From positions 736,001 through 800,000 of the forward strand of contig CAWGMQ010000006.1 in NCBI GenBank assembly GCA_963823665.1: 64,000 bases of DNA, read 5' to 3'. Shown here in pieces: positions 1-64,000 of this stretch. The stretch comes from an uncultured Planctomycetota bacterium (GTDB lineage: Bacteria > Planctomycetota > Planctomycetia > Isosphaerales > Isosphaeraceae). Every line of letters begins with the position of its first letter. Positions within the stretch are counted from its first letter, which is position 1. A model generated the notes under the pieces. That model saw only the letters and a program-made list of their open reading frames with translations. It had not been told where the DNA came from and made no database searches. The translations under genes and the position numbers were made by a program.

Positions 1-1606
1 TAGCCAGCTCGTGGAAGCGGCGGCGATCGTCTGAGTCCAACAAGTCAGTGCTGATCTCGATCGTGCGGTTCATGGACTGATGACGGTCGGACGGGTTGGC
101 TCGGTCGAGCGAAAATACACCCTTCTTATCCAGAGCACCATTGATGTAGTTGAGGGCCCCCTGCACGGTATCGCCGAAAGTCATGCGGAGCCGAAGCGCT
201 GAGCCGGCCAGGTCCAGCAACAACGGCCACTTGCCTAACCGGTTGGCAAGCGCGTGGAACGCACCGAGGTCCGCGCCGGGCTGATCCAGCCGATTGGTGA
301 GCATCGCAGCCGACTCGTCGAGCGACATCGTGTCGACGTCCACCCGATGGGCGTTCGCTGCGACCGTCATCCGACGCGTCGTGACCAACCGAGCGCTTTT
401 CCTGCCTCCGCGCAGGAATGGGCGCAGATGGGTTACTTCCCAGACGTCGTCGAGTACGATCAAACAGGTCCGGTTCTCAAGCTCTGCGGCTAACTGCCCC
501 GACGCGTCCTCGATGTCGATGAATGCCGGGCGATCGCCGGTTAACGCGGCGTATAACTTCAACAGTCCGCCGAGCACGTCAGGCTTCTGGCCGAGCGTGA
601 TCCAAAGGACTCCGTCGCCAAATGCGGCCCGCACCTCTTGGTCGTGGCACAGGGCGGCCGCCAGGGTTGTCTTCCCCAGCCCACCGGCGCCGCGCAGCGC
701 GGTCGTAATGGCGACCGGCTCCTCGCGGTCGCAAGCCAACAGGAGATCGCGGAGTCGGCGGTACTCAACGTGCCGCGCGACGAGGGCGGCGGGCAGTTCG
801 GGGGCCATGAATGGAACACCAACCTGCGAACGGGCAAAATCGTCAGAGATCCAGTTCGCCCGGACCTTCTCCACCATCGCAACTCGGTTCCGTTCGGCGC
901 CCGCACCGGGCCTCCGAGATGGGGCGGTCGAGGGACCGACCAGCACGACCTTTGCGGCGTCTACAGAGCCCTTGCGGCAGTACAACCGAGGCTGCTGATC
1001 CTCTGGGACTTGAAGGTTCATAAGCGAATTCTTGCCCAGATCGAAAGCCTCCTGGATACTGCGGCCGAAGCCCAAGCCCCGGTAGAAACTAGCGGTGAAC
1101 GCAATCGCCGCCCCGTCGGTGATTGACCCCCTCATGCCGATCGTGAAAGGAATCATCTCGGCGAGGGCCTCTGCAATCGACTCGGAGTGGCACGCGCTGA
1201 GGAACACGAGTTGGAGGTTGTCTTTGAGCACGCCGAGAAGGTGGAACAAAGCCGCCTCGCTCAGCGGTTGGGGCTGTCCACCTTCACACACCAGAATCAG
1301 TTGCGCGACTTGGTCCTTGCCGCTGACGATCATGTCTCGCCCAGAAATCGAGGTGCTCGGCGGCGCGGCTGTGGTCGGCTCGCACCGAGTGCCATGGCCG
1401 CTGAAGTGCAAAATGTGAGGGTTGTGCTGCAGCAACAATTGCTGCAGATCGTCGGGCCGTACAGCCCAGGCAGAGATAATCTCCATGGCGTCACGAAAGT
1501 CGGCCGAGCGGACCTGGGCGGTGATCGCTCGGACTTCCTCGTCCAGTGCCAAGCGGGTTTGCTCTAGAGGGTTGGACGCCAAGAAGAGAACTTTGATATT
1601 TGTCAT
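1..1606 (-). CDS. CHAT (caspase-like) domain + NB-ARC/STAND ATPase protein, runs off the window start
   Basis: Manual translation from ATG at 1606: MTNIKVLFLASNPLEQTRLALDEEVRAI...HILHFSGHG...LVFLSACHS (CHAT His/Cys motifs), then ALRGAGGLGKTTLA (Walker A), CLIVLDDVW (Walker B) and LGKWPLL (GLPL-like). Absent from the ORF track, consistent with no stop codon inside the window. Confidence 0.88.
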   Translation of the reverse strand, partial: MTNIKVLFLASNPLEQTRLALDEEVRAITAQVRSADFRDAMEIISAWAVRPDDLQQLLLQHNPHILHFSGHGTRCEPTTAAPPSTSISGRDMIVSGKDQVAQLILVCEGGQPQPLSEAALFHLLGVLKDNLQLVFLSACHSESIAEALAEMIPFTIGMRGSITDGAAIAFTASFYRGLGFGRSIQEAFDLGKNSLMNLQVPEDQQPRLYCRKGSVDAAKVVLVGPSTAPSRRPGAGAERNRVAMVEKVRANWISDDFARSQVGVPFMAPELPAALVARHVEYRRLRDLLLACDREEPVAITTALRGAGGLGKTTLAAALCHDQEVRAAFGDGVLWITLGQKPDVLGGLLKLYAALTGDRPAFIDIEDASGQLAAELENRTCLIVLDDVWEVTHLRPFLRGGRKSARLVTTRRMTVAANAHRVDVDTMSLDESAAMLTNRLDQPGADLGAFHALANRLGKWPLLLDLAGSALRLRMTFGDTVQGALNYINGALDKKGVFSLDRANPSDRHQSMNRTIEISTDLLDSDDRRRFHELA

Positions 1607-1914
1607 CGCAGGTCGCTCTCGATGTTCATCGAGTTGCCCGGCGGACACTCCCGCGCCGACCCAGCCGGATTTGATTCAGTTTGACGGTGCGGACAAGCCG
1701 TTGGAAGATCTCGGTCCCCTCTTGCCTCCGCGCGGGTCGTTGCTCCTGGCTTGCCGCACCAATGTCCCAGACGGGAACCCGTCGGCAGCGAACGCCCTAA
1801 TCGGATCAGGATCACGAAGCCGATGTGGAATTGATAGGTCAATGGGGCGGCGCGCATGACGTCCAGATTTGAGCGTACTCACGCCTGACCGCGTGCAATT
1901 GATCGCCACTCCCC

Positions 1915-1950
1915 TCCAGGGGGTCAGACCTCCAGGAGGTCAGACCTATT
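1915..1950 (+). repeat. Tandem 16-bp TCCAGG(G/A)GGTCAGACC units (GGGGTCAG REP-like); a further copy at 4181-4200
   Basis: tccagggggtcagacc tccaggaggtcagacc tatt; 1931-1950 matches 4181-4200 with one mismatch. Confidence 0.7.
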
Positions 1951-2198
1951 TTCAAGTTAATTCCCTTCAATCCAGCGGATCGAGCCTCCTGGACGTCAGG
2001 CCAATTCGTAGCCCCGCAAAGGAGTGGTGCTTCTCGCAATTTGCCAAAACGCCGACGACTTCCCTGAACCGATCGTTCGCACCGGCCCGTTTATGGCTTA
2101 CTTGCTGCACTTGCAACAAACGACGAGTTAAGAGGATCGCGCGAACCTGATGATGACGATTGTTTCGCGCGACTCGTGAATTCGGTAGAACTCGCTTA

Positions 2199-2525
2199 TC
2201 ACCGGATGAACGGCTTCACCCCACCAACCTCGCCCGCTTTCATTCGATCGAGAATCTCGCGCGTACCCCGTCCCGCCGACCGGTCCATCCGTTTCGCACG
2301 CTCGATCATCACAGCTTTATCCTCTTCCGAGGGAGGCGTCACTTTTCGCAGGTATTCAACAACTGCTCCGTCATCAGGACACCGGACAGGAATCGGCCCC
2401 GACGACTGCTCGCCCGCAAGCTTGTCAGTCGCCAGGCGCCAGAGCAAGTACTCGCGCTTCTCGGCGGACAGCGTCTCAAGCAGACTGTCCGTTTCTTCTC
2501 GGAGCGACCTGGTCGAATCCGGCAT
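2199..2525 (-). CDS. Small hypothetical protein (acidic, helical; possibly an orphan antitoxin)
   Basis: 108-aa ORF with natural composition and GGAG upstream. Confidence 0.55.
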   Translation of the reverse strand: MPDSTRSLREETDSLLETLSAEKREYLLWRLATDKLAGEQSSGPIPVRCPDDGAVVEYLRKVTPPSEEDKAVMIERAKRMDRSAGRGTREILDRMKAGEVGGVKPFIR

Positions 2526-3013
2526 GTCATGTCTCCTGACTCAACCCCGCTCGAACGGCTTCCCAAAACCATCGCCCGCGGCGATGTGCCCGATCGCGGA
2601 ATCCTTCTGAAATTGTGAGCAAACGACGAGGCGGTCGCAAACTCAGAGGCGCTGGCAATCAACGTGGCGTCGAGCCCGGGGGACACCATTCCCGTGCGGT
2701 GTGCAAACATGATCCTCGACGATAGAAAGACCGAGTCGGTGCGACATGGAAGATTTGGAGAATATCCGCCGCAATATGTAACCGAGAAGAGTGGACACGC
2801 CTCATCACCACTGGGGAGCGTAATGGATTGCGCTCAATTATCCTACGCGCCGTGCTTTCAGGAGTTGCAAAGCCAACGATCAAGGTCGTGCGCTAACCCA
2901 GTTCACCGTAACGTTCTTCCATTTGAAGGGTCGCGAAATCTTCAGCGAGCCGATGGGAAACGGAATCGCGGTAGACCCCTCTCTATGTCTTACACAGTCT
3001 TTACACCAAGGAG

Positions 3014-3796
3014 ATGGTGTCCACAGGCGCACCGGGGATCACCACGGGCCCGACGGACTTCCTGGTCGGTACTTCCAAGGCCGCGTTCATCTTCGCCAAT
3101 CTCGACGGCTCGATCTCAGGTTGGAACGGGAGCGCTAGCTCGACGATCGAGGCGACCGTCCCCGGTGCCTCATTCACCGGGCTGGCGATCGGGAACACCT
3201 CCGGAGGTGCCCCCCAGATCTACGCCGCCGACCAGAACAGCGGCAAGATCGACATCTTCAATAGCAACTGGCAAATGACAGGAACCATTTCGGACCCGCA
3301 TTTTGCGAAGTTCCCCGCCGGCTATGCCGTATTCAACGTCCAAAACCTCAGCGTCAACGGGAAACAGACCATCTTCGTCACATACGCGAATCAGTCGACC
3401 CGGGGCGGCATCGTGGATGAATTCAGCACCAACGGCACGTTCATCAAGACGCTGATCTTCGACCCGAGAGGGATCCATCTGGACGCTCCCTGGGGGCTCA
3501 CCGTCGCGCCTGCGGGTTGGGGCCGGTTTGGCGGCGACCTTCTCGTCGGCAACAACAACCCAAACTCCGCCGGCCTCACGGAGATCAATGCCTATAATCT
3601 GAAGACCCGAGCGTTTGCCGGCACGTTGAAGCTCAATCACCATCAGCGTTTTTCCGAAACCGAACTTTGGGCAATAAGCTTCGGCAACGGGGCGGGCGCA
3701 GGTTCGACCGACACGCTCTTTTTCACCGCCGGGCTGCCCAACAACACGGACGGCCTCTTCGGGGCGATCTCGGTCGTGACTCCGCCCCCTGGCTGA
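3014..3796 (+). CDS. TIGR03118-family secreted beta-propeller protein, apparently lacking its N-terminal part
   Basis: FIFANLDGSISGWN, FTGLAIG, LDAPWGLTVAP, FGGDLLVGN, LFFTAG...GLFG motifs; the usual N-terminal LVNPWG segment and signal peptide are not seen. Confidence 0.75.
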   Translation: MVSTGAPGITTGPTDFLVGTSKAAFIFANLDGSISGWNGSASSTIEATVPGASFTGLAIGNTSGGAPQIYAADQNSGKIDIFNSNWQMTGTISDPHFAKFPAGYAVFNVQNLSVNGKQTIFVTYANQSTRGGIVDEFSTNGTFIKTLIFDPRGIHLDAPWGLTVAPAGWGRFGGDLLVGNNNPNSAGLTEINAYNLKTRAFAGTLKLNHHQRFSETELWAISFGNGAGAGSTDTLFFTAGLPNNTDGLFGAISVVTPPPG

Positions 3797-3904
3797 ACTC
3801 GGCCGTAGAGATCGTTGGCCCAGGGGGGTTGGCCTGAGACTCGACGACAGTCTCGACGTCGCCGCAACGGGCAGCTACGAGCTTTTCGCCGTCAAGCACG
3901 CGAG

Positions 3905-4110
3905 CAAGTCGCATTCGGATAACGGTACGGGTGCCCTGATCTGCCAGGGTCAGGCACCCCTCCACCGGCCGATCGGCGCGGCGCTGGCACGCAACGGCGA
4001 TTTGCCGATAACCAACGGCGACGCGGTCAACGTTAATGCGAACCAACCGAGTGACCTGATCGAGTGTTCGCCCGACCGTCAGTTCTTGGGCGGACTCCCC
4101 CCTGAAGGCT
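3905..4110 (+). pseudogene. Degenerate fragment of an NHL/beta-propeller-type secreted protein
   Basis: Translates as PLHRPIGAALARNGDLPITNGDAVNVNANQPSDLIECSPDRQF, resembling propeller blades; no start or full ORF. Confidence 0.4.
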
Positions 4111-4200
4111 GAAGGCTAGGACACGCATTGCGATATTGACAAGAATCTCCGGTCCGGCTACATCGCGACCACTAACAACGTCCAGGGGGTCAGACCTATT

Positions 4201-4450
4201 ATGCGCCGCGTAGAAGGTGTTGGTCTTCAGTGGGTGCAATTCCCACCCGACAACGTGGTCGCTCGAGCCGGTAGCTATCGAAGCGACGAGGGAAGGAAAC
4301 GAAACCCAGCCTTCGAGACAGACGGGTCGATTGGCGACTCGGCGAACCGACAGGCCGTAATAACCAGTAAACGTTGAGCAGGCCTCGAAACGACCAATGT
4401 GGACGCCGACCTTGCATTAGGATGGGGAAGGCCGTTGCCGCTCGGTACAG
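4201..4450 (+). mobile_element. 5' fragment (domain I) of a bacterial group II intron; no RT ORF
   Basis: (A)TGCGCCGCGTAGAAGGTGTTGGTCTTCAGTGGGTGCAATTCCCACCCGACAAC...GCCGGTAGC...CAGGCCGTAA...AACGTTGAGCAGGCCTCGAAA...GCCGACC...GGGGAAGGC resembles 5' ends of bacterial group II introns as I recall them (GUGCG start, here AUGCG). Confidence 0.7.
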
Positions 4451-4618
4451 GGAAACGGCTGGAATAGGCCGGGATCGCGGGATCGGCGGACACCGAACTC
4501 AACTTCATGCCGTTCCCATCAATCCGGGTTCCCGCTCAACGACATCCACGATTCACGGCCGAGAATCAGGGACGGCGACCCCGGAATCCATCCGGTCCAG
4601 GTAAGGCTGGGCACCGAA

Positions 4619-5530
4619 TCAGCGGACGATCGTCAGGCTTGGGATAGCCCGCTCGAGCTCTTCCATCCCAGCATCCGTGACCTTCGTGTAGCTGAGGTCG
4701 AGCCTGGCGAGCTTCGTCAGCCCCCTGAGATGCACCAGCCCGGCATCAGTAACCTTCGTGGCGCTGAGCTTCAGCACATTCAGGCCAATCAATCCCTCGA
4801 GGTGCACGAGCCCGGGGTCGGAAATCTCGGTGCCGCTGAGATCGAGTTCGGAGAGGTTCTTCAATCCCTCGAGCCTTGCGAGCCCAGCATCGGTTATCCG
4901 TGTATAGCCGACATGGAGTCTAGTGACGTTGGGTAGCTTTTCCAGATGCGCCAGCCCCGCGTCGGTGATCAGAGTACGGTGGAGCAAGAGTCCCCTGAGA
5001 TTGGTCAGGCCGTTCAGTTGTGCCAGCCCCGCGTCGCTCACTTCCGTCCAGTTGAGATCGAGGTGGGTGAGGTTTGTTAGCCCATTCAGATCCGCAAGGT
5101 TGGCGTCCCTGACGGTGGAAGCCACGAGCTCCAGTTTCTGCATTCGTGGGAGGCGCCTGACTGACTTGAGCGCCGCACCGAAAACCTCCCGGTCCTCGTC
5201 GGTGGTGTCCCGGCGATAGCGACTGCGCGGGAACAACTCGACAACCGTGACCCCACCGAAGTAGTCGACTCCGATGAAATCCACGATCTGCCGAGGCGCG
5301 CGAGGTTGCCCACCCGGAATCGTCTCGCCGTCGCACCACTCCCAGTCATACCTCACCGAGCCGTCGGCTCTCCGGATGGTGTGGACGATATCGCGCTGAA
5401 TGTTCGCGGTGCGCACCGGCCAGTAAAGGCTGCCACCGACCACAAGGACGAGAACGATCAGCCCGCGCACGCGGAACCGCAGCCATCGTCGCCAGCGAAG
5501 GAAGAGAGTTCGCGCTCGCACGGCGGTCAT
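4619..5530 (-). CDS. Membrane-anchored leucine-rich repeat (RNI-like) protein
   Basis: RRWLRFRVRGLIVLVLV anchor, GSVRYDWEW segment, ~24-aa repeats LxxLDLxxTxVTDAGLxxL. Confidence 0.9.
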   Translation of the reverse strand: MTAVRARTLFLRWRRWLRFRVRGLIVLVLVVGGSLYWPVRTANIQRDIVHTIRRADGSVRYDWEWCDGETIPGGQPRAPRQIVDFIGVDYFGGVTVVELFPRSRYRRDTTDEDREVFGAALKSVRRLPRMQKLELVASTVRDANLADLNGLTNLTHLDLNWTEVSDAGLAQLNGLTNLRGLLLHRTLITDAGLAHLEKLPNVTRLHVGYTRITDAGLARLEGLKNLSELDLSGTEISDPGLVHLEGLIGLNVLKLSATKVTDAGLVHLRGLTKLARLDLSYTKVTDAGMEELERAIPSLTIVR

Positions 5531-5908
5531 TCCACGGCAGACCCCCCCGAGTCTTGCCTCTCTCGCTCGTCCCTATCGCCTCCGTCAGTCCATGCTCCAC
5601 CATATACGGCGCGCCACGAAACCTCCAGCGAATCGAGTACGCCAGAATCGTGCGGACTCGACGGACACCCTAGTCAACCCCGAAGCGTTCCCTTCAGTCT
5701 GGGTTCCCACTCAACCCCGGCCTCGTGCCACGCGAACACACGCTGTGGATCGACGAACTCGCCGTGTCAACCAAGCGATCGGGCCCGGTTCGGTTCGCTC
5801 CGCTCTCCCACGCAAGCGATTTCGAACGAGACCCCGCGCCGAGCGTTGGCTCGATGCACGGCCCCCCACAGCGGACCGCGCAGGTTCTCGTCGAGCAGAT
5901 TGCAGCAA

Positions 5909-6823
5909 TCAGCACTTCAAGGTCTTCAAGTACGCGACGCTTTCCTTTGTGAGCTGCCAGGTTTGCTCGACGAAGTAATTCTTGACGCCGGCTGCCTTGG
6001 CCGCCGTGAAAGTCTTCACCCAATCGATACTGCCTTTACCCAGGGCGACCTGGGGACGCCGCGCGCCGCGTCGACCCTGCGCGTTCTCTTTCCGCGCGGG
6101 AGCGGGAAGCGGGGCGTTCATGTCGACGTCTTGTAGATGCATCGAGATGAAGCGGCCGGGGTATTTCGTGAAGTATTCGGCGGCGACCAGGCCGGCCGTG
6201 ATCGTCGACATTTGAAACTGGAATTTGACGAGCTTGGGATCGAGTAAATCGAAGAGCCGGTCATACGTTCGTTTGCCATCGACAATCGAGAGCTCGAAGC
6301 CCTCGTTGTGCAAGCCCTGCTGGATGCCGGCCGGGGCCGCCACATCGGCGATCTTGTTGTACTCTTCCGCAGCTCGCTTTATCTGGTCGAGCGTGGGGTT
6401 ATTGCCGCCGTTACCGTCACCCAGAGTCGCGGTGATCATCTGCGTGATGCCGACTTCCTTCGCCCATTCGATGCTCTTTGATTGGCTCTTTCGTAGCTCG
6501 GGCATGCTGAAGTGAGAGCTCTCGGCGCGTATGCCATGATCGGCCAGGATCTTCTTGACTTCGCTGCCGCTCGCGAGCGACGCGAAGTCGGAGCCGTAAC
6601 CGATCGGCGAGCACAGCTCCAGGCGCGTCACGCCGATCTCGGCCATTTGCCGGGCGAATTCAGGCAAATCCTTGAGCATCGAGCGCAGGGGATAGACCTG
6701 GCTTCCGATCGGTAGATCGAGCGGATTTGCCCGGACGTAGGCCGCATGAGCGCTCAGGAGCGAGGCCGCGCCGGAACAGGCCGCTGCCCTGACCATGAGC
6801 TCTCGCCTGGTGATCGCAGTCAT
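5909..6823 (-). CDS. Tat-exported sugar phosphate isomerase/epimerase (xylose isomerase-like TIM barrel)
   Basis: TRRELM twin-arginine signal; GLHNEGFE, SMHLQD, GKGSIDW, YFVEQ motifs. Confidence 0.85.
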   Translation of the reverse strand: MTAITRRELMVRAAACSGAASLLSAHAAYVRANPLDLPIGSQVYPLRSMLKDLPEFARQMAEIGVTRLELCSPIGYGSDFASLASGSEVKKILADHGIRAESSHFSMPELRKSQSKSIEWAKEVGITQMITATLGDGNGGNNPTLDQIKRAAEEYNKIADVAAPAGIQQGLHNEGFELSIVDGKRTYDRLFDLLDPKLVKFQFQMSTITAGLVAAEYFTKYPGRFISMHLQDVDMNAPLPAPARKENAQGRRGARRPQVALGKGSIDWVKTFTAAKAAGVKNYFVEQTWQLTKESVAYLKTLKC

Positions 6824-7400
6824 GCGTATCGCTCCTCTTGATACCCGGTTGCAGGATTCGGCGACCGTGCGCCTGGCAAATAGGCCAACGCTCCGAGCCG
6901 ATCAGAGCTTCGGCGCTCGTTGGTTTTCATGGGAGAAACCTCGGACTTTCCCCGGGGAAGTGCGGTGGGAACAGTTTGGCCGGACGCTCTACGGCATTTT
7001 CAGGGGCGGGTTGTGATGAGTCAACATGGGAGTGGGTGATGGTTGAGTGGCGGGCACCCCACGCGGCGGGCTCGGTTCGCTGCGCCGTGAGGTTACGGGA
7101 TGTGAGGTATTGCCCCGCTGATTACTAACCAGAGCAGAATAAGCGCAACGTCCACGACAGCCAGAGCGAAGGCACCCCGGGCCAGAGCACAACAATCGAG
7201 GCGGTCACGTGAAACACCAAGTCCTGCCTTCTCTCTGGTGGCAAATCCGGCGAGGCAACGTGGCGGGTGACCGCGGAGGTAACCGGCTTGATCCATATAT
7301 CCGCAGCCCCCGTCTAACAACCCATCCAGGCGGACCGGCCTGCAAGATCTCGATTCTGGAACACCCAAGAAAAGGGCTTCAGACCTTGTTGGATGGTTAA

Positions 7401-8428
<1,028 letters not shown>

Positions 8429-8689
8429 GTGCTTCGTCCTCTCGAACGAGTGGCATGATCTCATCCCCTCTCGGACGCGCGGATCAGAGAATGCCGAGCG
8501 AAATTGCCCGCATACGCTTGCGATTCGAAATAATAGCAGCGTATGCTGATTAATCAAGACGCGCCAAGATGGAGACCTTCAGATGGCGGAGAAAATCCAG
8601 CCCGGTCGATCGGCGTGACGTCGACCCTCACCAGCAGACCGCGCGGCCTCGACAGAACACAGGCCAGTCCCAAGAGGAGGTAAGGACCA

Positions 8690-9433
8690 ATGGTACGAGT
8701 CGCCCTGATCACGGGAGCCAGCCGGGGAATCGGTGCGGCAACCGCATTGGTACTGGCCGAACACGGGTACCGGGTGGTCGTGAACCACCGCGCCAGTGCA
8801 CCACAGGCCGAGGAGGTGGTGGCGACCATCGCCGCGGCCGGCGGCGAAGCCGTGGCGATCAAAGCCGACGTCACCGTGCCTGAGGACGTCACCGCCATGG
8901 TCAATGAAATCGATCAGCGGTGGGGTGGGACGGACGTGCTCGTGCACAATGCGATGACGCCGTTTGCCATCACCTCGTTCGCCGAGCTGACCTGGGAGCA
9001 GCTCGGCGGCAAGCTGGACAGCGAGCTGCGTGCCGCGTTCCTTGTAACGAAGGCCGTGGTGCCGGGAATGGTTTCGCGCCGATACGGCCGGCTGATCTAT
9101 CTGAGTACCGGGCTGTCGCGTCGTGCGCGTGAAGGGATGATCACGCTGGGCACCGCCAAGGCGGCCCTGGACCAGTTTGTGCGGTACATCGCTTTGGAGC
9201 TGGCAGCGCACGGGATCACCGCCAACCTCATCGCACCGGCCACGGTGGAGGGAACCAGGGTAACCGAGCAACTTACAGCCGAGCGGATGCACGAGCTCGC
9301 GGCGGCCACGCCGATGGGACGCCTGGTCCGTCCCGAGGATATCGCCAAGACGGTGGCGTTCCTGGCTAGTGAGGATTCCGGTTTCACCACCGGCCACTAC
9401 CTTCCGGTCAACGGCGGCCTTGCAATGGACTGA
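8690..9433 (+). CDS. Short-chain dehydrogenase/reductase (SDR)
   Basis: TGASRGIG NAD(P)-binding motif, VHNA, PMGRL, VNGG; the catalytic YxxxK reads LGTAK. Confidence 0.9.
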   Translation: MVRVALITGASRGIGAATALVLAEHGYRVVVNHRASAPQAEEVVATIAAAGGEAVAIKADVTVPEDVTAMVNEIDQRWGGTDVLVHNAMTPFAITSFAELTWEQLGGKLDSELRAAFLVTKAVVPGMVSRRYGRLIYLSTGLSRRAREGMITLGTAKAALDQFVRYIALELAAHGITANLIAPATVEGTRVTEQLTAERMHELAAATPMGRLVRPEDIAKTVAFLASEDSGFTTGHYLPVNGGLAMD

Positions 9434-9486
9434 ACGCAGCGAGCGCGAGCGCACTGTCCGGGATTCGGAGAAAGGCTATTCCGCCG

Positions 9487-10353
9487 ATGCACACGATCGA
9501 CCTGGCCTACGTAGGGCGTGGTATCCACGAAGAACTGGTCGCGTATGTGGCCGATCAGGAGGGATATTTCGAGGATGAAGGTGTGCACGTCGCCGTCCGC
9601 GACGGAATCAGGTGGAAGACCGAGCGCCTGCGCGGTGGCGCCACCATCGGTTTGGGCCGGGCCTTGTTGTCGCGGCTGACCGATGGCATCCCATGGAATG
9701 TGCTGGCGGTCAACACCCATCGTCCGCTGTTCTGGTTCCTCGGGCGTGGCGAGGTGAAATCCATGGATGATCTGCGCGGGCGCCGATTGGCGATCCACGC
9801 ACCCCGCACCGCACCCGGCTGTTTCGCGCGGATCGTGCTGCGCAAGCACGGTCTCGATCCCGATCGCGACGTGCAGTGCGTCGTACGAGCCCCGGGTGAC
9901 TACCAGATGGATCTGCGGGGCCTTCGCGACGGTTCGATCGATGCGGCCTACGTGGGCAGCACATTAGCGCCCGAACAGGTCGCCGGTGAGGAGGGCTTTT
10001 CGGTCCTGTCCTGGGTCGGCGACCACTTCCAGATCCCCACCGTGGGAATCGCCGTGGACCCCACTCGTATCCCGCTCGAGGACCCGGCGCTGCAGGCGCT
10101 GGTGCGGGCCAACCGGCGAGCCCTTCTCACGATCGCCGAACGACCCCAGTTGGCAATCGACTACATCGCGTCGTTCCTCGACCGGCTGACCCGCGATGAA
10201 GTAGAGCGATACTACGAGCGCTACATCGGCCCATACTTCACCTCCGACGGTCGGGTAGACCCGAGCGTCGCCCAGCAGGCCGTCGACGCGGTCGCGACCG
10301 AACTCGGCGTCGCCGCGGCATCCGTTGATCAGATCTACCAGCCCGCCCTGTGA
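9487..10353 (+). CDS. NMT1/SsuA-like ABC substrate-binding-fold protein
   Basis: EGYFEDEGVHV, DLRGRRLA, LRKHGLDP, LRDGSIDAA; no signal peptide and no transporter genes nearby. Confidence 0.8.
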   Translation: MHTIDLAYVGRGIHEELVAYVADQEGYFEDEGVHVAVRDGIRWKTERLRGGATIGLGRALLSRLTDGIPWNVLAVNTHRPLFWFLGRGEVKSMDDLRGRRLAIHAPRTAPGCFARIVLRKHGLDPDRDVQCVVRAPGDYQMDLRGLRDGSIDAAYVGSTLAPEQVAGEEGFSVLSWVGDHFQIPTVGIAVDPTRIPLEDPALQALVRANRRALLTIAERPQLAIDYIASFLDRLTRDEVERYYERYIGPYFTSDGRVDPSVAQQAVDAVATELGVAAASVDQIYQPAL

Positions 10354-10384
10354 CCGCTGCCGCGACGACTCAGTGATTGCCGTC

Positions 10385-11332
10385 TCAACCTCCCTTTGCT
10401 CTCGGAATGAACCCGGGAACGCCGGTCTCGACAACGGCATTGAACCTGACCCGCGACGTGATTCCTTCGCTGATTTCCCGCATGGCGTCTTGAGGAAGGG
10501 TGGAGACGTCAAAGTTCTCCTTGATCCGGCTGGGGGTCTTCGAGGTGGTCAGGAGGGCCGTCCCGCGCTGGATGGCCCAGGCGAGCAAGACTTGCGCGGG
10601 GGTCTTGTTGACTCGCTTGGCGATCGCGGTAATGACAGGATCTTCCAGCAACTTGGGCTCGCTACTGTGCCCTAGCGCCGCGAACGCTTGCAACACGATG
10701 CCATTCTTTCTGCAATAGTCCAAAAGGTCCCATTGCGGGAGATACGGATGGGATTCGACGTGAACAACCGCAGGCTTGATCCTCGCGACTTCGAAGATTT
10801 CTCTAGTCTGTTCCAAGCTGACGTCGGATAATCCGATGGCCTTGCACTTGCCCTCGTCCACCAGGCCCTCAAGCGCCCTCCATGTATCCTGCAACGTCAC
10901 CCCTTTGTCATAAATCACATTGCCATTCGCATCCCTCGGGTCTTGCTCGTCTCCAGGTTGGAAGGCAAAGGGGGTGTGGATGAGATAGAGTTCGACGTAG
11001 TCGAGTTGGAGTTTCTTGAGACTGGCCTCGAAGGCGGGTTTGACGCGTTCAGGGCGATGATTGTTATTCCAGAGTTTCGTGGCGATAAACACTTCCTCCC
11101 GCTTGATCTTCCCCGCCTTGAACACCTCCTGCATCGCTTCGCCGACCTCTTTTTCATTTCGGTAGCGTTCCGCAGCGTCGAGCTGGCGAAATCCTGCCTC
11201 CAGCGCCGCCTTGGTCGCGGTTCTGGTTGCCACAGGGTCCGGAATCAATGTGCCAAAGCCGAGCGCGGGGATGGCGCCGGATCCGTTGTTGAGCGCTATC
11301 CTCGTATCGCGAAGGTTGTCGGGTCCTGCCAT
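10385..11332 (-). CDS. Aldo/keto reductase (AKR1/5-like)
   Basis: IPALGFGT, LDAAERYRNE, ATKLWN, LYLIHTP, KAIGLS, VESHPY. Confidence 0.93.
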   Translation of the reverse strand: MAGPDNLRDTRIALNNGSGAIPALGFGTLIPDPVATRTATKAALEAGFRQLDAAERYRNEKEVGEAMQEVFKAGKIKREEVFIATKLWNNNHRPERVKPAFEASLKKLQLDYVELYLIHTPFAFQPGDEQDPRDANGNVIYDKGVTLQDTWRALEGLVDEGKCKAIGLSDVSLEQTREIFEVARIKPAVVHVESHPYLPQWDLLDYCRKNGIVLQAFAALGHSSEPKLLEDPVITAIAKRVNKTPAQVLLAWAIQRGTALLTTSKTPSRIKENFDVSTLPQDAMREISEGITSRVRFNAVVETGVPGFIPRAKGG

Positions 11333-11365
11333 TGTTTCACTCCTGCGATATTCCCCAGGTGGAGT

Positions 11366-11707
11366 TCAGCCCGCGACTGTCGCGGACCAGCACCAGATGT
11401 CGATTGCCAGATCTTCCCGCGGGCGCGAGCAACAAATCAATAGGTTCCCCGCCGCCGGAGGTTCGAGCGGCTCGGGATCATACGTCACCGACCCGGAAAT
11501 CAGCCCGCACTCGCAGGTATGGCAAACGCCAGTCCGGCAAGACCAGCGCACCGGAACGTCGCAGGCTTCCGCGAGCTCCAGCAGGCTCTGGAACTTGGGA
11601 TCCCAGCAGACGGTGAGGCCGGCGCGAGCAACGGTCGTGTATACAGTCTTGCCGCGCCACGTGATCTCGCGGGGAACACCCACGTTGACTGACAATAACC
11701 GTGCCAT
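11366..11707 (-). pseudogene. Internally deleted MOSC / FAD-binding / 2Fe-2S oxidoreductase
   Basis: MOSC N-terminus MARLLSVNVGVPREITWRGKTVYT fused directly to the ferredoxin C-terminus WSCRTGVCHTC...ICCSRP. Confidence 0.75.
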
Positions 11708-11722
11708 ATGGACCACTACCTC

Positions 11723-11880
11723 CTATTTCCTGTCTGGCTTTCTCTTGAACGCGCGACCGCAATTATCGACTTCGGCTCCCACAGCCGCCAGGCGTAACGC
11801 GTACCTGAACCCCACCTGGTTCCTGGTGAGTACAGGTCGGCCAAGCTCTTCCTCAAGGGTTGTAACCGTAGCGGTAAACC
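11723..11880 (-). pseudogene. C-terminal fragment of a maleate isomerase / Asp-Glu racemase family protein
   Basis: LEEELGRPVLTRNQVGFRYALRLA resembles the family motif LExxLGxPVxTSNQ. Confidence 0.55.
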
Positions 11881-11971
11881 TTGCTGGCTCGCCGAGACCT
11901 GAAGTATCGCGGAGTAGCAATGGCGGAATCCATGCGATGGCGTCAGACTCCGTGCCGCCGCTAGACTGTCA

Positions 11972-12109
11972 CGGGCATGCTGAAGTGAGAGCGCTCAGCG
12001 CGTATGCCGTGATCGGCCAGGATCTTCTTCACTTCGTTTCCGCTCGCGAGCGACGCGAACTCGGCGCCGGAACCCATCGGCGAGCACAGCTCCAGGCGCG
12101 TCACGCCGA
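11972..12109 (-). pseudogene. 138-bp partial duplicate of the sugar isomerase gene (6499-6636)
   Basis: Direct alignment by eye: 10 mismatches in 138 nt. Confidence 0.9.
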
Positions 12110-12132
12110 GCACGATCATGCGCCTCAGGTGG

Positions 12133-12237
12133 GTGGCACTGGATCCGGTGGTGGTCCGGTGTAGCAGGCACACTCCGTGTGCCGTCCGCCGAAGTTGCCG
12201 GTGGTCGGCACGTGGCACTGGATCCGGTGGTGGTCCG
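12133..12237 (+). repeat. GTAG-type REP flanked by 26-bp direct repeats
   Basis: GTAGCAGGCACACTCCGTGTGCCGTCCGCCGA at 12161; gtggcactggatccggtggtggtccg at 12133-12158 and 12212-12237. Confidence 0.85.
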
Positions 12238-13087
12238 TTCGCAAAGACTTCCGCAACTTCTTCCTCGCTCTCGCGCCCGGCCGTCTGAACAAGGACTGGC
12301 AGAACACAAAAGACCAGCTTGACGATCTACGGGCGCGGCTGGAGCGAGAAACCGATTATGTTGCCGAAGCCGCCGTCCAGGAGCAGGTACGATCCTTGTT
12401 CCGCGAAGACGACGGCATCGTTGTGCCGCGCGTCTATCCGGAGTACTCGACGGCGCGAATCTTGACGATGGACCGGCTCGACGGCGTTCACATCGACAAG
12501 TTCATCGCGCGCGATCCGTCGCAGGAGGAGCGCAACGAATTCGCCTGTAAGATGATTCGGACCTGGTCTCGCATGGTCTACGCGGGCCGGCTCTCCTACG
12601 CTGATTGGCATCCCGGCAATTTTCTGATCATGGACGACGGCCGCCTCGGCTTGATCGACTTCGGCTTCGTCGTCGCGCACGGGGATGAAGAGCGGAGATT
12701 GCTGCGTCTGATGGATCGTGGCAATACAACAGGGCGCCGCGAAGATCGCATTGCCGCCATGAAAGAATGGTCCTTGATCACGGACGATCCTGTCGATGCG
12801 GGTCGGCTGCGACTGGACGACGAATTCGCCGAATGGTGCTGGCTCGCGCACGACGGGGCGCGGCGTTCGATTTCGGTGACGAAGTCGACTTCCGCCGCGG
12901 TGTCGATCTGTTCATCGAGATGGTCCGCAAGCGCTATAACCGAGCCCGGCCATCGACGCCGGCGTTTGCCCGCATGAATTTCGGCGTGCGCTCGATGCTC
13001 TACCGGCTCAAGGCGAAGATCGACTCCCACATCATTGCTGAAGAGGAGGTCGAAGCGACCGGATGGGATCGCAGCGACTGTGCCTGA
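12235..13087 (+). pseudogene. AarF/UbiB/ABC1 atypical kinase, 5'-truncated and frameshifted
   Basis: LERETDYVAEA, IVVPRV, ILTMD, YADWHPGNF, GLIDFG; begins abruptly at the REP; frame change near 12860. Confidence 0.8.
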
Positions 13088-13108
13088 GGGCCGCTGAGAT
13101 GGCCGGGA

Positions 13109-13891
13109 TCACGGCGAGCGATATTGCTGCCAGATCCGGTCCAGCGCCTCCGCGGCTCCGCCGACGATCTTGAGATCAACTCGGCGCGTCACCGCCGTTG
13201 GCTCCGGGTTGATCTCCACCGTCGGGATCCCCATCTCGCGCGCCCGCAGTACCGGCGCGGCGATGTAGGGGAACGAGCTGGTCGTGCCGATGCTGAAGAC
13301 CACGTCGAACCCGGCCTGGACCTCCGACCACAACCGGTCCATCTTCATCTCCGGCAACTCCTCGCCGAAAAGGACGACGCCAGGTCGGAGAATCCCCTGA
13401 CACTTCGGGCAGCGCGGCAGCAGGTCCAACCCGTCGTAGTCCGAGACGCTCTCGGCGTGTTCGCACTGGGTGCACGCCAGGTCGTGAAGGTCGCCATGCA
13501 CGTCCAGGACCTGCCGAGAGCCGGCGCGCCGGTGCAGGCCGTCGACGTTCTGGGTCAACGTCCAGATGGCATCGAAATGACTCTCCATCTCGGCGATGAC
13601 CTCGTGCCCCCGGTTGGGGACTGCCTGCCGCGTGGGACGCTCCAGTTCCCGGATGAACTGCCAGGTGATCTCGGGCCGGGTGGCCATCATGGCCCCGGAG
13701 AGCACCTCCTCCACGGGCAGGCCGTAGGAAGTCGTGCGCCCGGCAGCATAGAGCCCGCCGACACCGCGATAGGTCGGCAGCCCGGAATCGGCCGAGAGGC
13801 CGGCGCCGGTGATGAACAGCAGGCGGCGGGCGGGGCGCAACAGCTCGACGACGCGATCGATCACCCTGAGATCGGCCTGCGACAGTGGCAT
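13109..13891 (-). CDS. cobB: NAD-dependent protein deacylase (sirtuin, CobB-like)
   Basis: FITGAGLSADSGLPTYRG, TQNVDGLH, VHGD, CxxC...CxxC, RPGVVLFGE, IGTT, EINPE. Confidence 0.9.
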   Translation of the reverse strand: MPLSQADLRVIDRVVELLRPARRLLFITGAGLSADSGLPTYRGVGGLYAAGRTTSYGLPVEEVLSGAMMATRPEITWQFIRELERPTRQAVPNRGHEVIAEMESHFDAIWTLTQNVDGLHRRAGSRQVLDVHGDLHDLACTQCEHAESVSDYDGLDLLPRCPKCQGILRPGVVLFGEELPEMKMDRLWSEVQAGFDVVFSIGTTSSFPYIAAPVLRAREMGIPTVEINPEPTAVTRRVDLKIVGGAAEALDRIWQQYRSP

Positions 13892-13993
13892 GGTCAGTCC
13901 TCCGGCGTATCGCCATTTGATTAGAAAACCCAGGATGTCCACCGAAACGATCTTCGATCGTCATGGAGTCATCAGGTTCCGCAGGAACGCCGA

Positions 13994-14153
13994 CTAGGTG
14001 GCGAGCTTCGACGCAAGCCCGGAGCATCAACCGCTCCCGCCCGCGGGTCCTGAGCATGTTGAGACTGAGACGCAGGTGCGTATTGAAGAAGAGCTCCCGG
14101 TAGAAAGATGATTTGCCCGCCCCTTGCACGCCCACGAAGATCACGGCTTCCAA
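13994..14153 (-). pseudogene. Truncated AAA_33 / polynucleotide-kinase-like P-loop protein
   Basis: MEAVIFVGVQGAGKSSFY...THLRLSLNMLRTRGRE; the similarity ends after about 50 aa. Confidence 0.65.
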
Positions 14154-14484
14154 GGCGTCACCTCCGGCCTACCTCGCCTCGTAGGGAGACGATATTTGTA
14201 TCCGTGCCCAGCCCACCTGATCACCGGTACCAACCGAGAGACCCCTCACGCCGTCCTCGTGTCTCTCGGCGACCCTCAGAGCGCACTCCCTCGATCCGGT
14301 TTAGACACCAGGACCCCCCTTGGGTTCGCAGCCGGGTTCTGCCACGTCGAGGTCCGGTGCGAAACCATAGTGGGCGGACCGTAGCCCGATTTCAGGCTTT
14401 GTGTTGAACCTTCAAAATCATCCAGACTGGATAAGTTCTGGGGGGACAAGCGTGATTTACGCCCGAGATTCCCTTTCCCGCGGA

Positions 14485-15867
14485 TCACAGTTTGATCGCC
14501 GTGCCGTCATTCCAATTGACCGTGACGCGCACAGCGCTTGCCCGTTCCGCGGGAATGGCAAGCCGGATCGTGGCCAGGATGCCATTGAAGGCTGCCCCCG
14601 CTGTGGCCCGGAGAACTCTGGGTGTCGTGGCGAAATAGGACGCCGGTGGACGCAGAGGCTTGCCGATCCGGGGCGCACGATAGACCCGGTCGTTGCTCGT
14701 CAGGCCGGCAACCACGCGGTTGACATACGGCGTGCCGAGACCGGTAACGAGGTTGTAGCCTCTTCGCGCGGGAAAGCCGTTATTTCCCACCGTGATCTCA
14801 TGAAAATCGCGGCGCGGGAGCCGGTAGAGAATGGGCAACGTCTGGGTCGGTCCGTCGAGCGAACCACGACTTCGCAGGCTGCGCCCTTGATCGGCAATGG
14901 CAATGATACCGGCCCAGAGTGGAGCGGCCAGGCTCGTGCCGCCCCCCACGTTCCAGCCTCCCTCGAGCGGGTTGTAGACGTCCACACCCGTCTGCTTGTT
15001 GCCGAGAATCGACACGTCCGGGACCGCCCTCCGAGTGACACCTCTTCCGACAACCAGGCGCTGATAGGCCGGCTGCCACTGGTACATGCTGAGGCCGCCT
15101 CCCGAGCCAGCCCAGGCTGTCTCTGAACCATAGTTTCCCGCCGCGTTCAGCGTGAGTGACGTACCGCCGACTGATAAAACGTTGGGCGAGAAATTGGGTG
15201 GATGCGAGGGGGCACCGGTGTCTCCTGAGGAATTCACGAACGTCACGCCTGGGTGGCCCTGTGGTGTTGTGAACGCATGATCATTTCTAACCTCTTCTGG
15301 TGACTCGAGATAGTTTAAGTCACTGTAGCTATTCGAGACGACAACCACGCCCGGCTGCTGCACCGCGAACGCATCGGCTTGAGGGATCATTGACGAATGC
15401 GGCGCCTCGACGATCAAGACGTTCGCAGCCGGGGCCACGGCATGCAGCCATTCGAGGTCCAGCATAGCCTCGCCCTGATCCGATGGAGTGGCCGTGATCT
15501 GGTTGCCTCCATCAAAGCCAAGCATTTGCAGAAACGGCGTAGTCGGCGGCACGCCGGCTCCCGACCACGGGGTCAAGTCGGGCAGGTTGAAGGCATGGTC
15601 AAAGACGGCAAGATCCTGCGCGAGCCCGGGCGTGCTTCCAACCTCGAAAAGCGCGACCGTCTGTGCGCGCCCGTCGCCAGGCACAGCGGTGCCCCCGTCG
15701 CTGAATACGACCTCATTGAACCCGTAGGCATTCGTGATCTGAGCCGGCGTGTAGCCGATCACCGCGGGCATGATTCGCGTTTCGAGGTTCGAGTTCCAGA
15801 CGCCGATTCGCGACGCTGCGCGACGCCGACGTCGCGCCGTGTGACGCGGGTTTGCGAATAGGAGCAT
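14485..15867 (-). CDS. S53 (sedolisin/kumamolisin) family serine peptidase, secreted
   Basis: Planctomycete leader (LETRIMPA), YTPAQI, EAMLDLEW, SSGDTG, VGGTSL, RAVPDVS, GGTSLAAP, YNLVTGLGTP. Confidence 0.9.
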   Translation of the reverse strand: MLLFANPRHTARRRRRAASRIGVWNSNLETRIMPAVIGYTPAQITNAYGFNEVVFSDGGTAVPGDGRAQTVALFEVGSTPGLAQDLAVFDHAFNLPDLTPWSGAGVPPTTPFLQMLGFDGGNQITATPSDQGEAMLDLEWLHAVAPAANVLIVEAPHSSMIPQADAFAVQQPGVVVVSNSYSDLNYLESPEEVRNDHAFTTPQGHPGVTFVNSSGDTGAPSHPPNFSPNVLSVGGTSLTLNAAGNYGSETAWAGSGGGLSMYQWQPAYQRLVVGRGVTRRAVPDVSILGNKQTGVDVYNPLEGGWNVGGGTSLAAPLWAGIIAIADQGRSLRSRGSLDGPTQTLPILYRLPRRDFHEITVGNNGFPARRGYNLVTGLGTPYVNRVVAGLTSNDRVYRAPRIGKPLRPPASYFATTPRVLRATAGAAFNGILATIRLAIPAERASAVRVTVNWNDGTAIKL

Positions 15868-16147
15868 GCCGGTTTACACAAAAACTGAAGTGTTCTCGAA
15901 CAATACTCTGCTGCGTCACGCCGAGATGCCGGCAACTCATCCGCTCCATGTTACCACACGACTGGGCTGCTCAGTGATTCCGATTCCGCGCGCGCCCAGA
16001 GGCGCCTCCAGTTCGACGCGAGGCTCTCACCGAGCCCCACGGGAGCTCGCCTCGCCGCGCGGCACCCTGTCCCACAATCGCGAAAACCGATTTAGAATAC
16101 GGTATCTCGATGTCCGGTTCGCACTCCTCGCAGGTCGCTCCCGCCAT

Positions 16148-16649
16148 GTATGACTGGAAGCCACGGATGCAGAAGACGGTGCGTCACCTTGCCGAGCAAC
16201 TGGCGGGAATCCGAACCGGCATGATCAGCATTCGGTTCATCGAGACCGTGCGGTTGGACAGCCAGGGAAGCTCTGTTCCGATCCGGCATATCGCGGTCAT
16301 CAAGCAGCAGGGTGACCGCATCCTCGTCACGCCCTTCGACAAGGCCAATGTCCCCGCCGTGGTCCGGGCGCTCACCGACTCGCGCCTCAACGCCTACGCT
16401 CTGAATCCCACCACCGTGAGCGTGAGCGCGCCACCGGTCAGCAGCGAGCAGCGGGGAGAAATCGCCAGGCACGTCAAGAAGCTGGGCGAGGACGCCAAGA
16501 TCGCCGTACGCGCGATCCGGCAAGACGCACGCAAGCAGATCGAGGTCTCGGGACGGGGCTCGCAACGACGGGTTCAGGAAGCGACCGACGCCGCGGTTTC
16601 CGAGATCGATCTGCTCGTGAAGACAAAGATCCAGGAGGTCGGGTTGTGA
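16148..16649 (+). CDS. Ribosome recycling factor paralogue
   Basis: LAGIRTG, LVTPFDK, PPVSSEQRGEIA, EDAKIAVRAIRQD, VQEATD; shorter than canonical RRF and not beside pyrH. Confidence 0.8.
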
Positions 16650-16654
16650 CTGAT

Positions 16655-16969
16655 TCAACGCCCCGCGCGGCCCGCGTTCCGCTTTCGCGTGGCCGCCGCT
16701 TTCTTGGCCGACGCGGAGCGTTCGGCCGCCGGGCGAGAGGCCGTGGCAGCACCCCCGAGCTTGCCCCCCTTCTTGCTCGACACATCCGTATCCGGCCGGC
16801 CCCGACCACTTCCGGATTTGTTGCCGCCGCCTGATTCCTTGTTGACGGTCGCCCACGCCCGGCGCTCGGCCTCGTCTTCCGGGAGACCCCGTTTGGCGTA
16901 ACCCGCTTCGATATGCTCAGCCTTGCGTTTCTGCTTGTCGGAATACTTGGATTTGTCGCCCCTGGGCAT
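16655..16969 (-). CDS. Small basic stress-associated protein (often annotated 'plasmid stabilization protein')
   Basis: MPRGDKSKYSDKQKRKAEHIE...EAERRAWATVNK...SAKKAAATRKRN. Confidence 0.85.
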   Translation of the reverse strand: MPRGDKSKYSDKQKRKAEHIEAGYAKRGLPEDEAERRAWATVNKESGGGNKSGSGRGRPDTDVSSKKGGKLGGAATASRPAAERSASAKKAAATRKRNAGRAGR

Positions 16970-17300
16970 GACCGCCTCCCGTTCCTTCGATGCCGCGCTG
17001 TTTTGAACACGTCGGGTGCAAGCAACTGACAGCAAAGCGGACTGCACATTGCGTGCCAACTGCACGGGCTCGATCAGCCAGATCCGTCCGGCGGTGTGCG
17101 GCGGCCGCCTGGAGCGTGGATTACGGTGGATTTCGGTAGGCCCTGGGCGAATAATAGGAATAGAGACAATCTTGAAGACGCGTTTGCGCACCGCGGACCG
17201 GCCCGCAGGCCGTTGCCGCGCGGCAGCGTGGGAACGAGGAATTCGCTCGGTCTCGAAGTGAGAGCACGATATCCGGCCTCTTTCTGATGGAGGTGGTGCC

Positions 17301-17639
17301 ATGAATCTTACGCGAGAGACTCGAATAGCGGGGCCTCCATGGTGCGACGCCGTGATGCGCACGCTGCCCGAAATGTACAGACGGGGAGATGTGAGCGGGA
17401 TCGATGATTCCGGTTTCGTTTATGCGGTGACGTTCTTCAGCGTGAAGGAAGAAGTGAGGCGGGGAGCATCAGAGAGGGCGGTGCGCAAGCAGCGCACTCG
17501 CGTTCTGCGAACCATCGATCGCACCGACCGCTCCGATTATGACAAGGAGCAATTCGCCGGACCGTTCTCACGTGCCGTCGATGACGCACTCGCGGACCGC
17601 TCGCCGTGTGTGCTGCAATCGCCGGAAGTTACGGGATAA
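17301..17639 (+). CDS. Hypothetical protein
   Basis: 112-aa ORF preceded by a strong GGAGGT RBS. Confidence 0.45.
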   Translation: MNLTRETRIAGPPWCDAVMRTLPEMYRRGDVSGIDDSGFVYAVTFFSVKEEVRRGASERAVRKQRTRVLRTIDRTDRSDYDKEQFAGPFSRAVDDALADRSPCVLQSPEVTG

Positions 17640-17741
17640 CTGCCAACGGACGCAGTCGTCTTGACGCCACGTTCGCCTCATTGTGCAAACCGGCCACCGC
17701 CAAGCACATTTCGCGGTGCGTGCGCTTCCTGCATCTCCGCG

Positions 17742-20700
17742 TCATGGTCGCGCCGAGATACGTTTCTTCTTCTTCTTGAAAATGCGACGGAGTTTTTTCA
17801 CTGCCTCGGGGCGAATCCTCTTTTGAATGCCGATCAAACGCATCCTGCACGTCGCTCCGACATCTTCGACCGAGGATGCAGCGGTCCACCACTTACCGAT
17901 CAGGTCATCGCAGAACGATCGTATCTTTTCATTGCCGACGATCGACTCCAGGTCGGCCATCTTATTCCAGCGCAACCAATCGTCAATCTCCTCTAGACTC
18001 TCCGCCTCGTTCGACGAGTCCTCCTGACGGAAGAAGTGATACGCGATGAGAAATCGAAGCCAGAGCAAGAGGATCTCCTTCTTGCGGACGCGGTCACGCC
18101 AGCCCAGTTCGCACATGCTTCCAAGCGCATTGAGCCCCTGCTGGACGAGCGTGTCGGACGGGGAATCGAGCGGAGGCTCGTTGCGGGATTCCTGGTCCTT
18201 GATCTTCCGATCGACTTCGTTCTCGACAGGCATTGTATGCGGTATTGGAGCTTTCGGCGTGCCGCCGGACTCCAGGAGCAGGAGCAAGCGTTCATACTCA
18301 AGATAGGCGCGGATCAGACCTAGCTGCGCCCATCTGTCAGGATCGGGCCGATCGAGCAGGAGTGTCGACCTCGCCTGCCTGAGTGCGACATCAGCCTGAT
18401 CGAGTTTCGCCTTGACCTCGGAGCAGAGCTTTTCCGGCGTGCTCACTCGCGCATCAGCGGCATAGGCCGCGCCAAAGATCAACGTCTCGGCAGCTTGGAG
18501 CCGGATGTCGGTCAGATCGCCCAGGTCGCCCGGACCGTCTTGGACGGTGGCTGCGGCGTACGCTTCATCCAGCCAGCGCAAGGCGTCGGTGAGTTTCGCC
18601 TCGAGCATGTGCAGCCTGGCCTCCGTCAGGTCGACCCGGATATGCATCCAAGTGAAATCGAGACCGAAGAGATCGGGATCCAGATCAATCAGCCGCTGGG
18701 CCGATACGCACTGGCGTCGCGCCTTCTCCCTGAGCAGACGATCGTTCGGACTCTCAATCCTCTGGTTCTCCCCCGGCCGGCGTGTCCATTCCCAGAATTG
18801 AATCCGGCGCAGATAAAGCTGAGCCAGCTCAAGGTGCCTCTCGATCCTGATCTGCCTGAACTCGCGGATAGGAAGCTTGGATTCAGCTTGTCCTCCCGTC
18901 GCCGGCCGGCTGCGATCGCGCTCAACTGTGCCTCGCAGGGCACTGTCGAGGCACTTCACCGCATCCTCACGTTCCGGATACCGCCTGGCGAGGCAGCGCG
19001 CTTGCTGTATCGTATATCGTGCGCGGTTGAGTTTCACGGCAAGAAGATCCTGCCCGGACGTGGTTAGCCCATCGATCTGCTTCTGCCTGATCTTGAGAGA
19101 CCTCGCGTAATCGTTCGCTCGATAGAGCACCTCAGCACGTAGATCTCGTAGATTGTTACAGGTCGTCTTGATCGTGTCGGCGAATCCGGAGTCATCGGTC
19201 GCCTGGCCCAATCTACGGAGCTGATCCTCCAGGGCCTGTAGCCAGCAGGATACGCGATGGGATGGGCCCGCCCGCAGAATCGACTTCGACCGATCGAGGA
19301 TCGCGCAAAGCTCCTGGAGCACGCGGTGTTTCAGCGATTTCCCGTCCGGACCATTGCGGGCGATTCGCATGGCCGTCACCAGGTGGAACGCTACCTCCCA
19401 GAGTGCAGGCAGGCTGTTCGATTGCCGCAGCAGGTCGTCGTATTGGAGCGCAATCTTCTCGTGCAGTTGATCGGTCTGCTCGTCGAAGCTGCTCCGCAAC
19501 CATTCCGGTCGATGTTGTCGATAGAGAAAATCACGCACCGAAGTCGGCATCCAGAGAAAGCCCCCCTCGATCTGAAGGAGCAGGTTGTTCCGGGCGAATA
19601 CTTGCAAAATGGAATCAAATCGTTTCTTCCATTCCTTCTCATCCGAATGTCGCGGCTTCTTGAGGTTGCGGGCCGCCACGGCCGCACCTCTCAGGTTGAT
19701 GAAGCTTCGAGGCCTACGAAACATCGCAGCAACCACCAGTAGATCGACATACTCCTGCACAGGAATCTCTGCATCGATCTTGCCATCGTCTCCCTCCTTC
19801 GGTTGTTTCAGGAAAGACTCGAGTTGTTTCGCCGGCGAGTCGCCGTCGCGGCTTGACGTCTGAACGGGAACGACGCAGCGTCGTTCCCGTGGTCCACGGA
19901 ATCCGCGGAACAACTTCACGGCCTCCTCACTAAAGTCTGAAGCACCGAGCGGAGAGAGCGCAACCAGCACTTTTGAAGCACCCAGCTCGACCGCGGGGTC
20001 CAGGATCTGCTCGAGAAACGCGTAGAAGAGCACAGTCTCGTCGAGAGCGACCTTCTGGGAATGTTTGAAAGCGTCATCGTTCTGGTCGTGAGCGAACGGG
20101 TGGCGGCCAAGGTCGCCGGTGGACAGGATCACTACGAGGTACTTGCCTCGCTTCACGGCGGCTGCGAATTGCTTGGCCAAAAATCCGGCTCTCTTTTTGA
20201 TCCCGATCCGACGCCCTTGCTTGGCCATTTTTTCGTCGGCGACTGTGGAAACCTGTAATGCCCTTGGCGTGACGTCGGGATCGAGACGGCGGAACTCATC
20301 GAAAAGGGACGAGACCATGTCCCGGACCGTGGCCACGTCGGCGAGCTCGCACCAGATTTCGTTGTACCCATTAAACATTCGCACATACTCTTGGACGCGA
20401 TCGAGGAGCACTGCGCCCGAGTGCTCGTCCTTCAAGACGACCACGCTGTGCTTGTTCACGTCCGGATCCAACGGATTCAACTCGCTTCGCTCATGCCTCG
20501 CCGTTCTTCCCTCGCCGTCGGCCGCCGGCGCCGAGTCCGCTCGCACCGGTACGCGGCGCAACGGCGGAACCATCGGCAGTGCTGGATAAGAGGTACGGCT
20601 GGTCGGGTGCCGCTATACCAGGCGCGCGTGCAGCTCGCGGAGAAAGTATCCCCCGCTGCGGTAACTCACAACTTTGATAGGCTCAAAGGGCGCCGCGAGT

Positions 20701-22031
20701 TTTGACGACTCGATGAGGCTCTTGGGAATTTCGTCGCGGGAGACCCAGAGTATCTTGGGAAATTCCTGCTTTCGGTGCTGGCGCGCCAGGTGGTCGATCA
20801 GGCTCATGACCCGCCGGTCACCACCGCCGTATCCCAGAACGAGTACAAGTGCGCCGTCCGGGACGTACTTTTCAAATCGGCCGAGATTCTCTTTGTCGAG
20901 CGGCACATCGAGGCTGTCATCGACCCGGAGGCCGAATGTACCACCGTGCAGCTTAACGACTGATGCGGTATCGCGGAACAGGCTCGCGTCCGGAGCGGGA
21001 CCGTTGTGCGCCAGCTCGAACACGACCGGCTCGATCCCCTGATCGCGGAGCGCTTCCTCGATCTGGTTGTCGAAATTCGTGGTCAACCAGAGCTTCCAGC
21101 CGAGGCTTTCGGTTAGCAGCGCGAGAAGCTCGTGCCCCGGGGATGGTTTGCCCGGTCGATGCACGAGGCGGTCGAAGAGCGAGTCGGCAAGGGCAGGATT
21201 GCCGAGGGTCAAGATTCGCATGAGCGCGCGCCAGTCGCCGCTGAGGTTCCGAAGCGCTCTGGCTCTGAGCCGCCGCAATTCATCGAACATAGTCTGCATC
21301 AGCCCGTCGGCGTTCCTTTGGTCCTTGAGCAGCCGCCCGATCATGGCGACCTCGTCCTTTCGGAGCCCTTGGGCACTCAGGGCCGGGCCGAGCTTCTGGT
21401 CGACGTAACGATTCAAGGTCTGTGCGAATTCATCAATGATTGCGTCGACGGCTTGACCTACCGGGCATTTCGTCGGAGGGCCGTCCGTCGAGAACAGACG
21501 CATGAAAGAAGGCTGGGCGCGTCGAAGCATTCCGTGGATAGCCCAGAGTCGCACCCCGCCCAGCATGTTCCCGGCCGGCTCGGCGAAGTCGTCGCAAAAC
21601 TGCTTGGCCGCTTTCCGCGCCGATTTGACCTTCGAGAACTTCAGGGCGTCTTCAAATTCGACAAGGAGCTCGATATTGAGCTGGTTTGGCTCCGGCCAGC
21701 CGGCACGAAGAAGGTAGTCGTGGTACATCGAGGATGGCAGTTCGTCCGCCAGGAGGTTGGGCGACCAGATATCCCGCCTCCGTTGTCGGCGGAGGTACTT
21801 GATGCCGATCATCGCCTTGACGTTTGCAAAGTAATCGATCATCTGGCTGGTCATCGGAATGCCAGACTCCGCCGACAGGCCCGCGCCGATCAACGGCACG
21901 ATCGACACACCGGCGTCCTTGGCTGTCTGGATGAATCCAAATGCCTCGGCCGCGGAGACGACCTCGGGTTGGTCCGAACTCACGGATCGTGTGACCTCGG
22001 TTGGCACCTCAGTCGGCTTCGGTCTACTCAT
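17742..22031 (-). CDS. SIR2-like domain + degenerate STAND/winged helix + helical (TPR-like) repeat protein, interrupted by one in-frame TAG at 20613-20615
   Basis: VPLIGAGLSAESGIP, LTTNFD, VKLHGG, LVLGYGGGD; the junction reads HARLV*RHPTSRTSYPALPMVPP in the same frame as ORF 17742-20573; FLWMPTSVRDFLY resembles a STAND winged-helix motif. Confidence 0.75.
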
Positions 22032-22276
22032 CAGAGACTCCTCCAGGATCAAAGCGTCATCACCTCGACCGATCCACATCGAACGTTGGTCTCCTGGACC
22101 CGAGTTTGCGCGAATCTCCACCGGCCCGTGGGGAGCTGGGCTCGTCTTGGCCCCATATTGCCATCGTCCATCGGGTCAGACCGAGATTCAAGTTTATTTC
22201 AGTGGCCAGGGCGTTCACCCGGCCATTCCGATAAGAGGGGATTCTAGATGGTAAGTCACCTCGCCGTCCTTGCCTG

Positions 22277-22450
22277 TCAATAATCAAACGCCGGCACAAG
22301 CTCCCGTCCATTTCGCGAGCCGATCGCGCGCCTGCGCGAGAGGTTGATGGTGTTCTTCACGAATCGCACACTGCCATCAGCGAACAGCGTACTGACTCCG
22401 CCGGCATGTCGGCTTCTCTCAGCAACAGAGAGTGACGACGAATCGAGCGT
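22277..22450 (-). pseudogene. DUF1559 C-terminal (H-X9-DG) fragment
   Basis: SRHAGGVSTLFADGSVRFVKNTI. Confidence 0.7.
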
Positions 22451-22582
22451 GTCGATCTCCCGCGCCGGCACGGTTAATTGCGTCCAGGCCACGGTCTTCG
22501 GCTGATCTCCCGCACGAGCGCTGGTAAGATATCCCCGTCGGCCAAGGGCACTCAGCGTAGCGGGGCGAAGCGATCAGCGAGC

Positions 22583-25500
22583 ATGGGTGCAAGCGAAGAG
22601 TTGGAAAGCACGCGGAAGCATGGTTTTGACTCGGACGAGTCTCCGGGAGACGTTACGTCCATCGGCAGCGACGTGGCTGCTGCGCTGCCGCGGGAGCACA
22701 TTGGCCGTTATCGCATTGAAAAGGTCTTGGGCGAAGGCGGGTTTGGCCTCGTCTATCTGGCGCATGATGACCAGTTGAGCCGCCGGGTCGCGATCAAGGT
22801 TCCCCATCGCAATCTGGTGAATCGCCCCGAGGACGCCGTGCCGTATCTGATCGAGGCCCGCACCGTCGCGAGTCTCGATCATCCCAATATCGTGCCGGTC
22901 TACGACGTCGGCAGCAGCGAGGACTGTCCGTGCTTCATCGTCTCCAAGTACATCGACGGCACAGATCTTGCCGCAAGGCTCAAGCAGTCACCGCTGGGCC
23001 TGCACCAGGCAATCGATCTGGTGGCGACGATTGCCGATGCGCTGCACCACGCTCACCGCAAGGGACTTGTTCACCGCGACATCAAGCCGGGGAACATCCT
23101 GCTTGATTCAAGCGGCAAGCCGTTCGTTGCGGACTTCGGGTTGGCGCTCCAGGAAGCGATGGTCGGCCACGGCCCGAATTATGCTGGCACGCCTGTTTAT
23201 ATGAGTCCCGAGCAGGCCCGGGGCGAAGGGCATCGTGTTGACGGACGATCAGACATCTTCAGTCTTGGGGTGGTCTTGTACGAGCTGCTCACGCTCAGGC
23301 GCCCGTTCAAGGGGGAAACGAAGGACGAGATCTTTGAGCAAATCGTGAGCTACGAGCCGCGTCCATTGCGCCAGTACGAAGACGCGATACCGGTTGAGCT
23401 GGAACGGATCTGCCTCAAATCGCTTTCAAAGCGAGCCGCGGAACGTTACACCGCGGCCAAGGATCTCGCTGACGAGCTGCGGCACTTCCTCGCCCAGGAG
23501 CCCAGGGCGGCGCCTTCGGCTCTTGGCCCACCCGCGGTCACCACGGCCGAAGGACCGCAGTCGCCGTCGGCGGGCTCGCACGCATCCGCCAGATCCACCA
23601 CGCCGACTTCCGACGGCAAGCCGATCAAGATCGTGCCCAAAGGCTTGCGGGCGTTCGACGCCTACGACGCCGACTTCTTCCTCGAGCTCCTGCCGGGCCC
23701 ACGCGACCGTGACGGGCTGCCAGACGGCATCCGGTTCTGGAAAACGCGCATCGAAGAAATGGATTCGGATAGCACGTTTTCGGTCGGGCTTATCTGCGGC
23801 CCCTCGGGATGCGGGAAATCGTCGCTGGTGAAGGCGGGCTTGCTTCCTCGCCTTGCGGAGAACGTGATTGCGGTCTACGTCGAAGCCACGGGCAACGACA
23901 CGGAGACCCGGCTGTTAAGTGGCCTGAGGAAGCGCTGTCCGTCTCTGCGCGAGAACCTCGGTTTGAAGGATTCGCTCGCATCGTTGCGTCAGGGCCAGGG
24001 CATTCCGCCCTCGAAGAAGGTGCTGATTGTTCTGGACCAGTTTGAGCAATGGCTCCATTCGAATCAGGACGTGGAGAACACCGAGCTCGTGCAGTCTCTG
24101 CGTCAATGCGACGGTGGGCGAGTTCAGTGCATGGTCATGGTGCGCGATGACTTCTGGATGGGCGTGATCCGCTTCATGAGGGCGCTCGAAGTTCGCCTCG
24201 TCGACGGAGAGAATACCGCGGCGATTGATCTGTTCCCGACCCGGCACGCGCAGCGCGTCCTGGCTGCGCTCGGCCGCGCGTTCGGCGCTCTACCGGAGGG
24301 TGTTGCCTCCGTCGGCAAGGAACAGACGGAGTTCTTGAGGCAGGCCGTCTCCGAGCTGGCGCAGGACGGCAAGGTGATCTGCGTTCGGCTGGCGCTGTTC
24401 GCCGAAATGATGAAAGCCAAATCCTGGACGCTCGCCACATTGAAAGAAGTTGGCGGCACGAAAGGCGTTGGCGAAGCGTTTCTCGAGGAGACGTTCAGCG
24501 CGCCTTCGGCTCCTCCGCAGCACCGCTATCATCAGAAAGCGGCGCGAAACGTGCTCAGGGCTCTCTTGCCCGAATCTGGCACGGATATCAAGGGGCACAT
24601 GCGGTCTTTTTCGGAATTGCTGGACGCGTCGGGCTATAGAAGCCGCCCGAAGGAATTCGATGAGCTGATCCGCACACTCGACAGCGAGGTCCGCCTCATC
24701 ACACCGACCGACCCCGAGGGCAAAGAAGAGACTGCTCTGTCTCGTCAAAGCGGTGACGAGCGATATTACCAACTAACGCATGACTACCTCGTTCACTCCC
24801 TGCGGGACTGGTTGACCCGCAAACAAAAGGAGACGCGCCGCGGCCGCGCGGAATTGCTGCTTGCCGACCGCGCATCGATTTGGAATGCACGCGCCGAGAA
24901 CCGGCAACTTCCGTCGCTCTGGCAATGGATGCAGGTTTGCTCGCTCACCGATCGGAAGAAGTGGACGGCGCCAGAGCGGAAGATGATGGCAAAGGCGGGC
25001 AGTTATCACACTTCGCTCGCCCTGGCTGCTGGCGTGCTGATGGTCGTCGCCTTGGCCGCGGGTTTGGCGATCCAGCGACAAATCGCTGAACAGCGGAAGG
25101 CGTCACAGGCCGTCGCGTTCGTGAAGCGGCTGCTGGATGCGGAAACCGGTCAAGTACCAGGCATCATCGCCGAGATGGCCGCGTATCGAAAGTGGACTGA
25201 TCCACTCTTGCGCGGGGCGATCGACAAGCCGGCGGCCAGCTCCCGCGACAAGCTCCACGCCAGTCTCGCCCTCTTGCCGATGGATTCGACGCAGGTAGCT
25301 TATCTTTACGGCCGGCTACTCGACGCCGAGCCGAACAAAGTGTCGGTGATCCGCGACGCACTTGCGCGGCACAAGTCCGAGTTGCTGGACAAGCTCTGGA
25401 CGGTCGCGGCGCGACCGGAAAAGGGTCATGAAACACAACGGCTGCGGGCGGCCGGCGCGCTGGCAAAATATGACCCGGAGGGGCCCAGGTGGCCACTGAT

Positions 25501-27106
25501 CGCGGCGAATGTCGCCCATGACATGGTGCGGGTGCCTCCGGTCTACCTGGCCTTGTGGATGGATCTGCTCGAGCCAGTCCGCACCAGGCTCCTCGGTCCC
25601 TTGTCAGTAATTTATCTAGACATCGACGGGCCAGAGACGGAGCGGTCGTTGGCGACCGACATTCTGGCTGAGTACGCCGGCGATCAACCGAGCCTGCTTG
25701 CCGATCTGCTGATGGACGCCAACCTGAAGCAGTTCCCTGTGATCTACGACAGATTCAGAGACCAGGGCGCGGCAGGCCTGCCCGTTCTGAGCGGCGAGCT
25801 CGACAAGAAACCGTCGTCGGGCTCGAACGGTGCGAGCAAGGAGAAGCTGGCGAAACGGCAGGCGAACGCGGCGGTGGCGTTGTTGCGGATGGACGTGCCA
25901 CAGAAGGTCTGGCCGCTCCTGGCGCACAGCTCCGACCCGAGTGTGCGGAGCTATCTGATTCATCGCCTCGGCCCGCTGCACGCCGACCCGCAGGCGATCG
26001 TCAAGCGGCTGGAGGAGGAGCCGGAGGCATCGATCCGCCGGGCCTTGATCTTGAGCCTGGGTGAATACGGCGAAGCCGACTTTGCGGTCGAGGATCGCGC
26101 GGCCCTCCTACCGACGTTGCAACAAATCGATCAGACCGCCACCGATCCCGGTCTACATGCGGCGGCGGAGTGGCTGCTGCGCAAGTGGCAGCAGACGGCG
26201 TGGCTGGCCCAGGTGAACGACAACTGGGCGAAGAGCAACGATCTGCGCGAGAAGCGGCTGAAGGACATCAAGCAGTCACTGTCGCTGCACAAAGAAAAGT
26301 CCGCGCCGCAGTGGTACGTGAGCGGTCAGGGACAGACCATGGTGGTCATACCCGGGCCACTCGAGTTTCTCATGGGGTCGCCAGTGATCGACCTCGACCG
26401 GTCCAAAGACGAGCAACAGCATCGCAGGCGCATCGGCCGCACGTTTGCCCTTTCCGCCAAGCCGGTGACGCTGGAGCAGTATCGGCAATTCCAGAAGGAC
26501 TACGACCAGAGTGCGCTCTTAAGCGGTATCGCCGAGCTGCCGGTCAGGCGCATGACGTGGTACATGGCCGCGACGTACTGCAACTGGCTCAGCATGAAAG
26601 AGGGGATTCCCGGAGAAGAGTGGTGTTACGAAATCAAGGGCGAGGCCGCCAAACTCCGGCCAAAATACTTGAGTCTCACCGGTTATCGCTTGCCCACGGA
26701 GCCGGAGATGGAATACGCGATTCGTGCGGGCGCGGCAACCAGCCGCTACTACGGGGATGCGGAAGAGCTGCTGACCGAATACGTGTGGTACCAGAAGAAC
26801 TCTCAGGATCACACCTGGCCCGTCGGGCTTCTGAAGCCGAACGATCTGGGTTTCTTCGACATTGTCGGCAACGTGTACACCTGGTGTTCCGGAGACCTCC
26901 AGGGATTATGCCGTCGAACAAGCCGTGCGCCAGTCGAGGACGAGGAAGATGGCCCAGACGTGATCAGCACGGTCAAGCGTGCGCGGCGCGGCTGCTCGTA
27001 CACGCGCATGGCGCCAGAGACTCGCTCAGCCTTCCGCAACGACCAGGAGCCGACGAATCGAAACGGCGGCAACGGAATGCGGCTGGCGAGGACTCTGGTG
27101 CCCTAG
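22583..27106 (+). CDS. Ser/Thr protein kinase + nSTAND-type NTPase + FGE-sulfatase (SUMF1) domain protein
   Basis: LGEGGFG, VAIK, HRDIKPGN, DFG, YMSPEQ; GPSGCGKSS and LDQFEQ; TM segment; FLMGSP, YRLPTEPEMEYA, KPNDLGFFDIVGNV. Confidence 0.92.
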   Translation: MGASEELESTRKHGFDSDESPGDVTSIGSDVAAALPREHIGRYRIEKVLGEGGFGLVYLAHDDQLSRRVAIKVPHRNLVNRPEDAVPYLIEARTVASLDHPNIVPVYDVGSSEDCPCFIVSKYIDGTDLAARLKQSPLGLHQAIDLVATIADALHHAHRKGLVHRDIKPGNILLDSSGKPFVADFGLALQEAMVGHGPNYAGTPVYMSPEQARGEGHRVDGRSDIFSLGVVLYELLTLRRPFKGETKDEIFEQIVSYEPRPLRQYEDAIPVELERICLKSLSKRAAERYTAAKDLADELRHFLAQEPRAAPSALGPPAVTTAEGPQSPSAGSHASARSTTPTSDGKPIKIVPKGLRAFDAYDADFFLELLPGPRDRDGLPDGIRFWKTRIEEMDSDSTFSVGLICGPSGCGKSSLVKAGLLPRLAENVIAVYVEATGNDTETRLLSGLRKRCPSLRENLGLKDSLASLRQGQGIPPSKKVLIVLDQFEQWLHSNQDVENTELVQSLRQCDGGRVQCMVMVRDDFWMGVIRFMRALEVRLVDGENTAAIDLFPTRHAQRVLAALGRAFGALPEGVASVGKEQTEFLRQAVSELAQDGKVICVRLALFAEMMKAKSWTLATLKEVGGTKGVGEAFLEETFSAPSAPPQHRYHQKAARNVLRALLPESGTDIKGHMRSFSELLDASGYRSRPKEFDELIRTLDSEVRLITPTDPEGKEETALSRQSGDERYYQLTHDYLVHSLRDWLTRKQKETRRGRAELLLADRASIWNARAENRQLPSLWQWMQVCSLTDRKKWTAPERKMMAKAGSYHTSLALAAGVLMVVALAAGLAIQRQIAEQRKASQAVAFVKRLLDAETGQVPGIIAEMAAYRKWTDPLLRGAIDKPAASSRDKLHASLALLPMDSTQVAYLYGRLLDAEPNKVSVIRDALARHKSELLDKLWTVAARPEKGHETQRLRAAGALAKYDPEGPRWPLIAANVAHDMVRVPPVYLALWMDLLEPVRTRLLGPLSVIYLDIDGPETERSLATDILAEYAGDQPSLLADLLMDANLKQFPVIYDRFRDQGAAGLPVLSGELDKKPSSGSNGASKEKLAKRQANAAVALLRMDVPQKVWPLLAHSSDPSVRSYLIHRLGPLHADPQAIVKRLEEEPEASIRRALILSLGEYGEADFAVEDRAALLPTLQQIDQTATDPGLHAAAEWLLRKWQQTAWLAQVNDNWAKSNDLREKRLKDIKQSLSLHKEKSAPQWYVSGQGQTMVVIPGPLEFLMGSPVIDLDRSKDEQQHRRRIGRTFALSAKPVTLEQYRQFQKDYDQSALLSGIAELPVRRMTWYMAATYCNWLSMKEGIPGEEWCYEIKGEAAKLRPKYLSLTGYRLPTEPEMEYAIRAGAATSRYYGDAEELLTEYVWYQKNSQDHTWPVGLLKPNDLGFFDIVGNVYTWCSGDLQGLCRRTSRAPVEDEEDGPDVISTVKRARRGCSYTRMAPETRSAFRNDQEPTNRNGGNGMRLARTLVP

Positions 27107-27218
27107 CCATTGCGCATCATGTAGGTCAGGCTTTAGCCTGACTCTCGCCTCCAGTGCCGCTCTTCTCGCGCAATTCTCGATGCCGCTGCACCAAGCTCCG
27201 CGCGTCGCCGCCAATCGA

Positions 27219-28211
27219 TCACCCAGACCTCGCCAGCACTCTCTCGCGGTTCTCCGCCGTGCGGCCGCGCGGTCGAGGGAGAGGGACGGGAGCTTGCTGG
27301 AACAGATCCGCAGGTAAGAACGACGCACACCCGACCAGCATGATCAGCCCGAATGTCCACATTCCCAGGCAGGCGCCAATGCCGACATGCAGCACCAGGG
27401 CTCCAGCCAGCACCAGCGGCCTGAAGCGCTTCTGCCAGATGAACACGCAGAACGAGATTTCCCACAAGATCGAGACATGCGACATCGCGTTGACGACCCG
27501 CGGATGCCACGCTAGCCAGGTCATGTCGAGAGACTGGTACTCGAGATTGGCAAACGCCCGCCACATCGCCTCGCCGTCCCACCAGGAGGGGCCCTGCAGC
27601 TTGGAGACGCCCGCAAAGAAATAGATAACGCACATATGCACCTGGATCAACCGGATGGCGAGATTGGCGCCCGCCGAGGCCGCGGCGGGGGCGGTCGAGC
27701 CGGACCGCTTTCGTGCGAGCCATCGGTCTAGAGAGAAGGCTGCACCGCTGGGGCCGATCGCCAGGTACAGGTTCAGCATGATGTTGATCTGGTCGAGGCC
27801 AAACAGCGCGGCCGGAACTCGATTGGCATACGACACCGCGGCCAGAAGCGAGAGAATCGAGGTGACGCGAGTGAACAGGCCGAGTGTGAAGAGAACGAAC
27901 ACCACCATCGAAAGGGCGTAGGCGGCCCAGATCCAGCCATCCGGCACGAGGTACCAGAATGAGTAGTGGTACTGGTTTTCGTGCATGCGTCGCACGAGCG
28001 CCGGGCTCAGCCAGCCAGTCGAGCTGAAGAATTCGCGAAGCGCCAGGCCCCAGACCGCATGAGTGTAAACCAGCATGAGGCCGGTCATGATCCGGATCAC
28101 GCCGAGGAGCGCCGGATTGGCCGGCGTGTACCAGAACTTGTTCCAGTCGGCAGCCACCGACTGTGCCGTCTGGGTGAAATAACGGGCCGCGAGTCTCAGT
28201 GGACCTTGCAT
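27219..28211 (-). CDS. HTTM-domain membrane protein (SdpB / vitamin K-dependent carboxylase-like)
   Basis: Multiple TM helices; LGLFTR, GLDQI, FSLDRW, IYFFAGVSKLQGPSWWDG, LHVGIG. Confidence 0.85.
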   Translation of the reverse strand: MQGPLRLAARYFTQTAQSVAADWNKFWYTPANPALLGVIRIMTGLMLVYTHAVWGLALREFFSSTGWLSPALVRRMHENQYHYSFWYLVPDGWIWAAYALSMVVFVLFTLGLFTRVTSILSLLAAVSYANRVPAALFGLDQINIMLNLYLAIGPSGAAFSLDRWLARKRSGSTAPAAASAGANLAIRLIQVHMCVIYFFAGVSKLQGPSWWDGEAMWRAFANLEYQSLDMTWLAWHPRVVNAMSHVSILWEISFCVFIWQKRFRPLVLAGALVLHVGIGACLGMWTFGLIMLVGCASFLPADLFQQAPVPLPRPRGRTAENRERVLARSG

Positions 28212-28834
28212 TTGAAGACCTTTATCGTCTCGCTTCGATAACTCGCCGGATCGGTTAATTTCATGCCGTTCTGAACATCTTCCCGTGTCGGCAGTCCATG
28301 GCGGTGCCCGGTCAGGGTGACTTGCACCGCATGATATTCGTGGCAAAGATGTTCGGCGTAGGAGTCGAGCCAGGCTTGCTGGATCTCTTCGGGCGTATCG
28401 CGCAGCGTGTCCGCAAGGTGCTCGGTCAGCATGAAGTGGCGATGATAGAGGAGGCGCGGCGGGGTCTTACGAGTGGGCATGTAGCCGGTTGCGACTGTTC
28501 CATCGGCTCGCTCGGCCTCGAAGGAGACGAGAAAGCTCTCACTCGGCTCTGGTGCGAAGAAGTGATACCCGTGGTTCAGGTAGACGAGGTCGAGGTATGG
28601 GTGAAAAACATTCCAGGCTGACAGGATCAGCTCGGAAGTGGGCGCGACCGAAGCGGGTGCAATGACGATGGCCGCGAGATGAAAGACCAGCCAGCAATTA
28701 ACGGCCCACCGAAGCACCTTCCAGCGGGTGCCCTGGCGAGCCGTCGGGGTTTCGGTCTGTCCCGCAGGAGCGCTTGACCGAGAGCTCACGTCGGGATCTC
28801 CCACCTTGGATCGATCGGACTGCTGGACCCTCAT
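28196..28834 (-). CDS. SdpA/DUF5819-like membrane-anchored protein
   Basis: One TM segment (WLVFHLAAIVIAP), then PY...YLNHGYHFFAPEP resembling the QxWxxFAPxP motif; overlaps the HTTM gene start. Confidence 0.6.
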   Translation of the reverse strand: MRVQQSDRSKVGDPDVSSRSSAPAGQTETPTARQGTRWKVLRWAVNCWLVFHLAAIVIAPASVAPTSELILSAWNVFHPYLDLVYLNHGYHFFAPEPSESFLVSFEAERADGTVATGYMPTRKTPPRLLYHRHFMLTEHLADTLRDTPEEIQQAWLDSYAEHLCHEYHAVQVTLTGHRHGLPTREDVQNGMKLTDPASYRSETIKVFKCKVH

Positions 28835-28934
28835 CGGGTCAGAGGGCTCCCTCCGTTTTCCCGCGAGGACGATTGCACAAGTATAACTCACACCCGCCAG
28901 GGAGCGGCCCGGCGGGTGTGAAATCACACTTAAC

Positions 28935-29744
28935 TTAATTGCTGGCGACCGTCGTGGCCGGTTCCTGGCCTTCGAAGGCAACCGCGACGAACGCTTCCTG
29001 GCCGGTGGTGACGGTCGTCTGGGCCGTCTTGGTCAGGGTTTTGCCGTCACGAACGACCTCAACCTTGACGGTGTAGAGGTGCGTTTCGCCGGCCTGGATG
29101 GCCGGGGTGACGAAACGGCGCTGCGTCCCTTCGACCGTCATCAGTTGATCCTGGAGATACAGCTTGGCGTCAGCAGGAACATTGATGTTCAGGTACGCGA
29201 CGCCGGTGTTGGCCGGTGCGGCAACCGCAGGCGCTGCATTCTGACTCATGTAGACCTGGCTGCTGGGGTAGCTGACGGCCGCGTAGCCGCCGGCCGATCC
29301 GCCGCCTGACCCACCACTCGACCCGCCGCCGCTCGACCCGTGCGAGAAGAGCTTATGGCCGCCGCCACTCGACCCGCCGCCGCTCGACCCGTGCGAGAAG
29401 AGCTTGTGGCCGCCGCCGGACGACCCGCCACCGCTCGACCCGTGCGAGAAGAGCTTATGGCCGCCGCCACTCGACCCGCCACCGCTCGATCCGTGAGAAA
29501 AGAGCTTGTGGCCGCCGCCTGACGACCCACCACCGCTCGATCCGTGAGAAAAGAGCTTGTGGCCGCCGCCTGACGACCCACCACCGCTCGATCCGTGAGA
29601 AAACAGCTTGTGGCCGCCGCCGGAGGAGCCGCCGCTCGATCCGCCGCTCGAACCGGAGCCGGCCGACGCCGAGCTGGTCACGGCGAAGGTCAATGCCAGG
29701 GCACCCAGGGAGCCCGCGAATGTCGACCAACGAGAACGATTCAT
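28935..29744 (-). CDS. Secreted protein: signal peptide + 6 x 17-aa HKLFSH-(G/S) repeats + TIGR03000-like C-terminal domain
   Basis: MNRSRW...SSASA signal; six HKLFSH(G/S) repeats; VPADAKLY...G..RRFVTP.I..G..Y.VKVEVVRDG. Confidence 0.85.
   Translation of the reverse strand: MNRSRWSTFAGSLGALALTFAVTSSASAGSGSSGGSSGGSSGGGHKLFSHGSSGGGSSGGGHKLFSHGSSGGGSSGGGHKLFSHGSSGGGSSGGGHKLFSHGSSGGGSSGGGHKLFSHGSSGGGSSGGGHKLFSHGSSGGGSSGGSGGGSAGGYAAVSYPSSQVYMSQNAAPAVAAPANTGVAYLNINVPADAKLYLQDQLMTVEGTQRRFVTPAIQAGETHLYTVKVEVVRDGKTLTKTAQTTVTTGQEAFVAVAFEGQEPATTVASN
29310..29620 (-). repeat. Coding tandem repeat, 6 x 51 bp
   Basis: Units recur at 29340, 29391, 29442, 29493, 29544 and 29595 with synonymous differences. 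Confidence 0.95.
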
Positions 29745-30080
29745 TGTGAAAACCTCGATTGTTGCAAGTCGCGACTTGTGAAACAAAACACCAATCCGAG
29801 AAACTACTGCCGATGCTGCTGCAACCCAGAGCCCTTCACCTTCCGGGACGCCGTTCCGAGCGGGATAGACAACGCGTGACCGTGCCCCCACAATGCGCGC
29901 GGCGAGCACCTCAAACAAGGCGCCACCACCAGCCATTCCGTGAAGCAAGAAACACGTGCGATCTTCGGCGTCGGAAGGGGGAACCCAAGCGGTGCAAAAA
30001 GTGAGACCTGATTCGGGGTTCGTGAAGCTGGCTTCTTCTTGCACGTTAATATAAGGGCTCTATGAATGCTACTCTGACTG

Positions 30081-30109
30081 AGAATACTGGGTATTTTGCA
30101 GTAAGTCAA
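30081..30109 (-). promoter_or_regulatory. Putative sigma70-type promoter for the repeat-protein operon
   Basis: TTGACT-N17-TATTCT on the minus strand within an AT-rich intergenic stretch. Confidence 0.5.
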
Positions 30110-30257
30110 ACGATTAACTGAACTTTGACATCGATTTGGCGGGGTAAGTCGCGTGCTCTTCCGGATAATCGGTAAGATCAGAAAAACCTGTTATTCGGGG
30201 CCTCCTCATCAGGGAGGTACTTAATGGTCAAAACGACTGAAATATCGGGTGAAATTG

Positions 30258-31088
30258 ATGGTTCCGACGATTGAGCAGGTCAGGCAAGCGGCGTACCACC
30301 GATGGACCAAGCGCGGCCGGTTTCATGGGGACGACCACGAAGATTGGCTCGCCGCTCAAGATGAGTTGACCTTCAGCCTCAATTATCAAACGGCAGCCGC
30401 CTATCCGCTCGACGGCCCGGGAGCGCTGATCCTCAATGATCCACGCGGTCGCTACTGCCGGTTCTGCGAACGGACAGCAGCGCAAGTACCGTTCGGAGGC
30501 CCGATGCCTCTGCTCGCCGGTGGCTCGTCGCCTTCGCTCGCGAGCTCGTCGATGTGCAACGAATGCCGGAACGGCTTTCGCGATGCCCAGGCTGACCGGC
30601 TGGAGCGGTTTTGGATGGATCTGGCAGAGGGCGCGGGTCAACGCGATGGAAGCGCCCGAGCCGGACGATCGGCCAATTACTCACTGGCTGTTTTCAAGGC
30701 GCTGGCCGGTTGTGCTCTCCTGATCATGCCGGCAAGCGACCTGAGTTATTTCGTCGATACGCTCGAGTGGGTGGGCAATCCGCACGACGCGAGCGACAGC
30801 CGGCTTCTGGAGCGGGATGCAACGTGCGTGGTCTACCTGGCGCCATTCTGGTCAGAGCGATCTTGGATCTCGCTGGCGCGGCGCATCGAGAAGGACGCTC
30901 CCCTGCCGTACATGGTGTCGTTGCTGGCGGTAGGCGGCGTGCTCATGCAGATCTCGCTCCCCTTGTGCATCCGCGATCAAGACTTGGACGGCCGCTCCGT
31001 GCGCATCCCGCGCCGCTCGTTCACGGAGGGGGAAGGCGAATCGTTCCAGCAGGCTCGGATGCTCGAGTTTGGGCTCGAGCGTGGATGA
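30258..31088 (+). CDS. DUF2934 domain + degenerate HNH-like zinc-binding domain protein
   Basis: [15 protein letters not shown]...[10 protein letters not shown] (DUF2934); CRFC...CNEC. Confidence 0.65.
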
Positions 31089-31106
31089 ACGGACGCCCGC
31101 ACTCCC

Positions 31107-34721
<3,615 letters not shown>

Positions 34722-34725
<4 letters not shown>

Positions 34726-36470
34726 GGAGTCTCCCGATCCTGTTCCAGAGACTCCGCATCATACCGGCTCCCGGTCAAGCACCCGATGAAATCTTTGAGT
34801 CCTGCGAAATCCAGCCAGAGACACCGGAACGCGACGTGACCGTCGGGCCGGATGAGATACAGCCCCCGCGGATTGGCCGCCGAAATCCCGTATGCCTCGA
34901 ACACCTGGTTTGACTCCGCCTGCACGATCCGCGCGTCGCGTCCGATGAGCGAGTGCGCGACGATATGCGTCTCGAGCGGGATGCCGATCGTCCGGGGCAA
35001 AGCGGCCATCTCGGCAGCAAGTTTTTCGATCTCATCGCGCGAAAGCGGTCTTCGCGACAGCGCCAGAACGTGCCAGCGATAGCCTTGAATGAGACTGAAG
35101 ACGTCGCAGCTCCGCGCGATCTGCCCGTTCGGGGCGCGGCGTCCCGCGGCTGGCCCCTCACGCCACTCGCCCGCCGCTCCGGAGCTCGATCCGTCCTTGA
35201 CGAACATGCTTTCGTCGTAGCGAATTCCCAGTTGCGAAATAAAATGAAACGCACGCGATCGAACCGTTCCCGACCGCGTGATCACCGCACCGAAGATGGG
35301 CAGCAACATGTTGCGAATCCCGGCGAGCCAACCTGTTTGCGAAGTCATCGTGCTGAATACTCGGTCCGTGAATTCGAGCACCTTCTGGCCGACGGGCCAC
35401 CGTTCCGAATGATATGTATCGAGCAGGCCATCCGGCGCTCCTCCTTTGAGCACCGCGGCGAGCTTCCAGGCCAGGTTCGCCGCATCCTGCAGGCCGGTGT
35501 TCATCCCTTGTCCGCCGGCTGGACTATGGATATGGGCCGCATCTCCGGCAACGAAGACCCTTCCTTCTCTGTATTTGTTCACCCCACGATGATGGATACG
35601 GTACCGCGTTGTCCACACCGCATCGTGCAGCGTCACGTCCGGGCCGCATGCCTCCCGGAAAGCCGTTTGCACCTCCTCGAGTGAGATCGGCTCGGCACTG
35701 GTCGCTTCCGCCTCGCGCGAGCCGGGTGAAGCCGCCGCAGGCTGCTCGCCCATGATCGCGATCACCCGGCACATATCTCTCCCTTTCAAGGGCAGGTAGA
35801 CCGCGAAGTGGTGGCCGCGCAGGAAGAGCTTCATGTGATCATAGTCGAGTGCCCAGTCGAGCTTGCAGTCGGCAAGCAGAAATCCTTGCGGGTACGCGTC
35901 GCCTTGATAAGTAAGCCCGAGTGTCTTGCGCACGATGCTATGCGCACCGTCGGCCCCGATGAGATATCTCGCGCTGAAGCGATGGCTCGCGCCGGCATTA
36001 TCCGTGGCCGTTGCGTCGACGCCATGTTCGTTCTGCGTGAAGCCGGTGACCAGGGCGCCGTGCAGGACCTCGATACCCTGGCGCTTGAGGTCATCGACCA
36101 GGATGGCTTCGATGTCCCACTGAGGCACCATGAGCAAAAACGAGTAAGGCGTATCCGGCCTGCCGATATCATCAAAATTCAGCTCGGCAACCTGTTTGCC
36201 GTCGAGAAAGACCTGTGCCCCGCCCGCAATCAGTCCGCGATTCAAGAACTCTTCCGCAATCCCGATATTCAGGAACAGCTCGAGCGATTTGGCCTGCACG
36301 CCGAACGCGCGCGATTCATGGGCCTGCTGGTCGGTCTTGTCGACAACGCAAACCCGAACGCCGCACCGGGCCAGTAACGTAGCCGCCATCAAACCCGTCG
36401 GTCCCGAGCCCACGATCAAGACGTCGGTATCGTGTGAGTGTGCCGCGTTTGTTGCTTCGGATGCCATCAT
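34722..36470 (-). CDS. FAD-dependent monooxygenase (PheA/TfdB-like)
   Basis: IVGSGPTG, IGADGAHS, GDAAHIHSPAGGQGMNTGLQDA, LIRPDGHV. Confidence 0.93.
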
Positions 36471-36492
36471 GAAAAATGACTCCAGCCTGGGG

Positions 36493-36873
36493 TTATCGTC
36501 GATCCCCAGTCACCAGGCACGTAGCGAGACGTTTGCGCCAGTAGTCCGGGTCCTCAGCAATCGCAGAAAGCAGCCGGCACGCGATCGGACTCGGCAGACG
36601 AAGCCCCTGTTCCCATGATCTCACGGTGGACGGATCGACGCCAAGGAATGCCGCGAAAGACGCCTGGCTCATCGCAAGAGTCTCGCGCACCCGACGGACC
36701 TCCTTGCCACGGCACTGGGCCGGCGGCGGAATCTTGAAGGTGCGCACGGTGAACTGCGACTCGAGCGGCTTCCCGGCTCGAAGTGTCGCGGCCAGATTCT
36801 TCAATCCATCAACAATTTCCTGGCCCTTGGACGTGACCGGCCCTCGCGCCGAACGGCTTGCCAGTTTGCTCAT
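36493..36873 (-). CDS. XRE/HigA-like helix-turn-helix protein
   Basis: VRETLAMSQASFAAFLGVDPSTVRSWEQG. Confidence 0.85.
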   Translation of the reverse strand: MSKLASRSARGPVTSKGQEIVDGLKNLAATLRAGKPLESQFTVRTFKIPPPAQCRGKEVRRVRETLAMSQASFAAFLGVDPSTVRSWEQGLRLPSPIACRLLSAIAEDPDYWRKRLATCLVTGDRR

Positions 36874-39112
36874 TTGATCTTTCCCTTCAACTCTTGGCTG
36901 ATTTCCTCCCCACCAGCCCCCGCCTGCACCCTCACCAACCGTCTCGTCAGATAGATCTCTACACAAAGCCCCGCCAGCGCCGCAAGAATCACGAACCGCC
37001 AGACCTCGTGCCGGCTTCCACCTCCGGCGGCGAAGACCCCCAGCTCGGATGCCTTCAAGTCGCTCACGAATTCAAGCGGCCAACCCTCGGCCAGTTTCGC
37101 AGCTTCCTCCGGTTCCAGCGCCGCCGGGTCCGTTTCGCGTTCGTCGCGGTCAACGGCGCCAAACATGAAGCTTCCCGGCGGTGGGCCGGCCAAAGACAGC
37201 CGGTAGATCCCTGATTCGACCGTATCCTCGAATCGAGCCTGAACCAGACCGCGGCTCCGAATCACTTCCGCCTGCGCCTTGGTGCCGCTTGGCGTCTCGA
37301 TCGGCAGGAACTTCACGTCGGGCGCAGGCGCCGCGTCCAGCGGAAAAATCAGCGGCTCCCCCGCGCGCACCAGAAGCGGATCGCCACCTCCTGCCAGGTG
37401 GAACATCCACTCGTGCGCCAGCGGCACAAAATCGGGATTCACCGGCAACGTACCGGCTTCCGCGTCGATCGCCGTCGCGAGCGCCAGGACGCGCCCGCGG
37501 CCCCGGCTTCGCTCAACCAGCCACGGATCGCCCGTATCCAGCCTGCCCAGCACCGCGCTGCCGGCCGTCGGCTCAAGTTTGACAAACGCGAAGAAATCGG
37601 CCTCGCCCAGCGCCGGTGAATCACCCTGGCCCAGCGCCGACATGAGCGGCCCGCTGAATGTCCGCGGAGCGGGGTGTGCGACGACTTTCCCTTCCGAGGC
37701 ACTTCCGGTCACGCTCGTGAGCCGGGCCGGCATCCAGGGAGCAATGTTCCACGACGAAATCTCGGTCCGGTCGCCCGGAGTCACCAGAAGTCCCCCCCCT
37801 GCCCCGACAAAATCTCCAATCGCGGCCGACTGCTCGGGCGAGACCCGATCGAGATTCGCGAGCACCGCCACCTTCATTCCCTCGAGTGATCGAGATCTGA
37901 GCTCCTGGCCGCTCACCACTTTGACCCGGAACTGCGGAGCCTCGTCGCCCGACGGCGCCAGTGCAGCGCGCAGGAAGTCGGTCTCCCCGGAGAACGGCTC
38001 GACCCCCGGCTCACCATTGACCAGCAGAACGGGAATCGCCGGCGCCACCTGGATGGGCACGGCCCGAAGATGACCGGCCTCAAGTGCATGATCACCCGAG
38101 AGTCGAACCGCCAGCACGTGTGAACCCTGCTGGCTGAACGACGTGCGGAAGTGGACCGGAACACGCCCGCCCGCGGGAATCGGCCCGACAATCTCCGGCG
38201 AGGCCGACGCCGGCTGGTCATCCACCAGCAGCTCCGCAGCACCGGAAAACTCACCGGGCCCGGCGTTGCTCACGTCAGCCGTCACGTCCAGTGGCAAGCC
38301 GGGCGCCAGCAGCGAGCGAGAAACGGTCAGTTTCTCAACTGTCGGATTCGAGCTGGTGGCATCATCCGACTTCCCGGGCAAGAACGTGATCGACCAGATT
38401 CGTGGCGGAACGGTCATTCGACCGTGAAGCTGCGCAGCAAACCCCATCGCCCCGTCTCGCCCGGGCGCCAGGGGAAGCGTTGACCATCTGAGAGCACAAT
38501 CACATTGCGTTCGGGGTTTTCGGTTCGCTCGAGGATTCGAAGCGCTTCGGCCAGGGCCGCCGCCAGGTCGCTCGCTCCCCGCGGCGGCTTGACGGCGTCC
38601 AGGAGCTTTTGAACCTTGCCCAGGTCGAATGTGGGCGGGTCGATCAGCCGTTGCACTGCGTCGCCTGCCAGTAGCAGTGCAATCGAATCGCCCGGCCGGC
38701 AGCGGCCGGCGAAAGACCTGGCCCATGCCGACGCACGCTCAAGCGCACTGGAATCACCCAGCTTCCGTTCCATGCTCTCGGAGACATCGAGGATGAGGAC
38801 GATGTCGCGTGGTGGCCCATCCAGCCCAAGACCCGCTCCCGCCCCGGCATCCGCCGTTGCGCTTGCTTTCCGTGACCAGAACGGTCGCGCGAGTGCGAAC
38901 ACAACCAGACCGAGCAACGCCATCCTTGCCGCCATCAGCAAGATCTCGGCCAGCTTGATCCTTCTCCGGGCTCGCCGTCCCGGCTCGAGGAACTGCATCG
39001 CCCCCCAGTCGAGCACCTCTCCGCGCCGTCGGTTCAGGAAGTGGATGATCACCGGCAGGGCCACCCCCATGAGCCCCACCAGAACCGCAGCGTTCAGGAT
39101 GCCCCAGCTCAT
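36870..39112 (-). CDS. BatA-domain + vWA + CARDB-like membrane protein; apparent frameshift near 38420
   Basis: LPVIIHFLNRR...WGAMQFL, LDVSESM, VLSDGQ; the downstream ORF 36870-38726 supplies the C-terminus. Confidence 0.85.
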
Positions 39113-40020
39113 CGCGAGAGCCCCCCGCGCCGCGATCGTCGCGAGAGGTAGTCGAGCAGGATCTTCTCGACCTCGTCTCCTGTCGAGGCCTTGTGATAGT
39201 CGGCTCCGATCGCGTGCACCTGCTCCTTCAGCTCCCGGCAGAAGCGGCCGAAGCGTTCGAGGTAGGCGGCACGGAGCGCGATCGGGTCAACTCGCAGCAG
39301 TTGGCCGGGCCGCTCCAGATCGCGAAGCTGTATCGGGCTGCGGAACGGGAACTCCTCCTCTTCTGGCGCCAGAATATGGAAGAAGAGCACTTCGTGATGG
39401 CGGTGCCGCAGGTGGCGCAGCGCCGTGATCAGATCATCCAGTACGTCGAAGCCGTCCGAGAGAATGATCACCAGCCCTCGCCGCTTGATCCGTTCGGCGA
39501 TCGTATGCACGATCCGGCTGAGCCCGATGTCGCCGCCGGTGTTGGTCGCTTCGAGGCCCTGGCAGATGACGGAGAAATGGGAGGGTGCCGACCGCGGAGG
39601 AATCATCGATCGCACCCGGGTGTCGAACGTCGCCAGCCCCACGGCATCGCGCTGGCCGATCATCAGATACGCGAGCGACGCGGCGATCCGCCGGGCATGT
39701 TCGAGCTTCGAGATCGTCCGGCCCGCGTAGCCCATGCTTCCCGACGAATCGACGACAATCATCGCCTTGAGGTTCGTCTCTTCCTCGTATTCTTTGACGT
39801 AATACCGGTCGGTCTTGCCGAACGCTCGCCAGTCGATATGCCGGATTTCATCCCCGGGCCCATATTGCCGGTGCTCGGCAAACTCGACTGAAAACCCTTT
39901 GAACGGGCTTTTGTGCAGCCCTGCGATCACCCCTTCGACCACCAGCCGCGCCAGCAGCTCCAGCCGCCCGAACCGAGCCAGAGTCGTGGGATCAATCCGT
40001 TCCGAATGAGCCTCCGCCAA
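39109..40020 (-). CDS. DUF58 family protein
   Basis: GLHKSPFKGFSVEFAEHRQY.PGD..RHIDW, DSSGSM, ILSD. Confidence 0.92.
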   Translation of the reverse strand: MAEAHSERIDPTTLARFGRLELLARLVVEGVIAGLHKSPFKGFSVEFAEHRQYGPGDEIRHIDWRAFGKTDRYYVKEYEEETNLKAMIVVDSSGSMGYAGRTISKLEHARRIAASLAYLMIGQRDAVGLATFDTRVRSMIPPRSAPSHFSVICQGLEATNTGGDIGLSRIVHTIAERIKRRGLVIILSDGFDVLDDLITALRHLRHRHHEVLFFHILAPEEEEFPFRSPIQLRDLERPGQLLRVDPIALRAAYLERFGRFCRELKEQVHAIGADYHKASTGDEVEKILLDYLSRRSRRGGLSR

Positions 40021-40081
40021 AGCCGGCCCCTTCCCGCTGCGAAAGATCCCAGTCCGAAATCCGAAATCCAAATTCCAAAAT

Positions 40082-41122
40082 CTAAAATCGACTGCCCGCC
40101 CGCTCGCTCTCGGCGGGAACTTCCTCCATCAGCTTGGCGATGATCTGCTCGGGGCCAATGCCTTCGGCTTCAGCGTGAAACGTGGTGACGATGCGGTGCC
40201 GCAGGACCGGCCTGGCAACCTCGCGAATGTCGGCGATGCCCGCATGAAGCCGCCCCTGGAGGACCGCCCGGGTCTTGGCGGCCAGGATCAGCGATTGACC
40301 GGCCCGGGGACCAGCCCCCCACGAGACGCACTTTTGAACCATCTCGCCGGCGCCGGGCTCCTGCGGCCGGCTGGCGCGCACCAGGTCGCGAGCGTATTGA
40401 AACACATGGTCCGGCACCGGAACTCGCCGCACCAATCGCTGAATCGCCACGATCTGCTCGGCCGAGAGCGCCACGGTCGTCTCGGGTGCCAGGTCGCCGG
40501 TCGTTCGCTTGAGAATCTCCAGCTCTTCGTCGCTGGTGGGGTATTTCACCAGGATATTGAGCATGAATCGATCGAGCTGGGCCTCGGGCAGCGGATACGT
40601 CCCTTCCTGTTCGATCGGGTTCTGGGTCGCCAGCACGAAGAATGGGTCGGGCAACGGGTACGTCACGCCGCCGGCGCTGACGTGCCGCTCTTGCATCGCC
40701 TCGAGCAGCGCGGCCTGCGTCTTGGGTGGCGTCCGGTTGATCTCGTCCGCCAGAATCATGTTGGCGAAGATCGGCCCGGCGATGAACGTGAACCGCCGGC
40801 GGCCGGTTTCAGGGTCATCCTGAAGGATATCGGTGCCCGTGATGTCGGAGGGCATCATATCGGGAGTGAACTGAATGCGGCGGAAGCTGAGGCTCGAGAT
40901 CCTGGCAATCGTGCTGACCAGCAGCGTCTTGGCCAGCCCCGGCACACCCACAAGCAGCACGTGGCCGCGGGCAAAGAGCCCGATCAAAAGCTCTTCGACC
41001 ACGAGATCCTGGCCGATGATCACCCTGCCGATCTCGGCTCGGACCTTCTGATACGCCTCGGTCAGCTCGTGCGCGGCCTGGAGGTCATCGCGGCTCCCCT
41101 CCGATCTCTCTCCCGTGGGCAT
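40082..41122 (-). CDS. moxR: MoxR-family AAA+ ATPase
   Basis: GVPGLAKT, RIQFTPD, LADEINR, ATQNPIEQEGTYPLPEAQLDRF. Confidence 0.95.
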   Translation of the reverse strand: MPTGERSEGSRDDLQAAHELTEAYQKVRAEIGRVIIGQDLVVEELLIGLFARGHVLLVGVPGLAKTLLVSTIARISSLSFRRIQFTPDMMPSDITGTDILQDDPETGRRRFTFIAGPIFANMILADEINRTPPKTQAALLEAMQERHVSAGGVTYPLPDPFFVLATQNPIEQEGTYPLPEAQLDRFMLNILVKYPTSDEELEILKRTTGDLAPETTVALSAEQIVAIQRLVRRVPVPDHVFQYARDLVRASRPQEPGAGEMVQKCVSWGAGPRAGQSLILAAKTRAVLQGRLHAGIADIREVARPVLRHRIVTTFHAEAEGIGPEQIIAKLMEEVPAESERAGSRF

Positions 41123-41290
41123 GCAGACTCCCCGTTTTCCTTGCAAGCGAATCCCATGGCGTGGCCCGTGCTCCAGGCTCATCCGTCCATTTGCGCATGT
41201 CAAGTCCGCGGATGCAAGCATGCCGGCACCCGATGCGCCCTCCCCGAACGCGATCAAGCCGTCTAGAATGAGACAGCTTGGGCTGTCGCT

Positions 41291-41791
41291 TTGGATCCCT
41301 CCTCTATCTGGAACAGCCGCTCCCGGCTGTCCGATCGCGTGCAAACAGAATCCAGCCACGAATTGCTTGCAAAGTACCCCGTCGCGATCAAGGTCCCGGT
41401 CCAGTGGGGAGATCAGGACGCTTTCGGTCATGTCAACAACACGGTGCCTCACCGCTGGTTCGAGTCGGTGCGGATCGAACTGTTCGGACGAATCGGCCTC
41501 CTCGAGTCGCTCAAGGAACGCCGGATCGGCCCGATCCTGGCCGCCGTCTCGTGCAACTACCGCCGCCAGATCAATTTCCCCGATATCGTGCACGTGGGCA
41601 TCCGCGTGGCGCGAATCGGCCGGACCAGCATCGGTTTCGAGCACGTGATCGTGTCCGAGACGCAGCAAGCCGTCGTCGCCGACGGAACCTCGACCACGGT
41701 CGTGTTCGACTACCACGCCGGCAAGCCTCACCCGGTGCCCGAATCCGTTCGCCGCGCCATCGAGTTGCTCGAGGGCCGCACATTCGAATGA
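41291..41791 (+). CDS. Acyl-CoA thioesterase (4HBT hotdog fold)
   Basis: WGDQDAFGHVNN, IGRTS; start uncertain. Confidence 0.88.
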   Translation: MDPSSIWNSRSRLSDRVQTESSHELLAKYPVAIKVPVQWGDQDAFGHVNNTVPHRWFESVRIELFGRIGLLESLKERRIGPILAAVSCNYRRQINFPDIVHVGIRVARIGRTSIGFEHVIVSETQQAVVADGTSTTVVFDYHAGKPHPVPESVRRAIELLEGRTFE

Positions 41792-41798
41792 TAAAACG

Positions 41799-42593
41799 AT
41801 GCTTCGAATCCCGATCGACGACCTCGACGACCCCCGGCTCGCCATCTACCGATCGCTCAAGACGACGAATCTCACCCGTAGCCTCGATCAGTTCGTCGTC
41901 GAGGGCGAGAAGCTCGTCGCCCGGCTGCTCGAGAGCCGGTTTCCGCTCGTCTCGATCCTGGTGACCGATCGGCACCTGCCAGCGCTGGGAGTCGATCCGC
42001 CCGAAGAAGTTCCGGTCTTCATCCTCCCTCACGAGCGAATCGATCGACTCGTCGGCTTCCCGTTTCACCGTGGTGTTCTCGCCTGCGCCGCCCGGCGGCC
42101 TCAGCCGCCGATCGAGGAAATCATCGCCTCGCACCCCGCGCCGGTTTTCCTGGTCGTGTGCCCCAAGCTCAGCGATCCCGAAAACCTGGGTGCCATCGCA
42201 CGCATCAGCGACGTCTTCGACGTCGCCGCGATCATGACCGGCCCGGAATGCCCCGACCCCTTCTCGCGCAGAGTCCTTCGCGTCTCGATGGGTTCGATCC
42301 TGCGCGTACCGATCGTCGTCTCGAACCCGCTCGCCGATGTGGTAGACCGCCTGGTCGATACATCAAGCCTGCGCTTATTTGCCGCCGTGGCCGATCCGTC
42401 GGCCATCCCTTTCGAACAGGTCGCGCTCCCCGCTCGCTCGGCCCTGGTCCTGGGCGACGAGGACCAAGGAATCGATCCAGAATGGCTCGCGCGATGCCAC
42501 GAGCGAATCACGATCCCCATGCGAAAGGGAGCTCGCTCGCTCAACGTGGCCGTTGCTGCAGGTATCTTGATCCACGGCCTCTCGAGGCGCTGA
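41799..42593 (+). CDS. TrmH/SpoU-family RNA methyltransferase
   Basis: DPENLGAI, RVSMG, LGDEDQG, IPM...SLNVAVA. Confidence 0.9.
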   Translation: MLRIPIDDLDDPRLAIYRSLKTTNLTRSLDQFVVEGEKLVARLLESRFPLVSILVTDRHLPALGVDPPEEVPVFILPHERIDRLVGFPFHRGVLACAARRPQPPIEEIIASHPAPVFLVVCPKLSDPENLGAIARISDVFDVAAIMTGPECPDPFSRRVLRVSMGSILRVPIVVSNPLADVVDRLVDTSSLRLFAAVADPSAIPFEQVALPARSALVLGDEDQGIDPEWLARCHERITIPMRKGARSLNVAVAAGILIHGLSRR

Positions 42594-42637
42594 TCGCCAG
42601 CGTCGAACCCGGGCCAAAACTGGGATGTTGAAAGCTT

Positions 42638-42668
42638 CCCCCCTTAAAAAGGGGGGGCCGGGGGGGGT
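42638..42668. repeat. C6-TT-AAA-AA-G6 hairpin with G-rich tail between convergent genes (REP-like element or terminator)
   Basis: CCCCCCTTAAAAAGGGGGG followed by GCCG and a G run. Confidence 0.55.
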
Positions 42669-42790
42669 GCATCCCGGCGGCCACGCTCACAAAGCCGTCG
42701 CGCAACAGACAACGCCGAACCGTTCACGGCGAAATTCGTCAATAAGGCCGAGTTTTCACCAGCGAAGGTGCGCTGTGCGCCTCTTCCGGC

Positions 42791-43447
42791 TCAATCCCCC
42801 ACAGTCCCCCCCTCGAGCCCATCAAGATGGTCGCCCTTCTGCTCCAGCCGCTTCCGGATCAACTGCATCTTGAGCTCCACGCAGCGCACCGTGCGCCCGA
42901 TCGAGCAAGCGATCTCGGCGTTCGTGAAACCATCGAGCTTCCACAGCACGATTTGCCGCAGCTCCGGCGTCAGGCCTTGCAACAGCCGGTCGATCTCTTC
43001 GAGCACGATGACTTTCTCTTCGTGGCTGGGCTTGCTGCCGTCGACGTGCTCGAGCATCCACTGGGGAAACTTCGATTCACCACCCACGCCTCGGTCACGC
43101 CCCGCCACCGCCTCGCGGCGCACGTCCCGTATCGCCGCCATGTGCCGGTGTGCCGTGTTCACCACCTTGCACATCGTGATTCGCACCAGCAGCTTCCAGA
43201 GCTCCTCGCGACTGGCCGGGGGTGTCTTCCCCTCGAACTGCCCCATGCAGAAGCTCGAATACATGCTCTGCAAGATGTCGTTCTCGTCTTCCCGCCGCCG
43301 GATCCGATTGTCCAGGTGGCGGCGCACAAGGTTCTGAAGCCGCGACGAGAATCGCTCCCAGATCACGCGGGCCGCTTCATCCCGCTGGCGACAGTCCGGC
43401 GAGCGCAGATCCTGTATGCATAGCGTGAGAGAGCCAATGGAGCTCAT
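42791..43447 (-). CDS. ECF-type sigma factor (planctomycete kinase-associated type)
   Basis: IWERFSSRLQNLVR, DENDILQS, LWKLL, KLDGFTNAEIA...TVRCVELK. Confidence 0.85.
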   Translation of the reverse strand: MSSIGSLTLCIQDLRSPDCRQRDEAARVIWERFSSRLQNLVRRHLDNRIRRREDENDILQSMYSSFCMGQFEGKTPPASREELWKLLVRITMCKVVNTAHRHMAAIRDVRREAVAGRDRGVGGESKFPQWMLEHVDGSKPSHEEKVIVLEEIDRLLQGLTPELRQIVLWKLDGFTNAEIACSIGRTVRCVELKMQLIRKRLEQKGDHLDGLEGGTVGD

Positions 43448-43898
43448 GACCGCTCCTCCGAATTCGGACTAAAGAATCCACCGTCAAAGACCGTAACGAG
43501 CCGCCCTTTCTTGCACTCCGTTATCCTAATCAACAAAAGCCCCTGCTGCACCGAAGAACCCCGCCCACATCCAAAAATCGATGCGTTAAGATGGCACGCG
43601 GCCACGCAGCCGTGCATGCTTTATCGCAATTCTGAAGACCATCCGCAGAATGCCGGCGGTTGGAGCGGTCGGGCTACGACTTCCTTCGGGATTGTGCTTC
43701 CGTTCGTTGATGTTCAGATGGGCGCACCTCGCCGAGGGGCGGCTTTCAACGTACCCGGGCAGCCGTCGTCCGCAAGCGGTTGGGCGGTTCCGGAAAAGTC
43801 ACTCGCGTATTGGAGTTTTGATTTTGATAGAATCTTTGGTGGGCAGAGCGCTGGAAGCGGTACCACTCCGTGGAGGCGCGGAGAGAGCTCACGACCAA

Positions 43899-45562
43899 AT
43901 GGCGACTCCAGAAAGCATGACTCCGACACTCCAGGTGATGAACGGAACGACGACGGGGCGTCTCTACCAGCTCGATAAAGAGATCACCATCGTCGGCCGC
44001 AATCCTGACTGCGACATTGTCTTGGCGCCCAAGTCCGTGTCGCGAAAGCATGCGGTGATCGTGCGCAAGCTAGCCGGCTACGAGTTGAAGGATCTCGGCA
44101 GCACTCGCGGAACTTACGTCGACGGTCAGAAAGTCTCGCAGCCGGTCTTTTTGAGGGATGGCAACGCGATCCAGATGGGCGAGGTGCTGCTGAACTTCTC
44201 CAGCCGTCTGGTTCAGATCGAAGAAGGTGACGAGCAGTCGACGGTCTTCGCGGCGATCGACGTTCTCAACCAGAGCGACAAGAATTTCCCGATGGTCAAG
44301 CCCGAGGCCAAGTTTCGGGCCTTGAGGCTGATCGGGCAGGAGCTAGGGGGCACGCTGGTCCTCACCGAGGTCCTGGAACGGATTTTCAACTCGCTCTTCG
44401 AGATATTCCCCCGCGCCGAGCGCGGGTTCGTGCTCTTGAAGGACGAAGCCTCGGGCGCCTTGCTGCCGCAGATCATCCGGTCGCGAACCGGGCCCGCCGG
44501 TGACTTGAAGATCAGCAAGACGGTGCTCAACCGCGTCATGAACGCCGGCCAGGCGATCCTGAGCAAGGATCTCGCCGAGGAGTTTCCCGACAGCGCCAGC
44601 GTCTCCGACAGCAAGATCCGCTCTCTGATGTGCGTGCCGCTCTTCGACGAAGACCGGAAGGCCGTTGGCATCATGCAGATCGACACGCGAGACGGCCGCG
44701 GGCGGTTCGAGCAGGACGACCTCGATCTCATGGCGGCGGTCGCCAGCCAGATCAGTGTCGCGGTCCAGAACGCCGCAGCTTCACAAGGCCCTGGTGCGCG
44801 CAGCGTGAGATGGAGCAGGAGCTCCAGTTCGCTCGCCAGGTGATGCAGTCCCTGCTTCCCGACCGCCCGGCTTCCGTTCCAGGCTACGAATTCTGGGCGT
44901 ATTACGAGCCGGCCCGGCACGTCGGAGGCGACTATTACGGTTTCATCCCGATGCCGGCCTCAAGCGGCGATGATGAGGCAAGTGCAAGCCGGTGGGCGAT
45001 CGCCGTCGGCGACGTCGTCGGCAAGGGAATGCCTGCCGCGCTCCTGACCGCCAAGCTCTCCGCCGAGGTGCGCATGAGTCTGCGCGGCAACCTCGACCCC
45101 AACCGGGTCGTCGCGCAGCTCAATCGTCCGTTCGACGGCGGCGTACTCGATATGTACATCACGTTCCTGCTCGCGATACTCGACGTTCAGAAACACCGTC
45201 TCACCGTCGTCAACGCCGGTCACCCGTGCCCTCTGATCATCCGCCGCGACGGCCGCCTGGAAGAGTTCGGCCGCAAAGCGTCGGGATTGCCCCTGGGAAT
45301 CCTGCCCGACTATGCCTACGAATCCGCCGAGACCGTGATCGAGCCCGGAGAAACCGTCGTCCTCTACACGGACGGTGTCACCGACGCGATGGACGCAAAC
45401 GGCGAGCGCGTCGGCGACGACGCCGTACGAGCCGCGCTTTTGAAAGCTCGCCCGGGGGCAGCGGCCGTTGGCGAAGACGTCGTGCAACTGATCCAGCGTC
45501 ACGTCGCCGACCGCCCCCAATTTGACGACATCACCCTCGTCTGCCTCTCCCGCAAGGCGTGA
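43899..45562 (+). CDS. FHA + GAF + SpoIIE (PP2C) phosphatase; apparent frameshift near 44780-44810
   Basis: VGRNPDCD, VSRKHA, DLGSTRGT (FHA); SLMCVPL (GAF); VGGDYY, GDVVGKG, NAGHP, YTDGV, DDIT (PP2C). Confidence 0.9.
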
Positions 45563-45585
45563 GTGAGTTGTGGTACCGTAAATAG

Positions 45586-47803
45586 ATGGGCATCGAAGAC
45601 ACATTTCGCGAGGCACAGGCCTGCCATGTCCGCGGCCAGCTCGTCCAGGCTGAGGAGCGCTACCGCCAGGTACTGGCGCTCGAACCGCGCGCGGTAGGAG
45701 CCCTCGAAGGCCTGGGTGTGCTTCTCTTCCAGCAGGGCAATGCCCCCTTGGCCGTCGAGTTCTTCAGTCGCGCCGTCCCCTTGAACCCTCGATCGGCGCG
45801 GTTGCGGGCTAATCTGGGCGAAGCGCTGCGCAGCGTCAAACAGCTCGAGGGGGCACATGAGCACTTGAGCGCCGCCGCCGCCCTCGACCCCACCCTTGCA
45901 CAAACCTGGAACAGCCTGGGCCTGCTGGCGGCTGACCAGAAGCAGCACGGCGACGCCGAAGCCCGATTCCGCGAGGCCATCCGCCTGAATCCCCGGGTCA
46001 TGGCCGCCCGCGTCAACCTGGCCAACGCCCTCCACGGTCTCGGCCGCCTGGATGAAGCCATCGCCGAGTTACGCATCGTCATCGAGGCCGAGCCCAACAA
46101 CGTCCTCGCGTTGACTAACCTGGGTCAGATGCTCTGCGACAGGCGCCCCAAGGACCTCGCCCAGGCCGAAAGCCTATGCCGCCTGGCCGTTGGGCTCGCC
46201 CCGAGCCTCGCAAGCGCCTTGAATGGCCTCGGAAAGGTTCTTCGCCTTCGAGGAAATCTGGACGAAGCCAGGGCCTGCCATGAGCGGGCCCTGGTCAAGA
46301 GCCCCCGCGACCCGACCCCTCATCATCATCTCGGCCAGCTCTCGCTCGAGCATGGCCGCCTGGCCGAAGCGTCGCACCATTTCCTCGCCGGCCGCGCCAA
46401 GAGTCCCGGCAATTCCCTGTTCCATCTCGACATCGGCGAGCTGCTCGTGGCAAGCTCGCGCTCGGCCGAAGCCCGCCCCCATTTCGAAAGGGCGCTCGAA
46501 TGCGATCCCACGAACGCGGAGGCGCATCATGGGCTGGGCCGTGTGCTGATGGAAGAAGGCCGCCTGGACGAAGCCGAAGCCGCATTTCGAGAGGCGCTGC
46601 GGCTCGACGCGGCGCTTGCACGTTCGTGGAGCGCGATCGCCCGCATTCAAGCCGAACGCGGTGATCTCGAGCTCTCCTGCGGGTCGGCCCGCAAGGCACT
46701 CGCAATCCGCCCGGAAATCGCGGAACCCTACTTGCGGCTGGCAGTCAACCAGCGCGGCCGCCTGGCCGATTCCGAAGAGCAGAGCCTTGAGCGGCTGATC
46801 CATGAGCCACATCTGCCTGCCGACGCTAAATCGCACCTGCACTTCAGCCTCGCGATCGTCCGCGATCGCCGCGGACTCTACGCGGAAGCCGCTTCGCTCT
46901 TCGACAAAGCCCACGAAATCCAGGCGGCCTGGCGAGCCGCACGCGGACAGTTCTACGATGCCGCCAGGCAGTCGCGGTTCAACGAAAGAATGATCGCAGC
47001 CTTCCCGCCCGGAAGTCTCGACCAAAACCGGCCCCGGAGCGACTTGGCCGCTCGCCCCGTCTTCATCGTCGGTCTGCCGCGCTCCGGAACCAGTATGATC
47101 GAGCAAATGCTCGCATCTCACAATGCGGTCTGGGGCGCCGGCGAGCTACCCGACTTGCACAATATCCTGCGAGGCCTTCCCCAACTGGCCGGTTGTCCGC
47201 AGACAGCGCCGGTCGAGCTGCTACGGAATCTCGACCCCAGCATCGCGGAGATCATGGCCCGCCAGTACGCCGATCGACTCGCCGCGATCGCGCCCGAGGG
47301 CGCCGCCCGCATCGTCGACAAGATGCAGGACAACATCCGTCTGCTGGGGCTCATCGGCCTCATCCTGCCCGGCGCCCGCGTGATTCTTTGCAGTCGAGAA
47401 CCTCCGCGACGTCGCCGTATCCTGCCGCCAAGCCGCCTTCACCGCCAACATCTGGACCGACGACTGGCAATCCATCGCACAACGGTTTGCCGACTACCAG
47501 CGCATCGTGGCCCACTGGCGGCTTGTTCGGCCCGTGGATTGGCTCGAGGTCCGGTACGAAGATTGCGTACAAGACCTCGAGGGCAACGCACGCCGCATGA
47601 TCGAATTCCTGGAACTTGAATGGGACGCGGCCTGCCTGGATTTCGCGAGCACCCGCCGCGTCGTGCGCACCGCCAGCCTCGCCCAGGTTCGCCAGCCCGT
47701 CCACGATCGCTCCATCGGCCGCTGGCGCCGCTACGAGGCCTGGCACGCGCCCATGTTCGAGGCGTTCAAGACCCACGGAGTCACCGTGGAAGGCCCGGAT
47801 TGA
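45586..47803 (+). CDS. TPR-repeat sulfotransferase; apparent frameshift near 47400
   Basis: Many TPRs; PVFIVGLPRSGTS, IVDKM; VRYED, TASLAQVRQP in the +1 ORF. Confidence 0.9.
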
Positions 47804-47833
47804 TTCCCGCCGTGCGATGTCCTGAATACCGTT

Positions 47834-47862
47834 GTAGCAGGCACACTCCGTGTGCCGCCCGC
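47834..47862 (+). repeat. GTAG-type REP
   Basis: GTAGCAGGCACACTCCGTGTGCCG. Confidence 0.85.
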
Positions 47863-47881
47863 TGAAATCCTCGGATGGTTG

Positions 47882-48090
47882 TCAGTAGACGCCGACCGGC
47901 TTGCCGGGGTAGCCTCCGTCGGCCGCAAGCGCTTCGAGCACGCTGCCGAGGTCCCACGCCTGGCGCCCCACGAATCCGAGCCGGGCCATGTTGATGCGGA
48001 AGGCCTGGAAGGCCGGCCGTTCCTTGCTGTCCGCCCACCAGTGACCGGGATAAAAGAGCACCGCGGGTGCGGGCCGTTCCGCCCCCTCGT
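47882..48090 (-). pseudogene. Fragment of an acetylxylan-esterase-like alpha/beta hydrolase
   Basis: PAVLFYPGHWWADSKERPAFQAFRINMARLGFV. Confidence 0.5.
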
Positions 48091-48378
48091 GCAGAGCGGG
48101 TCCACGTCGGCGTTCGCGCGTGTCGGTGGAGGAGTGAGAACGCCAGACAACCGGGTAAAACCGTAACCAGGACGCGGAGATGACGCCCGTGCCGTCGCGG
48201 AAGCACGCGCGCAACAAATGCTGCCCTGCGTCATCTGCGTCATTTCGCACCCCAAAACTTCCGCATTGTAGCGATCGTTCCTTCAATGACGGCAAAGGCA
48301 CGCCGCCCCATTGTCGCCGTTCACTCCGCGAAGGGGCATCGGGCATTACCAGCGAGTTGCTGTGGTTCCACAGCGCGC

Positions 48379-51339
48379 TTAGTCCCGCCCGGAGTCTGGA
48401 CCGGCCGGCCCCAATCGGTAGGATTCCTTGGCGCAGACGTCGCCCCAATCCTGTGTTTCGCCAGCCTTGAACGTCTGCTGTGGTTTACCGATCCACCCCA
48501 AGAAACGATTCTGATGCGTCGTGTTGTCGAGCTCCATCGCGTCGAAGCTGTAGGCGACGCCGGGAACGAGTCCGCTGATCCGAAACCGCCCGTCGGGGCC
48601 GGTCGGCGGCTGTACGCCAAAGCGGTGGCACGAAATTGTTCCGAATGCTTGATTGACGACGATCGGAATGTTCGGACGGGGCTTACCTTGCTCGTCGACG
48701 AGACGTCCGGTGACCGTCGCAGTCGCTTCAAGCGTGACCTGAATGGGGTCAGGCTCGCGGCCGTTGACGATCAGAGCCGCACCCGCTGCCCCGTCTTCTC
48801 GAGCGATCACAACCGACTCGTCGTTTCCGGGCTCTGGATGCACGAAGGTAAACTCACCGCGGCTCGACAATTCGCCGCTACCCACGGGAGGGAGCAACGC
48901 GACCAAGGGCACTCCCGCGGCTGCCTTCCCGTCGGCGCGCAGCACCTGCACATGTTGAGTACGTCCCTGCACGACCACGATGTCGGGCACCGTCACTTGC
49001 TCTGCGGGCCCGGGACTAATCGCCACTAACGCCTGGAACTGCTTCATTGCGTTCTCAAAGCCATCGTTGTAGAGAACCTTGCCCGCCAGCTCCTCAGGTA
49101 ACGGCTTGGCGACCAGGAATTTGCGATCGGTCGTTTGCACCGCGAGGATGCCTTCGCCGGGAAGCGCGACCGCCCGAAATTTGCCGGCGGCGTCAGTGGG
49201 GAATTCTCCATCGTCCGACAGGTTCTTATCGAAGAACGACGCGTCCGGACAGTCCTTTAACTGAGGGTTGTCGCGGAGGGGATAGTATCGGACGATTGCG
49301 CTGACAGGTCGTCCATCCGATTGGTTCTGCACTTTACCCTCCACCCACACACCGCGCTTGAGGGCGATCTCGACGTGAACCGGCCCCAGTCCGGGAGCAT
49401 CCGAGATGGTTTTGCCGACCTGGATGTAGGGTTGTCCTTCGGTGATCACTTCGAGGTCTTGTCGAGATTGTTTGGGCTGCGATGGGATTCTGAAATGGCC
49501 TTGAGCGTCGCTGGTCGCGGAGAGCATGAAGCCGGCCGAGCGAACCATCGCGCCGCGGACCGGCCGCGCCGAATTGGATTCGTGAATCACGCCATCGATC
49601 ACACGGCCCGGTGCGACCGTGAGCTCGCACCGAGGCCCGAACAGCCGATCGCCAAAGTCGTGCGCGGGCAGTGCCAGAGGGACGTAGGCCCGATCGCTCG
49701 ATGTGTAGATCATCGCGCGTAACTGCTCAACAGACTCGCCTTCGATGAGCAAGAGAGCGGCGCGGTCGCGACCGATCCCCGTCAGACGAAACCGGCCGTC
49801 GATGTCGGTTCGGACCGGAGAAATGAACCCGACCTTGGCCAGAATCAGGGCATCCATGAAAAGTTGTTCAAAAGCACTGTCATTCAAGGTCCCAGCGTTT
49901 TGCTTGAGTTTCTCGAGTGATTCCGCCGCGAAATTCGCGAGCAGGACCGTGTAGACGGTCAAGTCGGATACCGGCTTGCCATCCGGCCCCGTGACCCGGC
50001 CTTCGACGGGCACGTCGTCGCGACGAAGGCGAAGCGTCAGAGAGGGCGGGTCACCAGTGTCTTGAGGATCAAGCTTGACCCAGTCGGGTGCATGACCAGC
50101 GGCAACGGCAGAGATCACGGGGCGCTCGACGCCGCTCGGGCCCCGACGGGCCAGCGCTTCGCGGCTGAGCGCAACCTCGAATCGACCCGCCGCGCGACTG
50201 ATCCCCAAACTTTGGGGGGATGAACGGTCCGATTGCATGGTGAGGCTCGGCAGCGACAAGACGATCTGGGCACCCTCGACCGGTTTGCCGTCGTGGCCAA
50301 TCACCTGACCGCGAATCGTGACGGAGTCGCCCTTCTTGCTTCCGCTCGCCTTCGGCAAGTCGGCGGCCTGGCGGCCGCCTGCTTGTTCCCCAACGCCTTT
50401 CGCGTTCAAGCCCGCCGGCTCGCCTTTCTCAGCGACTGGTCCTGCCATCGAGAGCCCGATCGCGACACTCGCCATGCCCAGCACGACCACCACCGACGCG
50501 AGCCGGACCTTGGCCAACGCGAGGTTTCGGGTGACTGCTTTCGACAGGTAAAGAGCGGTCGTGGGAATGAGGCTTTCGATCATGGTCCCGGCCAGGGCCA
50601 GGCTGCTCGCGGCACGAACGGTGCTCTCCACCAGTTGCACTGGAACGGTTGCACTCGGAAACATTCGGCCCCCAGCCGAGGCAGCCGGCATGAGAACGTC
50701 GAGAGAATAGCCCCGGTGTTCGAGCCGACGTCGCAGGCGAGCGCGGGCGCGGGCGAGTCTTGAAAGCACAGTGCCACGACGGCATCCCAGCCGCGCTGCG
50801 ATCGCCTCGGTCGCGATTCCCTCAAAATAATGGAGGATGACCGGCGTGCGAAGTCGATCGGGCAGGTTGTCGATCGCCGCGATCAAGGGACCGTAATCCG
50901 GCTCGGGTTCTGGATCGTTCGTCGTCGCCGCACCGTCGCCCTGGGCAAGCCGCTTGGCGTGGAAATTCTCGAGTTGTCGTCGCCGGCGCGCGACGTCGGC
51001 GCGGGCCTTGACCGCGACGCGACGCGCGATACCAAATAGCCACGCAGCAGTCGCTCCGCGGCCGGGGATCGAGCCAGCCTTGCGCGCCAGCACCAAAAAT
51101 GTCGCCTGAAACGCGTCGTGGGCATCATGGTCATGTTGCACGATTCGCTTGCATACGGACAGCACCATGGCGCCATGCCGTTCAACCAAAGCGGCGAAAG
51201 CCGCCTCGGATTCAGCCATGTCGGTCCGGGCGAGAAACCGCTCGACGAGCTCGTCATCGGTCAATGATCCAACCGAGCCCAACGTCCAGATGGTTCTGAG
51301 TTGAACGGCCAATGCCACATCGCTGCTTGCTCGCTTCAT
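48379..51339 (-). CDS. ECF sigma factor with TM segment and a long C-terminal carboxypeptidase-regulatory-like repeat extension
   Basis: AFAALVERHGAMV, DAHDAFQATFLVL, GTVLSRLARAR; repeated I.G.V.G.DGKPV and TD..GRF motifs. Confidence 0.9.
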   Translation of the reverse strand: MKRASSDVALAVQLRTIWTLGSVGSLTDDELVERFLARTDMAESEAAFAALVERHGAMVLSVCKRIVQHDHDAHDAFQATFLVLARKAGSIPGRGATAAWLFGIARRVAVKARADVARRRRQLENFHAKRLAQGDGAATTNDPEPEPDYGPLIAAIDNLPDRLRTPVILHYFEGIATEAIAARLGCRRGTVLSRLARARARLRRRLEHRGYSLDVLMPAASAGGRMFPSATVPVQLVESTVRAASSLALAGTMIESLIPTTALYLSKAVTRNLALAKVRLASVVVVLGMASVAIGLSMAGPVAEKGEPAGLNAKGVGEQAGGRQAADLPKASGSKKGDSVTIRGQVIGHDGKPVEGAQIVLSLPSLTMQSDRSSPQSLGISRAAGRFEVALSREALARRGPSGVERPVISAVAAGHAPDWVKLDPQDTGDPPSLTLRLRRDDVPVEGRVTGPDGKPVSDLTVYTVLLANFAAESLEKLKQNAGTLNDSAFEQLFMDALILAKVGFISPVRTDIDGRFRLTGIGRDRAALLLIEGESVEQLRAMIYTSSDRAYVPLALPAHDFGDRLFGPRCELTVAPGRVIDGVIHESNSARPVRGAMVRSAGFMLSATSDAQGHFRIPSQPKQSRQDLEVITEGQPYIQVGKTISDAPGLGPVHVEIALKRGVWVEGKVQNQSDGRPVSAIVRYYPLRDNPQLKDCPDASFFDKNLSDDGEFPTDAAGKFRAVALPGEGILAVQTTDRKFLVAKPLPEELAGKVLYNDGFENAMKQFQALVAISPGPAEQVTVPDIVVVQGRTQHVQVLRADGKAAAGVPLVALLPPVGSGELSSRGEFTFVHPEPGNDESVVIAREDGAAGAALIVNGREPDPIQVTLEATATVTGRLVDEQGKPRPNIPIVVNQAFGTISCHRFGVQPPTGPDGRFRISGLVPGVAYSFDAMELDNTTHQNRFLGWIGKPQQTFKAGETQDWGDVCAKESYRLGPAGPDSGRD

Positions 51340-51506
51340 TGGGGAATCCTTTCCGGGACAGGGTTTCCGATCGCCTTCCATCATAAAATGCCGCGCCGGG
51401 GCCTGGCGATTCCCGATTTTCGAAAACGCCAGGCGCCTTTGCGGCCGTTCCAACTGGCCTGGAATGACGACGAATTCAGTCGTCATAAAGGGCTAATCGA
51501 AAGTGA

Positions 51507-52154
51507 TCAACCTCTGGAGAGCGCCCCGTAGAGCAACCTTCTCGCCCGCCTCAACGTATCCTCGATCTCGGTGAGACCGCCAATACCCATCACCTTGAAC
51601 AGAAGCCGATCAATGTCGGCTTCGATATCGTCAAGAACTGTGGACCGGCTCACTCGTGGTTGCACGCTGACCGTGGCGGCGGTCTCTTTACCAGGCGTTA
51701 CGAGTTTCTTGGCTGCTGCGGATGTCTTGGACTTTTTGGTGTTGGGTCGAAGGTTTCCCGAAAGACCCAGCGATGATTTCACTTTGAATATGACGGTCTT
51801 GCTGATGCCCCCGTTGAATCCCGCAGCCCGCCACGCTTCGTTGATCGCACGGACGTTCGCTCGGGGATGGTCGTTCAGGTATTCCTTGACGAACATGGCC
51901 TTACCGGGATTGAGTACCGGCTTGGACTTTTTGCTGGCTGGCTTTGCCTTGGCGGCTGGTTTGGTCTTCCCGGGTTGATTGCCGATGAGCCCCAGTCGCT
52001 TGCGCATTTCGCTGACGATGGGATGACTGATCGTCCCCTTCATCCCGGCAGCCGTCCATGCCTCATTGACGGCTTTCGCGTTGGCTTGGGGATTCTTCTC
52101 CAGGAAGTTCCGGACGAAATTGGTCTTGCCCTGACTCTGGGTTGCTACTGCCAC
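51507..52154 (-). CDS. Lys-rich hypothetical protein with a duplicated helical domain
   Basis: GKTNFVRNFLEKNPQANAKAVNEAW and GKAMFVKEYLNDHPRANVRAINEAW repeats; GGAG RBS. Confidence 0.75.
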   Translation of the reverse strand: MAVATQSQGKTNFVRNFLEKNPQANAKAVNEAWTAAGMKGTISHPIVSEMRKRLGLIGNQPGKTKPAAKAKPASKKSKPVLNPGKAMFVKEYLNDHPRANVRAINEAWRAAGFNGGISKTVIFKVKSSLGLSGNLRPNTKKSKTSAAAKKLVTPGKETAATVSVQPRVSRSTVLDDIEADIDRLLFKVMGIGGLTEIEDTLRRARRLLYGALSRG

Positions 52155-52237
52155 GATGTATTCTCCTTGTCACAAAATCTCAACGACACGCTGACAGTAG
52201 ACCAGAAAAGCCACTTGATCTGAATACGCAAGCGGGC

Positions 52238-52636
52238 TTAATCATCAACCGTTGACGCATAGACGACAAGATAGCAACGGTTCTTTTCGTCACGTCCAGT
52301 GCCGACAATCGGAAAATCAATGTGAACAGTTCCGCCGTCGTCCAGCACGATAGGCGTTTCGCAGCAGTCAACCGTGAACTCGCTTGCGCATGACATCAAT
52401 CGGGCCAATTCTCCCTCCAGTCTTGCGAGCGAAAGCGGCAGGCCGTCGGAAGCTGTGATAAGCAGGATTTCCTCCGCCGTCTCCTCCACCTCCACCGATG
52501 TAATTGGCTGCCGGACGCCCTCAACTTCGCGCCGTTCGCCTGCCGGGTTCCGCTTGAAGGACGCAAAGAGGACCGGCCATTCCTCAGCACCCTTGCCGTC
52601 TTTCCGAATCATCTCCACAAGGCGCTTGAGTTTCAT
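52238..52636 (-). CDS. Hypothetical protein
   Basis: 132-aa ORF with natural composition. Confidence 0.6.
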   Translation of the reverse strand: MKLKRLVEMIRKDGKGAEEWPVLFASFKRNPAGERREVEGVRQPITSVEVEETAEEILLITASDGLPLSLARLEGELARLMSCASEFTVDCCETPIVLDDGGTVHIDFPIVGTGRDEKNRCYLVVYASTVDD

Positions 52637-52861
52637 AGCAGTCCCACCGCTAGTGCGAGCAGGGGCACAGCGACCAGGGCCTCGCCGAACCCGAACGCCG
52701 AACGGATCACGGTGGCGAGTCCGATCACGGCCAGCACGTGTAGCGTAGTCTGATCCGTGGCATTGAATCTCATTATAGGTCGATGAAGGCTTGATGTCCC
52801 CAGGTTTAGCCCTCGACCCCGACCTCGAGGTCGCCGTGCTGGCTCTTTCTGGAGGAACGCT

Positions 52862-53353
52862 GTTAGTTGGAGAGTTCTGATCCTGCCTTTCCTGGGGCAG
52901 CAGGAGCTTTACGAAGCTTACAACTTCGATGAGCCTTGGAACGGTCCGAATAACCGGAAGCTCGCAAGCCGGGTCGGCAACATCTATCTTCGTTCAGGAT
53001 TGGAATCCGATCAGATCCAGACGACGAGTTTCGTAGCAGTTGTTGGACCCGAGACAGTGTGGCCGGGCAGCGAGCCGAGAAGCCGCAATGACCTCGGCGA
53101 TGGGACGCACGAGAATCTCATGGTGGTCGAGGTCCCAGACGGGCAGTTCCTCTGGATGGAACCAAGGGACCTGGAGCTCGACAGCATGAGTTTCAAGATC
53201 AACGATGGGTCCGGGCGGGGACTGGGCAGCCGACTGGGCGGCGCCAGGGTGGTCTCTGCGGATGGCAGCGTTCGCACGCTCCCCGACGACCATGATGGCA
53301 ACAAGTTGAGGGCGATGCTGACAGCAAATGGCGGGGAGAAGATCGAGGAGTAG
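52862..53353 (+). pseudogene. DUF1559-family protein, 5'-truncated
   Basis: SWRVLILPFLGQQELYEAYNFDEPWNGPNNRKL...WMEPRD...ADGSVR; paralogous to 61917-63038. Confidence 0.75.
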
Positions 53354-53574
53354 GCGAGCATGATCTCCGGCTGCCGCTCGGGAAGTTCGTTCACCAGCCA
53401 GCCAACCAGCTCCTCACGATCACCCGTCGACCCACCGATCCCACAGCTCGGCGCTAGTCCCCTGGCTCTCAAGGTCTTTTCTCAAGAGGAACGGTTTGTT
53501 TGTCGTCTGGGATTGGTCTGCTCCAATGAGAAACCGGCGACCGATATTCATCAATGCTCCGAGGATGGCAGACC

Positions 53575-53684
53575 AATCTTCCTGTCGTCCTCAGTCCCGA
53601 CGACCGTCGTTCGACTACATTCCTGCTCAAATCTTCCTGTCGTCCTCAGTCCCGACGACCGTCGTTCGTCTACATTCCTGCTCA
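53575..53684. repeat. Tandem duplication, 2 x 55 bp (1 mismatch)
   Basis: aatcttcctgtcgtcctcagtcccgacgaccgtcgttcg(a/t)ctacattcctgctca twice. Confidence 0.9.
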
Positions 53685-54056
53685 TATTCGTCTCGGGATG
53701 ACCTATCGCATTCTCTCCAAGGCCGAAACCGCGAGTCGCTGCAATTCTCCTAGCGTACCCCAGATCGCTGCCCGTTTGCAAAATCGAAGATTGTTCGGCG
53801 CGGAGGTACAATGAACTCCTGCTAGACGTTTCCAGACTACGGATGATTTCGCCTCTTCATCGGCGTACATCGGCGTCGATCTGCGGACCAGAATCTCCGA
53901 CGCCCACGTGTCCCACGTCGCATCGGAAGCCTGTGCGTCTACTTTGACGCCGATCACTTGGTGGTTGCTCCAGCGAGTTAGTCGAGTTTTCGGTATGATC
54001 GCAGTCGTGGAAGCAAATCATGCTCGGAGGGTCTCCCAGTGCGGAGCGTCCCCACC

Positions 54057-54599
54057 ATGTCGACCGGCCCCGTGCGACGTTTCTCGCGGCGCTGCCTGCG
54101 GTTCAGCGTGCGCGGGCTGATCATCGTCGTGCTCCTGATCGCCGGCTGGCTTGGCTGGATTGTGCGCGGCGCACGAATCCAGCACGAGGCCGTCGCGGCG
54201 ATCATCAAGGACCGGGGTCGAATCGAATACGACTGGGAATCGCACAGCGGGTGTTTCAGTGCGGCAGGAACGCCCTGGGCACCGCGCTGGCTCACAGAGC
54301 AGATGGGCATCGACTACTTCGGCCACGTTACCTCGGTCGTGCTCAACTCGGAAACAAATACGACAATCGCACACGTCGGCCGTCTCAATCGACTGCAGCG
54401 ACTGGAACTGTCCCATATGGGCGGCCATCTGGCGCATCTGAGCGGCCTGACCAAACTCACCGAACTTCAGCTCAAGGACACCCGACTCACCGACGCGGGA
54501 ATGGCCCAGCTCAAGCAAGTCTTGCCGCTCTCCGATATCCACCCGTGCGGAGCAGCCTTTCAAAGAGCAGCGCAGATCGACATCCTGCCGAAGCCTTGA
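54057..54599 (+). CDS. Short membrane-anchored LRR protein
   Basis: RRCLRFSVRGLIIVVLLIAGWLGW, IEYDWE, about two LRRs; C-terminus appears read-through or eroded. Confidence 0.75.
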   Translation: MSTGPVRRFSRRCLRFSVRGLIIVVLLIAGWLGWIVRGARIQHEAVAAIIKDRGRIEYDWESHSGCFSAAGTPWAPRWLTEQMGIDYFGHVTSVVLNSETNTTIAHVGRLNRLQRLELSHMGGHLAHLSGLTKLTELQLKDTRLTDAGMAQLKQVLPLSDIHPCGAAFQRAAQIDILPKP

Positions 54600-55705
54600 C
54601 CGCCGATCCGCCGGCTGAATTGTTCTCCCGCCACTTCCCCACGTTCTATGTTCCCTGGAAATGCCTCAGATCCTTACTGACCCGGCTGTGGCCCCGTCGC
54701 CGCGCCATCGCTTGCGCGATGCTGGTCGCGGCTCTCTCGCTCGTCGTGCTCTACGGCTGCTGGAAGTGGGTGGTCGAACCGCAGCGGAGTGCCGTTGCCG
54801 CCATCCACAAAGCCGGCGGCTCGGTCGCCTACGAGTGGGAATGGAACAACGGCCGGCCCGCGCCGGCGGGTAGCCGGCCGCCGTGGCCGCGCTGGCTCGT
54901 GAAAATGCTTGGCCCGGATGTCCTCGGACAAGTGGTCGCGGTGAATCTCATTGGACGCACCGTCGACGACGCCGTGATGACTCACATCGGTAGCCTCACC
55001 CATCTCCAGGATCTTAACCTGCGATTCGCCACGCCACCGATCTCGTATTTGGCGAAACTCGAGAAACTCACCGATCTCGAGAACCTCGCACTCCCTTACG
55101 CAATCTTTTCTGATGACGACCTCGCCCATCTCGCCGGCCTGACCAAGCTCAAGCACCTCGATCTGCTTGGCCCAGAAATCACAAACAAAGGCCTGGCGCA
55201 CCTCGCCGGGATGCGACAGATGGCGTTGCTCCAGCTCATCAAAACGAACATTACAACGCTCGAGCCGATCCGCGGGCTAACGCAATTGAAGACGCTCAAC
55301 CTCCAGAACTCTCCGATCGGTGACGAAGGACTCAGGCCGCTGAAAGACTTCACAAGCCTGGAGTGGCTGCACCTGGGTGGGACGCAGGTCGACGACGCCG
55401 GATTAGCGCATCTCGCCACTCTGTCCAATCTAGCGACGCTGGAACTCTACAACACCCGCGTCGGTGACTTCGGTGTACGAATTCTCTTCGACCTACCGCG
55501 GGTCACGTCACTCAACCTGGCCAACACCCGCGTCACCGATGCGGGCCTCGCGGACCTGACCGAGCGGATGAACCGCGGCCCCTTGCAGAGTTTGGTCGTC
55601 TCCGGGCCTGGAGTCACGTCGGAGGGCGTCGCGGAGCTGCGAAAAAAACTGATTCGAGCGACTGTGATCGGCCCGGATCGCGTCATTTATCGGGATGCCG
55701 GTTGA
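54563..55705 (+). CDS. Membrane-anchored LRR protein (ancestral ATG reads AAG; may start at 54719)
   Basis: Paralogue of 56542-57717; GGSVAYEWEW and RNI-like LRRs. Confidence 0.8.
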   Translation, partial: KSSADRHPAEALTADPPAELFSRHFPTFYVPWKCLRSLLTRLWPRRRAIACAMLVAALSLVVLYGCWKWVVEPQRSAVAAIHKAGGSVAYEWEWNNGRPAPAGSRPPWPRWLVKMLGPDVLGQVVAVNLIGRTVDDAVMTHIGSLTHLQDLNLRFATPPISYLAKLEKLTDLENLALPYAIFSDDDLAHLAGLTKLKHLDLLGPEITNKGLAHLAGMRQMALLQLIKTNITTLEPIRGLTQLKTLNLQNSPIGDEGLRPLKDFTSLEWLHLGGTQVDDAGLAHLATLSNLATLELYNTRVGDFGVRILFDLPRVTSLNLANTRVTDAGLADLTERMNRGPLQSLVVSGPGVTSEGVAELRKKLIRATVIGPDRVIYRDAG

Positions 55706-55768
55706 CCCGGGATTTGGTTAGAATGTGCCAAGAGGATATCGACGGACTGGCTGATTCGGAGTTGAAGC

Positions 55769-56092
55769 ATGTCGCTGACGATCACGATCGACCGTACGGA
55801 AGGGGGTCGTTTTCGGGCCTCGGTTCCCGAGCAGCCGCGTCTCGTTATTGAGCACGACGAGCTGCCGGATTTGGTCGAGGACCTCAAGCGCCTCCTCGAC
55901 GTGATCGAGGTGATGCCTGACGGCCGTCTCTTGGTCATCGAGTTGGAGGTGGGTAATCAGTCCGATGAAGCCGCTGCCAGGGCCGAGATAGAGAGGACGG
56001 CGCTGCGTAAGGAGGAGCTCGACGAACTGATCGACCGGTATCCGGTCCCTGCGCGATGGGGCGACGAACCGGGGTGGTCTGATGCCCTATGA
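55769..56092 (+). CDS. Putative antitoxin (acidic; HicB-like N-terminus)
   Basis: TIDRTEGGRFRASVPE; overlaps the downstream toxin gene. Confidence 0.55.
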   Translation: MSLTITIDRTEGGRFRASVPEQPRLVIEHDELPDLVEDLKRLLDVIEVMPDGRLLVIELEVGNQSDEAAARAEIERTALRKEELDELIDRYPVPARWGDEPGWSDAL

Positions 56093-56516
56093 GTATGGCC
56101 AGATCATCCTGGTGCCTGTGGAAGATGGTCACGGCAACATCAAGCCTCACCCCGCCGTGATCCTTTCGCTGTCAGACGAGATCATTCCCGGGGCGACGCT
56201 CCATGTGGTCTGCGTCTCGTCCCAGGTGGAAGACCCATGTCCAGATCACCACATCAAGCTGCCTTGGCAGCGGCCACATCACCCCAGGACAGGTATGAAC
56301 AAGCCCAACGTGGCCAAATGCAACTGGCTGGCGCGGGTCGATCAACATGATGTCATCAGGGTCCTAGGTTTTGCCCCTCCGCGCCAGCTCGCCAGAATTG
56401 AGCAGGAGCTCAGGAGGCTAAAAACGCAGAGGGCCTTGAGTGAAGCTACTGCACGAACGAGGCCGCCTGCTGGATCGTATTGGGTCAAGCCTGCGAGAAG
56501 GGTTCCTGCCACCTGA
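56082..56516 (+). CDS. PemK/MazF-family toxin
   Basis: GQIILV.......KPHPAVILS, VCVSS, TGMNKPNVAKC. Confidence 0.75.
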   Translation: MPYEYGQIILVPVEDGHGNIKPHPAVILSLSDEIIPGATLHVVCVSSQVEDPCPDHHIKLPWQRPHHPRTGMNKPNVAKCNWLARVDQHDVIRVLGFAPPRQLARIEQELRRLKTQRALSEATARTRPPAGSYWVKPARRVPAT

Positions 56517-56541
56517 TCCACCACTGACGAGCAGCCTTTCG

Positions 56542-57717
56542 ATGAGCACCGCAGATCGACATCCTGCCGAAGCCTTGACCGCCGAGCCCCCGCCTCCTGC
56601 GCTCTCCCGCCACTTCCCCACGTTCTATTTTTCGTGGAAATGCCTCATATCGTTCCGGAACGGGATATGGCAGCGTCGCCGCGCGATCGCCAGCACCCTG
56701 GTCGTGGCGGCCCTCTCGCTCGTCGTCCTGTACGGCTGCTGGGAAGCTGTGGTCGGACCCCAGCGCAATGCCGTCACGGCCATTCAGAAGGCGGGCGGAT
56801 CCGTTGGCTACGAATGGGAATGGAACAACGGCCGGCCGGCGCCGCCGGGCGCCGAACCGCCGTGGGCACACTGGCTCGTCATAACGCTTGGACAGGATGT
56901 GTTCGGCCACGTTGTGACGGTCGACCTGGTCGGAGGCCGCGCGGACGACGCCCTCATGACCCACATCGGAGGCCTCACCCATCTCCAGCGTCTGAATCTG
57001 AACGGTACGTCGCTCACGGCTACCGGATTAGCGCGGCTCGAGAGGCTGACTGCTCTCGAGATCCTCGCACTCCCGAATGAGCCCTTCACCGACGACGACC
57101 TGGCCCATCTCGCCGGCATGACCAAACTCAAACAATTTCACGTTTACCTGGGCGCGCAAATTACGGACAGAGGCCTATCGCACCTCGCCAAGATGCGGCA
57201 AATGAAATCGCTCTGGCTGATCAACACGCAAATCACGACGCTCGAGCCGATTCGAGGGATGACGCAATTGAAGCAACTGAACCTCCACGGCGCGCCGATC
57301 ACCGACGAAGGGCTCAAGCCTCTGGCAGACTTCACGGGCCTGCAGTGGCTCTCCCTGGGTGGGTCCAAGGTCACCGACGCGGGGATCACACATTTCTCCA
57401 CCTTGTCCAATCTCGTGATGCTCGACCTGAACCGAACCGCCGTCGGTGACGCCGGTGTTCGGCTGCTCTTTGACCTGCCTCGGATCTTGTCACTGAACCT
57501 GCACGGCACCCACGTCACCGACGCCGGCCTCGCCGAGCTGGCCGATCGGACGAGCCACGGGCCGTTGCAGAGTCTGGTCGTCACCGGAGCGAGAGTCACG
57601 CCTGCCGCGGTCGACGAGCTGCGGAAGAAGCTGCCGCAAGTCGGTATCATGGGCCCCGGGGACCTACGCATGCCGCGCCGTGCGCCGCGCCGCTCCAGCC
57701 GCCTCAATCGCCGATGA
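56542..57717 (+). CDS. Membrane-anchored LRR protein
   Basis: TM segment, GGSVGYEWEW, LRRs LxxLxLxxTxVTDAGL. Confidence 0.88.
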   Translation: MSTADRHPAEALTAEPPPPALSRHFPTFYFSWKCLISFRNGIWQRRRAIASTLVVAALSLVVLYGCWEAVVGPQRNAVTAIQKAGGSVGYEWEWNNGRPAPPGAEPPWAHWLVITLGQDVFGHVVTVDLVGGRADDALMTHIGGLTHLQRLNLNGTSLTATGLARLERLTALEILALPNEPFTDDDLAHLAGMTKLKQFHVYLGAQITDRGLSHLAKMRQMKSLWLINTQITTLEPIRGMTQLKQLNLHGAPITDEGLKPLADFTGLQWLSLGGSKVTDAGITHFSTLSNLVMLDLNRTAVGDAGVRLLFDLPRILSLNLHGTHVTDAGLAELADRTSHGPLQSLVVTGARVTPAAVDELRKKLPQVGIMGPGDLRMPRRAPRRSSRLNRR

Positions 57718-57807
57718 AGAACTGCCGCGGTGAGGAGAGGAGGGCTAAACAGCGTTCCCCAATCACGCGACTACGGCGCGTCGCACTGGCTCCGCCACTG
57801 CTCCGGT

Positions 57808-57876
57808 GTAGCAGGCACACTCCGTGTGCCGTCCGCCGAAGTTGCCGGATGGGTGGCACTGGCATTGCCAGTGTGC
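57808..57876 (+). repeat. GTAG-type REP plus GGCACTGGC-N-GCCAGTG hairpin
   Basis: GTAGCAGGCACACTCCGTGTGCCGTCCGCCGAAGTTGCCG...GTGGCACTGGCATTGCCAGTG. Confidence 0.85.
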
Positions 57877-57918
57877 CATGCCCGGGTGGATCGCCGTCAC
57901 GGATTTGCAAAAACCTAT

Positions 57919-58602
57919 TCAGGAGAAATCTCTCGTCTCAGCTTCAAGGAGAATATCGCTGATCATGACGGCCGTCGCCACCAAAAGCGGCGGCAGGGCA
58001 ATCAGCCGCCAGTGCGGGGCGAACTGCAAGAGGAAGATGGGGATCGCCACCGCGACCAGAGGAAACAGCCGGGAGCCGAACCATCGCGAGGGTCGAATGC
58101 CGCTGGCGAAAGCGCCCAGGTAAACGAGCGGCATGGAAAGCCAGAGGTGAACCATCGGGCCGGTCATCGACCACTCAAATGGGCCCGGATGCGTTCCCGG
58201 CGCCGCGGCCCAGGCTGCGTAGATTGCAATAGGAAGCAGCGTGCAGGCCAGGAGCAGCCCGGCGCCCGAGACCAGCTTGGTCAGCATGATCGCGCGCCGG
58301 GATAGCGGGCGATGAAGGAGGAACGGGTACGTTCCCTGCCGTAGCTCCCAGAATGACTGGCGGAAGCCCAGCGCGATCGCCAGCGAAAACCCGATGAATC
58401 CATACATCATTGCAAATCCATCCTGCACGAACGGAACATCCGGCAACGGGCTGCCGAGTCCCGGAAGCCATCCTAACAAGTCTCTCAGGAGGTGGTTCCA
58501 ATGGCCCGTGAGCTTGCTCACGTAGACGCCGTAAATCGCCACGGCCAGTGCGGCGAACAGCCGCATCTCACGCAACTCTTTGGCCACGATCGCCAGGACC
58601 AT
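57919..58602 (-). CDS. ABC-2-type permease-like membrane protein
   Basis: MVLAIVAKELRE, FLLHRPLSRRAIMLTK, multiple TM helices. Confidence 0.8.
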   Translation of the reverse strand: MVLAIVAKELREMRLFAALAVAIYGVYVSKLTGHWNHLLRDLLGWLPGLGSPLPDVPFVQDGFAMMYGFIGFSLAIALGFRQSFWELRQGTYPFLLHRPLSRRAIMLTKLVSGAGLLLACTLLPIAIYAAWAAAPGTHPGPFEWSMTGPMVHLWLSMPLVYLGAFASGIRPSRWFGSRLFPLVAVAIPIFLLQFAPHWRLIALPPLLVATAVMISDILLEAETRDFS

Positions 58603-58634
58603 TGTGAAAAGTCTCCTGCAAATGCCGATTGTGC

Positions 58635-60131
58635 TCAGGCGAAGATCTCGATGCCCTTCGGTGCCGGGGCCGGGAAGGCAGTGCGGCACGCCGTGCACGC
58701 TTCGCGATCGCGGGGTGCCCGCACATGACAATTTGGGCACTCCGTGCGCGCCGCCCAGCGCCGGTGCAGGCGATAGCCGGCATAGCCGGGAATTCCGAAC
58801 AGGAAAACGAAGATCGCCCAGCCGGCCTGGTGCGGCACGGGCAGACCGAACGCGCGCGACCTCCGCCACGAAGCGATCGCAAGCAGGAGCCCCAAGATCG
58901 CCACCGCCAGCAATGACGGCCATGACGATTCGATCATCATACGCACCGCGGCCGAAAAGCTGGGGGCCTGATTGATGAGCGACACGAAGAACCACTCGGC
59001 AATGGGCCAGACGAGCGGCGCCGGCAGCGCCGCGACCAGGAGCGATGACTCCTGCTGTTTGCTCCAGACCGCCATGCCGCTCTGCAAGGAGAGATCGGTC
59101 TGGCTGCGGAGAGTACCATCGGGAGCGACCGAACAAATGGTGCGCGGGGCGATGTTCTCGCCAGGATCGGTTCGCCATGGGTGATAAAACTCCGCGAGCG
59201 CGTCGCCTTTGCCGAGTGCGTACCAGGCGATCATGTAATCATCCTGCAACTTGCCCGGAACCGTGAACGTGCTCAGTATCTCATGAGCAGAATTCACCGC
59301 GACGATCGTGTGGGCGGTCCGCACGAACACGGCCGGCTGCCGCGCCAGATCGCTTCTTCCGGCGGTGTCCTGCTCGCAGATTCCGAATGATTCGATCGGT
59401 TCGGGAGTCTCGAAGGCCGTGCTCACAGTGCGTGTGCGGAGATCGAGCACTCGCAGGCGGTTTGCGGTTGGGACGTAGACAGCGCTCAAAGAGATGCGGG
59501 AGGTGAGCGGGTCGGCGCCGCCAACCTGCCCCTGGCTGATCCCGAAGCGCGAGGGGCTCCAGAACGGGACAGTCGTCATCAGGCTACTTCGCACCGGGAA
59601 CTGCTGGCCGGGTGGCGGGCGATCGGATTGGAAGCCTGAGTCTCCGATAAAGCCGACCGCCCGGTTACCGTTCCGGTCGTAGCCGGCGAAATATCCCGCG
59701 CCATCCGGTTTGCCGTCATGCACGAAGTACCAGACGACGCTGGGATGCTCGGGCTCGACGAAGGGTTTGAGCCGCGTTTGCCATGGGAGCTCGCTCAACC
59801 AGGAAGTTTGCGTCCAGTTGCCGGCGAACAGGTAAACTGGCTCGATCAGGTCAGTCTTGGGAGGCGCAGGCACGGTGCGGCCGCTCTTGTCGCTATAGGT
59901 CGCATCGAGCGGATTCGAGCGCGGAATGCTCTTGATGAGCGGTGTGCCGTCGCGCTTGACCACCAGCGATTGCCGGGGCGGCCAGTTCGAGTCTGGGCTT
60001 TGCCACGCCTCCAAGGCAAGGGTGCCGAGAAAAACCGCGAGCACCAGCCAGATCGTACCAAACCCAACGGAGATCGTGGCGGCCAACAGGAGCTGACGGA
60101 CGAAGAACAATATGCTTGCTTTCATGATCAT
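58635..60131 (-). CDS. Membrane protein with large extracytoplasmic loop and C-terminal zinc ribbon (ABC-associated)
   Basis: N- and C-terminal TM helices; CPNC...CTAC; ATGA overlap with the ATPase gene. Confidence 0.75.
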   Translation of the reverse strand: MIMKASILFFVRQLLLAATISVGFGTIWLVLAVFLGTLALEAWQSPDSNWPPRQSLVVKRDGTPLIKSIPRSNPLDATYSDKSGRTVPAPPKTDLIEPVYLFAGNWTQTSWLSELPWQTRLKPFVEPEHPSVVWYFVHDGKPDGAGYFAGYDRNGNRAVGFIGDSGFQSDRPPPGQQFPVRSSLMTTVPFWSPSRFGISQGQVGGADPLTSRISLSAVYVPTANRLRVLDLRTRTVSTAFETPEPIESFGICEQDTAGRSDLARQPAVFVRTAHTIVAVNSAHEILSTFTVPGKLQDDYMIAWYALGKGDALAEFYHPWRTDPGENIAPRTICSVAPDGTLRSQTDLSLQSGMAVWSKQQESSLLVAALPAPLVWPIAEWFFVSLINQAPSFSAAVRMMIESSWPSLLAVAILGLLLAIASWRRSRAFGLPVPHQAGWAIFVFLFGIPGYAGYRLHRRWAARTECPNCHVRAPRDREACTACRTAFPAPAPKGIEIFA

Positions 60132-61096
60132 GCGGCTCCTCGATCTCGGTCGCCGCCTGCTGCGCCGGGATCTGCCTGGGTTCTCTCGTTGTCGAAGGAA
60201 GGGAGCGAAGGCCGCGAGCCCCGGGTGTACGCGACGAAGGCATCCTCCAGGTTCAAGCTCACGACGTCGCATGCCAGCGGACGGAGCGAGTCGATCACGT
60301 GCTGTTGCTCCGGGCCGAAATTGACGAATACGAGCTCGAGGCGGTCGCCGGATTCCCGGGTATTGACGAGCCCCGCGCAGGCGGGGAACGCCGGCGGCCG
60401 GCCGGGAAACTCGATGACCACCTTGCGAATGGATTCTTTGAAATGGTCCGTCGGGCAGTCGACGCGGAGCACGCCGTCGACCATGATGCCGATCCGGTCT
60501 GCCAGCCGCTCAACGTCGGCCAGGATGTGGGAGCTGAAGAGGATCGTCCGGCCCTGCCGCTGGATGAGCTGAACGATCGACGTGATGAACTCGCGGCGGG
60601 CGACGGTGTCCAGGCCGAGCGTCGGGTCGTCGAGGATGAGCAGGTCGGGATCAGGCGCGATCGCCAGGGCGAGTGCAAACTGCGCTCGCTGCCCATGTGA
60701 GAGCCGGCCGATCTTCTGGCGGCGGGGCAGCTCGAAGTGGTCGAGCACCTGGTCGAGCATCGGCCCGTTCCATCGCTCGGAATGAAACGCCCGGCTGAAC
60801 TGCACCGCTTCGGCGACGGTCATCCAGCGGTAGAGGGGGTGTCCTTCCGCCAGGTATGCGATCCGGCCGCGGACATGGGGCGGGAGCGCGGCAACGTCGT
60901 GACCCAGCAGCCGGGCGGTTCCGCAGGTTGGCTGGACCATCCCCAGCAGCATGCGGATGGTCGTCGATTTGCCGGCGCCGTTGCGGCCTAAAAGTCCGTA
61001 GACAGTGCCGGATGGGATTTGAACGGTCGCGGAATCGACGGCGCAGCGCGTGCCGTAGTACTTCGTGAGGCGATGGGTCTCGATTGCGTGGGTCAT
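60128..61096 (-). CDS. ABC transporter ATP-binding protein
   Basis: GRNGAGKST, LSHGQ, LILDDPT, SSH. Confidence 0.93.
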   Translation of the reverse strand: MTHAIETHRLTKYYGTRCAVDSATVQIPSGTVYGLLGRNGAGKSTTIRMLLGMVQPTCGTARLLGHDVAALPPHVRGRIAYLAEGHPLYRWMTVAEAVQFSRAFHSERWNGPMLDQVLDHFELPRRQKIGRLSHGQRAQFALALAIAPDPDLLILDDPTLGLDTVARREFITSIVQLIQRQGRTILFSSHILADVERLADRIGIMVDGVLRVDCPTDHFKESIRKVVIEFPGRPPAFPACAGLVNTRESGDRLELVFVNFGPEQQHVIDSLRPLACDVVSLNLEDAFVAYTRGSRPSLPSFDNERTQADPGAAGGDRDRGAA

Positions 61097-61484
61097 ACAG
61101 TTGCGCTCCACTGGAACTGTGCCGAGCGATCGGATACGAGCTTCAACACTTCGTCTTCCGAGAATCCCAGGTGCACCGCCTCGGTGAGCAGCTTGTCGAG
61201 GATCTCGAGCAGGCGCTGGCGGCGGGCGTCCTTTTTCAGCTCGATCCGTGAGCCGGCGACGAACACGCCGCGACCTTGGCGGTTGTGGACCAGGCCCTCA
61301 CGCTCGAGCTCCGTGTAAGCGCGCGCACGGTGTTGGGGTTGATCACCAGGTCGCGGGAAAGCTGGCGCACGGAGGGCAACTGCTGGTCGGCAAGCAAGTC
61401 GCCGCGAGCCATCGCCTCGCGGACCTGCTGCACCAACTGCTGGTAGATCGGATGCCGGCTGGCGCCGTCGATTTCAAAATGCAT
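61093..61484 (-). CDS. GntR (YtrA subfamily) regulator; apparent frameshift near 61322
   Basis: PIYQQL...LPSVRQLSRDLVINPNTV, then YTELEREGLV..RQGRGVFV in the next frame. Confidence 0.88.
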
Positions 61485-61501
61485 TGGACTCTCTCGCCTT
61501 T

Positions 61502-61526
61502 ACTGTACTAAGTGTATTAGTACAGT
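61502..61526. promoter_or_regulatory. YtrA-type operator palindrome overlapping the promoter
   Basis: ACTGTACTAA-gtgta-TTAGTACAGT; TTGACT -35 on the minus strand at 61540-61545. Confidence 0.8.
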
Positions 61527-61824
61527 TGGAGACGCAAGGAGTCAAGGGGAAAGATTCGGGCGTGTGCTGCGATCGCCCCGATGCCGGGGGCGGGAGCTCA
61601 CGCAAATGTGAGAAAATCAGGTGAAAGGAGTGATTGAGAGTCACTGCGAAGAGGGGCTCACGCAAAGTCGCCAAGTCGCAAAGTGGAAGAAGGCGCAACG
61701 ATGCGAAGACCGTGACGGGATCAGGGTCGGGCTATTCTGGAGAGTGTGGCGATGTGCCCGGGAGGGCGGGCTCGGAGATGACGCACAACGTTGCGGCCGC
61801 GTCCCTTCATGGCGATTCTCCGTT

Positions 61825-61889
61825 GTAGCAGGCACACTCCGTGTGCCGTCCGCCGATGTTGCCGGTCGTGTGGCACTGGCTTTGCCAGT
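61825..61889 (+). repeat. GTAG-type REP plus GGCACTGGC-N-GCCAGT hairpin
   Basis: GTAGCAGGCACACTCCGTGTGCCGTCCGCCGA...GTGGCACTGGCTTTGCCAGT. Confidence 0.85.
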
Positions 61890-61916
61890 AACCGGCCTCG
61901 ATCCTTGCGAACACAC

Positions 61917-63038
61917 TTAAAACTCGGACCGATCAATTTTCTCGCCACCGTCCATCGTGGCGAGCGCGTCCAGAGTCTTTTTGTTGATGTCGGCCGCCTT
62001 CAGAAAGCGCACGCTGCCGTCAACGAAGGCTGCATTTGCTCCGCCGAGATGGTTTCCGCCGATTCCTCCGCCCGGGCGTTCGGGTGAGCTGAACCTCAGG
62101 TCCTGAATGGGATAGTCCCGAGGCTCCATCCAGTCGATCTCGGTTTTGCTGGCCTCGACGGCAAGGATCGTTGTTGCCCGCCCATCGCGAATCTGCTCGA
62201 ACTTGGTCGTGCGATTGCCGGGAAAAGGCGAATGGTTGCCGGTGATCACCACGTACGCTGTCGTCGACAAGCGCCGGCCGCGATCATCCAGGCAGCCGTA
62301 GACCATCGGCATTCGGTGCGCCAACTTGCGGTTGTTAGGTCCGTCCCAGGGTTCTGCAAAGTCGTAAGACTCGTAAATCTGCTTCAGTCCCTCGGTATTG
62401 CCGAAGCCCGTCATTTCAAGATACGGCAGAATCAACACTCGCCAACTGTGCTTGGGTCTACCCTGCTCGTCCGCCAAATAAGCCGGCGGCAGGCAGCCGA
62501 ACTTTGCGTGGTAGTAGTCCATCGCGAGCGCAATCGCTTTGAGATTATATGTGCAGTTGGCCCGCACGAACGACGCTCGGGGCCCCCCGAAAACGAGACT
62601 GCAAGTAACAAGTGCCGGAAGAGCGCCGATTGCCACCCAGACCAGCGCCGTCCTCAGGCCTCCGAAGAAACGGCGCAGGGGGGTTGATTCGCTCACACGA
62701 CGACGGTCTGCCAGCACGAGCTCGCGGGTCGCTGCCGCTAGCCCGAAACCGAGTACGCAGAGGAAGGCCCAACCGTGGATCCGCTGTCGTGAACTGAGCT
62801 CGTATACGTCCAGGTCGAGATCCTCAAGAAGATAAGGTCCCGAGAACACGCCGGCGAGGTAGCCGACGATCGAGATTGCCAGCACGACAGTCAGGCGGAT
62901 CGCGGGTCGACCGAGTGATTTCGCCATCGCGGCGTGTTGCGGTTTCGGCATTCGCGTGGCCTCGTTCGGGCTTGGCGGGTCAAGCTCCGGCTTTTGAATT
63001 GCTCGGTCTTTCGTGGCCAGGTCTTCCGTAGCTTCCAC
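61917..63038 (-). CDS. DUF1559-domain membrane protein
   Basis: C.YNLKAIALAM..YH, HSWRVLILPY, EPWDGPNN, WMEP, HLGGANAAFVDGSVRF. Confidence 0.88.
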   Translation of the reverse strand: MEATEDLATKDRAIQKPELDPPSPNEATRMPKPQHAAMAKSLGRPAIRLTVVLAISIVGYLAGVFSGPYLLEDLDLDVYELSSRQRIHGWAFLCVLGFGLAAATRELVLADRRRVSESTPLRRFFGGLRTALVWVAIGALPALVTCSLVFGGPRASFVRANCTYNLKAIALAMDYYHAKFGCLPPAYLADEQGRPKHSWRVLILPYLEMTGFGNTEGLKQIYESYDFAEPWDGPNNRKLAHRMPMVYGCLDDRGRRLSTTAYVVITGNHSPFPGNRTTKFEQIRDGRATTILAVEASKTEIDWMEPRDYPIQDLRFSSPERPGGGIGGNHLGGANAAFVDGSVRFLKAADINKKTLDALATMDGGEKIDRSEF

Positions 63039-63183
63039 GAACGAGGTGTGTGCTGCAAGACAACGTGGACGTGCCAGGCCGTAGTGACGCGCATCAGCTC
63101 AGTCGTTTGCCGTTGTCAGGCAGCACGCGTCGCGGAGCGGCGAGGCGGGCATCGTCATGCTGAGTGCGGGAACGAGGGACGAG

Positions 63184-63513
63184 CTACAAGCCCACGTCCT
63201 CTGCCTTGACGGGCTTTTCACCGGGTGCACGGATGCACAGAATTGTCACCACATCTTCTTGCACGGTGAACAGAGCTCGATAGGGTTTGCCCTTCCAGAT
63301 CTCGAATAAGAGATGCCGCACTTCCTTGGGAAGGTAACGGCTCTCGTATGCGATCCCGCATGAGAGCGGACGGGATTCAAGCCGGTCGAGCGATTCATAG
63401 AACCGCGCGGCGAGTCGGTTCGCCACCGCTTTTGATGACCGATCTATGAGCCAGGCCATGAGCCTATCGAGATCCGCATACGCGCCGTCGGTTATCTCGA
63501 CGCGGAAACTCAT
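63184..63513 (-). CDS. RelE/ParE-family toxin
   Basis: FRVEITDGAYADL, LESRP, YRALFTV...VTILCIR. Confidence 0.8.
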   Translation of the reverse strand: MSFRVEITDGAYADLDRLMAWLIDRSSKAVANRLAARFYESLDRLESRPLSCGIAYESRYLPKEVRHLLFEIWKGKPYRALFTVQEDVVTILCIRAPGEKPVKAEDVGL

Positions 63514-63764
63514 GAGCTTTCCGAAAGGTTGTGTTTCCGGCGTAACTCGGCGACCGCGTCCCTTGCCGGTCTGACCCGTCCTGCGTCGAGATCAGCGAAT
63601 CCCCGGCGAATTGCGTTGAGGGTCTCGTCGCGCTCCGCCTCGCTCTCGTTCTCGTACTCCCAACGGGCGAGAACCTCATCGACGGTAGGGACCGTCTCGC
63701 CGGCGAGTTGGGCGTCGACGAAGGACTTGAATGCGTGCAGATCATTCGCGCGTTCGGCTGGCAT
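63510..63764 (-). CDS. Putative antitoxin
   Basis: Acidic; AIRRGFADLDAGRVRP; ATGA overlap with the toxin. Confidence 0.75.
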   Translation of the reverse strand: MPAERANDLHAFKSFVDAQLAGETVPTVDEVLARWEYENESEAERDETLNAIRRGFADLDAGRVRPARDAVAELRRKHNLSESS

Positions 63765-63842
63765 GTGTAGGCTCCCTTGGGTTCACTCAATATCATCGGC
63801 GAACGATCAACCGTGAAGCAAGATAAGTTTGTCCCTGGTTCG

Positions 63843-64000
63843 TCACTCCGCGGTCGAACTGTCCGCTGGACCGACCTCTGGCGACGCAGGTGGGCCGGTC
63901 GCACTCGAGCTGTGCTTCTCCATCAGCGAAATCAGCTCCGCGGGGCGACCGTCCTTGGCCCAGTCCAGGGCGGTTTTGCCGGTCCGGTCGCGGTGGCCGA
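63843..64000 (-). CDS. C-terminus of an ankyrin-repeat protein (runs off the window end)
   Basis: RDRTGKTALDWAKDGRPAELISLM. Confidence 0.65.
   Translation of the reverse strand, partial: GHRDRTGKTALDWAKDGRPAELISLMEKHSSSATGPPASPEVGPADSSTAE

Follow-up and report, generated by a model that had tools for sequence, protein, structure and literature searches.

The adjacent genes 2 and 3 of this planctomycete locus appear to encode a split relative of the human vitamin K-dependent carboxylase GGCX that likely alters Gly-flanked Ser residues in the repeats of the gene 1 protein, giving D-Ser or dehydroalanine, a reading to which we assign a probability of about one half. The three genes lie as ORFs on the minus strand of a 64-kb window, which is the whole stretch of DNA analysed, and the last two share 16 nt, in agreement with the co-oriented, overlapping arrangement described in the initial annotation (Table 1). 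The locus is bordered by a kinase fusion and a DUF2934 protein, and no additional neighbour gene, including transferase, donor-synthesis, protease, exporter and immunity genes, is conserved across 104 loci. A promoter scan at the locus returned matches near chance level. The hairpin that follows gene 1 has a calculated energy of -38.8 kcal/mol (z -6.6); a conserved attenuator hairpin could not be established, as z fell below -2 in only 19 of 61 related loci.

Table 1. Positions of the genes and sequence features discussed, numbered from the first nucleotide of the window.
Feature	Position	Strand	Description
Gene 1	28935..29744	-	269 aa; precursor, likely substrate
Sec signal peptide (predicted)	29661..29744	-	aa 1-28, A-S-A site; by inspection
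Repeat region	29286..29660	-	aa 29-153; 15 GSSGG motifs and six HKLFSH cores
TIGR03000 domain	28989..29198	-	aa 183-252; optional module
RNA hairpin	28876..28934	-	directly 3' of gene 1 stop; terminator- or stabiliser-like
Gene 2	28196..28834	-	212 aa counted from ATG; start uncertain
YHFFAPEP loop of gene 2	28567-28544	-	
Gene 3	27219..28211	-	330 aa; HTTM membrane protein, fold of GGCX membrane domain
Gly138-Leu-Asp140 loop of gene 3	27792..27800	-	replaces GGCX Glu-binding N159/H160 segment
Lys204 of gene 3	27600..27602	-	aligned with GGCX catalytic K218; invariant 54/54

The N-terminus of the gene 1 protein combines a basic end, an apolar stretch and an A-S-A site. The signal peptide proposed earlier is thus recognizable by inspection and its -1 Ala is invariant across 29 relatives (alignment A3), although it went unflagged in a 19-residue hydropathy scan with a threshold of 1.5, which found no hydrophobic segment of at least this value in gene 1. 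Residues 29-153 are composed of G, S, H, K, L, F and A only, which confirms the reported absence of Asp and Glu; Thr and the PxxxTP motif are likewise lacking from the repeats. The six identical HKLFSH cores were also found as described, with a period of 17 residues, and their copies vary at synonymous codon positions, so the repeats are not an artefact of collapsed repeats. GSSGG occurs 15 times in the six frames of the window, each time within gene 1. The C-terminal domain matches TIGR03000 with 63.5 bits (cut-off 43.1), as had been suspected.

Comparison with relatives suggests a different division of gene 1 into core and spacer. Homologous precursors adjoin the enzyme pair in 64 of 80 loci, and HKLFSH is present in a single one of these 64 proteins, whereas G-S-x-G is enriched 3.4-fold and GSSGG 14-fold over shuffled sequences; GSG is depleted about 20-fold. 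By sequence, what gene 1 shares with its relatives is thus the G-S-x-G "spacer" rather than HKLFSH. The original proposal, in which modification falls on HKLFSH as the core and the enzymes bind TIGR03000 as a handle, accommodates the presence of both features in this copy and a loosely similar basic/aromatic core in 43 of the 64 relatives. It is nevertheless very improbable, given the single recurrence of HKLFSH and the 39 linked precursors that do without TIGR03000 (25 have it), which leave neither assignment supported. In addition, the second TIGR03000 gene of the genome is, by inspection, a methyltransferase-like fusion, and the 3.2 kb inspected hold no HTTM pair. In many precursors G-S-x repeats follow one another almost without a break and no discrete cores stand out, and Asp plus Glu account for 0.8% of the repeats surveyed. 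Most of the printed precursors without TIGR03000 end straight after the repeats, so that a linker would have nothing to link.

Gene 3 is an HTTM protein, as annotated: it scores 41 bits against PF05090 (cut-off 27.7; residues 28-302) and carries the segment IYFFAGVSKL. It reaches 42 bits against the SdpB family TIGR04033, well under the cut-off of 178.4. A single-sequence search of the PDB returned nothing, and a profile was needed to match human GGCX chains (E 3e-6). The predicted structure (pLDDT 93) matches GGCX only, with 15 chains at E <= 0.001 and a TM score of ~0.6. In the alignment, the gene 3 residues Lys204 (K218 in GGCX), Trp210 (W223), Glu251 (D263), His275 (H287) and Phe287 (F299) occupy equivalent positions, which upholds the proposed correspondence between the Lys of IYFFAGVSKL and the catalytic Lys of GGCX. 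Roles for K218, W223, D263, F299 and N159/H160/Y395 are given in the portions consulted of two reports (PMC12647623; bioRxiv 2025.02.09.637231). The F299 equivalent, at the CO2 site, is invariant, as are Gly138 and Asp140 in 54 of 54 sequences. Because the repeats lack Asp and Glu and the N159/H160 pocket is replaced, the chemistry is probably not Glu carboxylation, as the initial annotation had argued. The genome also contains two futalosine-pathway menaquinone genes.

The invariant F299 equivalent would suit a genuine carboxylase, dependent on quinol, that attaches CO2 to the alpha-carbon of Gly or Ser in the repeats, giving aminomalonate-type residues. MloH, which according to the part of the source consulted alpha-carboxylates Asp (PMC12186529), provides a precedent, and carboxylation has been proposed for DUF5819+HTTM pairs in the accessible part of a preprint (bioRxiv 10.64898/2026.08.19.745780). 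We consider this rather unlikely for the present pair in view of the replaced pocket and the scarcity of Asp and Glu in the repeats; it would also leave the constant Ser, Cys or Thr at a fixed residue unexplained.

Gene 2 encodes a protein with a single membrane helix that carries an invariant His, the YHFFAPEP loop and a periplasmic alpha/beta domain, so the hydrophobic helix and motif noted previously are both present. Its description as SdpA-like holds as a distant resemblance, but not as family membership: gene 2 does not match TIGR04034 (13 of 54 relatives match weakly, the best at E 0.0098), and the DUF5819 (PF19136) cut-off is reached by none of the 54 members of the gene 2 family and by no protein of this genome. 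One of 45 further relatives matches DUF5819 at E 0.02, and a profile comparison aligned 62 columns with a probability of 63%. On these sequence comparisons gene 2 appears only distantly related to DUF5819 and SdpA. As judged by model names, no LinL model was among the family-model matches of gene 2 relatives. Searches with the gene 2 fold gave no Foldseek match at E <= 0.001 and nothing clear with VIA-align (best Z 4.9 among 48,161 chains); no GGCX chain, including its lumenal part, was matched in either. An Atlas search returned two unnamed clusters. The sole PDB sequence match, a stretch of cellulose synthase at E 0.05, was judged to be chance.

Modelling predicts that the products of gene 2 and gene 3 form a complex. 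Modelled with a 183-aa gene 2 fragment, the pair scored 0.94, compared with 0.00 for the best control, at a mark passed by 116 of 157 solved pairs and 2 of 215 mismatched pairs; the runs share at least 98% of contacts, and the partner has a pLDDT of 90. Residues 132-139, 203-210 and 283-286 of gene 3 contact residues 59-71 and 97-107 of the fragment, and the YHFFAP loop is predicted to close over the Lys204 site. This pass may itself reflect resemblance to solved GGCX structures. The complex model would allow gene 2 to supply the GGCX C-terminal helix and lumenal clamp, whereas the fold searches with gene 2 list no GGCX chain; the description as a split GGCX therefore draws on the complex model, on a fused protein of a halophile and on the preprint.

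The co-occurrence of precursor and pair supports the suggestion that the genes form a modification system outside the cytoplasm, whose likely substrate is the repeat protein. Among 72 loci that extend 1 kb or more upstream, 60 have a precursor adjoining the pair, and a linked precursor is also present in 18 of another 20 loci from the close clade. At the genome level, a precursor profile of modest sensitivity (true matches at E 1e-5 to 3e-11) was positive in 6 of 8 Ser-clade genomes, in none of the 20 that lack gene 2 and in none of the 7 with the sister clade only. Pairs without a linked precursor, named earlier as a finding that would count against the system, do occur in 12 of the 72 loci (including one stop-interrupted and one degenerate precursor), but an unlinked precursor is present in 5 of 8 such genomes tested. 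None was detected in the other three, G254, G255 and G405, of which the first two are under 90% complete or over 5% contaminated and the third is a Ser-clade genome with neither a linked nor an unlinked precursor. A scan for the C-terminal pattern found five loci, all with a pair within 2.5 kb, and is weak as an independent test with four of the five already known. Loose DNA patterns for tandem G-S-x-G repeats were swamped by background and dropped.

Repeat proteins also accompany related pairs. In 12 of 16 sister-clade loci these have small-Cys-x-small repeats, and in 74 of 75 Streptomyces-type DUF5819-HTTM loci G-T-T-x-G-type repeats, found once in 75 reverse-strand controls; the Streptomyces Thr repeats hang on a folded ice-binding domain. 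Because the genomes are related, all of these counts amount to about three lineage-level observations. Gly/Ser runs are typical of linkers, and the repeats could be unmodified and flexible, with the pair serving in export, folding or anchoring without catalysis, or acting on another molecule; some pairs have no linked precursor, one of them in this genome. Against this distinctly improbable explanation are the order of the motif, which exceeds composition (GSSGG up, GSG down relative to shuffles), the many precursors that end after the repeats without TIGR03000, the invariance of catalytic-type residues and the genome-level co-occurrence.

In the favoured mechanism, epimerization or dehydration of Ser, the pair would act upon the likely secreted gene 1 protein at the periplasmic side of the inner membrane. 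Lys204 would deprotonate menaquinol, which O2 would convert to a strong base as in GGCX, and this base would take the alpha-proton from Ser in G-S-x-G. The carbanion may be reprotonated from the opposite face, with Asp140 of gene 3 as a candidate proton donor, to give D-Ser with no change in mass; alternatively, it may lose water to give dehydroalanine (-18 Da). The product would be a whole, multiply modified polypeptide, likely with a surface or structural role, and TIGR03000 would be optional cargo. Ser, Cys and Thr are the residues able to eliminate after alpha-deprotonation. The modified position could instead be x or Gly.

Ser, Cys and Thr equally accept O- or S-linked groups, which counts against Ser epimerization or dehydration. 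The pair might thus transfer a sugar, acyl or lipid group from a membrane donor to these side chains: the switch among the three residues between lineages suits nucleophilic acceptors, the gene 3 fold holds a lipid-sized pocket, and Gly-flanked Ser/Thr runs are common glycosylation sites. We regard such transfer as unlikely, since the quinol-activating residues of GGCX are retained, no transferase or donor-synthesis gene is conserved nearby, and no HTTM precedent was found in the portion of the literature searched. Cleavage of the GSSGG spacers, which would free many short His/Lys-aromatic toxin or signal peptides in the manner of SdpAB and SDP, draws on the fact that dehydroalanine is a hydrolysable site. 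It is improbable in light of the lack of a conserved protease, exporter or immunity gene, the many near-continuous precursors and the attachment of the Streptomyces repeats to a folded domain. Gly-Ser and Gly-Cys contexts are also suggestive of azoles, as in microcin B17; azole formation was rejected because the genome (91.9% complete) has no YcaO and no extra neighbour is conserved.

Several known systems resemble this locus. SdpAB is needed for SDP maturation. In Bacillus subtilis SdpA-SdpB-SdpC and YitP-YitO-YitM, a small membrane partner and an HTTM protein are needed for an exported precursor; here, too, a precursor that is probably exported is encoded with such a pair (judged by the signal seen on inspection and the linkage described above). 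Unlike in those systems, neither enzyme belongs to the corresponding Sdp family (TIGR04033 and TIGR04034), the gene 1 protein, polar and made of many repeat copies, lacks a hydrophobic C-terminal toxin, and an immunity gene is not conserved. In linaridin biosynthesis, CypH and CypL reportedly perform both the dehydro and the D-residue reactions. The linaridin maturases (the HTTM domain of CypH/LinG with CypL/LinL) likewise pair an HTTM protein with a small partner, a likeness drawn from published descriptions, and their products as described in the sources seen contain Thr-derived dehydro residues and D-amino acids, comparable to the product proposed here. The present locus differs in lacking an alpha/beta-hydrolase, methyltransferase, decarboxylase and transporter, and in having a Sec-type signal in place of a PxxxTP leader and long Ser repeats in place of a Thr-rich core. 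In the parts of the literature consulted, an HTTM-domain gene is a feature of linaridin clusters (PMC9927463), where it occurs with LinL, sinL and grmL are proposed epimerases (PMC9927463, PMC9811515, PMC10373908), and reviews describe the epimerase mechanism as undefined. A review, in the section seen, credits cypemycin dehydration to kinase/lyase enzymes (PMC10880069), an account that counts against a linaridin-type reading.

Human GGCX and MloH share with gene 3 the membrane-domain fold and the K218/W223/D263/H287/F299 equivalents; the planctomycete system differs in being split in two, in the replacement of N159/H160 by G-x-D, in a substrate without Glu or Asp and in a gene 2 product that did not structurally match the lumenal part of GGCX. 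Closest in organization are the DUF5819+HTTM pairs, for which the idea of a predicted split GGCX is already in the accessible part of the 2026 preprint (bioRxiv 10.64898/2026.08.19.745780). As described there, an adjacent one-helix partner and an HTTM protein form a predicted complex in which the Lys, Trp and Phe of the vitamin K site are conserved; the gene order is identical in plasmid records. Gene 2 scores below the DUF5819 cut-off, and that part of the preprint names no substrate, whereas a Glu-free class of likely repeat substrates is identified here. This Ser/Cys/Thr repeat class was not found in the literature searched.

The locus offers a simple natural substrate, a 17-residue repeat in six copies without acidic residues, Cys or Thr, together with a control at the catalytic Lys and, for swaps, natural counterparts with Cys or Thr. 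It would give a simple test substrate for the poorly understood pairs of HTTM proteins with SdpA-, DUF5819- or LinL-type partners, and a processive periplasmic epimerase or dehydratase, if this is what the pair is, would be a useful tool for peptide engineering. As gene 2-like genes are present in 154 of 201 sampled Planctomycetia genomes, the chemistry would be common, and unrecognized, in planctomycete envelopes. Tentatively, and with less confidence than we place in the local reading, we envisage a widespread ATP-free, quinol-powered split GGCX-like system that alters long exported polypeptides at dozens of positions each. Its separate lineages would specialize in Ser, Cys or Thr repeats and produce either D-patterned chains or dehydroalanine chains cross-linked via His or Lys. 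Such a system would be shared by most Planctomycetia and by many Streptomyces, would account for the action of SdpAB as well, and would yield cell-surface materials rather than antibiotics.

The locus consists of three co-oriented genes (the triad) of which genes 2 and 3 overlap, as the initial annotation had described; the overlap measures 16 nt. Its relatives are in Planctomycetota, the nearest being 89% identical. Equally as described, gene 1, the repeat precursor, has an N-terminus that resembles a signal peptide on inspection, six copies of HKLFSH and a TIGR03000 domain scoring above the cut-off. Its repeat region of 125 residues is composed solely of G, S, H, K, L, F and A, synonymous differences separate the copies, and none of the 15 GSSGG motifs in the window lies outside this gene. 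A strong RNA hairpin (z −6.6) situated 3' of the stop codon would suit a higher level of precursor message than of enzyme message; we give it little weight because z falls below −2 in just 19 of 61 related loci. No conserved fourth gene was found in 104 loci, the largest cluster beyond the triad and its antisense frames reaching 11/104. The flanks hold two further genes. The convergent one, whose 1542-aa product fuses Ser/Thr kinase, nSTAND1 NTPase and FGE-sulfatase-like domains with HEAT repeats, does not accompany the triad as a conserved neighbour in relatives. The divergent one encodes a 279-aa protein that bears a CxxC...CxxC segment besides a DUF2934 domain at its N-terminus, and ~500 bp of lower-GC intergenic DNA lies between it and gene 1.

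Coordinates of the triad, its neighbours and the related loci discussed in the text
Feature	Location	Strand	Type
Gene 1	29744-28935	minus	ORF
Gene 2	28834-28196	minus	ORF
Gene 3	28211-27219	minus	ORF
Kinase fusion gene	window:22478-27106	+	
DUF2934 gene	window:30249-31088	+	
Second Ser-clade pair	L088:6546-8113		source genome, contig C4
G-S-x-G-tailed protein	L282:3638-4891		source genome, contig C8
HTTM pair	L089:6783-8358		source genome
HTTM pair	L090:6036-7856		source genome
Cys-repeat precursor	L090:8117-8920; L284-L295		sister clade
Ice-binding operon	L098:1432-4921; L099:1681-4942; L103-L182		Streptomyces
Plasmid cluster	L100:2596-8511		Bacillus mycoides

Among the best 80 of 130 confirmed loci, gene 2 is present in 78, and a G-S-x-G repeat protein is encoded in 60 of the 72 whose upstream sequence extends for 1 kb or more and in 4 of the 8 truncated loci; a Gly/Cys/Tyr-rich TIGR03000 protein with three motifs (L068) was scored negative. 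HKLFSH had been proposed as the modified core and TIGR03000 as a recognition handle, a proposal not supported by comparison of the resulting 64 precursors, of which 1 carries HKLFSH and 25 carry TIGR03000. A looser core, hydrophobic and basic, occurs in 43. Relative to composition-preserving shuffles, G-S-x-G is enriched 3.4-fold and GSSGG 14-fold, GSG is ~20-fold rarer, and the observed motif count is matched by at most 5 of 500 shuffles in 62 precursors, a significance inflated somewhat by the motif-bounded repeat regions. Asp and Glu together account for 0.8% of the repeats. A linked precursor is also found in 18 of 20 close-clade loci drawn from a class-wide search, some of them from already sampled genomes. 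It is thus very likely that repeat proteins of the gene 1 type are the substrates of the gene 2–gene 3 pair.

Pairs lacking a linked repeat protein, which the initial annotation would have counted against such a relationship, do occur locally (12 of 72 loci, including one stop-interrupted and one degenerate copy), but some of these genomes encode a precursor elsewhere: one with a signal peptide was detected in 3 of 5 unlinked-pair genomes by pattern and in 2 of 3 further genomes by profile. The profile matches 6 of 8 genomes of the Ser clade (the enzyme lineage linked to G-S-x-G precursors), none of the 20 listed of 47 genomes without gene 2, and none of 7 with only the sister clade; these negatives are soft because true matches score just E 1e-5 to 3e-11, and related genomes are not independent. 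The source genome contains a second Ser-clade pair without a linked precursor (HTTM 55% identical), which clusters in the tree with the unlinked pairs L028, L036 and L045. It also encodes a ~410-aa protein without a Pfam match, possibly a trans substrate, whose tail bears five G-S-x-G motifs (four GSSGG) and then a terminal Tyr, as in many precursors.

Gene 3 scores above the HTTM cut-off and below that for SdpB, upholding its assignment to the former and not to the latter. A 54-sequence profile matches human chains of the vitamin K-dependent carboxylase GGCX (E 3e-6), and the gene 3 model (pLDDT 93) resembles GGCX only (15 chains at E ≤ 0.001). In the alignment, K204, W210, E251, H275 and F287, invariant in all 54 sequences, coincide with GGCX K218, W223, D263, H287 and F299. 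Passages of two GGCX studies assign quinol deprotonation to K218, quinol fixation to W223 and stacking on CO2 to F299, with N159, H160 and Y395 holding the Glu carboxylate (PMC12647623, bioRxiv 2025.02.09.637231). The N159/H160 segment corresponds to G138-L139-D140 in gene 3, with the G and D invariant and the register uncertain by one residue. Gene 3 thus retains the quinol-activating side of GGCX and has lost the Glu pocket. Two futalosine-pathway menaquinone genes are present in the source genome.

Gene 2, the one-helix membrane partner, belongs to no Pfam or NCBIfam model, and the SdpA model scores weakly on 13 of 54 family members, so that of its suggested SdpA likeness a distant resemblance stands and membership does not. 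The family comprises 1,587 clusters (50% identity) at E ≤ 0.001. Weak similarity to annotated DUF5819 proteins (17 sequences, E 4e-5 to 2e-3; profile match over 62 columns, 63% probability) covers the first ~70 residues of gene 2, which form a helix containing an invariant His plus an FAP-x-P loop. Fold searches with gene 2 alone gave no clear match. By eye, an FAP-like loop is also located in the C-terminal extension of a Haladaptatus HTTM protein, at a non-significant score. The predicted complex with gene 3 scores 0.94 versus 0.00 for the best control (partner pLDDT 90), passing a mark attained by 116 of 157 solved pairs and by 2 of 215 mismatched ones, and runs concur in at least 98% of contacts; the pass may stem from resemblance to solved GGCX. 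The predicted interface includes gene 3 residues 132-139, 203-210 and 283-286, and it also contains the gene 2 YHFFAP loop along with PRLLYHR, a conserved segment.

Genes resembling gene 2 were present in 154 of the 201 genomes sampled from the class and in 8 of 251 from a phylum-wide draw. A tree of 95 sequences places the 62 Ser-linked HTTM proteins, without exception, in a single clade that also holds 11 unlinked ones (FastTree support 0.77); Cys-linked proteins, seven of which carry the label 'none' in that tree, lie outside it. Of 16 loci in the planctomycete sister clade, 12 encode, in divergent orientation, a precursor whose small-Cys-x-small repeats often surround the same sort of basic/aromatic core, and 4 have none; the third pair of the source genome, which is frameshifted, shares this plan. 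The tabulated sister-clade precursors are rich in small-Cys-Tyr/His-small repeats, and in Isosphaeraceae-like genomes the start of the precursor resembles a lipoprotein signal and has Cys as its last residue. L301 and L302 encode Ser-clade precursors, and that of L302, combining 12 G-S-x-G with 9 G-C-x-G motifs, is a possible intermediate between the Ser and Cys substrate types. The frameshifts in the L089 and L090 pairs are possibly long-read errors; the HTTM pair on contig C6 is of a more distant type, and by eye the HTTM protein on C7 runs on into a CxxC-bearing domain like DUF393.

A Streptomyces-type sample of 80 DUF5819-HTTM loci, close kin counted here as one lineage, encodes an ice-binding-domain protein in all 75 loci with sufficient upstream DNA, and 74 of these have at least three G-[S/T]-[S/T]-x-G motifs (reverse strand, 1/75). 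In this operon, an arrangement common to all 75, DUF5819 and HTTM follow an exported PF11999 protein that carries Gly-Thr-Thr repeats and has a tail rich in His, Gly, Lys and Pro. The RiPP-like Bacillus mycoides plasmid cluster encodes two small exported paralogues with a common C-terminus, DUF5819, HTTM, DUF393, an S8 peptidase and a ThiF-family protein. Three lineages, the planctomycete Ser and Cys clades and that of Streptomyces, share an exported protein with Ser, Cys or Thr between small residues.

With the base-generating residues of GGCX retained and the Glu pocket lost, removal of the alpha-proton would be the simplest chemistry, followed by reprotonation to a D-residue or, alternatively, by elimination to a dehydro residue; we put the probability of this whole mechanism at roughly 0.5. 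The linaridin enzymes CypH and CypL reportedly carry out both reactions. The triad would work like the linaridin maturases and like SdpAB, but it falls outside both in membership tests. In linaridin clusters an HTTM gene is accompanied by LinL, the products contain D-amino acids as well as dehydrobutyrine, and an epimerase role has been proposed for sinL/grmL (PMC9927463, PMC10373908, PMC9811515, PMC10849128); a passage in one review credits cypemycin dehydration to kinase/lyase enzymes (PMC10880069). Rival possibilities are group transfer, alpha-carboxylation of the kind described for bacterial MloH (PMC12186529), and cleavage into short peptides by analogy with SDP (PMC5719810, PMC6818787, PMC13343845). 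A further rival is a non-catalytic role for the pair.

The literature search, covering sources other than subscription journals, returned nothing on TIGR03000 with planctomycetes, and neither this search nor main-text passages of a 2026 preprint yielded the substrate class. That preprint describes the same split architecture for one DUF5819+HTTM pair, so the enzyme architecture is already in print (bioRxiv 10.64898/2026.08.19.745780). Within the literature searched, the new part relative to this known architecture is the Ser/Cys/Thr repeat substrate class.
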